This document shows positions 1 through 64,000 of a stretch of DNA of 64,000 nucleotides, piece after piece. The stretch's first letter is position 1. Every line of letters begins with the position of its first letter. Origin of the DNA: Octopus vulgaris. Taxonomy: Eukaryota. Where the stretch lies: positions 14,198,001 to 14,262,000 of the forward strand of contig OX597832.1 of assembly GCA_951406725.2 (NCBI GenBank), given 5' to 3'. The notes below the pieces were generated by a model. The model made no database searches and was not told where the DNA came from. It was given only the letters and a program-made list of their open reading frames with translations. Made by a program: the position numbers and the translations under genes.

Positions 1-73
1 CGTCGTATATATAACGTATGAGAGGAACCCGTCGTATATATAACGTATGAGAGGAACCCGTCGTATATATAAC
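1..73. repeat. 29-bp tandem repeat, about 2.5 copies (truncated by window start)
   Basis: CGTCGTATATATAACGTATGAGAGGAACC at 1 and 30, partial copy at 59. Confidence 0.9.
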
Positions 74-377
74 ACTGCAGCATTTGTTTCTACGCTGCTC
101 ACCAATATTAAGTAGCAATTTTTTCATATTCAAACAATGTTACTTAAATTTGCTCTAAATAAATATGCATTTTAATATCTTCTTAATTGGATTTCTAGTG
201 AGGATGCTTCCTCATGGAATACAGTATTAAAATGTTGGTAATTAGGTTTATTGACCTTAAAACCGTATGCATATTTATATAACGGGAAGCTTTATGAAAA
301 TAAACAAAAGACAAGGCAGTTGGAATACAAACAAACAATTGTATTAGTATGGCGCTCAGGAATATAGATAAAACAAG

Positions 378-415
378 TCTTTTACGTTTCGAGCCTACGC
401 TCTTCAACAGAAAGA
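378..415 (-). ncRNA. Minimal type I hammerhead-like motif (core CUGUUGA), probable Penelope-like pLTR remnant
   Basis: Minus strand: TCTTT-CTGTTGA-A-GAGC(GTAG)GCTC-GAA-ACGT-A-AAAGA. Stem I 5 bp, stem II 4 bp, palindromic stem III ACGT, GUA triplet. A6 is replaced by U. Confidence 0.6.
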
Positions 416-552
416 TACACAGAAAAGAAACACGGAGAGAAAAAAGGAGAGAAAAAAATGCGTGCAGAGGCTAGCGAATCAACATGGCGAAACACAATCA
501 AGGCACTCCGAAATTCTTCGTCTTCTTCCCCCCCTTCTCCTCCTCATCCTCA

Positions 553-618
553 TTCTTCTTCTTCTTCTTCTTCTTCTTCTTCTTCTTCTTCTTCTTCTTC
601 TTCTTCTTCTTCTTCTTC
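553..618. repeat. (CTT)n microsatellite
   Basis: Direct reading. Confidence 0.98.
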
Positions 619-880
619 CCTACCAAGAATTCCCAACGACTTCGACGCCACAAGAGTAAACAAGAGAGACAGAGAAAGGCGGCAACAAGGAACGTGCCAC
701 TTATATTTTAACACTATACAAATATTCTTTTTTAAAAACCTTCCTTTTAATTTTTCTAAATTTAATTATTTAATTGTTACAGTTGTAAAAGTCTCAGTAA
801 CTGAAACTGCTACTGAAATGTTCTTTATGAAATTATTTTAGCATTTTCTATCCTGACTTGTTTTTCATATATATCAACTC

Positions 881-958
<78 letters not shown>

Positions 959-967
959 ACATGTATG

Positions 968-998
<31 letters not shown>

Positions 999-999
999 T

Positions 1000-1041
<42 letters not shown>
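881..1041. repeat. Compound (TA)n/(TG)n microsatellite
   Basis: Direct reading. Confidence 0.98.
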
Positions 1042-1044
<3 letters not shown>

Positions 1045-1339
1045 TTTGACGTGCCAAAGGCACTTGTCAACCTAGAGTGATGATTCTCGAGCCGTATCGT
1101 TGCTACACAATGTAAAAGAAAACTGCATTCTTTGAGTTACTGTAACGTTCTGCACGGTTGTCTTTTCTACAGTTTCGATCTACACAATATTTTATATTTT
1201 GCAAGGTTTGCATGAGTCTAAGTCGATGGGAATAACACTTGTCTTCGATGCAAATCAATGGGTTCGAAATAGGTCTACCATTATGCCAATCAAACCACGT
1301 GATGTTTTAATCATGCTGAGGCAACAAACAAAACCCATA

Positions 1340-2568
1340 TTGGTTGGCAACTAAGTTCCCCCTGATTTTTTAATTTCATTTTGTTCAATTATTCAATAAC
1401 GTATTCACCCTTGTTTACAATTTCTCCCCAACGTTCAACAAGATTTTCAATACCTTGTTGGTAGAAATCACCCGATTTCGACTCGAAAAATTGATCCAAC
1501 CAGGCTCTGAATTCTGCATCAGTAGTGAACGAAACTACGCACATATTATTTGAAAGAGATCGAAAGAGGTGGAAATCCGTTGGTGCCAAATCAGGAGAGT
1601 ACGACGGGTGCGGAAGCACTTTCCCGCCATGCGTTTGAATTGCTTTCTTGGTCATATTGGCGATATGAGAGTAGGCGTTGTCGTGCATCAAAGGAACTCC
1701 ATGCTGCCGATCAGGCCTTTTATCTTAAATAGCCGTGTTGAATCGTTCCATCTGTTGAACACAGAGTTCCGTGTTGAACTTTTGGTTCCTTTGAAGCAAT
1801 TTGTTATGGATAATCTCTTCCTAGTCCCATCATGCGAACAACATCGTTTTACGTGGATGAAAATCTTGCATCACGCACGGTGTCGCTTGTGTACCTTGGC
1901 TAAGACATTCGTTACGCTGATTCATATTGATGTACAGGCACTATTTGTCATCGCCAGTAACGATTGTGCCCATGAGGTAGGCGGTGACGATCAAGCAAAC
2001 CAGCTGAGATCATGGTTCGCTGATGCTTTTTGTTGTAACTTAATGCATGCAGAACCCATGCTCCATACTTCTGAACCTTTCTCATCGAGTGAAGACGCTT
2101 CTCTATAGCATTGCGGGGCATTCCATTTTCTCTGCCAGTTCTCTTGCCGTTTGATGAAAACTTTCGTGAAAAAGGTGGTTTAATCGCTGCACGGCCGAAC
2201 GATGTGCGTTTTGAGGTCAAAATATCCCATTTTCAACTTGGCATACCAATGACGTGCGGTTCTTTCAGCTATGGCACCCTCTCCATACACAGTAAAAATG
2301 TTGCGAGCAGCCTTTGCGGCCTTAGACCCTTGATTAAAAGTAAAAACATGGAGGTAGCGAAAATGCTCGTTTTTATTAAGTTAACATTCCGTTTTAATGA
2401 TCTGTAAATATACACAAATTATCTAAGATTAACTTGAAAAAAAAAAGCAAAATAGATTGCAAATTGATTCAAAAATAGAATTCTCGAAAAACAAAAGGTT
2501 TAAAAATTCAAAAACGCAATAAATTCCAAAATGTAAATAAAACGGCGGGAACTTAGTTGCCAACTCAA
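1340..2568 (-). mobile_element. Near full-length mariner (DD34D) transposon, inactive
   Basis: TIRs TTGGTTGGCAACTAAGTTCCC (1340) and reverse complement GGGAACTTAGTTGCCAACTCAA (ending 2568). TA on the left, TG on the right. About 1.23 kb. Confidence 0.95.
1389..2392 (-). pseudogene. Mariner transposase, frameshifted
   Basis: ORF 1389-1691 has HDNA...HPSYSPDLAPTDFHLF with 34 residues between the Ds. ORF 1948-2220 has KYGAWVLHAL (WVPHEL-like). The start appears mutated to ACG near 2392. Confidence 0.92.
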
Positions 2569-5284
2569 TGCATAACACACGCAGACGCATTCACACGCAT
2601 ACGCACATACAGGCGGACACATACATACAAACTTGCATTAAAAGATGACCATTTTCCTGAAAGTCGTGAGAGAAAAAGCTCAGATCATGAGAATTTTCTG
2701 AAACTCCTCTTCCTCCCCCTCGAAACGTTTACCCACAAATCCCTAGATACTCTGAAGCCACAACATCTAAAAGGTATTTCAAGAAAAGTATCCATTTTTC
2801 TCGATGATATGGGGGAAAACTTCAGGGGCGTATACATCTGTATTGATGCCCTCTTCCCTCCGCTCTCTTTCAAACACACACACAGTGCAAAGCTTACATA
2901 TGGACAGCCTAATTGAAATATATATATTACTTTGAGGTAAAACTTGACAAACTGTTACTCCTCCCCCTGTCATTGGACTACCGTTTGGAAAAAAAAGGAT
3001 TATGAATGTAATAAAATAATGAAAGAAATATTTACTAAACAAGTGAGAACTTTTATGTAAAGAAATAATTACACGTAAAATATCATAACAAATTGGGAAT
3101 TAAATGTAAAAATATTATCAAGTGGCGAGCAGAAAACCGCCAGCAGAGCGTCTTCCTGTTAATACAGTCTTGAAGTAGCTCGATATATTTTAATTACAGA
3201 TTCAATGCATTCATATTATGTATCGGTATAAGATTATGCAATCAGCAGGTCAGCGGAGATTTTTTTTACGAATAGGAAACACTGCAAAGAAACATTTTGC
3301 TTCAAGAAACTTTTTCATCATTACATATACGCATTTAGAACAAAATATTTCTGTTATTATAATAGTATGATTGTAAAGTGTCTTACAATTTGCTTTCGTT
3401 ACACAAGTGGAGGACGGGATCAACATCGTTTCAATTGTTTGCAACTTTACAGCTCTCTTGTACTCCTGAAGATAGGAAATGTGACAATATCTTGTTAAAG
3501 TAAGTGTTATTCTTCTATGATATAAATTGCCTACTATCAACCACATTTGTATCACACCAACTTTAATTTTACCGATTCCTGTAGAAGGCAATATACAATG
3601 CTAAAATTATAAAAATGAAAAAAATATGTTAGCTAAATCGCATCAAAGTCTTTGCTGATATTTTCTTTCGGAGAAGAATTGTGCTGTATATGTAGAGCGT
3701 ATATCTGTTTAGATATACGTGTATTCACATGTGTGTGGATTACTGAGTGTAATAATAACGAAATACAAAATGAAAATATAATTAAAATATTTAAATCACT
3801 GGAACCAAAATATGTCATTGGTAAAATGCAGAAGTGAACTAGTGGAGTTAAATACATACGAGCATGTATAAATATCGGAGAAATAAATGAGCATGTGTAA
3901 GAGGGTTAGTATAGCAAAGGACGATAAATGAATTAAGAAACAGTAATAGGGGATGTTATGTGCGTTGATTTATTATTTCTTCAGATATTGTATTGTTTTA
4001 AAACTTGTTTCAAAACTATCTGTCATCATTTATTAATTACATTATTTTTCTTATCGATTTTTGTTTGCCAACGGATATTCTAAACGTTATTATGATTCTC
4101 TTTTGATTAATTGTACAAAGCATTCTACCAACCACCATCTTTGACTGGCATGTCAGCATGGAATGAATTATGAATATGGTTTAGTATCTATACAATAGGA
4201 TATTAAAAAAAGGGAAAAAAAAAATTCTGGGTTAAACAGAGTCAATTATTTTATGTATATTTATATCAATTTTGTGGTTTGTGTAATGTGGTCGATGGAG
4301 CGATTGTGTGCCTGTGTGTTCGTGGCGGCTGAATATAAATGTGTCTGCTTCTGGTTGTCTTTTGATAATTTGTATTTAATTTATCATTGTATCCATCTAA
4401 TTAATAGCGTCGGCTCGAAGTCCCGTTTTGTTATGCTCGACTAGTATAAAATTATTCACCGCAAAGCGGTAATATAAAAATTAGGAAGGCAAATATCAAG
4501 AAATAATTGTACTAAGCACACCACTGCTGTTAATCTATGAAAGTTAACTTGTTTTAGTTTTATTTTTCATATCATTTTATTTTCATTTCTTCTTCAAAAA
4601 ATTTCCACTATGATTCTCTGCTTTTCCTCTCGTCGGCTAATATTGCTTAGCAACAATTTGAGTATTTGACGAGATAATATCATTTGCTATCTGACTTGGC
4701 TAAACAAACCGTTTTCGATTCAGAGTTATTTCGAAGCCTCTATCGATCTGTTAATAATTTCAAATGGTCTTCTCCTGCTGCCAGTTCTCAAAGATTCAAT
4801 GAAGGAGAATAATTCATAGTACTACAATTGATGTTAGGCTTCTGGATTTAAAGATCGAGTTATATGGCGTTGGTAGAGGAGTATATTGTATTTGTGGATG
4901 CTGGCGTAAACTTTCATGCCTGTCTTTGTCAAAACCATCCTAAATGAATGGCAATAAAGACTAGCAATATTTAATGCATATTATTTCGCACATAATATAA
5001 GGCAAGTTATACTCAACGCAGTTGGGAAAAAAATTCATTCACCAATTTAAAGTAAAACCAAATGGGCCATGAACATATTCATATTCGCAACAATCAACAG
5101 CACTATCAATATACGGATATTCAAATTAACACATATTAGTAGCACTGTTCGTTTCTGCATTTAATTACTTTCTATAGAAACCCTTTGCAATTGCACATAA
5201 TGTAAAAGAAATGATGAAAGTGATGAGAAGTCAGACATAAAACCGCACACAAACCTATAAAGCACATTCTCACACACGCACACT

Positions 5285-5319
<35 letters not shown>

Positions 5320-7642
5320 GCACACACTCATATAACATAATTGCATGAATTTGTGTTTAAATATATGTCTTTATACAAGCAGATATCTTAGCAGGTTTTG
5401 CGTCGCTTTACTATGCAAAGTATACCGCATGCTTTCAAATGAGCAAAGTAGAAGCGAAACATTTATTTTTGTATGGATTATTTTCTGTCAATAATTACTG
5501 GTCAGTTACAGTCTGTTTGTAAATGAGCTGGCACTGTTAGATTGTGAAGAAACTGTTATATTGAAAGATCATTCTCTGTTGTGGTGATAGTGGACAGGAG
5601 ACGGGCCAAATATTCAGACAACGAGAAACTTTAATATGCTTGTGGACTATAAATACCCATTGTGTTCTGACCTTATAATTTCTGTGTGCGTCATTCAAAC
5701 TTATTAAGACACATTTGGCTTCATGATTTCTTAGTTCCAAGACGCATTACATGCTATAGTGGATTCTGTTCTGATTTCCATTTAAATAAGAGAACAGTAG
5801 GTTTACAATATATTCACTTTTATGAAATGTTTCTTGAAATTATTTGCGTATATTATGAGGTGGATATATAGCAGGCTCCAAGAGGAACGATATTAATATT
5901 ACATATCTTCAGAAGTCACTAATGTTATAGAATAGATATTACCTGGAGGGCAATCTGGGAGTGTTTTTTTACATTACTCCGAGTAATCAGCGTGGCATTG
6001 ATGCAAGATAAGATATGTAATCTAAAATGTTGGTGGAATTTAAGCTAATTGTGAGACAAAAATTGTTTCAACTCTAACTGTTGGTGAGTCGTAGTAAAGT
6101 GTGTTGAGATTAATAAAATTATACCTGTCCTTGTTCTAGTGAAATACATAATACTTAATATATAATACTTAATGATACTTTTTTAGCGGTATGTCTGTTT
6201 TTGTAATATGCAACTGGCATTGGAATATGTGGTATATGGCGGATATATTTAGTTCTCTACTCTTTAGTCGTTAGCATTATATCAGATCGGATCATGGAAG
6301 ATGTGCAGACAGAGAAACATAGCTTACATTGTGTGAATGTGGCATACTTATTTGTGATATTCACGTGTAAAGAGAGAAAACTCTTAGAATTTTCTTCCTG
6401 TATTTTTGGAACATCTTGCTGCACGCAAACATTGCATATATAGATTTAGGCAAATTCGCACACACGAAGCATCATCGAATTTCCTGCTGCACGCGCAACA
6501 AACATAAACTTGAAACAAAGCATATTCAACGCATACAGCTTCCATGCAGTCTTTGCTGTTAATACGTTGCCTCGTTTTTCTTCCCTAATACCAAAAATGA
6601 ACGTGCTCACTGCTTCATTTTCAGCAAGATTCAACCGTTAACAAAACACAACGATGAATCATCTCTCAATTCAACTTTACTAATTTTCCCCATTTTATTC
6701 ATTTCTTACATGCAGGAGATTTGGATTTTTTACAAAACGTTGTTTCCTCATTTGAACAGCGTGTGATTATTTTAGGTATGATTTTCTGTTGCTTCTATGT
6801 TCGTCATGCTATATTTTCTTTAATAAACAAATAGATTTCAAATTACTAATCTAGACATCAAATTTGGTCTCTTGAATTATATACATTCGGATTAAATATA
6901 CCTATACTTATACATACATTAATACACACACGCACAAACTCGCACATTCACATACACAGATGCATGCTCATTGTTGGCAAGCATACGATACCTTCCAATA
7001 CCATAGTGAAAATAACTTTAATAATAAAAGCACACATGTCACGTAAAAAATTAAATCAATGGGTAATGTTTTTTCATTCAACAGTAGACTTGGCTTTGAA
7101 GTAAAGGGATATTCTTTACCAATGAATTTGTGTGTGTTCTTGTGGATATGATAATTTACCAAGGTAGCATATACTGCATACACAGACTGTATTACTTACA
7201 CAACGAAAGAGCAGCTACATTAAAGTATTTTGCGCGAGAAATTTTCAGATACCAAAACAAATTAAGATGTAAAACGAAATTTGCGACGTATGTGCTTTTC
7301 AAAAACAAAATGAAAAAGAAACATTTTTAAAAAATCGGGAGCAAATTAGTCAGTAATTCACCTTTAAAATAATATTTTAATATTGTAACTATCTCAAGAG
7401 TTTAAAAAAAATGTCTGGATAACGTACGTAATGCAGGAAAAACCTTAAAAAGTTGAAACAAATATGGCATATTCTCTTAATTCATAAAGCCCTAAAAGAT
7501 AAGCATTTTTACTCAAACAGACAAAAATACGTATAGGCACTCAGAGATACACATGAAGGGACACGAACTACAACATGTACAAAGGAAACCGTGCATAGAA
7601 ATATATGCTTATATGGATATATATCAGCGTGTCTCTGGATCC

Positions 7643-7645
<3 letters not shown>

Positions 7646-7732
<87 letters not shown>

Positions 7733-7879
7733 CACACGCAATTAACGTATGTATATGAATCAATACAGGGCATTTAGGTCATTTACTTTCAATGTCAAAT
7801 CAGTTTTCACTAAATGATAATACTCATTTTATTTTTTCTGCTGTTTTAGCTTGTTGTGTCAATGCATATAGATGAATGG

Positions 7880-7962
<83 letters not shown>

Positions 7963-7989
7963 TGTATATATATATATATATATATATAT
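7646..7989. repeat. (TA)n and (TA)n(TG)n(TA)n microsatellites
   Basis: Direct reading, two tracts. Confidence 0.95.
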
Positions 7990-9514
7990 GCAGATATTTA
8001 CTTACATTTACTTGTGTGTGAGTTTCTATGTATATAAATCACTGCGTATTTTTACAGATGTGGAGAAGGTGCATTACGCGATATTAATTAACATATTTGT
8101 AAATTTAAAATTTAGTTCTAACTTCTTACATCATTATTTTTACTTTTATATTACGCTTATAAAAGTTACTGACATCCCTTTTCCTGTTTTTGATTTGTCT
8201 TTGATTTGCATTTCTTTTGCTTTTTTAACTATCGTTTTATTTTTATTTTCGTTCCTGTATTCTCATAAAAATCGCGTTTATAATTTTTTTTTATTAGATG
8301 AATACTGGTATCCTTATTCCTCTTTCATAAATTATTTTATTAGTGTTGTTGTTGTGTTGAATTCTGTTGTGGTTGTAGTTATTATTAGCGTTTTTATTGC
8401 TACGAGTAATATCAAATAAACCGACGCATTTTGAAAATAGATAAATTTCCACCCTAAATTAAAAAGTATAATTCAATAGAAAATAACTTGGAGGTAAAAT
8501 CTAGCTAATGTACACAATACACTTACACACATACATACATACATACATACATGCATACATACATAAATACATACATACCTATATGTGTGTGTGTATGTGT
8601 GTGTGTTTCTATATATGAATGTGTTGTTAAGTGAACACGCAAGTGCATATAAGCACTTGGAAAATAATTAGATGTATGAAAGTATTTTCAAAATATATTT
8701 TCTTACTGAAATTAATGAAGAAAAAATATGAAAAACATTAATCTTCCAGGATTAGTAAAAAGAAATATTAGAAGAAGTATTACACATTTACAATTAGTAG
8801 ATACACACAACGTAATGCGCTCATATGTATTCATAAGCAGATCCACCACACAATTATACTGTAAATGAGAAAATTATGTGTGCACTTACATTAATAATGA
8901 ATGATAGAGCAGTTTCACTGAAATATAAAATATACGCACTTGCACTATCGAGAATACACTCATACATAGACACAGAATTAAATGGCAAACAACGTGAAAA
9001 AATAGAAACAAAAATAATCAATAAAGGACTAAATAAATTTAATGTGGAATAAACAAAATTAAAATAAAATTATATTAAGATAAAATTATGGTGAAGCTGA
9101 ACTTTCGCTGTAGTTTTAAAAATACAAGTATTACGAATCATGTTGATGCCACTTGTTTTCTGTTACTTTCCATTCCCGCGAAAGATGTGGTTGATCTTTT
9201 TAATTGTTTTCTTTTATAGTTGTGTTGTTTTTTTTATTTTATTGTTTGCACAGATTGTAAATAGAGTTTTCATGGAAAATATAATTCTTTGATTTTTCTC
9301 TCCAGTTAATTTAACTTCTCCATACAAGTAAAAAAAAGCAAGAACAATATTATAAAAAACATAAAAAAATATACAAACAAATGTGGGATATAGAAGATAT
9401 TTTCAGTGAAGACTAAAATTATACGCAGCTAAAAACAAAATAAAAAGAAATATTTCTCTTGTGTTTCATTCAAAAAGGTTAATTAGATAAAAAGACAAAA
9501 ATGTGCAAAATACA

Positions 9515-9539
9515 AATAATAATAATAATAATAATGCTG

Positions 9540-9621
<82 letters not shown>

Positions 9622-9648
9622 TAATAATAATAATAATAATAACATAAT
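9515..9648. repeat. (AAT)n microsatellite
   Basis: Direct reading. Confidence 0.98.
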
Positions 9649-10324
9649 TCTGAGAGCAATTCAGGATAAAAAAGGATAAAAAATAATTAACAAGCTAATA
9701 TTGAAACAGTAAAGAATATAGAAAAATATGTCAAAAATGAACAACAATTTCCATTGAACTTTGGATAAAACTAGCATAAAAATAATAAAAAAATACGCTT
9801 AAAAAATTTAAGTCTAAAACAAAAAAAGCCATGAAAATTTTAAATGAAATAATTGATTTTATGTTTCATATGATTTTGAATTAAAATATGGCTACATTGT
9901 TAACCAAATATGCAACTGTTTCTATTCTACATTTATAAAACTTCCTGCAAAAATTGCTATAGATGCATTTTTATTGTGCGTATATGTGCAAACATTTCCA
10001 TATAACCTTTCTCCTTTTCCTTATTTCAACCAACATCGACAAAAATGTATATATGTTTACAATCCATGGCACATACAAAAGAAATACATATTCACAAACT
10101 CAAAGTAATTGGTTAGAATTCGGGAGGGAGGGAAAGTCTCTTATATACCTTTGCTTGTAAGCGATGAAAGTGTTCAGCGTTAAAAAAAGTTGTGAGACAC
10201 TTGAATTCATCTGGAAATATTCGATCGAATACCTACCTCACTAATGCGAGTGTGCAAAACCCGGGCTTTATACTAACTTTTATATATATAAGGCCAAGAA
10301 TTAAATAGAGAAGCGATTCAATTC

Positions 10325-11605
10325 ACAGCATGTTTGAACTAGCATATTTAATTATGTTACATTGATGATTAAACGTGAAATAAAATTTATCTACAGGCTT
10401 ACCTCTTGTGGCTTCTGTCTGCTGTACCTTTATTGCTGCTTCATTTAAAAGAGTACGATAATTACAATTATAGGAATAAAGAAATAAATAATGAGACTCT
10501 ACTCTTACAGCTGTTTCAAACTTAGAGGTCCAGTATACCAAATTTGACACATCATACAAATATCATGTAGCGTGACAATTGACAGGACAATTTACATACC
10601 AGAAATGACAATTTTAACCTAAACCACGAGAAAATGGGATTAACTAATTCGTGTCTATACATCCATCTATATATATATCTATATATCCAACTAGCAATGT
10701 ATGATGTCAGTGCGTGCTTGTGCTAGTGTATATATGTGTAGAAGAGTGTTTGTGCTTTGTCAGATCTATGGCAACAGCTTACAGAACAGTGCCGATTTCT
10801 TTACTTCCCGAGAACTTAGAGGAACAGCATTTTATCAACAGGCTTAGTGCCGAGTTCATAAACTAATATATGTTATCGAATTTGCAGTTCAATATTTCAA
10901 TATGGCACCTCATAAAGTGGTTACAATGTGAGTTTCAATGTGAAGGTTACAATGTGAAGGCGGCGAGCTGGCAGAAACGTTAGCACGTCGGGCGAAAAAA
11001 TGCGTTGCCGTATTTCGTCTGCCGTTACGTTCCGAGTTCAAATTCTGCCGAGGTCGACTTTGCCTGTCATCCTTCCGGGGTCGATAAATTAAGTACCAGT
11101 TACGCACTGGGGTCGATGTAATCGACTTAATCCCTTTGTCTGTCCTTGTTTGTCTCCTCTGCGTTTAGCCCCTTGTGGGTAGTAAAGAAATATACAATGT
11201 GAGTTTCAATCATTCGAAGAGGTAGGATGAAAAAAAAAAAGAAACCATATATATTTATTCAGCAGGAATGTGTGTAGTGGGCAGACTGAATTAAGTCGCG
11301 AGACGTGTATTAGGCAGCTGCACTGTTCTACGCATCTTTGGCAATTATCTTGTTTGTGGATTTGTGAGTCTTGCCTTAAAACACTTCAGGAAGCAAATAC
11401 ACGAAGGTCGAACAAAAAATGTACACACACACGTTCGCAATGAAAAAGGTCCAAATTTAATGACTACGTATTGTACTCTTTTAAATGAAACAGCAATAGA
11501 TGTACAGATAGACAGAGGCCACAAGAGGTAGGCCAGTAGATAGATTAAATTTCACGTTTAAGCATCAATGTAACATAATTAAATATGCTAGTACAAAGAT
11601 GCTGT
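10325..11605. repeat. Inverted repeat, ~136-bp arms (10325-10460 / 11469-11605), ~1 kb spacer
   Basis: CTAGCATATTTAATTATGTTACATTGATG...CCTCTTGTGGC...TCATTTAAAAGAGTAC matches the reverse complement of 11469-11605, roughly 85-90% identity by eye. Confidence 0.9.
10957..11192 (+). mobile_element. tRNA-derived SINE with Nin/Deu-type central domain
   Basis: GGCGAGCTGGCAGAAACGTTAGC head, GAGTTCAAAT B-box-like motif, GCCGAGGTCGACTTTGCC..CATCC..GGGGTCGATAAATTAAGTACCAG core. 18-bp TSD TACAATGTGAGTTTCAAT at 10922-10939 and 11193-11210. Confidence 0.9.
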
Positions 11606-12732
11606 TAAATAACTAAGACTAGCAGTAAAATTATTTTCAGATTAAAACCAGTGAATTATCTAAAATTAGATTTGCACGTTAGGATGATTCAGTAGATATT
11701 AAACCTAAGCGTTTTTTTACTGAAATCAATTGTTTGCTTCAAATCATACTGTTATTAAGGAATACTGATATTAAAATGATTACGAATGCCAAACATAGAT
11801 TAAGAAACACTGGGAGGATTTGTTTGATTTTCCAGTAGGAGAATATGATGGTTTTCCACTGATGGAAATGACAGTTCATTCAATTCTAGATTTATTGAGA
11901 AACAAATGTTTTGGAAGGGATTTTGATTTATATTACAATTGTGAACAAATATTATATAGAAATAATAACAATGAAAATATGGATAGATTAAAAAGGAAAC
12001 TAAAATAATATAAGTTTAAATTATGGGAAGTAATTATGACTTAGATTTATCGTAAATTTTATTTTGTCACTGTTAATTTTCTTGAAAGAAAGGAAACAAT
12101 ATCAATTGTTTAGTCAATGTTGCGTACGCGGGAATGCAAATAACTCGCTCAATATATTTAGGACGCTAATCGGTAATGTTAAAATCATTGACACCTTCGA
12201 TGTTTTCCGGTGATGATGCATTTCTTTCAGCATCACGTTTTTACAATGACAAGCTTAAAAGCAGTAGATTTGTCGGTAAGATACGTAAAATTAATAGCAG
12301 AAAAGTGCTTAACAACAATGAGTTTGGGAAATGAGTATTATATGTAAAACAAGTTATGTGTGTATAGATTAGTTGTGAGTATTCGTAAGTATTGATATCA
12401 TTAAAGAATTCAATATTTTCTGAGATTGCAATATTTTGTAAGAATAGTATAAGGATATAAAATAGAAATGTACTAAGATTAGTCTTTCAGAATTCATAAA
12501 TTTATTTGCCATATTTAGAGTTTAAAGTTTTGCCAAGGTAAACGAAGAGACTATAGAATTATTGTATATTTCCATAAGTTATGTCGTGGGCTACTTGTAC
12601 TGAATTACAAAACATTGTATGAGACATCGAAGATAGATTATTGACTATCTAGAGGAACAGCTGTAATGTCAAATTGACTTCCCTTCTCGTCACATAAAGC
12701 ATTTGTCTATACATATTTTTGTTTCATATATG

Positions 12733-12769
12733 CATACACACAGACACACACACACACACACACACACAT

Positions 12770-12844
<75 letters not shown>

Positions 12845-13158
12845 GTTGGAGTGATTGATCATTTCATTGATTGTGCACACTGGCGACGAATGAAATTAAA
12901 AATTGAGAAGAAGAAGAAGAAGAAGAAAAAGAAGAAGAAGAAGAAGAAGAAGAAGAGGAAGAGGAAGAAGAAGGAGGAGACGAAGAAGAAGGAGAAGAGG
13001 AAGAAGAAGAAAAAGAAGAAGAAGAAGAAGAAGAAGAAGAAGGGGAAGGAGAAGAAGAAGAAGAAGAAGAAGGGGAAGAAGAAGGAGGAGAAGGAGAAGA
13101 AGGAGAAGAGGAAGAAGAAGAAGAAGAAGAAGAAGAAGAAGAAGAAGAAGAAGAAAAA
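12733..13158. repeat. (CA)n/(TA)n followed by a long (GAA)n tract (12905-13158)
   Basis: Direct reading. Confidence 0.97.
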
Positions 13159-13738
13159 GTAGGTGGATGAGGGGACGTAGGTGGCAATCAACAGCAACAA
13201 CAACCTTACTAGCATTAATATAAAGACCAGCAAGAAAAGCAAGAATGAAAGGAAAGAAAGAATATTTATATTATATATTCGGGTTTTATTTTCTGCTCTG
13301 ATATTAAAAGGGAAACGTGTTTTATTCATTGATTTTCGATAAAAGGGAAATGCTGGACAGCGTACCCAAAGAATAATAGAATGAGGGAGAGCTGATTTGA
13401 AACAAAAGAATGTAACACTGAAACAAAGAATTAAAGGAAGAACGAAAGAGAATGAACCAAGTATCATTTGTTGAATTAGACGTTCTACTAACCAATCTAA
13501 TGCTGAACTTATCATGAATGGATTGGCAAGCTAAGTCTATCGCTTTGATAATGTTTGTTGATTCTCAAACATAAAATTTGGATGAAATGTGGAGTCTATT
13601 TCTGTTACGTCCCAATCAATATTGTGATAGGAATTTAAGAATGATGGATAAGTTAAGGGGGAAAAATATGAGAGTTATTTTTCGGGAGATATCAATCTTA
13701 ACATATGCATTAATAGCAACAACAACGACGACAACAAT

Positions 13739-13780
<42 letters not shown>

Positions 13781-13805
13781 AATAATGATGATAATAATAA
13801 TAATA

Positions 13806-14533
13806 GACCAAAGCCTCCCCACCAGAAATTACCAAAAACATGTAATGAAAAGAAATATTACAAGTAACTGCAGAATATGTGGAGATGGACAAGAAACAAT
13901 AAATCATATTATCTCTAGCTGCCCAGTCCTGGCTAAGAAGGAATATATTCACAGACATGACAGAGTTGGAACCTACATACATTGGAAGCTATGCCAACAT
14001 TATGGAATAACAACAGAAAAAAGATGGTATAGGCACACACCAGAAAAGGTCACAGAAAACGAGAAAGCAACCATACTCTGGGATATGCCGATACACACAG
14101 ATAGAGAAATTAAGGCCAACAGACCAGATATAGTTGTCAGAGATCATGAAGAAAAAAAATGCTTTCTAATTGATGTATCAATACCGGCAGATGAACAACG
14201 TGTCTCTAAAAGAAATGGAGAAACTCTCAAAATACAAAGACCTGGAAATAGAGGTAACTAGAATGTGGAACCTGAAAACAGAAACAATTCCTATCATAGT
14301 AGGTGCATTAGGCATGATAAAAAAATATTCAGACAAATACATAACAAAAACACCAGGAATTACAAACACATATAACATACAGAAAATTGCACTATTAGGC
14401 ACTGCACACATCCTACGCAGAACACTTTCCATACAATAACCATCAGAGCATCACAACAAATCACAGCACATACCCAAGGCACACAGAGCTGCGCTCGGTA
14501 GTGAAGTGAAAGCACGCTATAAAAATAAAACTA

Positions 14534-14536
<3 letters not shown>
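13806..14536 (+). mobile_element. R4/Dong-clade non-LTR retrotransposon, 5'-truncated, young
   Basis: CRICG..ETINHIISSC zinc knuckle, RHD, KANRPDIVV..LIDVSIP restriction-like endonuclease, KYKDL. Stop at 14439. Flanked by (AAT)n on both sides. One +1 frameshift near 14193. Confidence 0.93.
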
Positions 14537-14608
<72 letters not shown>

Positions 14609-14609
<1 letters not shown>

Positions 14610-15125
14610 CCCTGATGCAGTGCCAGGCAGTGATTCTCATGTCTTATGTTCTTAACGGGTTGGAAGTGTTACGATGTAAATATTTTGTCCTGGTATAAAA
14701 GATGGGCTACAGCAAATATTGTGATTGGTTGTCAGTTGTTTCACCTTCACCAGTTCAGCAAGCCTCTTAGACGCTGACGATTGGGCGAATCTCTGGTTAC
14801 GAGCAGAATTTGCGGGGGACCATCATAGTCATATGCTCATAGGGAATCCCAGGCGTCTGAATAATTCACCTCTGGGAACATGAGTGTTTCGTACCACATC
14901 CTTACACAAATCCTATTCAGGGACCTATTTTAGTGGAATAGCCCAATCGACCTGAAGAGAATTCAAACTGGGTGACACCTGCAAAGTCATGCGCTGTTTA
15001 TCTTCATTTGAAATCATAATTTTGCACATTATTGTTGCGATGCATGTGTCTAGTCTCACTTACCAGACGAGAAGTCATGATGGGTATACTGGGCTGCGTA
15101 TAATTTACCCAAGTGTCACTTTGAT
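14609..15125 (-). mobile_element. Degenerate LINE-derived repeat in opposite orientation, abutting the same (AAT)n tract
   Basis: Higher-complexity block between AAT tracts. A similar segment lies in opposite orientation near 43395-43450 (GGTTAAGGTCAAACAACT vs CAGTTGTTTCACCTTCACCAG). Clade uncertain. Confidence 0.45.
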
Positions 15126-15224
15126 CATAATAATACTCATAATAATAATGATGACAAAATCAACGGCGGCGATGATGATAATTGACCGGATGGAACAAAA
15201 CTTAAGTAGATAATTTGTGGGCAA

Positions 15225-16243
15225 ACAGCATCACTTCGGTATGGCGCTAGAATTATAAAATAGTAAAGGAGATAAATCAATAAAATGGATACCAAGACCA
15301 GAAATACGACCACTCTAAAAGTGATACGACAGGTTGTACGTGTCCACAAGAAATGATACGAGAGGTTTGACCAGGTGCCATGACTCTACCCAAGCAGAGA
15401 AAAAAACAGCTCCGGGTGGTATATTAAAAACATGCTGTGGAGCCTCTCTTGAAACACAAGAAAAATGCCGGAATTATCAAAATTGAATATTGGGAAATTA
15501 CGAATATTTTAAACAAGAAATAAAAAAGAAAAAATAAGAAGGCGCCGAGGGAAAAACATACACGTTCTGTTTGCATATTATATGAAATGCAGAATAGACA
15601 AGGCTACCGATAGTGACAAATGTAGGATGTGTGTTAAGAGGGACAAAACGGTATAGCACATCGTTAGCGAGTGCCCGAATTTGTAACAACGCAAATATAT
15701 GATACGCTATGGCAAATTCGCAAGTGTGATCCACTGGGACCTCTGTGAAAATCATGGCCTACAAACAGCAAAGACGATGTATGAATAAACCCCACAAGGA
15801 GTTACCAAGAATCAGAATTGCAAAATCCTGTGGGATACAATGATCCAGTACTATCACCTGACCAGAGATCGGAAATCATATATTGGCGTGGTGAATGAAA
15901 ACGAAAGATCATGCATGATAATCGACATATTATGGCCCGGTGAGAACAGGGTCAATGTGAAGGGAGAAAAAGACAACTATGACGATTTGCAGTGGGAAAT
16001 ACAAAGGTTGTAGTCAATGAGGAGACGAGAAGTGATACCAAAGTATCAGCACCCAACTACTAACATGGCTAAAAATAGATCAGCATAAGTGTGAAGGTAG
16101 AACACCTACATAAATCAGCTTGCTTGGAACTGCGAGAATTCTTCCCAGGTCTCTTGCAGCATCACCAGTAAACAAGTGTCGCCTTTGTCTGCTGGCTGTG
16201 GACAAGTGACACTTTCCATCATACCCAATAGAATAAGCTTTCA
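15225..16243 (+). mobile_element. Old, degenerate R4/Dong-clade fragment
   Basis: Decayed DKCRMC..TV*HIVSECP knuckle (~15615-15680), KILWD (~15822), LLGTARIL-like end (~16120-16140). Followed by (ACT)n/(AAT)n. Confidence 0.8.
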
Positions 16244-16251
16244 CTGTTCAT

Positions 16252-16388
16252 ATACTACTACTGCTGCTACTACTACTTCTACTACTACAACTACTACTAC
16301 TACTACTCCTCCTAACTTACTACTACTACTACTACTGCTACTACTACTACAACTGCTACTACTGCTACTAATACTACTACTACTACTG

Positions 16389-16421
<33 letters not shown>

Positions 16422-16575
16422 ATAATAATAATAATAATAATAATAATAAGATACATATTTTATCTGTGATTTTGCGTGTGTAAAATGGGAATGCATACAA
16501 TGAGCTTCTCTGTCCTAGGTGTATGGAAACCACCAGGCGAGAAACGGAAGAAAAATTGAAGAAAGAAGGAAAAAC

Positions 16576-16646
<71 letters not shown>

Positions 16647-16735
16647 GATGATGATGATCATGATGATGGTGATGATGACGATGATGATGACGACGATGAA
16701 GATTATGATGACGACGACGATGATCATGATGATAA
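16252..16735. repeat. (ACT)n, (AAT)n and (GAT)n trinucleotide tracts
   Basis: Direct reading. Confidence 0.95.
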
Positions 16736-17914
16736 GGGCAATGATTAATAACCAAAGATTTTCGAGAAGGTATACATAATTTTATATAGAATCTAATGAT
16801 TATAAAGTTAATTATACGAAAACAGTTTTTGTACAATGAGAAAAGAAAATATTTGTTGGCGTTTTCATATTATTTCTGTCTCAGCATATATCCAATTCAG
16901 ATGTAATAAAAAGATGTTGGCGTATTTATATAAGTCAAGGAAATGTGGAATAGACAGAATTTTATATATAGAGATTTATGAATATTTAAATTTCAATCTT
17001 TTTGAAACAGTTACGTGTCAAATATGTTGTAGCATCTTTCAAATTTATCTGACTGAAATATTGGTTGTTTTAAAGAAAATCTTTGAGCTTCAGGTGGCAA
17101 AATGCGTTAAAATATAACTAGATATAGTTGAAGAATACTATGAATATGAAATCGAAAATGAAATTTCCTGTTGAAATCAAAATATGAATTAAAAATTTAA
17201 AGAATTCAATAAATTATAAAAGAAAGAATCCGATAAGAAGAAAACGATACGATCATAGGTGAAAGATGCGGTTGAAGCACAAAACTTTAAAGAATAATAT
17301 TTATGAGGATTGTGCCGTTTTATAAATATGAAAAATAGATAATAAATATACTGGACAGTGCGAGTAAAGGCAAATATGTATACATGACGCAACATATATG
17401 TGTGTATGTGTGTGCGTGCATATGTGTGTGTGTGTGTTTGTGTATATATACGTTTACATATATGCAGATATACATATATATATGTGTGTGTGTGTATACA
17501 CGTTTATATATACGTATATCTCAATATACATATAATTATATGTATCCGCATGTATTAGTGTGTACCCGGTGGTAGGTGGGTATGCACATTTATGTCCAGT
17601 AGCACACTGATGCATACAAAAGAAAGTTTTACAGGTATAAATTCAACTAAGTACTCAGAGTCCCTTTGTCGCTCTGATGTAGTAACTCATACTAGTAATT
17701 CATGCGCTTACATATACACAAATTTACAAGCTTGTAAACACGGCGATTCTCTCCTCTCATTCGGAGCATGTTTTCGATCAGCTAACGACGTCCTTATTAT
17801 TTCAACGTGTGGATTGTCAAGTGTTAAAAACACATATATGTCAATTCGAATTTCTGTTACTGAATACGATACTTACCGAATTTTAAATTGCACTCGAAAC
17901 CAGTCTTATCTACA

Positions 17915-18310
17915 TATATGTGGTGGTTTTAGATAATTCCAGGATTTGTTCTGTAAACGCTTCATCAGATCCTGCACACGGTAGCGTGAGCTGTCAGAAT
18001 TAGCTGTGACAGTCATGAGGCCGTGAGGCGAGTGACATCATTGTGTTTATTTCTCAAGTTGTAAAATTTCTGCTTTTGCCATCACATGTATGGTGCAGTC
18101 TGCGATTATTTGTCAGGAGCAGGAAGACGGAACAAAGAACCAAAATGAAAATTTTGCGTTAAATTTGGGAAGTCTTCTACAGAGACCTTGAGCATGCTTA
18201 TGCAAGCTTACGGCAACAAGACAATGAATCGTATGTATAGCTTAGTGGTACAGGTGCTTCTAAAACGGAAGAAAGTCCCTGGAATGAGACGAGCAGTCTG
18301 GAAAATACGA
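17915..18310 (+). mobile_element. Mariner 5' fragment (HTH region)
   Basis: EQRTKMK-FCVKFGKSSTETLSMLMQAYG...GRKSLE..E.SG decayed N-terminus at 18128-18305. Confidence 0.75.
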
Positions 18311-18479
18311 GAGTCACTCCCTGGTAGGTGAAAACAATTCATCAGCTTGGGGCATGAGGTTTATCGGAGGAAAATCCGTGATATATCGTACGTTATTGAT
18401 CTGTCGGATGGGACCGTGCAGTCCTAGCGTCTGGAATGTTCCTGACGACAATGCACTCTGTTGTCGGGATTTCCTCACA

Positions 18480-19520
18480 CGCATGTTTCTCGCCAAAAAC
18501 TACATGCTATCACTCCTTATTAAGTGACGTTGGATGTTAATACTCGTAGCAAGGCCACAGACGTAGCAGAAAAAAATTGATGTAATTCTCAGAAAAGCGG
18601 TCAGGTATCTAGAGCGGAGAAAAGTGCTGACCATTGAGATTGTAGAGAGGCCACTAGCATTTTGGGACTCTGAATATTCTCTCTTATGTCCAGATTTTCT
18701 GTATTTCTTGGCAGTAGGCGAGTGTGGATCTGGAGGCTCTGTGATCACTAATTCGATACGAAGAGATTGTAGCAAACAATGAAACACGGCAGGTATTTGA
18801 ATCTATTCATTCATACGTTCTAATTATGTAATATTATGTTGACATGTCCTTTGCATTTTTTAGCTCAAGTATCATATTAGGCATGATAGTGATCAGTTGA
18901 ATATTCCCTTGCGGAGTTTCTTGCCAACTTTCATGCAGTTATCTCTAAAGATCTGGCTTTCAAGATGAATGTATAAATTTATATACCTGTCGTATTTCAT
19001 TGTTTGCTGCAATTTCTTCGTATCGAATTAGTGATCACAGAGCCTCCAGATCCACACTCGACTACTGCCAAGAAATACAGAAAATCTGGACATAAGAGAA
19101 AATGCTATGTCGAACAATTTGGAGCAATGTTTCATCAGAGCTGGTGGAGTTTCAGGGAAACATAAAAATGTGTTGGTATTGCAGAAAGAACCCCTTCTAA
19201 ACTTCTGCAGTGGTGAAATGATTAAAGAACAGTCTTTATGGAAGATGATGCTCCTTCGCACAAGGCTAAAATGACCCGAGATTTGTTCGATGAGAATGAC
19301 ATTAAATAGCTTCCACGACCAAGCCAGTCACCAGATATGAACCCTAGTGGACACTTCCGGGCCATAATGGACAAAAACAGTGCATAAAAAGAGCGAGGAA
19401 GCATCTTGAAAGCCAGATCTTTTGCGATAACGGCATGAAACTTGGCAAGGGAATATTCAACTGATCACTATCATGCCTAATATGATACTTGAGTTGAAAA
19501 ATGCAAAGGACATGTCTTTT
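18480..19520 (+). mobile_element. Degenerate Tc1 (DD34E-type) transposon with internal inverted duplication
   Basis: FMEDDAPSHKAKMTRDLFDENDIK*LPRPSQSPDMNP at ~19235-19345 resembles FQQDNAPCH..WPSQSPDLNPIE. SMP..AKG-like end at ~19470-19510. Confidence 0.8.
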
Positions 19521-19628
19521 TAATATTAAATAATTGGGAGTTATAAACTCAGATTTCAATAACTTTTAATGATTATATGTGTGTATATTTACTTCTATCA
19601 TGTCTCTCTGTACGTGTATATGCATACA

Positions 19629-19872
<244 letters not shown>

Positions 19873-20748
19873 CACAGACACACATTCATTCATTCACACA
19901 AGCGCACGCACACGCGTACGTATTAGATTCCCGAGCATATTCGATGCATTGCGCATCGAATGACGATAATTGTGCTAAGGGCGTCAAAGCTTTCATGTTA
20001 TATACGTAATTTCTCTTGTCATATTCTAGGATGTGCAAATTCGCAACATTACTTTTTATCAATATTACTACTTACACTTTGATCCAAATGACACCGTGTG
20101 ACTTGACACAATTTTCCCAGTCTATCGATTTTTCCCTCTAGTTTGAAAGAATCATGTATCAGTGTTTTGGTTTGAAATTGCCAAGTATCATTTTTTCACT
20201 GGTAACACATGCACAACTACAATTCACAAAAGTAATTCCGTGCTTTGCCTTTTATGCATGTATGGTGGAAAGTCATAGTATCCGTGTTGTTAACAACAAA
20301 CAAAATCGCTAGCTGTTTGGATAATACTGATGTATTATTGGAATTCTCATTGATATTATTTTTTTCTATTAAAACATTCGTGTCTTAGCGCGTACTACTT
20401 CCTTTTCTCATTTGGTTTTTCTTCCTTCTATAATAAGATGCTTAAGAATTTGATTCCTCATTTTTTTAGGGTTATGTGTAGAATATTCGTGGCCGTTTCG
20501 TCCATCCGTGTATAGGAAAAGAAAAAGAGAAATATCGTTTGTGTACAGATTATACATCAACATTTTATCAAGGTCTTGAAAAGGGCGAGATTCTAAACGT
20601 CACAGTGATCAACGAAACTGCAAAAGGAAATGCACAATATTGCATGCAGTTGTAAGCGGCAAATTTCGTTCCTTTATAGGGAAAATTGTGAGCAATTTTC
20701 TCCATTTCATGGCGACGAAGTTGATGATGATGATGGCAATGGTGTTGC

Positions 20749-20802
<54 letters not shown>

Positions 20803-20840
20803 CAACAACAACAACAAACAACAACAGCAACAACAATAAC

Positions 20841-20919
<79 letters not shown>

Positions 20920-20920
20920 T
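20749..20920. repeat. (AAT)n/(AAC)n microsatellite
   Basis: Direct reading. Confidence 0.98.
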
Positions 20921-23900
20921 TAAGAATCAGGATATCAAAAGGAATAACAACAGAGGCAGGGGCCGCAAGAACAAGAAGAAAATGTACTTTAGAAATTCCG
21001 GGCTTGGTATTCAACAAAACATTCCTTACTACGTCATATAAACCAGACGAAGAACTGAATGAGTCACTGAATCATATCATAAGCGATGATCCACGTGAAC
21101 GCCCTATCAAGCAACAAAGGAATAAGTACTTTTTTAAAAGAATACAATTATAAAATTGTTTTGCAAAAAATAAAAACGGTAATCCTGCTTATCCTAATAT
21201 AAAGAAGTTGAATTTTGAATCCCTCAAGCACTGATATTATCGTGGGTATCCAGGCTTGACGTAAATCTAAACCTAAATTTCGAATGAAAATTGGGAATAT
21301 TGTATAATGCATAAATTTGAACAAAATAATACTCGTGCTTAGCGATGCATTTAAGAAGCATTCAAAATAGAAAGGGAAAACTGTAAAGGTTCGAAACAAC
21401 GGGGTAGTCCAGTTATGCACAATAGACGCTTTGAAAATCGTGAATGCTAAAATTGAACAAAAGAAAACGCTCTTGCTTATTGAAATAGTCAAGAAGCATC
21501 GAAAGTAGAAAGAGAAAACTGGAAAGGAAGATGCTTTGTAAGGTAATAAGAGATCGAAGCAACGGGTTATTTCCCTTCTGCAAAATAGACTCTTTGAAAA
21601 ACACGTATGCTTCAAAGAAAAGAATTTAAAAAATTCACAGAGATATCAATAAGTAAGAACACAAATATGTAAACTCGCACAATTCGCAATCCAGATTTAT
21701 CAAAAAGACAAATGTATATATGATGGAATGTCAGTATACAAAATTGCAATATACAAAAAGAAACTAAACGAAATAGGGAAAGCAAGAAACGATTAGATAA
21801 AGGCATAATAATTCTATGTCAACTAACGATAAATTCTTTGACATACTAAGAACTAAGATCAAGAAGAAATAATATGCATTTTGAAGGTATCTAATTTCTT
21901 GACAGAGCAGTTTCAAATAATATACAAAACGCGAACTAACAGGTAATTGAAATCCAGAGTATACATCCGATCCAAGTATACCAATGTCCCACAGAGTTAT
22001 CTAAATACTTGCTCACAATATTGCTTTTGTAGTCACATTATACACCAGATTATTTTTTCAGTAGGTGAATACTAAACTGTAAGGAGCTGCTACTCAAAGA
22101 AGATGGCAAAAACAGAAGAGCCAAGATTCATAATGGCTTTAACTGAAACCCGAAAAAAGTCGATAGCACTCCTGTCTCATGTGTACAGAAGACTGGGAGG
22201 AATCAAGAAAAAAATGAAGAAAGAAAAGATATTTCAGCTCTAGTGGAATATGTCAGTTATGCTTCGTGTCAATCAAGACCGGATGTATTAACACGGGTCG
22301 AAAAAACATCGAACCACACATGATCCGCACCCTACTATATGTCCCTCTCGTAAGGTCTAAGCGGTGCGATCATTCTATGAAAATTTGCCTCGCTTTCAGT
22401 GAACGGAAGGTATATGTCTAACATAATAATGAATAGCTAAACCTGCTAAAACCTAACTAGGGTAATCCAAGGCATAACTTTGAGTAGAGAATTATACAAA
22501 TATACCAGTGCTATTGATAATGAAACCAAAACTACGGTGAATCGACTCTATCAAAATAACATTACACAAGACATTGATCATTACATTCTCGTCTTGGTAT
22601 ACATATCGATATTTACTTCAAATTTTGTTGTTTCTTCTGTCTCAGTTTGGCTGATAATTTCTTTTGTTCAGTGTAAAGAGAAACTATTTTAACCATTAAA
22701 CTTTGAAAGTAAAATAGAAAAAAATGTAATATCATATCTTTTAAACATCAAACATGTTATCTCTCTAGTTCCTGTAGGAGGGAGGCATTACAAAGCATTT
22801 AGTGAGAGACTCCGTTTGAAATAATGACAACATTGAAAAATAAGAACTTTATACTTCAAAACTATTGAAATATATGTTGTTTAGAAAAATGAAATTAAAA
22901 CAATACAACATGGACATCAAAAATAGAAACAGCAGCAACAAAACAGAAACGATGATTATGTGGACGGTCATGCTGCTCGATTTAAGCTATACATTCATTA
23001 TTTTGGGCTATCATAGTGTGCAGAAATTTTCGCAGTGAGAAAAGCTAGTATTTTTTTAAAAATCCTATCTATGAAGTCTTTCTGCATGTTAATCTCATTG
23101 TCGTGAATATCGATATATATAAAACTTTAAAATATTCAAAATTCCCATATTCCAATACGCAGGAAAATGCAGTTTTATATTCTTGTTAACGTTGATCGCA
23201 TTCATTATCTTGTATGATAGTGTATATGAATCTACATTATTAATTTTAGCGTAACCATTTCAATATCATTTTTTATGGTGATCATGTCAAATGCAATTCT
23301 TTAGAGTAATCCAGATGTAAATGTATGCGTTGTAACGTGTATGCACTAAACATGGACTGTTGTATGTAGCCTGAAAATTTAAACTTCTCAGAATAAAGAC
23401 ATTTCGCTTTTCATCCACCCACTCGCCCGATACATATTCGCTTTATGTAGATTTATATTTGTGTCCGATCAATTTGATTCTCAGCACATGTTTATATTTG
23501 TTTCAAAGATGCAGTATTGAAAATATATACTCATGCCTGCGAGGAGATGCATTCTGAATTTACGATATATGTATCAAAAAGCATTGATCTCTTGAATGTA
23601 TGTAAACATTTGAATCCAACCATTTAAGTGTTTGAAAATTTAGCTTAAATGTTACTAGAAAGCATATTGCCCAGAAGTATGGCTAAGTCTATGTAGTAGA
23701 TAACACAATGTTACGTATGGTAAGCTTATATCGCATATGTACTGAAAGAGAACATTGATTGTTACAAGTTAGAGATAGTTTTGAAACTATATCAATGAGC
23801 GTACATATTCGATGTTATTTCATTTCATTGATTTAGTATTTCTTTACCATTGTATTAAATATTCCTTTTGAGCCTCATATTTTTATTTTTGAAATATTTC

Positions 23901-24002
23901 CCTCAAGAAATAACACGCATACATAGGCACAGACTATTTCTTCAGGCATTCTTTTAACATTATCATAATGTAATATCAATCAACAAAATTAGTATTTGTG
24001 CA

Positions 24003-24409
24003 GGGTCTTTTCGGTTTGAACGGCAGCTTTTAACATAATTTCTAAGTAACTAAAAAAGTTTAAACTTCGTATACTGGTAGAATGTGTTTATAAAACATCT
24101 TTTTCTCTTAGATTTATTGAGAAAATTCTATACTTTTTAATATAAATGGTGTTTTGTCTTCAAGTTCTGCAATTTCAACCAATCAAATACGTCTACTGTG
24201 GTAAAATATATTCTGTGCCGTATGAATATGTCCCTTGTTTAAGACGCAGATTGGGTTTATTTACATTTGTGAAGAAAAAAAGATGCCCTTCCCTACTCCT
24301 AACCCTAAAACAGATTGAAATGCAATAGATCGATACTAGGGTCATAATTATGGGTAACAATTTCATATGACACCGCTAGAAAAAACTGCCGTTCAAACCG
24401 AAATGATCC
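24003..24409. mobile_element. MITE with ~27-bp TIRs and 8-bp TSD
   Basis: Left GGGTCTTTTCGGTTTGAACGGCAGCTTTT; right reverse complement GGATCATTTCGGTTTGAACGGCAGTTTTT. Flanks TTTGTGCA (23995-24002) and TTTGTACA (24410-24417). Confidence 0.88.
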
Positions 24410-25599
24410 TTTGTACAAAATAATAAGGTTCATATTAACTAAACATGTTAGATATTTCATGTTATAGTAGTAGACTAGTATTGCACTGTTAGCTATTGCT
24501 TTCGTCTTACGATAATGCGATTTTCAGCAGAAACAGTGGAAGTAGTAATCTACAACTTTCTATTATTGATTGCGCTTCCACTTGCAAATCAATAATCTGT
24601 GTAAATGAAATGAAGTTAAATTAAAATAATAAATATAATTAAGATAAGAAAAGAAAATTAAAACGCTGAAGTAAAACAGAAATCTGAAATAATTTTTTTC
24701 AAAAAAAAAAAAAACAAAAAATAGAATTAAAACATTTCGAAATGGAAATAAGATAACGATGTAAAGAAGCACAGAAAATTGAAAATTGAAAAAAAATACC
24801 GAAAAAAAAAGGCATAATTCATTATCATCTTTATTAATGTGAATTGGGAAGGAAAATAATTTGACAAGCTTTGAGAAAAACGAGTTTCGAATACAGTAAA
24901 ACGAAAACAAATAATATTTTTTTCCTAAATAATATCAATTAAAATATCACGAAAACAAAATAGGCAGTCTGTATAAAAAGAAAAATTACGGAAAAGACAA
25001 TGAGAGAGCAACGAAAATCACAGAGAATTAGAAATAAAAATTGTTGAAGGTTACGCAATTGTTATATTTCCTTCTATTTTCGTGTAGGCATATCAATTAT
25101 TTATTTGTTTTTGGAACAAAGTTTAAAAAGATGTTTCGACTCTTCACCTATACCTTGAAAGAATGAAAAACAATTTGAAACAGTTTAATGTGTTAATATA
25201 TGGGCGAAATTCATGCATTGCGATTAATGGATATATCCGTCCGTGTGGATGTGTATCTATGAGATACGTATGTAGCTATGTATGTATTTTTCCTAGGTAT
25301 GTGGGTGTATCTGATTATTTTCTATAGGAACATCAAAATTTTCTTCTAGTTAATATTTGCTGCTCACCTTGTAAATTTGTGGAACGTGTTCATATGTTCT
25401 CGTCAGGTTCTTCAACTTCGTTGAAGTATTACTAGTGGTCATCACATATGAGTGTACGTTAAGTTGTGGACATTACATGGCAGAGATATGCTTTTGGTTT
25501 TGATGAGTGTAGTGGCACTTCAAACTAACTCAAGTCGTTAGCCTAAAATTATTTTCAGCCATCCCTTTCATGCTACCTAATCTGCTGTTGTTCATTTGG

Positions 25600-25935
25600 A
25601 TGTCGAGATATTCGCTGTTTCATTTCAATTTCGTGGAAGATGAAAGGCAAAGTTGACCTCGAAATTCTACTTAATATTTTACTCGGTGTGCAAAAGTTTC
25701 AACCATCTCACCGTTCTCAATTCAAAATGAATTTTGGCACAACATCAGCTGTTTTGGAAAAGGGCTGAGTCGATTACAACGGCCTCAGTACTCAACTGGT
25801 ATTATTATATCTACCCCGAAATGATGAGATAGAAAGTCGACATCTGCAGAATTTGAAGTCAAAACTTGAAGACGGACGAAATTATGCTGGGCAGTTTACC
25901 CGGTATGCTAACGTATTCCTCAGTATGCTGACTTG
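25600..25935 (-). mobile_element. Degenerate Nin/Deu-domain SINE remnants
   Basis: GATGAAAGGCAAAGTTGACCTCG and CAACTGGTATT..AAAGTCGAC..GAATTTGAA match the reverse complement of the 10957 SINE. Confidence 0.65.
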
Positions 25936-25949
25936 TATTTAATATTCTG

Positions 25950-26282
25950 GAAGCGCCCCTTCGTTCATGAATGACCATGGGATTGCACCTAGAAAGTTAC
26001 CCTCCGAGGTGCATATCCGGGCAAGGTTGTTTATGGAAAACCAGCAGTTGCCCATGCATACCAGCCTCCCCTCTCCACGCTACCAGTTTTATCCAAGGAA
26101 AAGACAAAGGCCAATACAGCTTGGCACCAGTGATGTCGCAACTAATTTCTACAGCTGAGTGAACAAGAGCAACGTGAAATAAAGTGTCTTGCTCAAGAAC
26201 ACAAGACGCAGCCCGGTCTGGGCATCGAACTCACAACCTCACGATCGTAAGTTCGACGCTCTAACCACTGAACCATGCACTT
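25950..26282 (-). mobile_element. tRNA-derived SINE with Meta/CORE-like central domain
   Basis: Minus strand TGGTTCAGTGGTTAGAGCG (A box) and GAGTTCGATGCC (B box), then TGTGTTCTTGAGCAAGACACTTTATTTCAC. Confidence 0.88.
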
Positions 26283-26317
26283 TCACGAATTTAATATTAA
26301 TATTAGATATTTCACCC

Positions 26318-26520
26318 CAAGGCGGCTAGCTTGCAGAATCGTAATCACATTGAGCAAAATGCTCAGCTGCGGTTGTTCGGCTTTAAGCTCTGAGATCAAA
26401 TACTACCGAGTTCGATTTGCATTTCATCCGTTTTGGAGTAGTTAAAATAAATACCAGTTAAGAACTGATGTCGATGTAATCGATTTACATCCCACTGAAA
26501 AATTGCTGGCTCTGAGTTAA
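26318..26520 (+). mobile_element. Degenerate Nin/Deu-domain SINE
   Basis: AAGGCGGCTAGCTTGCAGAATCG..CCGAGTTCGATTTGCATTTCATCC..ACCAGTT..GTCGATGTAATCGA, collinear with the 10957 copy. Confidence 0.75.
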
Positions 26521-27286
26521 AAAAATTTAATCAATATTAAATACTTACTGCTTTGAAAATGTTCGATACAATGTATCAAAATAGATAGGGTGATGTAATC
26601 TCAATCTACATCTATTGCGTATGGGACAAGAATTTGGACCTTAACCCAGGCAAAATTAAATTAGAAGGAAAATTAGAAGGTTTGAAAAAAAATTATATAT
26701 ATATATATATATATTATAGAATTAAAGAAAATAAACAAAATTTTTGAAACATGGCATAAATGAATTATCGTTTATCAGAGGTGAATAGGGTTTACAAGGC
26801 AAATACTAATACCTAAAACAAAAATGAATTGAGAAATGAAAGTGGGGTATAAAATGAGTATGAATAAGCATAAGAATTTAAAAGATATTTAAAACCACAT
26901 GGAAAAAGGAGGATTTATATGACAATAATTTAATTTATGGAAGACAGAAGCGAGGCTAAACTAATTAGTAATGTTTGAATTTCGAAGATAAATGGTGGAA
27001 CGCTGTAAGCATCGAAATGATTTGGTTTCTGAAATACTTGACAAGAGAACGATACTTGTAAAGTACATGAAATATGAAAATCAGCACGAAATATGTAGTT
27101 GAGGTATGTATAAATACTACTGTATAAATTCAGGGTGGTTATGGAGGAAAGGTCATCCATATTGTTAACTATGCTCTGTAAGGCATTTCAACAATACTTG
27201 GTAACGAACGTAAACTGGAATAGCGGTGCAGGATTTATGCAATTTGAAACGAGAAAAATATTTTTCTATTCAATATGTATGTATAC

Positions 27287-27291
27287 ATATC

Positions 27292-27381
<90 letters not shown>

Positions 27382-27390
27382 CGAACCTAC

Positions 27391-27429
<39 letters not shown>

Positions 27430-27430
27430 C

Positions 27431-27461
<31 letters not shown>

Positions 27462-27495
27462 CATATCTATCTATCAGTCTATCTATATCTCTATA
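27287..27495. repeat. (TATC)n microsatellite
   Basis: Direct reading. Confidence 0.98.
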
Positions 27496-27659
27496 TATAT
27501 GCATGTATGTATGTGTGCGTATATAAATATGTATTTGTGTGTATGTATATAGACATATATGGACATGCATACACACATACATGGAAAATACACAGAGCTA
27601 TGTTATATTAATGCTCTCTTAGACAAGAGATGTTTTCTATGCAGCATTTAATTACACGC

Positions 27660-27915
27660 CTAGGGTCTCGAAGTAATCTGCAGGCTCTGAGGACACGGCC
27701 TACACAAGTTAAATATCAGGACGATAGATCGACAATAATCCAAAGGCAAAACAAATGGAATGCGAATGCAAAACAGGAAGGGAGAAAGTAATGGAGGATT
27801 AGGATTTTGGCTCCTTTGACCGTAAAGCCATGAAGCAAATTGGTATAGACTCATCGGAGTGGGGATTACACCTGCGATATAGACACCGTAATCACAGAAG
27901 GTGGTCTTATCCAAT
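27660..27915 (+). mobile_element. Possible decayed RTE-clade LINE 3' end
   Basis: KAMKQIGIDSSEW-like segment at ~27824-27865 resembles the RTE C-terminal K..MK..GI....WE..A.DR motif. Confidence 0.4.
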
Positions 27916-28772
27916 TCACTAACAGAAATTTGTACATTTGCTGAGCATTTACTGAAAATGTGTTATATGCAATTATTTATTAGGCGGGATTGTTAGATCT
28001 AAACACAATAAGTGATACTTCAATTACGCATAACGCGCATTTATTTAAATTAACAAATAGCATAGGTATCTTTACGATTTTCCGCTTGATTTTAATTGGC
28101 ATGGAACTGGTCTTCAGTCACCATGCGTGGCTGCCGAAATTGTAGCTTAACATTTGGCCATTTTCAGGAAAGAATTTAAGTGGTTAGTATAGCGTCTTTT
28201 AAAAAACTGTCGCATAAGCCAATGTAATTATTTTCGGTCATCTTAATATGAAGTGTTTCTATTATCTTTGCCTAATATACAAAGGATGTTGTTTGATGAC
28301 TCTGTCGTTCTATTGTTTATTAAGGTTCGCCAAGTGAGAAATATAGAGTAGCTCGACAGTTACAACGGTGCAATATCTGAAAATAATTCATAGTCACCAC
28401 TCTTATATTCAATCACACACACCCTTGTTCATACAATCAGTTGACTAGCACGTTGTGTAGGTCAGTATGCTGAATAAAACCGCACATCTGCCAACATTTG
28501 ACTTCTAGATCTTTTGTTTATTGAGAGGTATGCTTAGGCGTAAATATTTTATGGCGAGGATTCAAAACTTGGATAGCAGAAATAAATCGGTTCTAACGAA
28601 GTTCAGATTAAGATCAGGAGAGTTAACCTACCAATACATGCAACGTGAGTGATTAATATGCGACATACAGCGGTTTGTAAGAATTTAATTCACATTTGTT
28701 TTGATTTCCTTACAAGCCTTATGCACGTTTATGTACATACACACATACACACACATATATATACACACATAT

Positions 28773-28846
<74 letters not shown>

Positions 28847-29094
28847 CTATAATGCCGATAATGCTGATATCCATGTAAAAAATAACGAAAATATAGATGA
28901 TGAAGACCTCTACATGGACATTACACTGAAAACTGGAATGAGAATTCAAAGTGTCTATTCATGCACTGTTGAAGCTGATAGAAAAAGCAAATATATTATT
29001 TATCATGATGAGTAGAACATTGTTATTCAGAATTACCATCGCTGTGGATATTGTCAACAATAATAAAGATTGGCTGTGGTGATGTAAAATTTGT

Positions 29095-29164
29095 ATCATC
29101 ATCATCATCATTATCATCATCATCATAATTATCATTATCATTATTATTTTTATTATTATTATTA

Positions 29165-29243
<79 letters not shown>

Positions 29244-29272
29244 CATTATTATTATTACTATTATTTTATCAA

Positions 29273-29312
<40 letters not shown>

Positions 29313-29396
29313 ATTATTATTATTATTATTATTATTGTTATTATTATCATTATTATTATTATTATTAATATCATTATTATTATTACTATTATTTTA

Positions 29397-29449
<53 letters not shown>

Positions 29450-29477
29450 ATTATTATTATTATTATTATTATTATTA

Positions 29478-29515
<38 letters not shown>

Positions 29516-29546
29516 GTTATTATTATCATTATTATTATTATTGTTA
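29095..29546. repeat. ~450-bp (ATT)n/(ATC)n tract
   Basis: Direct reading. Confidence 0.98.
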
Positions 29547-30129
29547 TGAAATAGCTGAATTAACAAAAAATTACAAAGATTGATGTTGAAAGAGAAATGA
29601 CGCAAAAATAACAACAATTTTAATCACATATTTAACCCTGAAAGTATTAATCACATGAAATATCAATATATTTTTCATATATTTGGAAGAAATTTATAAA
29701 AAAAAAAAAAGGATGAAAATGTGAAAGAAAAAAAATGAAAATTTCTAAAATGAATATATCTGAAAACAATAACCCACTACAACGAACAGGGAAAAAAAGA
29801 TTACGCGTATAAAATTCAATTACGGATAAACCCTGAAAACAACCTTAATAAACAATAGAACGACAGAGTCATCAAACAACAAAAAAAAAGAAAATGAAGT
29901 AACAACATGGAATTCCATATAAGAACAAGATATGACACTAAAACAGATAATATGTCTACATAATTCACGGTCTCTCATGTTTCTGTATGAAAGTCAGAAT
30001 ACATTAATGCTAATTGCTTAAACGAAGTGCTCAGCATAAAATATACTCACAACTGCTCATGCCCTCACTCTCCTCCAACGCTCATACAGACATATATAAA
30101 GCGTTTGTGTGCGTGTGTGAGTGCATTGC

Positions 30130-30196
<67 letters not shown>

Positions 30197-30491
30197 AGAG
30201 AGAGAGAGTAGGATACATATATACATATATAGATAGTGAGAGAGGGAGAAAGTGAGTGAGAGACGTTCGTGTAGACGCATTACGCAAAGTTTCATCTTTT
30301 CAATTAGATATTGTGAAAAAATGCATGGCAGAAATAAAAAAAAAATCTGTATAAATTAAAATTTCTGAAATATGTAACTTGACGAACAATGGATGTGAGA
30401 AACCGATACGTTATTCATTCACGAACACTGCAAGCAAATAAACAACCGCATATATGTGTGTATACGTCAGTTTGTGCGTATGTATGTGTAT

Positions 30492-30625
<134 letters not shown>

Positions 30626-33251
30626 TATCATATGTGTGTATGTGTTTGTGTATGTGCTTTTATGTGTGGGCTTCCACGTATGTATTATGTATTTATGTAT
30701 TTGTGTCTAGAGGGATATGTGTGGTTTTGAAAGAAAAATTCCGTTTTATTTTTCTATATTTTTCAAACTTTTATCCTGATGAGTTATATTTTTAAATTCA
30801 TTTATTTTTTGGCAAAATTTGACGTCAACTGTGAAGAGAAAAATATATTATACATCGATTATTTATTGGTTATAATTATTAAAATATAATTTTTAATAAA
30901 TAAATCACCATCACATCAAAGACCATATGTATCATGTTGTACGCCACCCTTTCCCATCCAGTATTTTTGAAAAATAATTTATGTGTTTCGTCTTTATGTT
31001 CATGGATTCTAGGTTTCATAAATATTGAAACTAGAAAAAATATTGCGCTTTTATCGATAGTACAGCTTGCTCTTTATTAAAGCTTAGCTTTACAATGACA
31101 CATTCTACTATTTTCACTAGTTTTTCTAATTCAATTTTAATTACCACTATTGTGATATAAGTTCAGTTCAGAAAATGACACACGCATATATTTTTGGTAT
31201 GTTTCTGCAACCTTAGTCGGACACATATTAAGTAATCGCTTGTTGTTGTTTTGGGGTCATGACATTTTGATCTCCGAACTGACCCGTCCATATTATGCGT
31301 TACAGTTTCCCAATGCAGATTCTATGACATGTACATTTTGCACCACAGAGTTTAAAATAAACTAGGGTTTAATATTACAATTAATTCCTGTGATTCGTGT
31401 TCTATAGTGACCTCTGTACTGTTTGAAATCTGTATTGGCATGTGCAGATTCCGCACCTAACTCTCCAACAATTGTTTGGTTTTAATCATTTATAACAATG
31501 AAGCAATGAAGTAATAGCCTAGAAAAGCATGCATGTATTACCACGCTCGGAACAAAAAATATTCCCCATAATATTCCCCCAATATTCCTTATATATTGTC
31601 TTGTCTCTGTTTCAATTCATATTCATAACACACAAAATGATTTTTTCTATCTTAGAAAGGCTTAAATCAACAGCATTCTCATACCTCTTTGATGGATTAA
31701 TGTTGTGTCAAACATCATCGTTTGATGCAAAGATTGATAACAAGAGTGAGAACTGTGGTCTGTTACTTTAGAATTTGTTGTTACCGTTATTGTGATAATA
31801 AATAATATTCAATTAATTAGTCTTTCAGATTGTCTATTACGTCATTGTTATAAATCGTTTTCGTTTTTCATATGTAAGGCATTTGCGTGTGGTGTCTGTC
31901 CAATTTGTTGAGTCTTGGGAGAGACACTACACAAATAATGACAGACAACACAGGCACGGATTCAATTCCACTTCTTTATTGATAGTCTGTTAGTTAAATA
32001 TGAAACCAAGTATCTAATCGATTGCTTGATTAGTCAGTTGGTTACGCAAAGTTATCGAATGTGAACTACGTTATCAAGTCCACTAACATTATGTATATTC
32101 GTTGCATTATTTTTGTAAGGTTAATGATATTATGATGTCAGATTAATGTAAGTGTTGGTGAAGGCTGCTGACGGCTACGTTGGTTTTTATTGTTATTTCC
32201 GTTGTTTTATGTGCAGGCTATTTTGTTTTCTTTGTTCTCATTTGGGATATTTTTTGCTGTCCAATTACAGTCAAACAATGGAACGACAATCTCGCTCGCC
32301 AAAATGAATAAGTGGCAAAGGAAATTCGCCCTGAAGATAAAAAAGAACACATATGCGGTGAAAAATGATTACTTTTTTGGTTACTTTAATAACGATATAT
32401 TAGAGGACGAAATACTGCTAAGTATTTGATGATTCTTGTATGATTCTGAAGTCTCCTCACAACTTAATTTACTCTCTCTCTACCTCCTTCCTAAGCTTAT
32501 CGATTTTATTTGAGTTACTTTTTCAGGGCAAATATCACATGATGTTCAAGATAAAATAGTGTCTATCTGAAGAATATTTCATTTCTCTGATTTACTCTTT
32601 CCGGCATCGTATTTATATGCGTTTCAAACAGCTTTCAGACTATATTTCTCCCCAAATGGATTGAAATATACGTTTCGGCTAGAAAACATAAAGTCTGTCT
32701 TAACATTCTTTTTAAAATCCGGAGATGATAAATGAATTTCTTCTCCCTGATGTACAGCCATTTTGAAAGTGCTAATATCATGATTATGATTGGTAGTGAT
32801 ATATGTCGCTGATAATTGTGTAACTACTTGATTGGACCAAATTCGATGTATTTATTTATCATTCTTAAGCAACAAATTCAAATACTGATTACGAACCCTT
32901 TTTTCTGTAAATCACCACGCTATTTATTAAATTTTATTTATAATGCCACACTAACTTCAGTGTCTGTGGAAGATACAGAAATTCATCATTAACAGCACTC
33001 ATTTTTAAATGCTTTGGGGACATTGTGGACAAGAAAACATAATAATAATACGTAGACACTAGATCAAATTATTGCTATCTACTCTGGCGATTTTCTTCAT
33101 TTTCAATCTTTTATGGAGCAATGCTTTTTTCTCCGTCTTTATTTTCCTTTCGTGGATGTGGCCTTAATCAAATAGAAAAGTCTTAATATATGCGTTAATG
33201 ATGATCATGATGACAACAACAACAACAACAAAAATAATAATAACCATAATT

Positions 33252-33539
33252 AGAAGAAAGAAATGTCGATAGATATGGCACTTTAGCTTGGGAGGTTAAG
33301 CAGTTGTGGTCGATGAAAAAGTTAGTAGTAGTACCAATAATTTTCGAAGCCCTTGAGATAGTGAGTAAAAATCTTAAGAAGTACGTGAAACAAGTAGGGA
33401 CTCAAATATGGGTGAAGAAGTACTTGCAGGAAACAGCACTGCTTGGAATCACTCGAATACTTCGGAGGGTGCTCTGCCTTAGTTCACTGGAAGTGAATTG
33501 CTGGTTCCGTACTACACCTATATCGTTAGAAGCTGTGCA

Positions 33540-33540
<1 letters not shown>
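33252..33540 (+). mobile_element. Old R4/Dong-clade 3' end (different subfamily)
   Basis: LAWEVKQLWSMKKLVVVPII..AL..VSKNL...LQETALLGITRILRRVL, followed by (AAT)n. Confidence 0.85.
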
Positions 33541-33596
<56 letters not shown>

Positions 33597-33598
<2 letters not shown>

Positions 33599-34910
33599 GA
33601 TAATAGGTATCAACACTTTAGCTGTCCCAGTTATAAGTTACAGCTACAATATCCTTAACTGGACACGAAATGAACTGTCCAAAATAGATAGGAAAACAAG
33701 AAAAATACTGACAGGATCTAGGATGCATCACCCAAAATCTGACATAGAAAGACTATATATACAACGTATAGAAGGTGGTAGAGGCCTTATACAGCTGGAA
33801 AACTACTATAAAATAACCACCATAGGACTGCAAAAATACCTACTTCAGAAGGAAGGAAAACTGATCCAGCAAAACACGAGCAAAACAAAAAAAACTGTTC
33901 TCAGTATTTAAGGAAGCTGACAAATACAAACAAGAAATCATACCACCTAATAAACACAAAGAAGAAGAAGATGATGAAGAAACAACAAAAGCTATAAAAC
34001 AAATGAAATCCAAACTAAAAATAGAACAGCAACGAGCCATGATAAAACGATGGCAAGAAAAACCCTTCATGGTAAATACTGCACTAAACTAAACGCAAAA
34101 GAAATAGACAAAGAAAAATCCCAGCAATGGTTGAGAAGCTCAGGACTCAAAGCAGAAACAGAGGGATTTTTAATTGCAGCACAAGACCAAAGCCTCCCCA
34201 CCAGAAATTACCAAAAACATGTAATGAAAAGAAATATTACAAGTAACTGCAGAATATGTGGAGATGGACAAGAAACAATAAATCATATTATCTCTAGCTG
34301 CCCAGTCCTGGCTAAGAAGGAATATATTCACAGACATGACAGAGTTGGAACCTACATACATTGGAAGCTATGCCAACATTATGGAATAACAACAGAAAAA
34401 AGATGGTATAGGCACACACCAGAAAAGGTCACAGAAAACGAGAAAGCAACCATACTCTGGGATATGCCGATACACACAGATAGAGAAATTAAGGCCAACA
34501 GACCAGATATAGTTGTCAGAGATCATGAAGAAAAAAATGCTTTCTAATTGATGTATCAATACCGGCAGATGACAACGTGTCTCTAAAAGAAATGGAGAAA
34601 CTCTCAAAATACAAAGACCTGGAAATAGAGGTAACTACAATGTGGAACCTGAAAACAGAAACAATTCCTATCATAGTAGGTGCATTAGGCATGATAAAAA
34701 AATATTCAGACAAATACATAACAAAAACACCAGGACTTACAAACACATATAACATACAGAAAATTGCACTACTAGGCACTGCACACATCCTACGCAGAAC
34801 ACTTTCCATACAATAACCATCAGAGCATCACAACAAATCACAGCACATACCCAAGGCACACAGAGCTGCGCTCGGTAGTGAAGTGAAAGCACGCTATAAA
34901 AATAAAACTA

Positions 34911-34913
<3 letters not shown>
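33597..34913 (+). mobile_element. R4/Dong-clade non-LTR retrotransposon, 5'-truncated, young
   Basis: INTLAVPVISYS..HPKSDIERLYI..GGRGL..LKAETEGFLIAAQDQ, CCHC knuckle, RLE domain, stop at 34816. (AAT)n on both sides. Nearly identical to 13806-14536. Confidence 0.95.
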
Positions 34914-34992
<79 letters not shown>

Positions 34993-35443
34993 ATTAAATA
35001 ATAATGAAAATGACGACGACGTCGACAACGATGATGGTGGTAATAACTGTGTATAATCTCCATCCCTCGTACAACACGTCTAAACACGCTCGGCACACTG
35101 AGGAAATGTTGGACTATATCCGAGTAAAACCCATTAATATTTACATCTATTTTCCAAATGAAATTATGTATTTTAACTGCCTATCATTCCCGTCACTCGA
35201 ACAATATGTGTAAACACGCTTTCAATATTACGATCCAATCAACATCAGATCGTCTCCTTCTCCAACCACAATACGTAAAAAATGAAAATTAATTTAAATA
35301 ATAACCGTATTATTCAACCCAATGATACCAAACAGGAAATGTGTGTATTTGTGCTTGTGTTTGTGTAGTATTATTGGAAAATTGGAACATTATATTACAT
35401 ATAGATTTTCTATGTTGTTAGTTCCTATATATCATTAGCAACT

Positions 35444-35790
35444 GTGGAGGCGCTATGGCTCAGTGTTTAGGGCAGTGAACTCACGGTGATAGGATCACGG
35501 TTTCGAATCCCAGACGGAGTATTGTGAGTGTTAATTGAGCGAGAGCACCTAAAGCTCCACAAGCCTCTGGCATGGGTGGTAGCGAACCCTGCCCTACTCT
35601 TTCTTTCATAACTTTGTGCTGTTTCAGTTGTACGTGTATTTCAAAGACCAACGATGTCACACTCTCTATCACGCGAACCTCCCCGTGTCTGTGGAGTGCT
35701 AACCCATATGCGCTTTAATTTCACGAGCAGGCTGTTCCGTTGATAGGATGAACCGGAGCCCTCGTCGTCGTAACCAATGCAGTGTCACGT
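35444..35790 (+). mobile_element. tRNA-derived SINE
   Basis: TGGCTCAGTGTTTAGGGCAG A box and GGTTTCGAATCCC B box, followed by ~270-bp body. Confidence 0.8.
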
Positions 35791-36624
35791 ATGAGACGCA
35801 ACTAATTGGTAGATACTATTGAAACACTAATTACCACTCTGTTGGCCCTGCACTCGAAAACCCTGACTTCCTAACTAGTCAAAGAATTTATTGTTTCGAA
35901 GCATGCTTATTTTCAGATACTCCAAGTGAAAGCTTGTCATATGCACCCAACAGACACAAAGTTGAAAGGTGTACATTTTATGTACAACAAAGATCAACAA
36001 AATTAGTGGAAATGAGTCATAATTTTAGCAATGAGGGGATATAAATAACAGGAAAACAAAGAAGCCAAATATATTAAAGAGTTAATCCCCCTCCGAAAGC
36101 ATCCTATAGAATGTTACGGACTTCAAAGATATAATTTTTCCAACAGATGATATATAAATCTACTATAAATACAATATGTCGACTGCTATATTTCGTCGAT
36201 GATTGGTGTGTATGGGAAGCCGAACATTACTCTCGTTAGGAGGACAGTGCTGGTTAGTAAGAAATATATCTAAATTTATAGGAAACGAATTAATTGAAAT
36301 ACTGTGCGAAATATATAAATCAAGTAGATTACATCAAAGGAATGTTTAAACTTTCAAATCCATTTAATATATATTTATATATTTCTCAGTGTCTAGTTGA
36401 CGGGGTGCTCGCATGTATATATCTGGACAAATGTGCGTATGTAATTCTATATCCACAATCACACACACACACACACACATACAGCTTCATACAGAATTAT
36501 GCGAGTATGCATGTGTCTCTATGTATATAACCAATATATGCAATTGACCATTTCTATGCATATTTACGGGTTTCATTTATATATGTGTGTGTATGCATGT
36601 GTATATGTACATGTATATATCTAA

Positions 36625-36668
<44 letters not shown>

Positions 36669-36813
36669 GAATGTTTTGCGTACTTGTCATATTGTGTATT
36701 TTATTTTCTGTTATATATATATATACAGATGCAGACACACGACGCACACACACGCACGCACACACACACACACACACACACTCACACACATACACACATA
36801 CACACACACACAT

Positions 36814-36867
<54 letters not shown>

Positions 36868-37079
36868 TATACATATATGCATACATACAAACAAGGATGC
36901 ATGCATGCATACATGCATACATACATATAAGAAGTCTCACACGGCGACTAAAGGCATTTCTGTGCACAATATTACGATTTCTCTTTGAAATGTGTGTATT
37001 GCCTGAAAATCAGTAATTACAATCTCTCATTGACAAATAAATGCAGATACAGCTCACTGCTCCCGTCAACAAACACTTC

Positions 37080-37620
37080 GTATTGAACGTATGATTCTTT
37101 TTCAATGTGAGATGTAATGAGCGTGTTCTGAGGGACGAGTTAAACGCTGGAGAACTGAAATAAATGTTTTCAATGATCACACGTCATCTGAACATTTCAG
37201 TACGTTTGTATCAGGGCATCCATAATCCATATAGGAACCCTTGCAAATAGCAGCTACGACTATGAAACACAGGAACACCCATTTTTTCCTGAGGATGGTG
37301 CCTATAATATATTCTTGATGTACATAATATTTGCAATGCTTAAAGACATATGTTTTCCAGCTGATTCTTTCACAAGACAAAACGATGTTGTTCAAGAAGT
37401 CCATTATGATGTATTTTACTCGAATCAGAACCAAAAGAAAGATGGTCATGTATTGAGGTTTTGAAGGACTGACGTCCCAAAATGCTTATATGGAGACGTT
37501 CGTTTCATGCTAACACACATTGACTGAAAAACCTTCTACAGTTCTCTAAAATAGACAGGGTGTGCTGTGGGCAAGGAAACCCATGTATTTGTGCAGATGA
37601 AAATAATGAGGGAGGCAACC
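37080..37620 (+). mobile_element. Decayed RTE-clade LINE fragment
   Basis: TACGACTATGAAACAC (YGCETW-like), QCL, and QKKDGHVLRF..PKCLYGDV (RWAGHVxRM..PK.LLYGEL-like) in the expected order. Confidence 0.6.
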
Positions 37621-38227
37621 TGATGCATGTCTCTTGGAATAAGCCATCATGGACTAAGATTTCTATTTATTAGAGCATTGCTAAATGACGTGCAGTAACG
37701 CATAAGTCGATCTATTCCGCTCTATCTTTACTAAGATATAACTTAATCACAGAGTAGGTTCCAGCTTTGCTTAAATGAGAAATAAATTTTACCGAAGAGT
37801 TGATAAAGGAACCATCAGTATATATTACATAACAGCTGCCGAAATAGAAATGCATACTTCCTTTTTAATTCTCTGTTATACGTTTTAGCGAATTATATAA
37901 AATTAAACTTGAAATTTCTTTTTGTTTTTCACTTATATCCATGGAAATATTATTACAGCACTAAATTTGTTAGTAAATTGCCTTCGCGTATTCCAGCCCA
38001 TGTTAAACACTACTGAATAACATATGAACTTTCAGGGTGCATTTAGATCTCCTTCAATCTGGTGATGCTGTCTATGTTTTCCATTATACTGAACAAGTAG
38101 AAAAATATACACAAATTATTCTTGGAATAGATTCCTCTGTCGCTGTGTAAAGACAACATCACATCAACCCAACATATATAAGAATGCAACTCTCTCCCTT
38201 ACACTGTATTCTGTTTTTTCTGTTATT

Positions 38228-38409
38228 CTTTTATTTATTTCAGTCATTAGAAAGCGGCCATGTTTCAGCACCGCTTTAGTCGAGCAAATAAACTCCAGAA
38301 CTTATTCTTTGTATGCTTAGTACTTATTCTCTCTCCTCGAACCGCTGGTTTACAGGGACATAAAACACCAACATCGGTTGTCAAGAATTATTGGAGGAAA
38401 AACACAGAC

Positions 38410-38444
<35 letters not shown>

Positions 38445-38600
38445 CAGGATAACTTCATTCAGTTTCCGTCTACCAAATCCACTCAGAAGTCTTTCATCGT
38501 GTATAGTAGAAGACACTTGCCCCGGATAGCACCCAGTGAGACTTAGCCTCGAACCATGAGGTTGTGAAGCATGTTATTTACTACACAGCCACTACTGTGC
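38228..38600 (-). mobile_element. tRNA-derived SINE with internal (TA)n and LINE-type tail
   Basis: Minus strand GTGGCTGTGTAGTAA head, CATGGTTCGAG B-box-like motif, GGCAAGTGTCTTCTACTATA, internal microsatellite, tail GCGGTGCTGAAACATGGCCGC..GACTGAAA. Confidence 0.85.
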
Positions 38601-39230
38601 GTATGAATATGCATGGATATAAAAATTATAAATATAATTGAAATACATTAATACACATTCTGTGAAGCTTTACATAGCGTCGTTCTATTATCGACTGCTA
38701 TTTCCAGCAAACAATGGTACCTGTGTAATACTATTTTTTATTTACTTTCTCTTTATATATGAATACATATATATATGCAGCACTAAAGAGCAGCTGAGCA
38801 GATTCAGCATAATACGGAAAAACAATCCTTTATATATCATGTTTTTGTGCTATAATTGTATTAGTTTGGTCGTGGAATTGCTTTATATGAATTATTTTTA
38901 AAAAACTCTTTAATTTCGATATTACAATTTTATTTTCATTTTACTCCATTCCTCGTTAATCCATTTTTTTTACCGTTTTTTTTTAAAAAACAAATTCTGT
39001 TCAAATTTATATGCAACAGTCATTGTTTCTTTGAAGTCTTGTTATTACATAGAGAAATAGGTTTATTTTTAACGTAATTATTTTTCAAGAGCGAGGAATA
39101 TCGATAAATTATACTTTACTGGAAACATAAAAGGGAATGAAAAAGTTTGTCATATAGTAAACATTAAAGACTCAAGCGCACTCGTAATTTAGAGCATCTT
39201 ACGTACAACTATCAATACGGAATTTAATTC

Positions 39231-39268
<38 letters not shown>

Positions 39269-39405
39269 CGGAGATGTACCGCATAGCAAGTAATTTGATC
39301 TGAGATCGTGTGCTGAAACGAAAACAATTGCAGCGTGGAAGGTGTTTATAAGCCATTTAAGAAACACACAAAAGCCGTTCGATTCACTCCAACATTTAAG
39401 TTTAA

Positions 39406-39455
39406 TTTGTCAAAATATTTTCGTCGCTAAAATCCGCGACCTGTTCACTGACAAA
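39406..39455 (-). ncRNA. Type I hammerhead-like fold with G3:C8 core (GUGAACA)
   Basis: TTTGTCA-GTGAACA-G-GTCGC(GGATTTTA)GCGAC-GAA-AATATT-T-TGACAAA: 7-bp stem I, 5-bp stem II, palindromic stem III. Confidence 0.65.
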
Positions 39456-39961
39456 GTCCGTGCTGCATCTAAGAAAGTAACAGTTAGTTCGTCATATATA
39501 TGTACGTATGTATGTGTGTATTATGCATACATGTGTGTATGTATGTACGTATGCATGTACGCACATACGCCTGTGTATGCATGTATGTATGTATGTATGT
39601 ATGTATGTATGTATGTATGTATGTATGTATGTATGTATGTATATATGTATGTGTGTGTATAAGCACGCACATACACTCTATAAAACATAAAGTTATAAAC
39701 CTGTAGCGATGGATGGATGTAGAGTGACCACTCATCACAACGCTATCAAATTTCAACTCCCTACGGCCGAGGCTAGAAAGTGAATTTATGACGCTTGCTC
39801 ACAAGAACTATACCCTAAAATCTATTATCAGATTTTTATCTCTATATCACAGAACTAATGTTTTACTATTGTTCGTATGTATGTATGTATGTATGTGCGT
39901 ATGTATGTATGTATGTATGTATGTATGTATGTATGTATGTATGTATGTATGTATGTATGTA

Positions 39962-40007
39962 TGTCAGTGAACAGGTCGCGGATTTTAGCGACGAAAATAT
40001 TTTGACA
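39962..40007 (+). ncRNA. Second copy of the G3:C8 hammerhead-like fold
   Basis: TGTCA-GTGAACA-G-GTCGC(GGATTTTA)GCGAC-GAA-AATATT-T-TGACA; stem I is truncated to 5 bp. Confidence 0.6.
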
Positions 40008-40084
40008 AATTAAACTTAAATGTTGGAGTGAATCGAACGGCTTTTGTGTGTTTCTTAAATGGCTTATAAACACCTTCCACGCTG

Positions 40085-40132
<48 letters not shown>

Positions 40133-40204
40133 ACATTATATGTACGTATACATGTATATCTATGATATAAATATATATATATATTTATATATACACATAT
40201 ATGC

Positions 40205-40247
<43 letters not shown>

Positions 40248-40315
40248 CATACATATATAGGATATATATATATATGTATATGCATATATATATTATATAT
40301 ATATATATGCATACG

Positions 40316-40349
<34 letters not shown>

Positions 40350-40424
40350 TACTTATATATACTTATATATATATATGTGTGTGTGTGTGTGTATATACAT
40401 GTATCTATGTATACATATATATAT

Positions 40425-40648
40425 CGTCGCCGTTCGCGTTCTAGCGGTTCCTCCGAGGGTGCTCTTCGCCGAGTGTCCGAGGCGGCCGGTACGTTCACTG
40501 TGAAAAAATTAGAGTGCTCAGAGCGAGCCCCGCCGGCTTGCATACGAAAAGCATGGAATGATGGAAAATGGCCTCGTCCGCGCGTCATCCGTCGGTCTCC
40601 GTTCACGACGAGGCAATGATCGAAGGGAGCGATCGGGGCCACTCGTTT
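40425..40648 (+). pseudogene. 18S rRNA fragment (V4 region and flank), retrocopied
   Basis: GTGCTCTTCGCCGAGTGTCC..ACTGTGAAAAAATTAGAGTGCTCA..GCATGGAATGATGGAA..GAGGCAATGATCGAAGGGA..CGGGGCCACTCGT is collinear with conserved eukaryotic 18S motifs (ACTTTGAAAAAATTAGAGTG; GGAATAATGGAATAGG; ATGATTAAGAGGGAC..GGGGGCATTCGT). Confidence 0.9.
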
Positions 40649-40723
40649 AAATGGCGGTGCCCCAGCATGGCCACAGCTCATAAGCTGAAACTGGAAAAAT
40701 CAAAAAAAAAAATCAAAATCAAA
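40649..40723 (+). mobile_element. LINE/SINE 3' tail fused to the 18S fragment
   Basis: ATGGCGGTGCCCCAGCATGGCCACAGCT(CATA)AGCTGAAAC plus A-rich repeat. The same tail is at 62393 and is related to the tail of the 38228 SINE. Confidence 0.85.
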
Positions 40724-41466
40724 TATATATATGTATATACACACATAGATACATTTACTGATACGTTTGTGTGTGTGTATGAGTGAAAGTGTAAGTGTCT
40801 ATGATTTAGACATAAGTAATCATAGAAAATATTTTCTACTAAGTCCAGTACAACCAAATTATAAACCTCAATGAAATTTTCCCGTGAATCTGGCTGAAGG
40901 TTTCTACTCATTTTTATTAGCGTAAAATAGCTAACTAATCTATAATTGGAAGTAATGTACCATACTTGAAATAGTTACCTTCTCATAGAAGAGGTAAAAG
41001 AAATCCATCTCTCGCGTCAGAATTTTATTTTTAGAGGAATAATCGTCTTCATCAAAACGTTGATTTTTCTCTTCCGCAAAGAAAGGGTTTTTATGTTTTT
41101 GAGGATAAACATTTGTAGGTAATCGTGATAATGATATTGTGAAATTTCTATGTTGAGAATACGAGAAACTGCAAAAGTAATAATTCATATATTTGTTGCC
41201 ATGCATTTCAAAATCTATTTAAAATAACTTCGATAGAATAAAATGTTCGGCAGTAAGTTTGAAAATAGAAAATTACTTGAGAGCGACTGCCATATTAGTA
41301 GAAACTCGTTAATACTCAAATCAAATTAAAAGATGTATATCAATGATGCAGAAACAATGGCGATTCCATGGTCTTTAATCATTAGTTGCATTTCGCATAA
41401 AATTCTCTATATCATGCATTCTATAAATATCGTGATTCTACGGAGCCAAATGTACTTTATCAAGAA

Positions 41467-41857
41467 CTAGCAGTATCGCCCGGCGTTGCTCGGGTTTGTA
41501 AGGGAAATAACTATATAAGCCGAAAGTTATAGCCGAAAAATAGCAAAAAAATGCATTAAAAATGGAAAAAAAAATGATGGTAATTTTTTTTTTAAATCGT
41601 TGACTCATCGTAGACATTTTAAAGGAGTTACTTCCCTTATATAACAGCGAAAAAATGCATTAAAATGGAAAAAAGTGATGGTAATTTTTTTAAAATCGTA
41701 GACTCATCGTAGACGCGCGCTAATACCCAGAAGGGCTCGATATGAGTCACGACTATAAGATACCCGGTTTTGGTTAAACTGCACCGCAAAATGTGGAAGT
41801 AGTTAGTAATCTAAATCGTAGGAGACAGACACACAACTTCACTTTTATATATAAAGA
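41467..41857 (-). mobile_element. Non-autonomous Helitron
   Basis: Minus strand starts TC (TCTTTATATATAAAAG) after A and ends CCCGAGCAACGCCGGG hairpin + CTAG before T. No TSD. Internal ~95-bp tandem duplication. Confidence 0.9.
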
Positions 41858-43664
41858 TATATGGTGAGCATTGTTTAAGGTTCAATGTCGATTAAAAGTT
41901 TTTATGATCAACGAAGATGGTGTTATTCTATAGATACTGAGAAAGATAAATAGTTAAGAGACTCTGTTTCCAAACGCGTGATTTTGCATTAAGCCCTATT
42001 GCATTGCAATTAAGATAATTCTTTTCAAACTTAACGTCAGGCTCACCAGTAACATGTGAGTGAATTCGGTAGACGTAAGTTGTAACGAGGCCCGTTGTAC
42101 AGAAGTAAATATACGTTCATATACAAAAGCACATATTATTATTCATGTGTGGGTGCGTTCGTAACTGTGTGTTTGTGCGCGTGGATGTATGCGTGTCTGT
42201 GTGTGCGTGCATGTTTGTATGTGTGTGTGTGTTTATGATATATATGTCTGATTAAAGGAGGATCATTTCTATCCGTTACAACCTTTACTGAAGTGCCGTA
42301 ATTTGATTTAAAGCATGTCAAGTACAAGCACAGAAGATGTCCCACGAACGCATATTACAACGCACACTACATAGTGACGAAAAATAATATTTTGTCACAG
42401 TATACATTCAGATCAAAAAAGAGTCGATGTATGTAAATATTAATTTGCTAACACTACAAGTGTCGTATCATTTAGTGAAATCTATAATTGACTGGAATAC
42501 ATTTATATATTTTTTTTTTATCGAGAATATAATGTTAGTGTTGACGATGTACGAAAATACGTAGATTTCTCAAGCTTTTTATATTATATTGCTAATGCAA
42601 ATTATGGGTATAACGTAATGTTCTATGGAATTTCATAGTAGTCATTCACAATTTTCAGAAGCCCCAGGAAGAAAGTCAAAACGCACGTACTACAGATATG
42701 ATAAAAGAATAGCAAGTTCAAACAACTTTATTGAATTATGAATGTCTATACACCTGTCCATATGTTACGCACAAATATATACATACATGCATACAAACAT
42801 ACATAGATTTCACACATAGATAACATTTTTGCTGGCGGAGGATGTCACAGTTATGCCTATATTTTAGGCACTTGTATATCTTCAAAGAGTGCATTTAAGG
42901 AGTATGGGACGCATTACGTATACTATGTTAGGTAATATACAAAATTAGACTTACATAATAACATTTTGCCTGTCAGCAGATACATAATTGCGATGTATAC
43001 AAGTACGAGAAGAGACATCATTTCGGTAAGCTAATAGCAAGACTTGAAACAATTCAGAAATTTGATGATGTTTTGAAATATATATGTTAACATGTACTTT
43101 GTTATAATTTGTTGAAGCATGATAAAAAACAGTTTCTAAAGAATCATCTAATGTTTAGAGATATTTATTCTCTTAATTATGGTATATGTTTAAATGTTAA
43201 CATGGAGTATGTTAAAATGTTAAAATGATTTCATATATTTTCTTGTTTAATATTTCTTTTTATATACATGACTCTTTATATTTGCCATCTGATAGTGTTT
43301 GTAGTTATTTTTAATTTATAGTTATTGAAATTCTTCTGAAGTATCTAGTTTTTGATTAATTATTGTTTGATGAATATAATTTGAAACACACATTGCCAGA
43401 CACTAAGTGATATGCTCAAGTGGTTAAGGTCAAACAACTACCGATATTCTGCTTCTGGAATCTAATGGAAAATAGGTCGATTGCAAAACATTGATGTCCA
43501 TGTTACAAAATTAAATTTGAAGGGAATGATATTCATTTCAATTTATACAAGCAAATGGGATACAACACCTACTGACCAAAGACAATTAATATAAATAAAT
43601 AAAAATTCTACAAAATGTTATACTTTCTATTATAGGCCTCTCGATTACGTTGTCACCTGTGATT

Positions 43665-43800
43665 TGTTGGTATTTTATTTTGTCGATTTCGAAAGGAAAA
43701 ATCAAAGTCCAACTTAAAAGAATCTGAATACAGAATATAAAGATGGAAGATATGTCACTAAGCATTTTTGTGCTCTGTGCTAACGATACTTCTTTTTCGT
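43665..43800 (-). mobile_element. Degenerate Nin/Deu-domain SINE
   Basis: TGGTATTTTATTTTGTCGATTTCGAAAGG..CAAAGTC..CTAAGCATTT..GCTAACGA. Confidence 0.55.
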
Positions 43801-44799
43801 TGACTTGTTTTCACTACAAATAATAATGACCAATAAGGAAGCGTATACATTTCGTTTTCCTAATTAATATTGAGTTTTGTTCGTTATAGATTCAAATCAA
43901 TGCCACTGGAATTTCCACAACATTCTTCGTTTCGTCTTCTTGTCTTTTGATGGGTAATACTGTCGAATTCTAGTCATCTTTAGATTCCACATTTTAGGAT
44001 CAAAACATGTAGTACAAGTCAAGCAATGGGGTCGATGTACTCAACCAGCTACGATCGGAAATCTAGGCTCTTTTTGATAATGAGTAACTGAGTATGACAA
44101 ATCAATATCATATTGATATTGTCGCAGAATTTGTAGCATTGGGAATAATTGCATTTTTGCTGACACAACCAATACGAAAGACTAAACTCGTAACTTATTA
44201 GGGCAAGGAATATTATACTTTCGCCACAATGTAATTTAGTGATGATGTAAAAGCAAGGTGGATCATGGGGACTATTTTCGACACTCTCATTTCACATTTC
44301 AAACAAATACACAAACTTAAATGATATGATAATATTTCTAAAGAATTTTAGTCGTAAGTATATATTTTGACGCATGTCTCTTAACATATATATTATATGA
44401 ATTCTTATTTTACTTACAGAATCTTCATCTCTCGTTTGAATTACTTTTACATATTTACCTGTTTTGTTTTGTTTAACAATGAGAATAACAGGGAAAACAT
44501 AATTGATAGTAAACAAATATACTTCTAAGTAAAATATATTTAATCCATTACTCGTGTTACCACATAGAAATTAATGTTGAAATTAATAATTTCTGACAAT
44601 GAAGAGACTTTATAAATGCATTGTAATGAAACTCGATATATAATCAACTTAATAGACGTAAATACTTAGCTGATATTATAATAATCAGAATAAATTTTTT
44701 TGCAACTAATTTTGTAACATATAACATGAACACACTTTCATTTGAATGCTGGGGTGTTCAATTGCATCAACACTTTTATACAGCATAGTGCCAATTCTG

Positions 44800-45058
44800 A
44801 TTTTGGCCTCAAAAATATGTGTGAGGGAGGGGATAAGGTGATTACATCGACCCCAATGTGCAACTGATATTTATTTGATATTGTCGCAGAATTTGTAGCA
44901 TTGGGAATAATTGTACTTTTGCTGACACAACCAATACGAAAGACTAAACTCGTAACAAGTCGACGTCCACAGAATTTAAATCATGAATGTGAATACGGAA
45001 GAAATGCTATTAAGCATTTTGTCCGGTATGGTCACGAGTCTGCTAGCTGACCACTATA
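44800..45058 (-). mobile_element. Nin/Deu-domain SINE interrupted by an 82-bp local copy
   Basis: GATTACATCGACCCC..CAACTG [insert 44875-44956] AAGTCGAC..GAATTT..CTGCTAGCTGACC. Confidence 0.7.
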
Positions 45059-45280
45059 AGTATTCTGATAAGAAAAGCTGATATTCATCACTATATTATT
45101 CTGAGAGTCATCCTCCTGACACTTGCCGGTTCCGGCCTGACGTAGGGCTTATAGCGTCTCTGAAAAATTAAGCCTAAGAAACACAATAATTTCTTACGGC
45201 TTTTAAAATTCTGAATTCATCTTCTTAACTGTTCTCTCCGTTTTGTCAAATAAAAATAAAGATAAAGATAAAGATAAATA

Positions 45281-45281
<1 letters not shown>

Positions 45282-45364
<83 letters not shown>

Positions 45365-45830
45365 ATAGTATTACCGAGCTGTGGTTCCTTGTAGCTCCTA
45401 TATTTTCACTGTATTGGAATTGTTTCCCGTTGGATGTGTGCGGTGCCTAGTAGTGCTATTTTCTTAATTATACATACACTTGTAAGTCCTGGTGTTTTGG
45501 GTATCTATTTGCCTTAATGGCTTTTTATCATACCCGATGCGCCTACTATGATGCGAATTGCTTCTGTTTTTATGCTCCACATTCGAGTTACCTAAATCTA
45601 TTTCCACATTTTTGCATATGTAAAAGTTTTTCCGCTTATTTTAGAGAAATATTGCCATCTGTTGGTATTGATGCATCGATTACAAAGCATTTCTTTCCTT
45701 GGTCATCTCTGACTACTATATCCGGTTTATTGGCCTTGATTTCCCTGTCTGTGTATATTGAGATATCTGAGAATACGGCTGCTTTCTCATATTACGTGAT
45801 ATTTTCCTGCAGTCACCTCAGCTACATCCT
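45282..45830 (-). mobile_element. Old R4/Dong-clade 3' fragment with (AAT)n tail
   Basis: Reverse complement matches the 13806/33597 family: DREIKANKPDIVVRD..CFVIDASIP..IVGA..KIALLGTAHI. Tail at 45282-45362. Confidence 0.85.
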
Positions 45831-46654
45831 TGAAATATCATAAGAGCAATCAGTGATGAGCAAAGAGAATAATTCAACCAAGATACCAGGAACGTGGAGA
45901 CCAATTATCAAGACCGGTGAAACACCAACGTGGTGCTGTCTTCTGCAGGTCACTGTAAAGAGACTGTCATGATGCAATTTATTCATACACAGAAGCAAAA
46001 GGAATGCCCATATCTTGAGTATCTGAAACTCTAGTTTAACAGAAATATCTATTCTAAGATATGTACTTAAATATTTGTGTAATATATCTGTTAAACAATA
46101 AAAAGTACTATTTGTTTTGTGTTAGTTTCTTATTTCAGTATTGTATTTAATGGAAAAATTGACATTTTCGGGGTGGGGGTGGAGGGATTGTTGTTTAACA
46201 AAAAACTTGACAAGATAGAAAGTTTCTGAGGGCATTTCTGAGCTTAGCACCATCAAGGTAGGTAGGATTAATTGTAAAATGGAAGAGAACTTAAACGCGT
46301 TTCGAAATTATTAACCAGTCTTGTTGGTACTACCTTGTTCACTGCTGTAAAATAAGCGTGTAGGATTGAAATATATTTCTCAGGTGTCATGTGCAATAAC
46401 GTGAACCCCATTATTATGATGGTCATCAATTTCGTAGGGTACCGGTCTGTTACTCATTTGAATCAGTTCACTCGCTATCATGCTGGAGCAACACAAGGAG
46501 TGGTTTTAGTCGAAGACATTGACCCCAGGAATTATTTCTAATGCCTGCTACTTATTCCATTGGAACTTTTTTGCCGAACCGCTAGCTACCAAGGACATAA
46601 ACAAAACAATACTTGTTGCTAAACGGTGATGGCGGGACGAACACACGTAGAAAG

Positions 46655-46731
<77 letters not shown>

Positions 46732-46838
46732 GAAATTCGGGGTGAGTACTTGATAATTATAAGCACCTGTGTATACCGTTTGGTGGTGTAGGTGGTGGAG
46801 TAAATTGATCAAAATAAAAACATGATGCGAAGGATTCA

Positions 46839-46916
46839 GCGGTACATATGTTTCGGGCCTTTATTAGACAGATTTATAACAATGCATAATGTATGTCTGT
46901 GGCCTTCTTCAGCCGC
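46839..46916 (-). ncRNA. Type I hammerhead ribozyme-like motif (mirror copy)
   Basis: Reverse complement of 47152-47229. Confidence 0.7.
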
Positions 46917-47151
46917 GCACAACAGCTTCCACAAGGACATGTGTTACATCAGAAATTCTTGGTTGGGGATGCAAATCCTCCCATTCGCGTACGACATAAT
47001 GCGGCAGCAGCATAGAATTGAAGCGTCCAAGAAAGAGATGGACGCTTCAATTCTATGCTGCTGCCGCATTATGTCGTACGCGAATGGGAGGATTTGCATC
47101 CCCAACCAAGAATTTCTGATGTAACACATGTCCTTGTGGAAGCTGTTGTGC

Positions 47152-47229
47152 GCGGCTGAAGAAGGCCACAGACATACATTATGCATTGTTATAAATCTGT
47201 CTAATAAAGGCCCGAAACATATGTACCGC
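47152..47229 (+). ncRNA. Type I hammerhead ribozyme-like motif
   Basis: GCGG-CTGAAGA-A-GGCC-ACAGA...TCTGT...GGCC-C-GAA-ACATATGT-A-CCGC. Intact CUGANGA/GAAA core, palindromic stem III, GUA triplet (predicted cut after 47225). Stem II closure is imperfect. Confidence 0.7.
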
Positions 47230-47261
47230 TGAATCCTTCGCATCATGTTTTTATTTTGATC

Positions 47262-47299
<38 letters not shown>

Positions 47300-48911
47300 G
47301 ACAGGTTATCTTTTTCCAGTTTCCATGAACTAATTCCACTCTGAAGCATTTGGTTGGGCTGACGCTACAATAGAGAATACTTGCACAAGGTTCCACAAAG
47401 TGGGACTGAAACGGAAGCTTATGGTCGTAAACCTGCGTCTATTCGAATATTTTCATAATGGTATAGATAATCAAACAGCTATGAGAAATTATATATGGGA
47501 CTTCTACTTTGCTATATCAAGTTTTATCGAATGGAATATCTTGATAGAACTGTTGCAGTCACCATATTATATACGTTAATTTTGACACAGTTGGAAAAAT
47601 ATATTCAAGTGGTTGATCTCAAGTTATTAAATTTTCGAATGACTCCTTCATGCGATCTATGAGTGAATTATATTAAGCGACATCGATATCTTACGCTGGA
47701 TAGATTACGCTGGTAGACGCAGAGACACTCTACCAGCGTATTCTTCATCAGATTATAAACAGTAATGTTGTTGAGACATGCTGAGAGTGTATCACTATGG
47801 GCCATATCGCCAGAGATATACTATATGATACAAAAAATTTCATAGTGATGTGGTCGAAATATTTCTTTTGTCATCTATGAATATTTCAGCTTAGACATTT
47901 ATCATTAGTTTTTTTTAATTGTCTCTTTTGCGGGTTCGCCTTCCGAGTTCTGCATTTTTATATATGTTAAATATGTACCAAAGTAGTGTATTGAGCATAA
48001 CCACTCGGTATAAGAAGGCGAATGAATTCCTATATAAACAAATTTAGAATTTTCATGTATACATTAATATCAAGAAAATGCATTTCAGTGATCATAAAGG
48101 AAAAAGAGAAAGACATGTATATAAAAAACTCACAATAGAATATTCAAGATAAAAAGGTACATTTTCTGAATTTGTGAAGCAAACAAACAAAATAAACCAA
48201 ACAAAACGAGGAAGTAAAAACACAAGGATAAAAAATGGGTATCATGAAACATTAAAGGACGGGATGAAAAATAATTTATTTCTTACATAATGAGAGATGA
48301 TTCCAAAATAGCTGTATGATTTATGTAGAAATGTATGTTCCTGAACAGTTTGATAGCAACCACAGCTCACATGTTTACTACAATTATAAACTGTGTTCTT
48401 CCAAAGATTTTTTATTGTATATTATACATGGATTATTGAACATGAATATCAACTACGGGTAGATGAGTTAGTCTCCATTTGTAAAGATTATATTGTAGAA
48501 TTTAAAATTTTCGGTCATATCAAAATCATATGGTTGCTCGTAAGAGATAGCGCTAGATTCGAATGATGAATGTATATTTGCATATACGTATATGTGTTTC
48601 AATGCAAATATGTACGTATGTATGTATACATATGTATCTTATTGAAAAAGCAATCGTTCTATCTATCTATCGCTCTCTCTCTCACTCTCTCTCTCTATAT
48701 ATATATAACTCTCACGCTATCTTATTACGTCTTTATATTTCTACGTACGTACATAGATGTGTTTATGGACAAGCACACACGCACACAGGCACATACATAC
48801 TCATACACATATATATGCATATGCTACATATATTTGTGTATATATATATGCAAATGTAGGAATGATAATGCGTATTACACAAGCATATACATGTAATATA
48901 AATACATATAC

Positions 48912-48964
<53 letters not shown>

Positions 48965-49358
48965 CATAGATATTTATATATACATATAAACATACATACA
49001 TGCATACGTGTGTGTATGTAATTATAATATCATAGTGATTCAAGTTGATATAAACATGTGTGTTTCCTATACCTATATGAAATTCTGATTTTGTATGTTC
49101 TTGTGTTCTCATGTGATAAAATTCTAGTTCCTAAATCATGGAAAAATTCTATTGAATATTCTAGGAATTATCATAATACCCATTGTAGTTGTGTAACAAA
49201 ACCATTAGTAAGCTTCAGGATGGCATTATGCATTGTCAGATGTCATTTTAGTCTTGCAAATTTCAATAGAAATCGCAGAATAAATCCATGTATTTCAATT
49301 ATTCCAAAGTCTAAATCTGCTGGGGATGGTGGCATCTCAGTAAAGCAATGTATGTTTG

Positions 49359-49416
<58 letters not shown>

Positions 49417-49619
49417 ATTTCTTTACGTAAGCTAATAATTAAAGTTCCATTTTCGCACAGAGATTTCTTCAAAGAAATCGCGTTGATTAACGTATAGCGC
49501 ATTTCTAGGAATTCTCTTTCAGTTATCGTAATAGGATACATGAGTACATATGCACGACCGTAAAGATGCATATATTCACACGCATACTTACAAACGAGAA
49601 GTTATATACATATATTTAT

Positions 49620-49728
49620 ATATATCTAAATATGTATGTGTGTCTCGTTGCATGTGTACATGTATGGATATATTTTGTAAGTACATTTATATATATATTC
49701 AAAAAGTCTTACAAACACATAATATTTG

Positions 49729-49786
<58 letters not shown>

Positions 49787-49792
49787 TAAATT

Positions 49793-49827
<35 letters not shown>

Positions 49828-49935
49828 AACATGTATCTGTGTCCTCGTTGCATGTGTACATGTATGGATATATTTTGCAAGTATATTTATATATATTCAC
49901 AAAGTCTTACACACACATAATATTTGTATATATGT
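49620..49935. repeat. Direct duplication of a ~115-bp unit separated by (TA)n
   Basis: CTCGTTGCATGTGTACATGTATGGATATATTTTG..AAAGTCTTACA.ACACATAATATTTGTAT at ~49645 and ~49844. Confidence 0.85.
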
Positions 49936-49972
49936 ATATATATAGGGGGTATATATATATCATTCTATGATG

Positions 49973-50008
<36 letters not shown>

Positions 50009-50097
50009 AAAGTGAGAGGGGGGAGCTAAAACCTTCTTGGAAGAGGATGCCTAGCGTTCAATCATATAATAATATGAATAATATTTCTATCTATCTA

Positions 50098-50154
<57 letters not shown>

Positions 50155-50159
<5 letters not shown>

Positions 50160-50700
50160 TAGATAAACTTAGATTAGTTTCGACCAAAGATTGGTCCAGA
50201 CCATGTCTAACTTAATAGCACCACCTAATAGGATTATTCGAATCCTGTTTAAGTCAAGTTTTGTTTATGGTCCATTTAAGTAGTGAGTTTTTGTTGGGTG
50301 AGTTGTATCCAATTATAGATGGCTTATCTGGTATTCTTTGAAGGAATCTATCCAGACTCCGTTTAAAGTTGATGGGATCCTTTTCCTCTTTGATCTCTTT
50401 CGGGACAATGTTATATAGGGCAGGGCCTGTTGAGGAAAAGAAATTATGTCGCAGTGTACATGTATGCTGTGTTCTTGAATTGGGCAGGGGACGTATGGCC
50501 CGTGGTCCCACTCTTGGATGGACCTTGTAGCTAATGTTCAGGTCATTTGGGCAAAGTTGGCGGTATATTCTCCACATCGTACAAATGATGTACATCTCAC
50601 GGCGACGCTGGAGAGAGTAGAGCTTCAAGGCTTTAAAGCGATCCGAATAATCGAGAGCAGTCATGCCTTCAATTCGTTTAGTGAGTGCCCTCTGGGGTGT
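50155..50700 (-). mobile_element. CR1/L2-group LINE 3' end, 5'-truncated, flanked by (TA)n
   Basis: QRALTKRIEGM..LDYSDRFKALKLYSLQRRRE..GPALYNIVP..FKRSLDRFLQRIPD, stop at 50254. 3' UTR GGTGGTGC..CATGGTC..GAAAC and (ATCTAAGTTT)2 tail. Confidence 0.88.
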
Positions 50701-50710
50701 ATATATATAT

Positions 50711-51300
50711 GCATATATGTGGGCACATGACGTCATGAAGCGTGTACAGCAAAAACAGTACAAAGTACGAGTACATGGAATATAAAATATGTTTTCGACA
50801 ACAAAAACCCGTGATAAACAATACAAATAATATAAAAACGACCCCTCGATAAAGCAGTTGCACCCGCAAAGCAAATTATATAAAATTTCGGATTTGACGG
50901 AGGGCAAAAATTTGTAATACAAGTAGACAGTAAAAAGAAGACGAAGGGCTGCTAGGCGTAACCGAGCTTGTAGTTGTGGTGGCGGAGCATAAATCAAGCT
51001 TGGACAGGAGACAGACAAGAATGCGTCTTCTTTGTTCCAGCTACAACGGAGAGAATGAAAGAAGCACAATTTAGGAGAAGAAAGTTAAACGACGATCCAG
51101 TGGGAGCCACGTGAGGTAGGGAGGAGGAGTGAGGAAGAGAGAGAGAGTTACAGAGTAATAATATGGAATAGTGGAAGAAGTGGAGGTAAAATAATAAGAG
51201 TGAGAAAGAGAAAAACGATAGGGCAAAACGATCGTATAGAGTGCGCATCAGAACTATTAAGATATAACTTACTACGAAGAGGATGCGGGGCATTCCATCA
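50711..51300. mobile_element. (TA)n-flanked interspersed repeat, same family as the arms at 59746-60096
   Basis: GTGGGCAC..GTCATGAAGCGTGTACAGCAAAAA..AAGTACGAGTACAT shared with the reverse complement of 60030-60096. Confidence 0.6.
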
Positions 51301-51335
51301 TATAATATATATATATATATATGTATGTATGTGTG

Positions 51336-51372
<37 letters not shown>

Positions 51373-51395
51373 ATATACAAATATGCACATATATG

Positions 51396-51456
<61 letters not shown>

Positions 51457-52643
51457 AGGAGTATGGTAAAAATATTACGGAGGATATAATTAAGATCCTT
51501 TATTAATATATCAATGGCAAAACATGTTAACTTAAAATGTAAAGAAGAAACACATTTATAATTATGAAGAAGTCACAATTATAACTAATAGGTTTTAAAA
51601 AAATAACCTCTAAATGTGAAAAATAGCAGCCGCAAGCCCTCTAAAACAAATATGTCATTCATATTATTTCTCTACACGATAAATATCTATCTTCGGGTTA
51701 CATGGGAAACAGAATCTACAATTTGAAAAAAAAGGATGTATTTCTCTACTGCAATTTCTGCGCTAGGAAACGCTTAAGGGACCCATTCGACTCGTCAGTG
51801 AAATATTCTTAGTAATATACATCATAACAAGACTTTACCTTGGTGCTAGCATGAATTATGACCGGCAATAGAAATGGCTTCCCCTTTTTCTACACAATCA
51901 AGTTTTGAATTCAAATGCAATGCACAGCGTTTAATTGAAAATATTAAAAATATTAAAATCTTAAAACACTGAAAATATTGAAAATGAGGCTAACTTGTTT
52001 AATATGCTAATAATGTCGCTTAATTAAGTATTATAAGTGAAATGCTTATTGTATACCTACTTTTGCTTTAACCAGCATATTCCAGGTATCCATATAATCA
52101 AAATGAAAGAAAATTTAATTTCATTTGTACATCTGGTATGATAAGCGTGAATCTCTAAATTCATTGTAAACGCAAGATCAAGTATTGGCGAAGATGAAAT
52201 TGCACTGATATAAATATGTTATTGTAACATACAAATAAGAAAAATTCATGCGTCACATCACTGCTGCAGCATTGAAGTGGGGACGCGAAAAACACAGAAT
52301 ATTCTCTGTGTGTGTATGTGTTGTTGAGCTGTATTGTGTGCAAGAGTGAGCTTTTGCCCGAAAGTTTAGATATAAACGTATCTAAGAAATATTAAATAAA
52401 TGCACATAAATTTCTACTGCCATGTACATCAAATGTAAACAGCCGCACAACTGGAGACGGGAACAATCACATATATAGGCATATAGGCGTGAATATCGAA
52501 TACACTTAATAACCTATTGACATATAAATGAAGTATAAACTCTCACAGAAAATTCCTCAAATTTGTATGCGTTAACATCCATGTATACGAAGAAATGTAT
52601 GTATATATCTGAATGTCACTCGCTCTCTCACATTCTCTCTCTT

Positions 52644-52691
<48 letters not shown>

Positions 52692-54049
52692 AATATCTTA
52701 TATACTTGTATATTTATACATACCTCTAATCATACACACGTGAATATATATGTACATCCCTATACACACACACATACACACACACATATATATATATATA
52801 TATACATACATGTATATATATATATATATATCTTGTCTCTATGATCTCACGTGATCATACAAATGTGTTGTGTCTCCGTGTTTTGTGTGCGTGTGTGTGT
52901 GTGTGTCTTCGTATGTGTGTCTCTCTCTCTGTATGTGTGCATATAGATGCGTGCGTGGTTTCCAATTTAAAAAAAACCTGTTTATTTTGCTTCAAAACAC
53001 ACAAATATGACATCTAAGTATAGAGACATTATTTTTCATCCATAATCCCACAGACTTACTGAATTTTGTACTTGAATGACTTCTCTGTCTACGAAACACC
53101 TTTAAGTGCATAAGACCTACGAAAAGCAAAGCATAAAAACGAACAGAATTATAAATTTTGGTTTCAAATAATACCGAGAAAATAAATCCATTTATAAAAT
53201 GAACAATTATTTAATTTTATTTTGTATGGAATTTTAATGTACTTTATATTAGAGCTTAGACTTTTCATGTCTGCATCTTATGTCTATTAGCCTATGTACT
53301 GTGACTAGCGTTGCCTTTAGGTTTTCATGTCTTTTGATGTGTATTCCAACTGATATAATTATCCTCAAATCTTTTTTCTCGTACCTAGGTTTGCATTTGA
53401 TAAACAGTTTACACATTTTAAAAGTTGAACTATTTCTCTGAACTTGAATTAGGTCTTTCTAATATTTAAGGAAGTTCTGCAGGTCAAAAGTTCATTCTTT
53501 AGATTTTATACACAAAATTGCTTGTTCGTTTCTCAATTTTCAATGATGCAGTATCCTATATAATATTTAAATGTCTTGCATCAGTCAATCTAGCAAACAT
53601 CACGCAATGATTGTGTAATGAGATACTTACATTAGGAAGCATTTCTTGAATGCAGTAAACCTAGTATATAAGCATATCCTTCGACACTCAAAATTCATGC
53701 ATATATACTTGAAACCGTATATGCATTGCTACATATATATGTGTATATATTTTGTTGCATACATATATGGCTTCGTGAATATAGGAAACAACATTACGGT
53801 GACAGGAATGGAGGAAGAGGAGCATTGACAGCAGCAAGAAGATTAGAGGAAAGGATGTATTAATATTTCTGGAGTAGCAATACGACTTGACTTCTAAAAT
53901 AAGGTCATTCTATTTAATTTACTTTTATTTTGTTAATCCTAAAATGGCTGACTGACCTGTTTCAGGCTGAAAAGACCCGAAAATATTGGGAAAGGCAGTG
54001 GGTAGTGGATAGGGAATTATATGAATGCTTTATACTTAGAAAGCTGTAT

Positions 54050-54950
54050 ATAAAGAAATGATTGTTGAAAGAAGCTACTGGCTTAAGCAACTACAAAGTG
54101 GCCTCGAAACTGCATTTTCCAGGACTCGCATGATCGCTAGAAACTTTTATCCCGAGAAAAACATCAGCACCGGATTTTGAAGCATACACAATTTGTTTAA
54201 GAACTTATTTGGGAGGAACTGCGCTAGTGATATGAAATTAAGCCCAATACTTGAATACTACTTTATAAACTAAGGGCTTTCAAAGGTTACACAAAATTTG
54301 ATTAGGTGTTCAAATAGGGAAATGCACATACATTGTGTTTCCAAAAAAGCATTGTTTCTGTTAGATTCCGCCCCGGTTCACCCAGCGATCCGATTATGTG
54401 AAGTGGAATTAGAATAAAAATTCCTTACCCCAGCCCATAATTTAAAGCATATTATAAGAAAAGTTTCAAAACAAATATGAAAATATATCATATGGCGGAT
54501 AAGATTACTGTTAGCGATTTCTGGAAGAAATTCAGCACATCGTAAGCTGTGCATACGTTAAGCTGAGTCATGGGAGGAAGTGAAACTTTCAATATTGAAA
54601 AATTTTTCGAAAAGTATATATCCAGACTATATCCGTTACCTGACAGGATTTCCTCAAGCACAATGTCTACATGAAGTTTGGAAACATTTAGTGACATTTA
54701 AAAATGAAGTAAGAGAGCAAGTTTATCTAACGAAGAGCTGATGGCTTTCGGAAAAAAAGCTGAGAAAACGGATGAGACAAAGCACTTTCCACCTACACCA
54801 CTTAAATTACTTGAACTATTATTACGAAAGTGCTGGCGTTTATAGCGGAAAGTGTGCATGTTTTCTTTTTGATATAAATGTATCTCGTGAATGTAGCACA
54901 AAAATATATACTAGGTGTGTTTAAGGAGTTCAGTTCCAATACTGAACTCA
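54050..54950 (+). mobile_element. Degenerate pogo/Tigger transposase relic
   Basis: GF*A..GG..ASDMKL.P.L (GFKA..GGNASGDMKLKP-like) at ~54170-54260, KALFLLDSAPVHP at ~54346-54385, DFWKKF..SWEEV at ~54515-54585. Confidence 0.75.
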
Positions 54951-55416
54951 TTGATGATGCAATCATAAACAACAAACAATGCTGAGGATAATGAACTATA
55001 CCATGTGAATAATATATACTTTATGTATACTATACATATCTTATAGTTAGTATATATTTCCCCACATCGTAGTAGTAATGGTCATTCCACCACCAGCGTC
55101 TCTCACACATTGTTGAATATAATTTGTAGCAAGAGCGAATCTTGCAACTACTCAAACATATTCCTCTTGAAAATACTTTTTGCTTTTATGTATAAATATT
55201 GTACCGTATATATTTAGAATTTGTAGCTTTTATCTATAAATGTCATCGTCATGTTAGTTCTCTGTCGCTTTATTATTCAACTTCTTTTTCCAAATGTCCG
55301 TTGAAATGCAATCTCATTTGATAATATTAAAATCAATAGAAAAATTAATTTTGCCTTAGTGTAGGATTGTCAGGAAGGAGTCCGCAAATGGCAGATTCCT
55401 GTATGTGTGTGTGTGC

Positions 55417-55454
<38 letters not shown>

Positions 55455-55464
<10 letters not shown>

Positions 55465-55700
55465 AGATCTGTTCTGCCTGTGTGTGTGTGTGTCTTCTAT
55501 GTTCTCGGGCATCCTCCATCCGATTGCGCCTAAATTTGACGTGTAGGCACCGACGATATCAGGGGGGGTTTAAGTCTTGAAATAATTATAAAAATCGATC
55601 CCATGCGAGAATGCGATCGATAAAGTGAATAAAATCGTTTTTCTTTGGAATAAAAAGAAAAGACCATCTTTATTTCTTCTTTTGCTGCTGGCTGAAATTT
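55455..55700 (+). mobile_element. Probable Helitron 5' region
   Basis: TATAAGATCTG..TGTGTGTC..ATCCGATTGCGCCTAAATTTG resembles the 5' ends of the Helitrons at 41857 and 63485. 3' CTAG not located. Confidence 0.4.
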
Positions 55701-56719
55701 AGGTTAAAACAGTGTTTCTGAAAGGGGAGGCCTATGGGGCGGTCGGACAAGTTGTTTTGAGAAAGTTTGCTTTACATGTTTTACAACTCAGCACCGTCCA
55801 TTGGACAGTGGCTCGTGTTGCTCGTAATACATATATTCATTCTGATCACATGAGCCTTATGGATCCCCGGCAGGTAACTTCTCAACGGACTTCAAGGGAG
55901 GAGAATCAATTGATAAATCGAACAGACGCGTTGATGTAATGAGACTTGAAATCTGAAGACAAGAATATAATTGGCTCCCTAAAGCTAGCCAATAATTTAG
56001 GTAGATTGTATTGAAAATATTCTACCTCCTCGATATACACCGATTGCTATAAGGCCGTCCATTACGCTCTGTATTTGAATCCATCAATACATTTAAATTT
56101 ATATCTAGGATCATAAGCCAATAGAACAATAATCAATTCGCAACACTATTTGGGTTGAATCGCATACATTGTTGGTAATATCAGTTATACAAACCAAAGG
56201 CGCTTGTTTCGGCAATGACCACCTTTCTGTATCATTGAAAGGTGCAGGATTTAATTCATAAATAGTGTCCAGCCTACTCACATCTTTTCCTCATAGAGCT
56301 TACACAACATAAAATGCCCTCCTTCATCTGACAGTTGTAACAAACTTCAAGGAACTTGTAGTCGTTACATGTATTCGACACAATCTGTCAAGTTTACCGT
56401 GAACAAGCCGTTCCCAGCTTTCTTGTCCTTCACGCTAATTTCACAAGCACTCGTTCAAATTTGTGATTTTGGACTGAGTGCATCTTAATGGCATAGAGAA
56501 GCCGAATACGATCCTCTGTATGTATTCAGCAGCGATTCTCACAATCAGTACTCTAGTTCAAATGATAACACTATTATATAAACGAAATGTTAGGAGAAAA
56601 TGAAAATCAGAATGAGAAATCAGTATATATTACCGTTTTCCAGAAACCACGCAAATGACAGTTGGTTCTATTATAAGTACAATACCTAAAATATGGATTT
56701 CAAATTTCGGGACAACATC

Positions 56720-57910
56720 AGCAGATTAGTGGGAAGGGTAAATGTAATACATCGACCCCAGTGATCAACTGGTATGTTTTTTCAATCCCAAATGGATGAA
56801 AGGTAAACTCGACCACAGTGGCATTTAAAGTCTGAGTGTTAAGTCGTACGAAAAAATGGTGAAAAGCATACTTCCCGCCGCGGTAACATTTTTGGCAGCG
56901 GGCCCCATTATACAACACCTAACGTATTGGGGAGAGCATTAGTCGATAAGCTCAACTTACTTGAGTGATGATTTATCTTCAGCTTTCTCTCAGTGATAAA
57001 ATTAATTTCCAATTTTGGTACTAAATCAACAATTTTATGTGAGTGGATAAGTCGGTTTCATAGATTTCCCCTGTCTCCTCAACTGGTACCTCATTAGTAT
57101 TTCATAGAAGTACAAACTATGAAAGGCAACGTCTATCTTTATGTAACTCAGAACGCAAAAATAGACGATATGTCGGTTTAACGACGAGTCCTACTGATTC
57201 ACGCCTTGGTTTGAACGTACTACATAAAAAGACAGAACAAATGCCACAAATATATTCTCATTCAAGTTCGAAAGATCTACGAACATCTTTATACCACATT
57301 AAATACTTTGCTGTGTTAAAGATTATTTATTTCTATTCTGTACAGAAAAGTCACAGATATAAAATCGAACACTGTACTTGGCAGGTGCATTTATTATTTT
57401 ATTAGTGTATTACGGTGGGAAGATGAGCGAAAAACTTGAAATTTATAGATCTGGAGCCAGAAGGGACAGAGCGGGAATAAATTGCGTAAGGATTTTCCCT
57501 CTGCGATCTAAAGATCACCGTAGCCTCTATTACCGATCTAGTAACAATTATGATTATAATGATTGCAAATTTTGGCATTAGAATAGCAAATTCAGGAGAA
57601 GGGGAAGGTATGTTATAATGACTACAGTGAGGAATTGTATATATTATATCTATTACGGGAAGATGAAAAGTAAAGCTGATCTCAGCCGAATTCGAACTGA
57701 CAGCGTAAAAACGGACGAAATGCTACGAAGCACTGTGATCAGCGTGCAAACGCATGTGATTGCTCTCCAGCAACATAATTATAATAATGATAATAGTAAT
57801 GATTTCGCATCAACCTTAGTGTTTTAACTGGTATTTAATTTTATCGATGCCGAAAGGAGGAAAGTTGACAGACGAAATTCCACTACACAATTTGACCCGC
57901 GTACTAACTA
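56720..57910 (-). mobile_element. Cluster of degenerate Nin/Deu-domain SINE remnants
   Basis: ACATCGACCCCAGTG.TCAACTGGTA..GGATGAAAGGTAAACTCGACC at 56748-56816; further fragments near 57080-57160, 57655-57725 and 57825-57880. Confidence 0.6.
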
Positions 57911-57932
57911 TTCTGCATCTCGCTAACGTAAA

Positions 57933-58378
<446 letters not shown>

Positions 58379-58598
58379 AGAGGGCAGCGAAAAGGTGGAC
58401 AAAGAGAATAGGAGCCAATAGAAAAAAAGGAAGAAAGGAAGTAAGAAGGGAACAGCTGCCATAACATGAAAAGGTCAATGACGAATGACGCGCTCTATAA
58501 GGTAATTCGATTAGAAATGAATGTATGGATATCAATGGAATAATTCTGTCTTACGTAAGAAATTGCAAACACAACGGAATCTTTGTGAAACAGAAGAA

Positions 58599-58693
<95 letters not shown>

Positions 58694-59587
58694 TACATAT
58701 ATTGGAAACCAAGAATATATATATATATTGGAAACCAAGAATATGTATATATATATATACATATATACATATATTGGAAACCAAGAATGCTAACATAGAA
58801 TATGCGAATAATCGTCTGGTAGCAAGCGGTCGGATCTTGGAGAAGTTTATTGTCGCGTAAACATGAAATATATAAAGCAAAAGAACACACAAGAATAATT
58901 TAAACATACATTCTATATTTTATATATTCATACTGATATGATATTATCAATTTGAATATATATTTCTTCTAAATTTTGTTCCTTGCTTCGCATAATATGT
59001 TTCCTGAGATTTGTAATATATTAAAGAATTTTTGAAAAAGAATCTGTCATTCTATTATTTTTTCTCCGTGTCCATTCTTTATGGCAATCTATATTTTTAC
59101 TTACTTTCATAATCTAGTTCATATTTTGTGATTTTTCTTCTCCCGCTGTCGCTATCTCTTTCAATTTCTTCATACACACACAGACACACACATAAACACG
59201 CACACACACACAACTACACACCCAAATATACATGGCCATGAGCATATGTCTTTGTATCTGTTTGTGCGTATGTGTTCGTGTGTGTGAGTGTGTGGTGGTG
59301 TGGTTTTGTGCGTGATTCTGTATCTATACTCACGTCATTATATCTGCACGTTTTCTGAAACTAAAACAGATTTGAAATGTAATTTCCTTTGAGAGTAGCC
59401 TGATCAGAATGTATTTATCATGGATAATATTGTCTGTATATATATATACGCGTGCCACATATAATTCTATAGCTTAGAGAAGAGGTATTTTTATATATTC
59501 TTTTATACGCATAAAAATAATAGTCTCCTCTCGTTGCCTCTCAATATGTATGTACTTACGTATTTATGAAAGTATGTTTCAATCTCC

Positions 59588-60154
<567 letters not shown>

Positions 60155-61131
60155 GTGTGTAGGTGTGTGTGTGTATGTATGTGCGTGTGTGTATATGTAT
60201 ATACATATAGAGAGTAAATATAGAGGTACACCTACTCTCAGACAGACTGATATCGATCATCACTATGGCTTTTCAAAAATGTAAGGCAAAGTCTATTTAA
60301 TCTAAGTTTATCTTATTATGATTTCTTAAGAGTATATTTAGGTAATTAATTTAAATTATTGTTAAATTGACGTTTGGCACCTTTGACTTCTCTTGAAACA
60401 ATAATGACTTCAGTGTGCTGCCAAGTAATTTTAATTAAGTTCAGTGTTTGTGTAACTGATGAGTGTGCAAGAATTGCTATCCAGTGAGTTTTGAAGGGTA
60501 AGCATAAATGGTATGTAAATAATATATTTTTATGTATCGTAGACAAATTTTACCAAATTTCCATCAGTATCAGTATACAACACTAACACACTCAACGATA
60601 CAGGTGATTTCGCATAAACATACACAACACTGATACAGAATTATATATATGTATGTATATATGTATGTATGTATGTATATATGCGCAAAGGCACATATAC
60701 ATAAAGAGGTTGACATGAAATTTGAGTTGACATGTGAGCGTGCGCCATAGTTTCGCTAAATGTTTTCAATCATTGAGTAGAATAGATAAATCTTGGTACC
60801 CTCTCGAGACTTTCACATTTGATGCAGGAAAATTTCCAAAATATGACAGCTGTAAGTTTCGACTGATCTGTTATTACACGGCATTCACTTTGTTACAAAA
60901 TATTGGGTAACGGGAGATTAACTACCTTGATAAAGGGCTCAGTACAACGGCCTATCTTGGAATAGAACCCCGAATCCTGGGTTCTATTCCATGATGTATA
61001 TATGTATGTGCATATTTGTGCTTGTGTCTTTCGTGTGTCCTGTTTCCACCGTTCTCTCTCTCCTTCTCTGTTTTTCTCTCTCTCAGTCATTCAGACACAT
61101 ACACAAGCACACAGACATATTCATATATATA

Positions 61132-61912
61132 CATGGTCTCATCAATAAGTATCCGGACTGGCGCCGTAATAACGAAGCTAAAGAACGCAGAGTAAAGCCG
61201 TTTGGCTCCGATTAACCGTTCCGCTGTGCATAAGCACTAAGTCTTAACGTTCTAGCTCACATCCGCTGTTTACAGCAGTGCTTGAAAGGAACGTGTGTAG
61301 CTTGTGATAGTCGTGTGCAGCTTGTGTGTAGCCTGTGATTGTCGCGTTACCATGAATCTACATGAAATGCATAAAATTTTGCCAAAAGCCTGGCCATATC
61401 TGCTCAGAAGCCTGCACAAAATTGTAGAATGTGTAATGGGATGGGGTGTGAGTCGAAAAATCTTGATTCAGGCGAAGGTTCTGGGAGACAGGCAAGCACC
61501 AAAACTGAGGAAATCATCACTGGAAATCGTCGATTCACCATCTGTGAATTATCAGGGGATGTGCTGTTTAGTTACAATTCAGTTCATCCCATTATCACTG
61601 AAGAATTTTGTATGCGTCATGTGCGTTCCCTGTGCATGGTAAAACCGCTTTCAGCTGACAACTCATCTGCCCATCCAGCGCAGCTTGTGCAGTGGTTTTT
61701 GTCTAGATACAGCATTCCCCACGTCCGACAGCCACCGTATTCACCGGCTCTCACCTCGTGGGATTTTTGTCCTCTTTCCAAAAATCAAATCCCGCTTGAA
61801 AGGAAGATTTCAGGACTACTCTGAAGGAGATTTAGTGCCAAATTGGTACGTTTTTCTTTTTGTTATTTTTGTTTCTACAGCACCAGTTCGGATATTTATT
61901 AATCAGATACTT
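61132..61912 (+). mobile_element. Internally deleted mariner element
   Basis: TIR-like ATCAATAAGTATCCGGACTGG on the left and CCAGTTCGGATATTTATTAATCAG on the right. DNSSAH..RQPPYSPALTSWDF..KIKSRLKGRF catalytic remnant. Confidence 0.85.
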
Positions 61913-61947
61913 CGGATACTTATTAATATAATAATGAGTGTAGTATA

Positions 61948-62001
<54 letters not shown>

Positions 62002-62392
62002 AGTGTGTGTGGGTGTGCGTATCAATTAGTCCAAAAATGCGTTAGGATGGAGTAAAATAAAGAGTGGTATAAGTGGACGGAGAAGAGAGAAAATAGTAAT
62101 TCAGTGTAGGAGAAGTAGTCAGAGTAACACTCTTGATGATAGAGAGTGAGGGAATGCAATAGCAATGAGAGAAAGGGAGTAACAAAGAGCGCATCGTGTA
62201 CCTTCTCTTCTTTCCCGTCACAACATATGAGAATTGAAGGGGTGATAGGTGAGAAAGTGGGAGAACCAAGAAGCGTGTGTGAGAGAGAAAACGAGCGAGA
62301 GTCTAAGAGAGAGAGAGAGCTGTGCCTAATCGTTGTCGTCTGCTTGTTATTTCCACATACAACAGACAGTGTATGTATATATATATATATAT

Positions 62393-62459
62393 ATGGCGGT
62401 GCCCCAGCATGGCCACAGCGCCTGAGCTGAAACTAGATAAAAAAATAAATAAATAAACA
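62393..62459 (+). mobile_element. Solo LINE/SINE 3' tail in (TA)n
   Basis: ATGGCGGTGCCCCAGCATGGCCACAGC..AGCTGAAACT plus (AAAT)n; 27 nt identical to 40651-40677. Confidence 0.85.
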
Positions 62460-62474
62460 ATATATATATATATA

Positions 62475-62542
62475 CTAGCATTAAAGACCCGTCGTTGCCG
62501 GGTCATAGTGCTAGTGCATGTATATATGTGTATGTATGTATG

Positions 62543-62578
<36 letters not shown>

Positions 62579-63485
62579 TATATACAACTACACATAAAAT
62601 GCAAAATACAAAGTGATATCGCTAGTGATAACAATACTCAAAATATATAACACTGGAATTGTTAGCCCGTCTCTTGTAATTTCGATCAATTTTATCTTGT
62701 CCCCCCCTCTTGTATAGAAGTGTGGCTACAATCCAGCCTAACTCTACTTCGGGTGAGGGTGCACGGGACGTCCTACGTCCCAGATATATAGGTAAAAATA
62801 AAAATTTCCACTTTGCAAGTTCGAGTCGAGTACTCCCTTGCACACTCCGTTGACACGAACCTTGCTTCTATTGTGGCGAATTTACCGCCTCTGATTACAT
62901 ATCTATCATAGTCGCACCAAGACACTTTTCGAAGGTGCTTTTCTCCATGTGTTCAAATATTCTTTTTTCTCTACATTGTATACTTTATAGACAATAGTCT
63001 TTTCTTCAATTTAATTTTTTTTATTATCCATCTGGATTATTCTATTTCTGCACGCTAATTTTATTTTTAATTTATTCCCATTCATGTGAAACCACTTATT
63101 CAAGTTCAAGTCACTGATGCAATTTTATACCAATTGCTATTTTTACTTTTGTTATATTACCTTAGTTTGATTTTAATTATTACTTACAACATATAATTCA
63201 ATTGTTATTATTATTTTTATTGTTAAAGTGAAAGTATCTGACATAAAATAGAGAATTGTTTTTTTTCTCTTTTAACACGTAATACTGAAATAGTGGAGAA
63301 GATATGATATTGCTATGGGCTCGCTCTAGGCAAGAAGTTGAACATTTTTTTGCCCATGAAACTACAAGGACCCAAAGTAAGGCACGTGTAAAATTTGAAT
63401 GAAATTGGTTGTGTAATTCTCAAATTTTAGGGAAACACACAGACAGACCGACAGAAACACATTCTCAGTTTTATATATATAAAGA
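62475..63485 (-). mobile_element. Non-autonomous Helitron
   Basis: Minus 5' end TCTTTATATATATAAAACTGAGAATGTG after A; 3' GACCCGGCAACGACGGGTC hairpin then CTAG before T. Confidence 0.85.
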
Positions 63486-63515
63486 TATATATGTATGTAT
63501 ATATATACATATAAA

Positions 63516-64000
63516 CTAGCAGTAAAGCTCGTCATTGTTCGAATAATTACATTGACTGTTTATCGGGAGCCATACTAAAAGTACTATTATATGCATACTT
63601 TTCTATTCCTCAATTTGTGTGTTTTTAAAAGAAAAAATAAACTTGTAATAATTGAAGTAGAAGATCAATATCTTACATGAACTTGTGTTTGTTTATGATA
63701 TGAGAATAATAAGTGCGTTGTATGTGCTTTTGTTCAAATTATACTGTCATGGCAATGATATATCTTTATAAGAGCAAAACGTGATAATTGAAGTAGAAAA
63801 AATATCATTTTTATACCCGAAGGTTTGTTTGTTTATTGCATGATAATAGCAAGTGAGATGTATGTTTTTTTCATTATTTATCAATGCAGTAATGTCAATT
63901 ATATAATAAAGTTCATTGAACTAGGTAATTTACCATTCTTGAATGTAATGATATTAGCGATAAATGAATTTAGAGAAGTCTTCTTGTTGTATTTAGAATG
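63516..64000 (-). mobile_element. 3' end of another Helitron, running out of the window
   Basis: ACTAGCAGTA like 41466, degenerate hairpin, internal ~135-bp direct repeats (ATAATTGAAGTAGAA at ~63648 and ~63784). Confidence 0.55.

Follow-up and report, generated by a model that had tools for sequence, protein, structure and literature searches.

Two inverted arms in the genome of Octopus vulgaris carry a motif that folds as a small hammerhead ribozyme and in which the two partners of the tertiary 3:8 pair have changed places. The question raised by this locus is whether such a motif is a damaged hammerhead, or one whose core was re-paired in reverse and has since been kept for a function. The window, which is the whole stretch of 64,000 nucleotides that was analysed (contig OX597832.1, positions 14,198,001 to 14,262,000 of the forward strand), was examined together with related copies elsewhere in the genome.

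A hammerhead fold with a G:C pair at 3:8

The arms (39327-39453 and 39962-40088) are 127 nt each and 100% complementary. The motif lies on the minus strand in the left arm and on the plus strand in the right, and its parts follow in the order stem I, GUGAACA, an extra G, GUCGC-loop-GCGAC, GAAA, AUAUUU and UGACAAA. The left copy, a minimal type I hammerhead identified by pattern scan, folding and copy alignment, occupies 39406..39455 on the minus strand. Its 7-bp stem I (39455-39449/39412-39406) is followed inwards by the core (39448-39442, with G3 at 39448 and C8 at 39443), an inserted G at 39441 between A9 and G10.1, stem II (39440-39436/39427-39423), GAAA (39422-39419), the palindrome AAUAUU (39419-39414) and U17 (39413), and the predicted cut falls between 39413 and 39412. 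The right copy (39962..40007, plus strand) has its core at 39967-39973, with G3 at 39967 and C8 at 39972, and its predicted cut between 40002 and 40003; it starts at TGTCA, which leaves a stem I of 5 bp only. The original prediction, two minimal type I hammerheads reading GUGAACA in place of CUGANGA, is thus borne out in both copies for the core, the fold, stem II, GAAA and the palindrome, while the 7-bp stem I holds for the left copy only.

The left copy folded better than all of 200 shuffled versions (z=-3.2), and the right copy was equalled by 5 of 200 (z=-2.3). In the 5′ UTR context the minimum free energy fold leaves the core single-stranded between stems I and II, with pair probabilities of 0.93-1.0. 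The literal CUGANGA core is absent and the Watson-Crick pair at 3:8 is present, as G:C; U4, G5, A6 and A9, G12, A13 and A14, the A15.1-U16.1 pair and an NUH triplet (UUU) are all in place, and none of them is polymorphic in the copy alignment. The extra G had been overlooked at first; an additional nucleotide between 9 and 10.1 is standard in the Penelope minimal hammerheads of PMC4209133. The UUU triplet had been singled out as unusual and is indeed there, but U17 also occurs in the canonical-core relatives L063, L104 and L275 and is no peculiarity of the G3:C8 variant. Stem III consists of the palindrome AAUAUU alone, a duplex worth -0.2 kcal/mol that the computed dimer does not form. The predicted fold also puts G3 opposite U17, lengthening stem I and leaving G3 unpaired just 11%, and a molecule modelled in this shape is likely to be inactive.

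When the whole window was scanned with any Watson-Crick 3:8 pair allowed, two matches were obtained, both of them the GUGAACA copies; the scan limited the span of stem II and therefore missed a long-loop motif at 47152-47229. No hammerhead model was found among the 76 Rfam matches at E<=10, and these matches were rejected as chance, driven by microsatellite. With a GUGAACA fold that is real and that leaves no trace among the Rfam matches, canonical hammerhead models miss such copies, as had been expected of searches for the canonical core.

The long-loop motif belongs to another repeat of the window. A near-perfect palindrome of 463 bp at 46803-47265 consists of two head-to-head copies, each with a canonical-core type I hammerhead pattern; on the plus strand (47152-47229) this reads CUGAAGA, a long loop II, GAAA, the palindrome ACAUAUGU and GUA. 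The 3′ part of this repeat has about 1,070 genome matches, no ORF was linked to it, and its hammerhead-type fold is not significant (z-score 0.55). Elsewhere in the window, a non-LTR retrotransposon has left two 3′ ends (13805-14608 and 34184-34984) that share 99% identity and have (AAT)n tails; by its motifs, among them that of a restriction-like endonuclease, we take it to be R4-like, and a diverged copy of it lies near 45281-45806. Further inverted-repeat structures are found at 59697-60145, 18676-19535 and 10322-11608.

The Penelope-like element and its inverted copy

A DNA search of the 2.8-Gb genome gave 2,008 candidates, of which the 40 scored had 99-100% identity. The 30 copies retrieved share a common 3′ end, mostly adjoining (TA)n, and in many of them an ORF ends about 1 kb upstream of the motif. 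In these other copies, with open frames of 654-1,025 aa, the ORF shows a reverse transcriptase (RT) with YVDD, a CQSNCAVC linker and a GIY-YIG-type C-terminal domain, as motifs read from the sequence; the linked RT-GIY-YIG ORF that had been proposed for a Penelope-like family was in this way located. Of 25 homologues, Pfam recognized GIY-YIG in 5 and RVT_1 in 4; for the query ORF alone it gave 0 matches. A PDB sequence search returned one weak RT match, and among named proteins the nearest relative comes from Octopus vulgaris (58%).

One locus, L264, is a full pLTR-ORF-pLTR copy with the motif at 1237 and again at 5498, i.e. 4,261 nt apart. Its ORF begins at the ATG equivalent to window position 39356, and L264 itself is a broken copy. 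The location in both pLTRs, the extra base between 9 and 10.1 and a palindromic 15.2-16.2 are those of Penelope minimal hammerheads, and a single ORF with RT and C-terminal GIY-YIG, pLTRs, an inverted 5′-truncated copy and a one-sided tail are found as in Penelope-like elements. The window holds the 3′ end (pseudo-LTR) of such an element, a young Penelope-like retrotransposon. Its CX2-5CXXC linker and its microsatellite targeting, seen in the (TA)n ends, are features of Neptune (PMC8557442). Compared by features, the element resembles the Neptune clade in its single ORF (RT, CX3CXXC linker, C-terminal GIY-YIG), pLTRs, inverted 5′-truncated copy and microsatellite targets and differs from it in the variant hammerhead core; judged by linker and targets it is probably Neptune-type, with the same linker also present in Nematis.

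The main copy (39267..39964, minus strand) is a 5′-truncated element comprising the rest of the 3′ UTR, the pseudo-LTR and the tail. It is 92-93% identical to both pLTR regions of L264, with microsatellite gaps making up most differences, and it has the same 3′ end as 30 of the 30 best loci. The first 30 codons of the element's ORF lie at 39267..39356 (minus strand); the ATG at 39356 is 57 nt 3′ of the predicted cut and is the same that continues into the ORF in L264. Counted from G3, the 3′ ends of 96 position-ordered copies fell at +122 to +129 in 41, at +179 to +182 in 47 and elsewhere in 8, in an alignment that over-extends into AT-rich flanks, the 5′ ends discussed below being taken from other copy sets. 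Two groups of this kind mark a "tail", as left when reverse transcription starts at two sites (PMC11167929). The short arm of the window stops at the first group and the long arm at the second, and the tail of about 60 nt (39267..39326, minus strand) is present in one arm only, between the two likely start sites of reverse transcription.

The shorter copy (39962..40088, plus strand) is inverted and joined head-to-head, with a 3-nt TGT overlap with a (TATG)n repeat, and has neither start site nor tail. By sequence, the pair is bordered by (TA)n target microsatellites at 39237..39266 and 40087..40129, in keeping with the (TA)n ends of most of the 30 other copies. A role of this inverted pair is not supported. 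The two motifs lie on opposite strands and are therefore never together in one sense RNA, which rules out their dimerization in cis, and in a computed read-through RNA of either strand the arms fold as one 127-bp duplex hiding both motifs. Inverted copies within 7 kb were found at 11 of 20 loci, an inverted 5′ copy is a routine integration product of these elements (PMC8557442), and opposite-strand pairs of minimal hammerheads have been described before (PMC4209133). The inverted arm is an integration by-product, and a functional pair, if there is any, is the direct repeat. At eight loci on C1 (L120, L152, L153, L156, L157, L160, L176 and L193) one identical inversion junction was observed, which suggests block-wise amplification of the short inverted unit, be it a satellite, a segmental repeat or another element's passenger.

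One old swap, and its retention

GUGAACA was predicted to be the family consensus and is fixed as such. A 17-mer with positions 3, 7 and 8 free gave 7,761 genome matches against 4 for the reversed control, and 6,956 of the 7,761 carried G3:C8 and 27 C3:G8. Among 143 distinct aligned copies, G:C was present in 92 of the 100 that cover both positions, the remainder being single decays. Contigs from four runs with three organism labels span the core, and they listed no alternative at 39448 and rare ones at 39443.

A slightly wider C3:G8 pattern had 333 genome matches, and the C3:G8 matches represent sister families that are older, share these stems and continue downstream into homologous sequence. 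In a looser pattern with 3 and 8 free, a hand tally of the 100 matches listed of 186 gave C:G 53, G:C 17, A:C 10, G:T 4, T:G 4, G:A 3, G:G 2, A:T 2 and five singles, including C:C 1. When positions 3 and 8 were masked and a tree was built from 85 rows, 37 C:G-family rows and 48 G:C-lineage rows split at 98/96 and the young family was nested in the old G:C group, on a short alignment with a midpoint root and a bootstrap not fully settled. This split points to one old C:G-to-G:C swap, not repeated ones. Among 14 metagenome relatives a hammerhead follows the ORF in 2, and as both are C3:G8, C:G is ancestral. In a hand-picked alignment of 21 rows, where two distant rows contribute most of the two-sided stem changes, 89% of stem cells were paired (0 of 500 shuffles as high) and the 3:8 column held C-G 9, G-C 8 and other 4. 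The compensatory covariation claimed for 3:8 is, by pattern tally and masked tree, real between families. Were two of 11 core positions to change at random, they would be 3 and 8, and paired again, in about 1 case in 165; since the swap was one event, the many copies are not independent.

An active A3:C8 subfamily was also considered and rejected, A3 being found in 12 of 39 old copies, like neutral decay of G, and forming no clade. In the C3:G8 sister family with 333 matches (L319-L346), the core is canonical, and with GAAAGATTTCCGGACA on its 3′ side the first pair of stem I is broken and GAAA may be masked; the ribozyme of this amplified family may be a damaged one.

The members of the old G:C family diverge on average by about 34% from their own majority. 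Between this majority and the window copy, core and stems agree at 33 of 34 positions and all else at 116 of 158 (Fisher p=0.0013), in a comparison biased towards an identical core by the core-containing pattern through which the old family was reached. The sole core or stem mismatch is a CpG site, and one further position lies in a gap. From old to young, N7 changed from C to A, loop II was replaced, pair 6 of stem I went from G-C to U-A and the palindrome from AAUU to AAUAUU, and these changes respect the fold. Within the young family, polymorphic columns number 5 of 8 in loop II, 1 of 42 in core and stems, where it yields a U-G wobble, and 12 of 154 in the flanks; only loop II stands out, and the stems are not clearly better conserved than ordinary flank. 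As far as these sequences tell, G3:C8 has been retained from a family decayed by about 33% to the present one, and the suggestion that the fold has been under selection since the swap is supported.

Probably uncut templates and a possible role for the variant

The 5′ ends of short copies pile up at 39469-39470 (minus strand), and the 5′ half of the motif is retained in 68 of 96 copies that were anchored 3′ of the predicted cut, with the first match at -20 in 38. Before ATGCAGC, long copies read CAG or TAG and short copies often GAG; a hand tally found GAG in 23 of 36 short AG-starting copies among 100 listed, and genome-wide the short copies comprised 1,039 with GAG against 163 with AAG. An untemplated G from a reverse-transcribed cap is known for L1. 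The untemplated G observed here is probably also a copied cap, and the A at 39470, 22 nt upstream of G3, is probably the transcription start. Read as a cap, it implies that the templates of insertion are capped and uncut. A branch-point-like CTAAC, a pyrimidine tract and AG form a possible 3′ splice site at 39469..39487 (minus strand); this stretch coincides with the start site, and AG is found at the same position in several old-family copies. A spliced exon 1 behind the hotspot of 5′ ends was rejected: the 41 short copies included none with a shared leader longer than GAG and none joined to a donor, and there is no GAG|GT donor in the 3′ UTR, which strictly leaves a micro-exon.

At most 3 of 100 listed copies, representing 2 events, begin at the predicted cut, and a canonical-core family likewise reads through (1,032/1,072). 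A pile-up at the cut site as a sign of activity was thus found neither in the G3:C8 family nor in the canonical control, so that copy ends do not discriminate the activity of the variant. Unprocessed RNA is also used as template by the Anolis element (PMC11167929). In a single case, L191 (C1 near 42376182), an internal deletion has its 3′ edge exactly at the predicted cut.

The motif occurs twice in the element: in the 5′ UTR, where it follows the likely start by 22 nt and precedes the ATG by 57 nt, and at the 3′ end. The reading we favour, with a probability of about 0.62, is that of an abundant Penelope-like end repeat with a natural G3:C8 hammerhead which putatively still cuts, albeit slowly and probably in need of a dimer partner or of the element's protein. 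One lineage would have passed through a dead single mutant and then regained the 3:8 pair in reverse, the intermediate being survivable since insertion would not need cutting; cutting is not required for insertion in vitro (PMC11167929). Purifying selection would have acted on the core ever since. Two direct-repeat copies, such as those of L264, may pair via AAUAUU to form stem III, and a cut would strip the cap from part of the RNA, leaving uncut capped RNA as the template for new copies. In a protein-dependent Penelope hammerhead the engineered C3G/G8C double mutant partly restores cutting (PMC11167929), partial activity of the double mutant is also reported in PMC8495972, and a G3-C8 variant is stated, as data not shown, to perform better without C17 (PMC3884650), from which one may speculate that U17 avoids a G3-C17 trap. 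A bolder version, which we hold to be possible but doubtful, is that the dominant active lineage has long relied on a functional hammerhead in which the general-acid position 8 is occupied by C; slow and gated by protein or dimer, this ribozyme would split the RNA into capped templates and decapped RNAs with another fate.

The best surviving alternative, which we regard as unlikely, is a structure that does not cut, such as a protein-binding site or a 5′ UTR element for translation or export, for which the 3:8 pair would matter as shape and catalysis would no longer count. Capped and uncut insertion templates, the location inside a 115-nt 5′ UTR, the modelled G3-U17 mispairing with a very weak stem III and the proposal of hammerhead folds as translation-initiation aids (PMC13725137) are all consistent with it. 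It is opposed by residues unchanged between old and young families (G12, A13, A14, G5, A6, A9 and A15.1-U16.1) and by a dimer palindrome that was retained while lengthening, and copies of canonical families are uncut too. That the motif is a dead relic, two chance founder mutations hitch-hiking with a successful retrotransposon, is improbable. Such a relic would fit a single event, the dispensability of cutting in vitro (PMC11167929) and the success of Naiad elements without canonical hammerheads (PMC8557442). However, the changes hit exactly the paired positions and re-paired them, core and stems were kept while 27% of other positions changed, and the A3:C8 copies of the old family (12/39) are scattered decay with no amplified lineage. 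Least probable of all is a downstream core-promoter element of the DNA as the reason for the conserved letters 22-35 nt past the start site, since such elements require fixed spacing and the distance from the start AG to G3 varies by one base between subfamilies, and paired stems and GAAA would be left unexplained, even if the start site 22 nt before G3 agrees with it. The internal promoter of Penelope does have a downstream element (PMC2377424).

The favoured reading, a variant hammerhead still capable of slow cutting, combines known and seemingly new elements. Both pLTRs with a motif, the extra nucleotide at 9/10.1, G10.1-C11.1, a tiny palindromic stem III, thousands of mostly solo copies and opposite-strand pairs, there 100-700 bp apart, are shared with the Penelope minimal hammerheads of PMC4209133. 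These are reported to have C3:G8 and one U3:A8 family (about 1,300 matches, Schistosoma) and are heterogeneous, in contrast to the G3:C8 and the high uniformity of the octopus family. The Anolis Poseidon element PAc (Frangieh et al. 2024, PMC11167929) is alike in a hammerhead near the ORF start, two 3′ ends giving a tail, AT-rich targets and an uncut RNA template; it is naturally C3:G8 and has G3:C8 only as an engineered, partly active mutant, whereas G3:C8 is wild type here, with the ATG after the cut and a tail of about 60 nt. The U3:A8 covariants found in nature (Perreault et al. 2011, PMC3088659) are likewise compensatory tertiary 3:8 changes, by two transitions there and by two purine/pyrimidine-inverting transversions here. 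A natural G3:C8 was not found in the full-text literature searched and may have been reported elsewhere in print; a term search of the Cervera supplement listed 2 of 9 "GUGA" places, neither of them a hammerhead core. Minimal pLTR hammerheads, the extra base and U3:A8 are therefore known, and a natural, covariation-backed G3:C8 with putative activity seems to be new.

The octopus families provide large-scale natural support for a tertiary 3:8 pair with purine-pyrimidine inversion, for which the literature searched otherwise offers only a laboratory mutant of partial activity. In this one genome, thousands of hammerheads go uncounted in standard searches, and if the bolder version is true, searches for CUGANGA would overlook thousands of ribozymes per genome. 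With a young family, long open frames, a mapped start and matched canonical sisters, the element offers a clean test system for the function of Penelope hammerheads, and the conservation of its core although the copied RNA is uncut bears on what these hammerheads do.

What the first reader, a model, noticed from the sequence alone, without database searches (positions are those of the whole stretch)
40425..40723. 18S rRNA fragment fused to a LINE/SINE 3' tail: chimeric retrocopy or candidate 18S-derived SINE
Seen: ~225 nt of GC-rich 18S V4-region sequence joined in sense orientation to GGCGGTGCCCCAGCATGGCCACAGCT-CATA-AGCTGAAAC and an A-rich repeat, embedded in (TA)n. The same tail occurs solo at 62393 and in related form on a tRNA SINE and a CR1/L2-group LINE. 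Known: LINE RT can switch templates onto abundant RNAs, and SINE heads from tRNA, 7SL, 5S, 28S and snRNA are described. If this junction is multicopy it would be an 18S-derived SINE family.
Basis: partly seen in the sequence, partly recalled or inferred. Interest (0 to 1): 0.8.

Follow-up and report, generated by a model that had tools for sequence, protein, structure and literature searches.

The report
LINE tail capturing cellular RNA ends
This single-copy piece of the host's 18S ribosomal RNA gene joined to the last ~75 bases of a young retrotransposon is not a new SINE family but one of dozens of such joins (tRNA precursors, 5S, U6, vault) made at almost the same nucleotide, likely because the element's reverse transcriptase jumps from a short tail RNA onto U-ended cellular RNAs, a step that would supply raw material for new SINEs.

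Summary
The chimera is real in the assembly: 222 nt of host 18S (100% identical to the rDNA array, with a 40-nt deletion), two non-templated T's, then the 3' tail of a young ~3.1-kb single-ORF LINE, inside (TA)n. It is not an 18S-derived SINE. Both junctions are single-copy, and two other 18S-tail chimeras use other breakpoints.

The wider pattern matters more. 41 of 80 sampled LINE-derived copies stop within 6 nt of the tail hairpin, about 80 times the per-base rate further upstream. 37 of 100 copies with TTT before the tail carry a sense RNA head (mostly pre-tRNAs with trailers, 5S, U6), against 0 of 20 without. All 10 U6/5S-anchored chimeras with this LINE join 2-4 nt before the hairpin. 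A 694-copy SINE subfamily has the same junction.

The likely mechanism is reverse-transcriptase template jumping from a trimmed tail RNA onto oligo-U ends. LINE-RNA chimeras are known (U6-L1, platypus U6-L2, 28S-L1). I found no description of the nucleotide-precise hotspot in nine literature searches. Public reads neither confirmed nor refuted the junction.

The parts
40087..40424 (.). (TA)n-rich microsatellite, 5' flank and likely insertion target
   Evidence: TRF array. Most tail copies sit in TA repeats.
40425..40444 (+). First 20 nt of host 18S rRNA, followed by a 40-nt deletion bounded by CGGT microhomology
   Evidence: Identical to the rDNA 60-41 nt upstream of the second piece. Deletion junction unique in the genome.
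40445..40646 (+). 202 nt of host 18S rRNA, sense
   Evidence: 100% identical to rDNA array copies; array is Rfam SSU_rRNA_eukarya.
40647..40648 (+). TT, templated by neither 18S (continues ATTGCG) nor LINE (has CC here); likely a uridylated 3' end
   Evidence: for the sequence. Uridylation is an inference.
40649..40694 (+). 3' tail of a young APE+RT LINE: AAAT leader, hairpin 1 (40652-40673), hairpin 2 (40674-40687), GAAAC
   Evidence: Matches the LINE from nt 3024 of 3110. Fold (z -1.9, modest). The 25-nt core has 8,944 exact copies.
40695..40723 (+). Terminal short tandem repeat (AAAATC-type) of the LINE subfamily
   Evidence: Same repeat on other copies of the tail subtype.
62393..62460 (+). 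Tail-only insertion of another subfamily of the same LINE, starting 2 nt before the hairpin, in (TA)n
   Evidence: matches the LINE from nt 3026.

Best explanation
This locus is a single-copy join of host 18S rRNA sequence to the 3' tail of a young LINE, likely made in one retrotransposition event when the LINE's reverse transcriptase finished a short tail RNA and jumped onto the U-tailed 3' end of an 18S decay fragment. Shown: source of each part, single copy, and a genome-wide break point 2-4 nt before the tail hairpin shared by tail-only insertions and by pre-tRNA, 5S, U6, vault and 18S chimeras. Inferred steps: (1) the LINE protein binds the two 3' hairpins and primes at a (TA)n site from the terminal repeat; (2) the LINE RNA has often been trimmed from its 5' side up to the protein-bound hairpin, leaving a 2-5-nt overhang; (3) at that RNA end the enzyme either joins the target, giving tail-only copies, or adds a base or two (A) and jumps to an RNA ending in U's; (4) here it copied 202 nt of 18S, skipped 40 nt through CGGT microhomology, copied 20 nt more and joined the (TA)n. 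With no known internal promoter in the head, the copy is probably dead on arrival. The same process with a pre-tRNA or 5S head would give a SINE-shaped element.
For: Single copy. Parent LINE: two 99.3% identical 3.15-kb copies with the same 5' start and Pfam RVT_1 + Exo_endo_phos. Hotspot: of the first 93 core matches on C1, 12 are one SINE subfamily and 1 another SINE; of the other 80, 41 stop within 6 nt of the hairpin, 18 stop at 14-732 nt, 20 run beyond ~745 nt and 1 has a short internal deletion; the per-base rate ratio is ~82. Genome-wide, 1,507 of 8,944 cores have AAAT preceded by a non-LINE base (17%), matching 16 of 93 in the sample. Heads: 37 of the 100 listed TTTAAAT copies (179 in all) carry a sense RNA head: 23 tRNA, 6 5S, 3 U6, 3 SINE heads, 1 vault, 1 18S. 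Controls: 0 of 20 copies with a non-T before TAAAT, 1 of 100 upstream windows, 1 low-complexity antisense hit (Rfam support). Head-anchored sample, unbiased for junction: all 3 U6 and 7 5S chimeras with this LINE join 2-4 nt before the hairpin. 18 of those 60 loci join U6 or 5S to the 5' start of a SINE, the signature of end-to-end jumping. RNA-level capture: one tRNA-Gly trailer matches a gene-like locus (L348) up to its T-run and is then joined to five different partners; a long insertion in L115 fits an unspliced pre-tRNA intron. 10 of the 11 tail subtypes (the 'other' bin aside) seen more than once in the sample occur both on LINE-continuous and on tail-only copies; the exception is the SINE-only one. 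R2 RT template jumping needs 1-2 non-templated bases complementary to the acceptor 3' end (PMC8857657, passages).
Against: No RNA data show a tail RNA with a fixed 5' end, so trimming and its enzyme are untested. Reads did not confirm this junction. No target-site duplication of 7 nt or more convincingly brackets head plus tail in 35 loci tested, L130 perhaps excepted, so single-event insertion is not shown by TSD. One chimera (L343, tRNA-Gly plus 417 nt of LINE) joins internally. Not all heads end in U (L258, L263). 63 of 100 TTTAAAT copies have no recognised head, and the head library was built largely from the chimeras themselves, so 14 of the 37 calls are self-matches resting on Rfam, ARAGORN or similarity among copies. 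The 0-of-20 control came from one tail subtype and is small. The hotspot sample is one chromosome end. The deleted 40 nt are not a clean hairpin.
Confidence: 0.55

Rival explanations
1. Same enzyme, intact template: the reverse transcriptase stalls or lets go of full-length LINE RNA just after copying through the hairpins it was bound to, and then switches template or ends.
For: Explains the hotspot and the tail-only copies equally well and needs no nuclease. The break sits exactly where the recognised structure ends.
Against: Joins to SINE 5' starts (18 of 60 head-anchored loci) show that jumps occur at true RNA 5' ends. Internal junctions are rare (1 of the 12 head-anchored chimeras with this LINE), although 18 of 80 copies truncate internally.
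Confidence: 0.22
2. RNA ligation before reverse transcription, as shown for U6/L1: RtcB joins a cyclic-phosphate RNA end to a 5'-OH LINE fragment cut at a fixed site.
For: Established for human U6/L1 (PMC6789731, passages). An rRNA break could carry a cyclic phosphate (recalled). U6 is among the heads.
Against: That paper reports strongly reduced ligation with a 3'-OH donor or a 5'-triphosphate acceptor. Pre-tRNA trailers end in 3'-OH and SINE transcripts start with triphosphate (recalled), yet both dominate here. Ligation does not explain the tail-only copies with no head.
Confidence: 0.12
3. Two separate DNA events: an rDNA fragment was patched into the (TA)n, and a tail-only copy later inserted at its edge.
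For: Dispersed 18S fragments without a nearby tail are common: of the 21 examined, only L208 has a tail at its end. Tail-only copies number in the thousands. No TSD shows a single event.
Against: No rDNA continues behind the tail or within 3 kb on either side. The target preference is TA repeats, not GC-rich DNA. Heads are in sense orientation with T's at the joint in dozens of loci.
Confidence: 0.05
4. An 18S-derived SINE family, of which this is one copy.
For: It has head-plus-LINE-tail anatomy, and 28S-headed SINEs exist (PMC7245038, passage).
Against: One copy of each junction. Other 18S chimeras have other breakpoints.
Confidence: 0.02
5. Assembly or library artefact.
For: The 18S part is 100% identical to the rDNA, and no public contig spans the junction.
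Against: It sits in a chromosome-scale contig, has the same junction nucleotide as dozens of unrelated loci, and ends in a proper terminal repeat.
Confidence: 0.04

Closest known systems
U6-L2 and U6-Mon-1 chimeras of platypus; U6-L2/RTE/SINE chimeras of Anolis (Doucet et al. 2015, PMC4476161)
   Same: A stringent, tail-recognising LINE and its SINE carry U6 at the 5' end; often 5'-truncated U6 before a short LINE piece; short or no TSD (section 10 read).
   Different: That section treats U6 only and gives no nucleotide-level junction hotspot. Here the heads include pre-tRNAs with trailers, 5S, vault and 18S, and the junction is fixed 2-4 nt before the hairpin.
Human RNA/L1 chimeras, including 28S rRNA/L1 (Law and Burns 2025, PMC11838501) and U6/L1 (Moldovan et al. 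2019, PMC6789731)
   Same: rRNA fragments of similar size (28S median 269 nt, n=18, 83% sense) fused 5' of a LINE.
   Different: L1 is variably truncated at the joint. tRNA heads there are mostly antisense halves (21 loci), here sense precursors. '18S' does not occur in that paper's main text.
SINEs with rRNA- or snRNA-derived heads (SINE3, MeloSINE/28S, SINEU)
   Same: Non-coding RNA head plus LINE-derived tail.
   Different: They are multicopy with a uniform junction (PMC4494074, PMC7245038, passages). This locus is single-copy.
[quoted passage not shown]
   Same: Continuous cDNA across separate templates via 1-2 non-templated bases (PMC8857657) fits the U-ended heads and the joins to SINE 5' starts.
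   Different: Shown in vitro for a different clade; not tested for this protein.

Membership tests
SINE family (18S-derived) | Many dispersed copies with one uniform head-tail junction | tested here: not met
   1 match each.
SINE family (18S-derived) | 3' tail shared with a partner LINE | tested here: met
SINE family (18S-derived) | Head supplies a promoter or the element is transcribed | not tested
   18S has no known internal Pol III promoter (recalled); no RNA reads were laid.
LINE-mediated chimeric retrocopy | Cellular RNA copy fused 5' of a LINE 3' end in the same orientation | tested here: met
LINE-mediated chimeric retrocopy | Independent events with varied heads, and many more plain LINE copies than chimeras | tested here: met
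LINE-mediated chimeric retrocopy | One target-site duplication around head plus tail | tested here: inconclusive
   Flanks are (TA)n; no convincing TSD of 7 nt or more in 35 loci, L130 perhaps excepted. Platypus U6-L2 TSDs are 1-9 bp.
RtcB-ligated U6/L1-type chimera | Donor 2',3'-cyclic phosphate and acceptor 5'-OH; chimeric RNA precedes reverse transcription | not testable with these tools
   End chemistry cannot be read from DNA; the head types argue against it indirectly.
Non-LTR retrotransposon with APE and RT (parent element) | Endonuclease and reverse transcriptase domains in one ORF; 3' stem-loop plus short tandem repeat | tested here: met
   Pfam PF14529, PF03372, PF00078; tail fold; terminal repeats.
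CR1 clade (parent element) | RT groups with CR1-clade references in a tree | not tested
   Homologues carried no clade names. The CR1-like label rests on a recalled C-terminal motif and on stem-loop tails reported for mollusc CR1.

The most novel reading that the evidence does not exclude
This LINE family produces a defined ~60-75-nt tail RNA-protein particle, with its 5' end fixed at the hairpin base, that works as a general tagging device. It appends a retrotransposition-competent tail to any U-ended RNA (pre-tRNA, 5S, U6, vault, uridylated rRNA fragments, prematurely terminated SINE transcripts). The genome thus holds a hundred or more ready-made proto-SINEs, one 694-copy SINE subfamily arose at the same junction, and the fixed length of LINE-derived SINE tails in general is set by this footprint.
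Probability: 0.35. Interest if true: 0.75.

Novelty: new variant of a known kind. Interest (0 to 1): 0.5.

Why it matters
SINEs are thought to arise when a Pol III RNA acquires a LINE's 3' tail by template switching, but the intermediates are rarely seen. This genome shows them in quantity, with intact pre-tRNA or 5S heads and an intact tail joined at one place, beside a successful SINE subfamily with the same junction (694 exact copies). That makes two questions directly testable: what fixes the length of LINE-derived SINE tails, and why most such fusions stay single. The heads also record nascent Pol III 3' ends and, probably, uridylated rRNA fragments in the germ line. For annotation, these loci will inflate tRNA, 5S and U6 gene counts. 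The 18S locus by itself is a dead one-off.

Tried and rejected
18S SINE: rejected.

Rfam at gathering threshold and ARAGORN on the window found nothing.

Read support: three contig runs break at both repeats and the raw-read run laid 0 reads. No test either way.

First automatic head classification: discarded, because relaxed ARAGORN called false tRNAs in TA repeats. It was redone with a curated library, which missed one true U6 head (L156) through its GC filter.

TSD search: inconclusive.

A hairpin-skip explanation of the 40-nt deletion: the fold does not isolate the deleted stretch (z 0.45).

A tail-only mini-element with its own master copy: unlikely, since tail subtypes track LINE subfamilies.

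Targeted insertion behind real tRNA or 5S genes: unlikely, since many heads are 5'-truncated or begin directly after TA repeats, and the gene-like tRNA-Gly locus L348 and seven clustered U6 genes carry no tail.

A hammerhead ribozyme in the tail: considered by eye and dropped (no CUGANGA core; motif recalled).

Further 18S 3'-end chimeras: one search gave one locus (L350), followed by a poly-A/GA run and a SINE start, not this tail. 28S, 5.8S and spacer heads: none among 160 tail loci blasted against the rDNA unit, but no 28S-anchored search was made.

LINE clade: not resolved. Earlier findings of the scan: none.

Full report
1. Observation. Window 40425-40723 reads, in order: (TA)n; 20 nt of 18S; a 40-nt gap; 202 nt of 18S; TT; AAATGGCGGTGCCCCAGCATGGCCACAGCTCATAAGCTGAAACTGG; an AAAATC-type repeat; TA repeats. 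The 202 nt are 100% identical to the genome's rDNA array on C20. That array matches Rfam SSU, 5.8S and LSU and has an 18,349-nt unit. The gap is bounded by CGGT on both sides. No other rDNA lies in the window or within 3 kb. The host is probably an octopod: the only species-named hit among the 120 listed LINE homologues is from Argonauta hians, 62% identical. Public reads gave no test: contigs break at both high-copy parts, and the raw-read run (about 3% read) laid nothing.

2. Not a SINE. The 18S-tail junction has one match with two mismatches allowed and one when 0-25 nt may intervene. The deletion junction has one. The 40 best-scored matches to 40600-40700 include no second copy across the junction. 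Two other 18S chimeras turned up. L208, among 21 dispersed or diverged 18S loci examined, ends 93 nt earlier on a related tail and is single-copy. L222 has 17 nt of the mature 18S 3' end, T's, and this tail.

3. The tail's parent. The 25-nt core has 8,944 exact matches. Many continue upstream into a young LINE. Two copies are 99.3% identical over 3,152 nt and begin at the same base, 5 nt before an ATG; the ORF has endonuclease and RT domains. Each of the two has one frame break. The LINE reads ...CAACACC AAAT GGCGG, and the tail folds into two adjacent hairpins starting at the T of AAAT (z about -1.9, so modest on its own). I did not place the clade by a tree; CR1-like is recalled. The window's own LINE fragment is only a distant relative.

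4. A break hotspot. I took the first 93 core matches on C1. Twelve belong to one tRNA-type SINE subfamily and one to another SINE; these 13 were left out. Of the other 80, 41 keep at most 6 nt of LINE before the hairpin, 18 end between 14 and 732 nt, 20 run past ~745 nt, and one has a short internal deletion. The per-base rate is about 82 times higher at the hairpin base. Some of the 18 ends may be alignment drop-outs, which would only raise the ratio. Genome-wide, 1,507 cores have AAAT after a non-C base, 17%, as in the sample (16 of 93). Loose ends in three public runs cluster at 40646-40649 too. Tail subtypes appear on both long and tail-only copies, so tail-only copies arise repeatedly from the LINE. 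The solo copy at 62393 is one of them.

5. Heads at the hotspot. 179 cores are preceded by TTTAAAT; I examined the 100 listed. 37 carry a sense RNA head ending within 30 nt of the tail: 23 tRNA (19 long, 4 stubs), 6 5S, 3 U6, 3 SINE heads, 1 vault, 1 18S (Rfam; a fourth U6, L156, was seen). Controls: 0 of 20 copies with a non-T before TAAAT and 1 of 100 upstream windows, and one low-complexity antisense hit. Scaling 37% to 179 gives about 66 for this junction form alone; other forms (AAT, AT, AAAAT) would raise it to perhaps 100-300, which is an extrapolation. tRNA heads keep 3' trailers up to a T-run rather than CCA, and L115 has a long anticodon-loop insertion that fits an intron. One tRNA-Gly trailer occurs at 7 loci: a gene-like locus with no tail (L348), this tail, 417 nt of this LINE, two related tails, a SINE start, and one with no recognised partner.

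Because that set was chosen by junction, I also anchored on heads. Of the first 30 of 206 U6 3' ends, 7 are clustered genes, 16 join a tail of this or a related family (six of these share flanks and are one duplicated event), 5 join a SINE 5' start, 1 joins U6 and 1 is unassigned. Of the first 30 of 135 5S ends, 12 join a tail, 13 a SINE start and 5 something else. All 10 that carry this LINE join 2-4 nt before the hairpin, and none has a longer LINE piece. For most related tails the parent was not identified, so their offsets are judged by eye. The SINE subfamily noted above joins at AAT-GGCGG and has 694 exact copies.

6. Mechanism. Shown: parts, copy number, hotspot, head types. Inferred: the LINE protein primes at TA repeats and copies the terminal repeat and both hairpins. 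It then reaches an RNA 5' end left by trimming up to the bound hairpin; a few-nucleotide overhang is what 5'-3' exonucleases leave at a block (recalled). There it either joins the target or jumps to another RNA's 3' end. R2 RT jumps through 1-2 non-templated bases that pair with the acceptor end (PMC8857657, passages), which would favour U-ended RNAs if the added bases are A. The joins to SINE 5' starts show that jumps happen at true RNA ends. The TT here would then be a uridylated rRNA break, and the 40-nt gap a slip on CGGT. I put about 0.9 on a single LINE-made chimera and 0.55 on this full path. RT stalling on intact RNA (0.22) fits nearly as well. RtcB ligation (0.12) fits U6 but not 3'-OH trailers or triphosphate SINE starts (PMC6789731, passages; end chemistries recalled). 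Against my reading: no TSD proof, one internal junction (L343), some heads not ending in U, and no RNA data.

7. Known relatives and novelty. U6 fused to short L2 pieces and to SINEs is described in platypus and lizard (PMC4476161, passages and section 10). 28S/L1 and tRNA/L1 chimeras are described in human (PMC11838501, abstract and passages). Template switching as the source of SINE tails and heads is an old proposal (same section; PMC4824008, PMC4494074, PMC7245038, passages), and the criteria in PMC4494074 and PMC7245038 separate SINEs from sums of chimeras, as applied here. Passages of PMC4758252, PMC10294476, PMC3747384 and PMC11203168 added nothing on this pattern. Nine searches listed no paper on an 18S/LINE chimera, an octopus chimera set or a hairpin-base truncation hotspot. 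The library lacks most subscription journals and Repbase, I read no supplements (junction tables of PMC4476161 may bear on the hotspot), and the octopus SINEs of Ohshima and Okada 1994 were seen only as a citation.

8. Verdict. The locus is an ordinary dead chimeric retrocopy with an uncommon head; the 18S-SINE idea fails. The process behind it is a new variant of a known kind, notable for its precision, frequency and range of heads. Interest 0.5.

Noticed in passing
L094, L101, L109 and others; G000-wide: A tRNA-type SINE subfamily carries this LINE's tail joined at AAT-GGCGG, 694 exact copies. Copies of the same head cut at internal T-runs are joined to the tail anew (L140, L162, L184), which looks like ongoing tail swapping.
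   Followed up: partly
L227-L235, L244, L246, L249, L250, L252, L256, L272, L275, L279, L282: At least three related tail families (GCATCAGC, GGTGGTGCCCC with AAGGATTT repeat, and the SINE tail CTCCAGC) also take U6 or 5S heads close to their hairpin base; most parents not identified.
   Followed up: partly
L172 and L183: Two unlinked chimeras share an unidentified GC-rich head ending in a T-run; no Rfam hit at E 0.01. Possibly an unannotated Pol III RNA.
   Followed up: partly
L073, L190, L191: Short tandem repeats of flank-like sequence directly 5' of the tail, suggesting repeated priming or slippage on target DNA at the 5' junction.
   Followed up: no
L143-L144 (G000:C20:23979000-23998999): Host rDNA unit of 18.3 kb with a very long 18S (~2,640 nt) and 28S (~4,900 nt by the Rfam match).
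   Followed up: no
L236-L242 (G000:C1 ~139.42 Mb): Tandem cluster of seven U6 genes at ~1.1-1.4 kb spacing; L230-L235 are six duplicated copies of one U6-tail chimera at ~20 kb spacing.
   Followed up: no
window 50155-50700, minus strand: 5'-truncated fragment of a more distant LINE family (39% aa to P0001) with an analogous hairpin tail and TAAGTTTATC-type end repeat.
   Followed up: partly
window 38225-38600, minus strand: Decayed tRNA-type SINE with internal (TA)n and a related tail.
   Followed up: no
window 13575-14261 and 33483-34547, plus strand: Two near-identical fragments of another retroelement ORF with a C-terminal Cys/His motif; family not tested.
   Followed up: no
L350 (G000:C25:17729934-17732956): 84 nt of the 18S 3' end followed by T's, a poly-A/GA run and a SINE start; possibly another rRNA capture.
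   Followed up: partly
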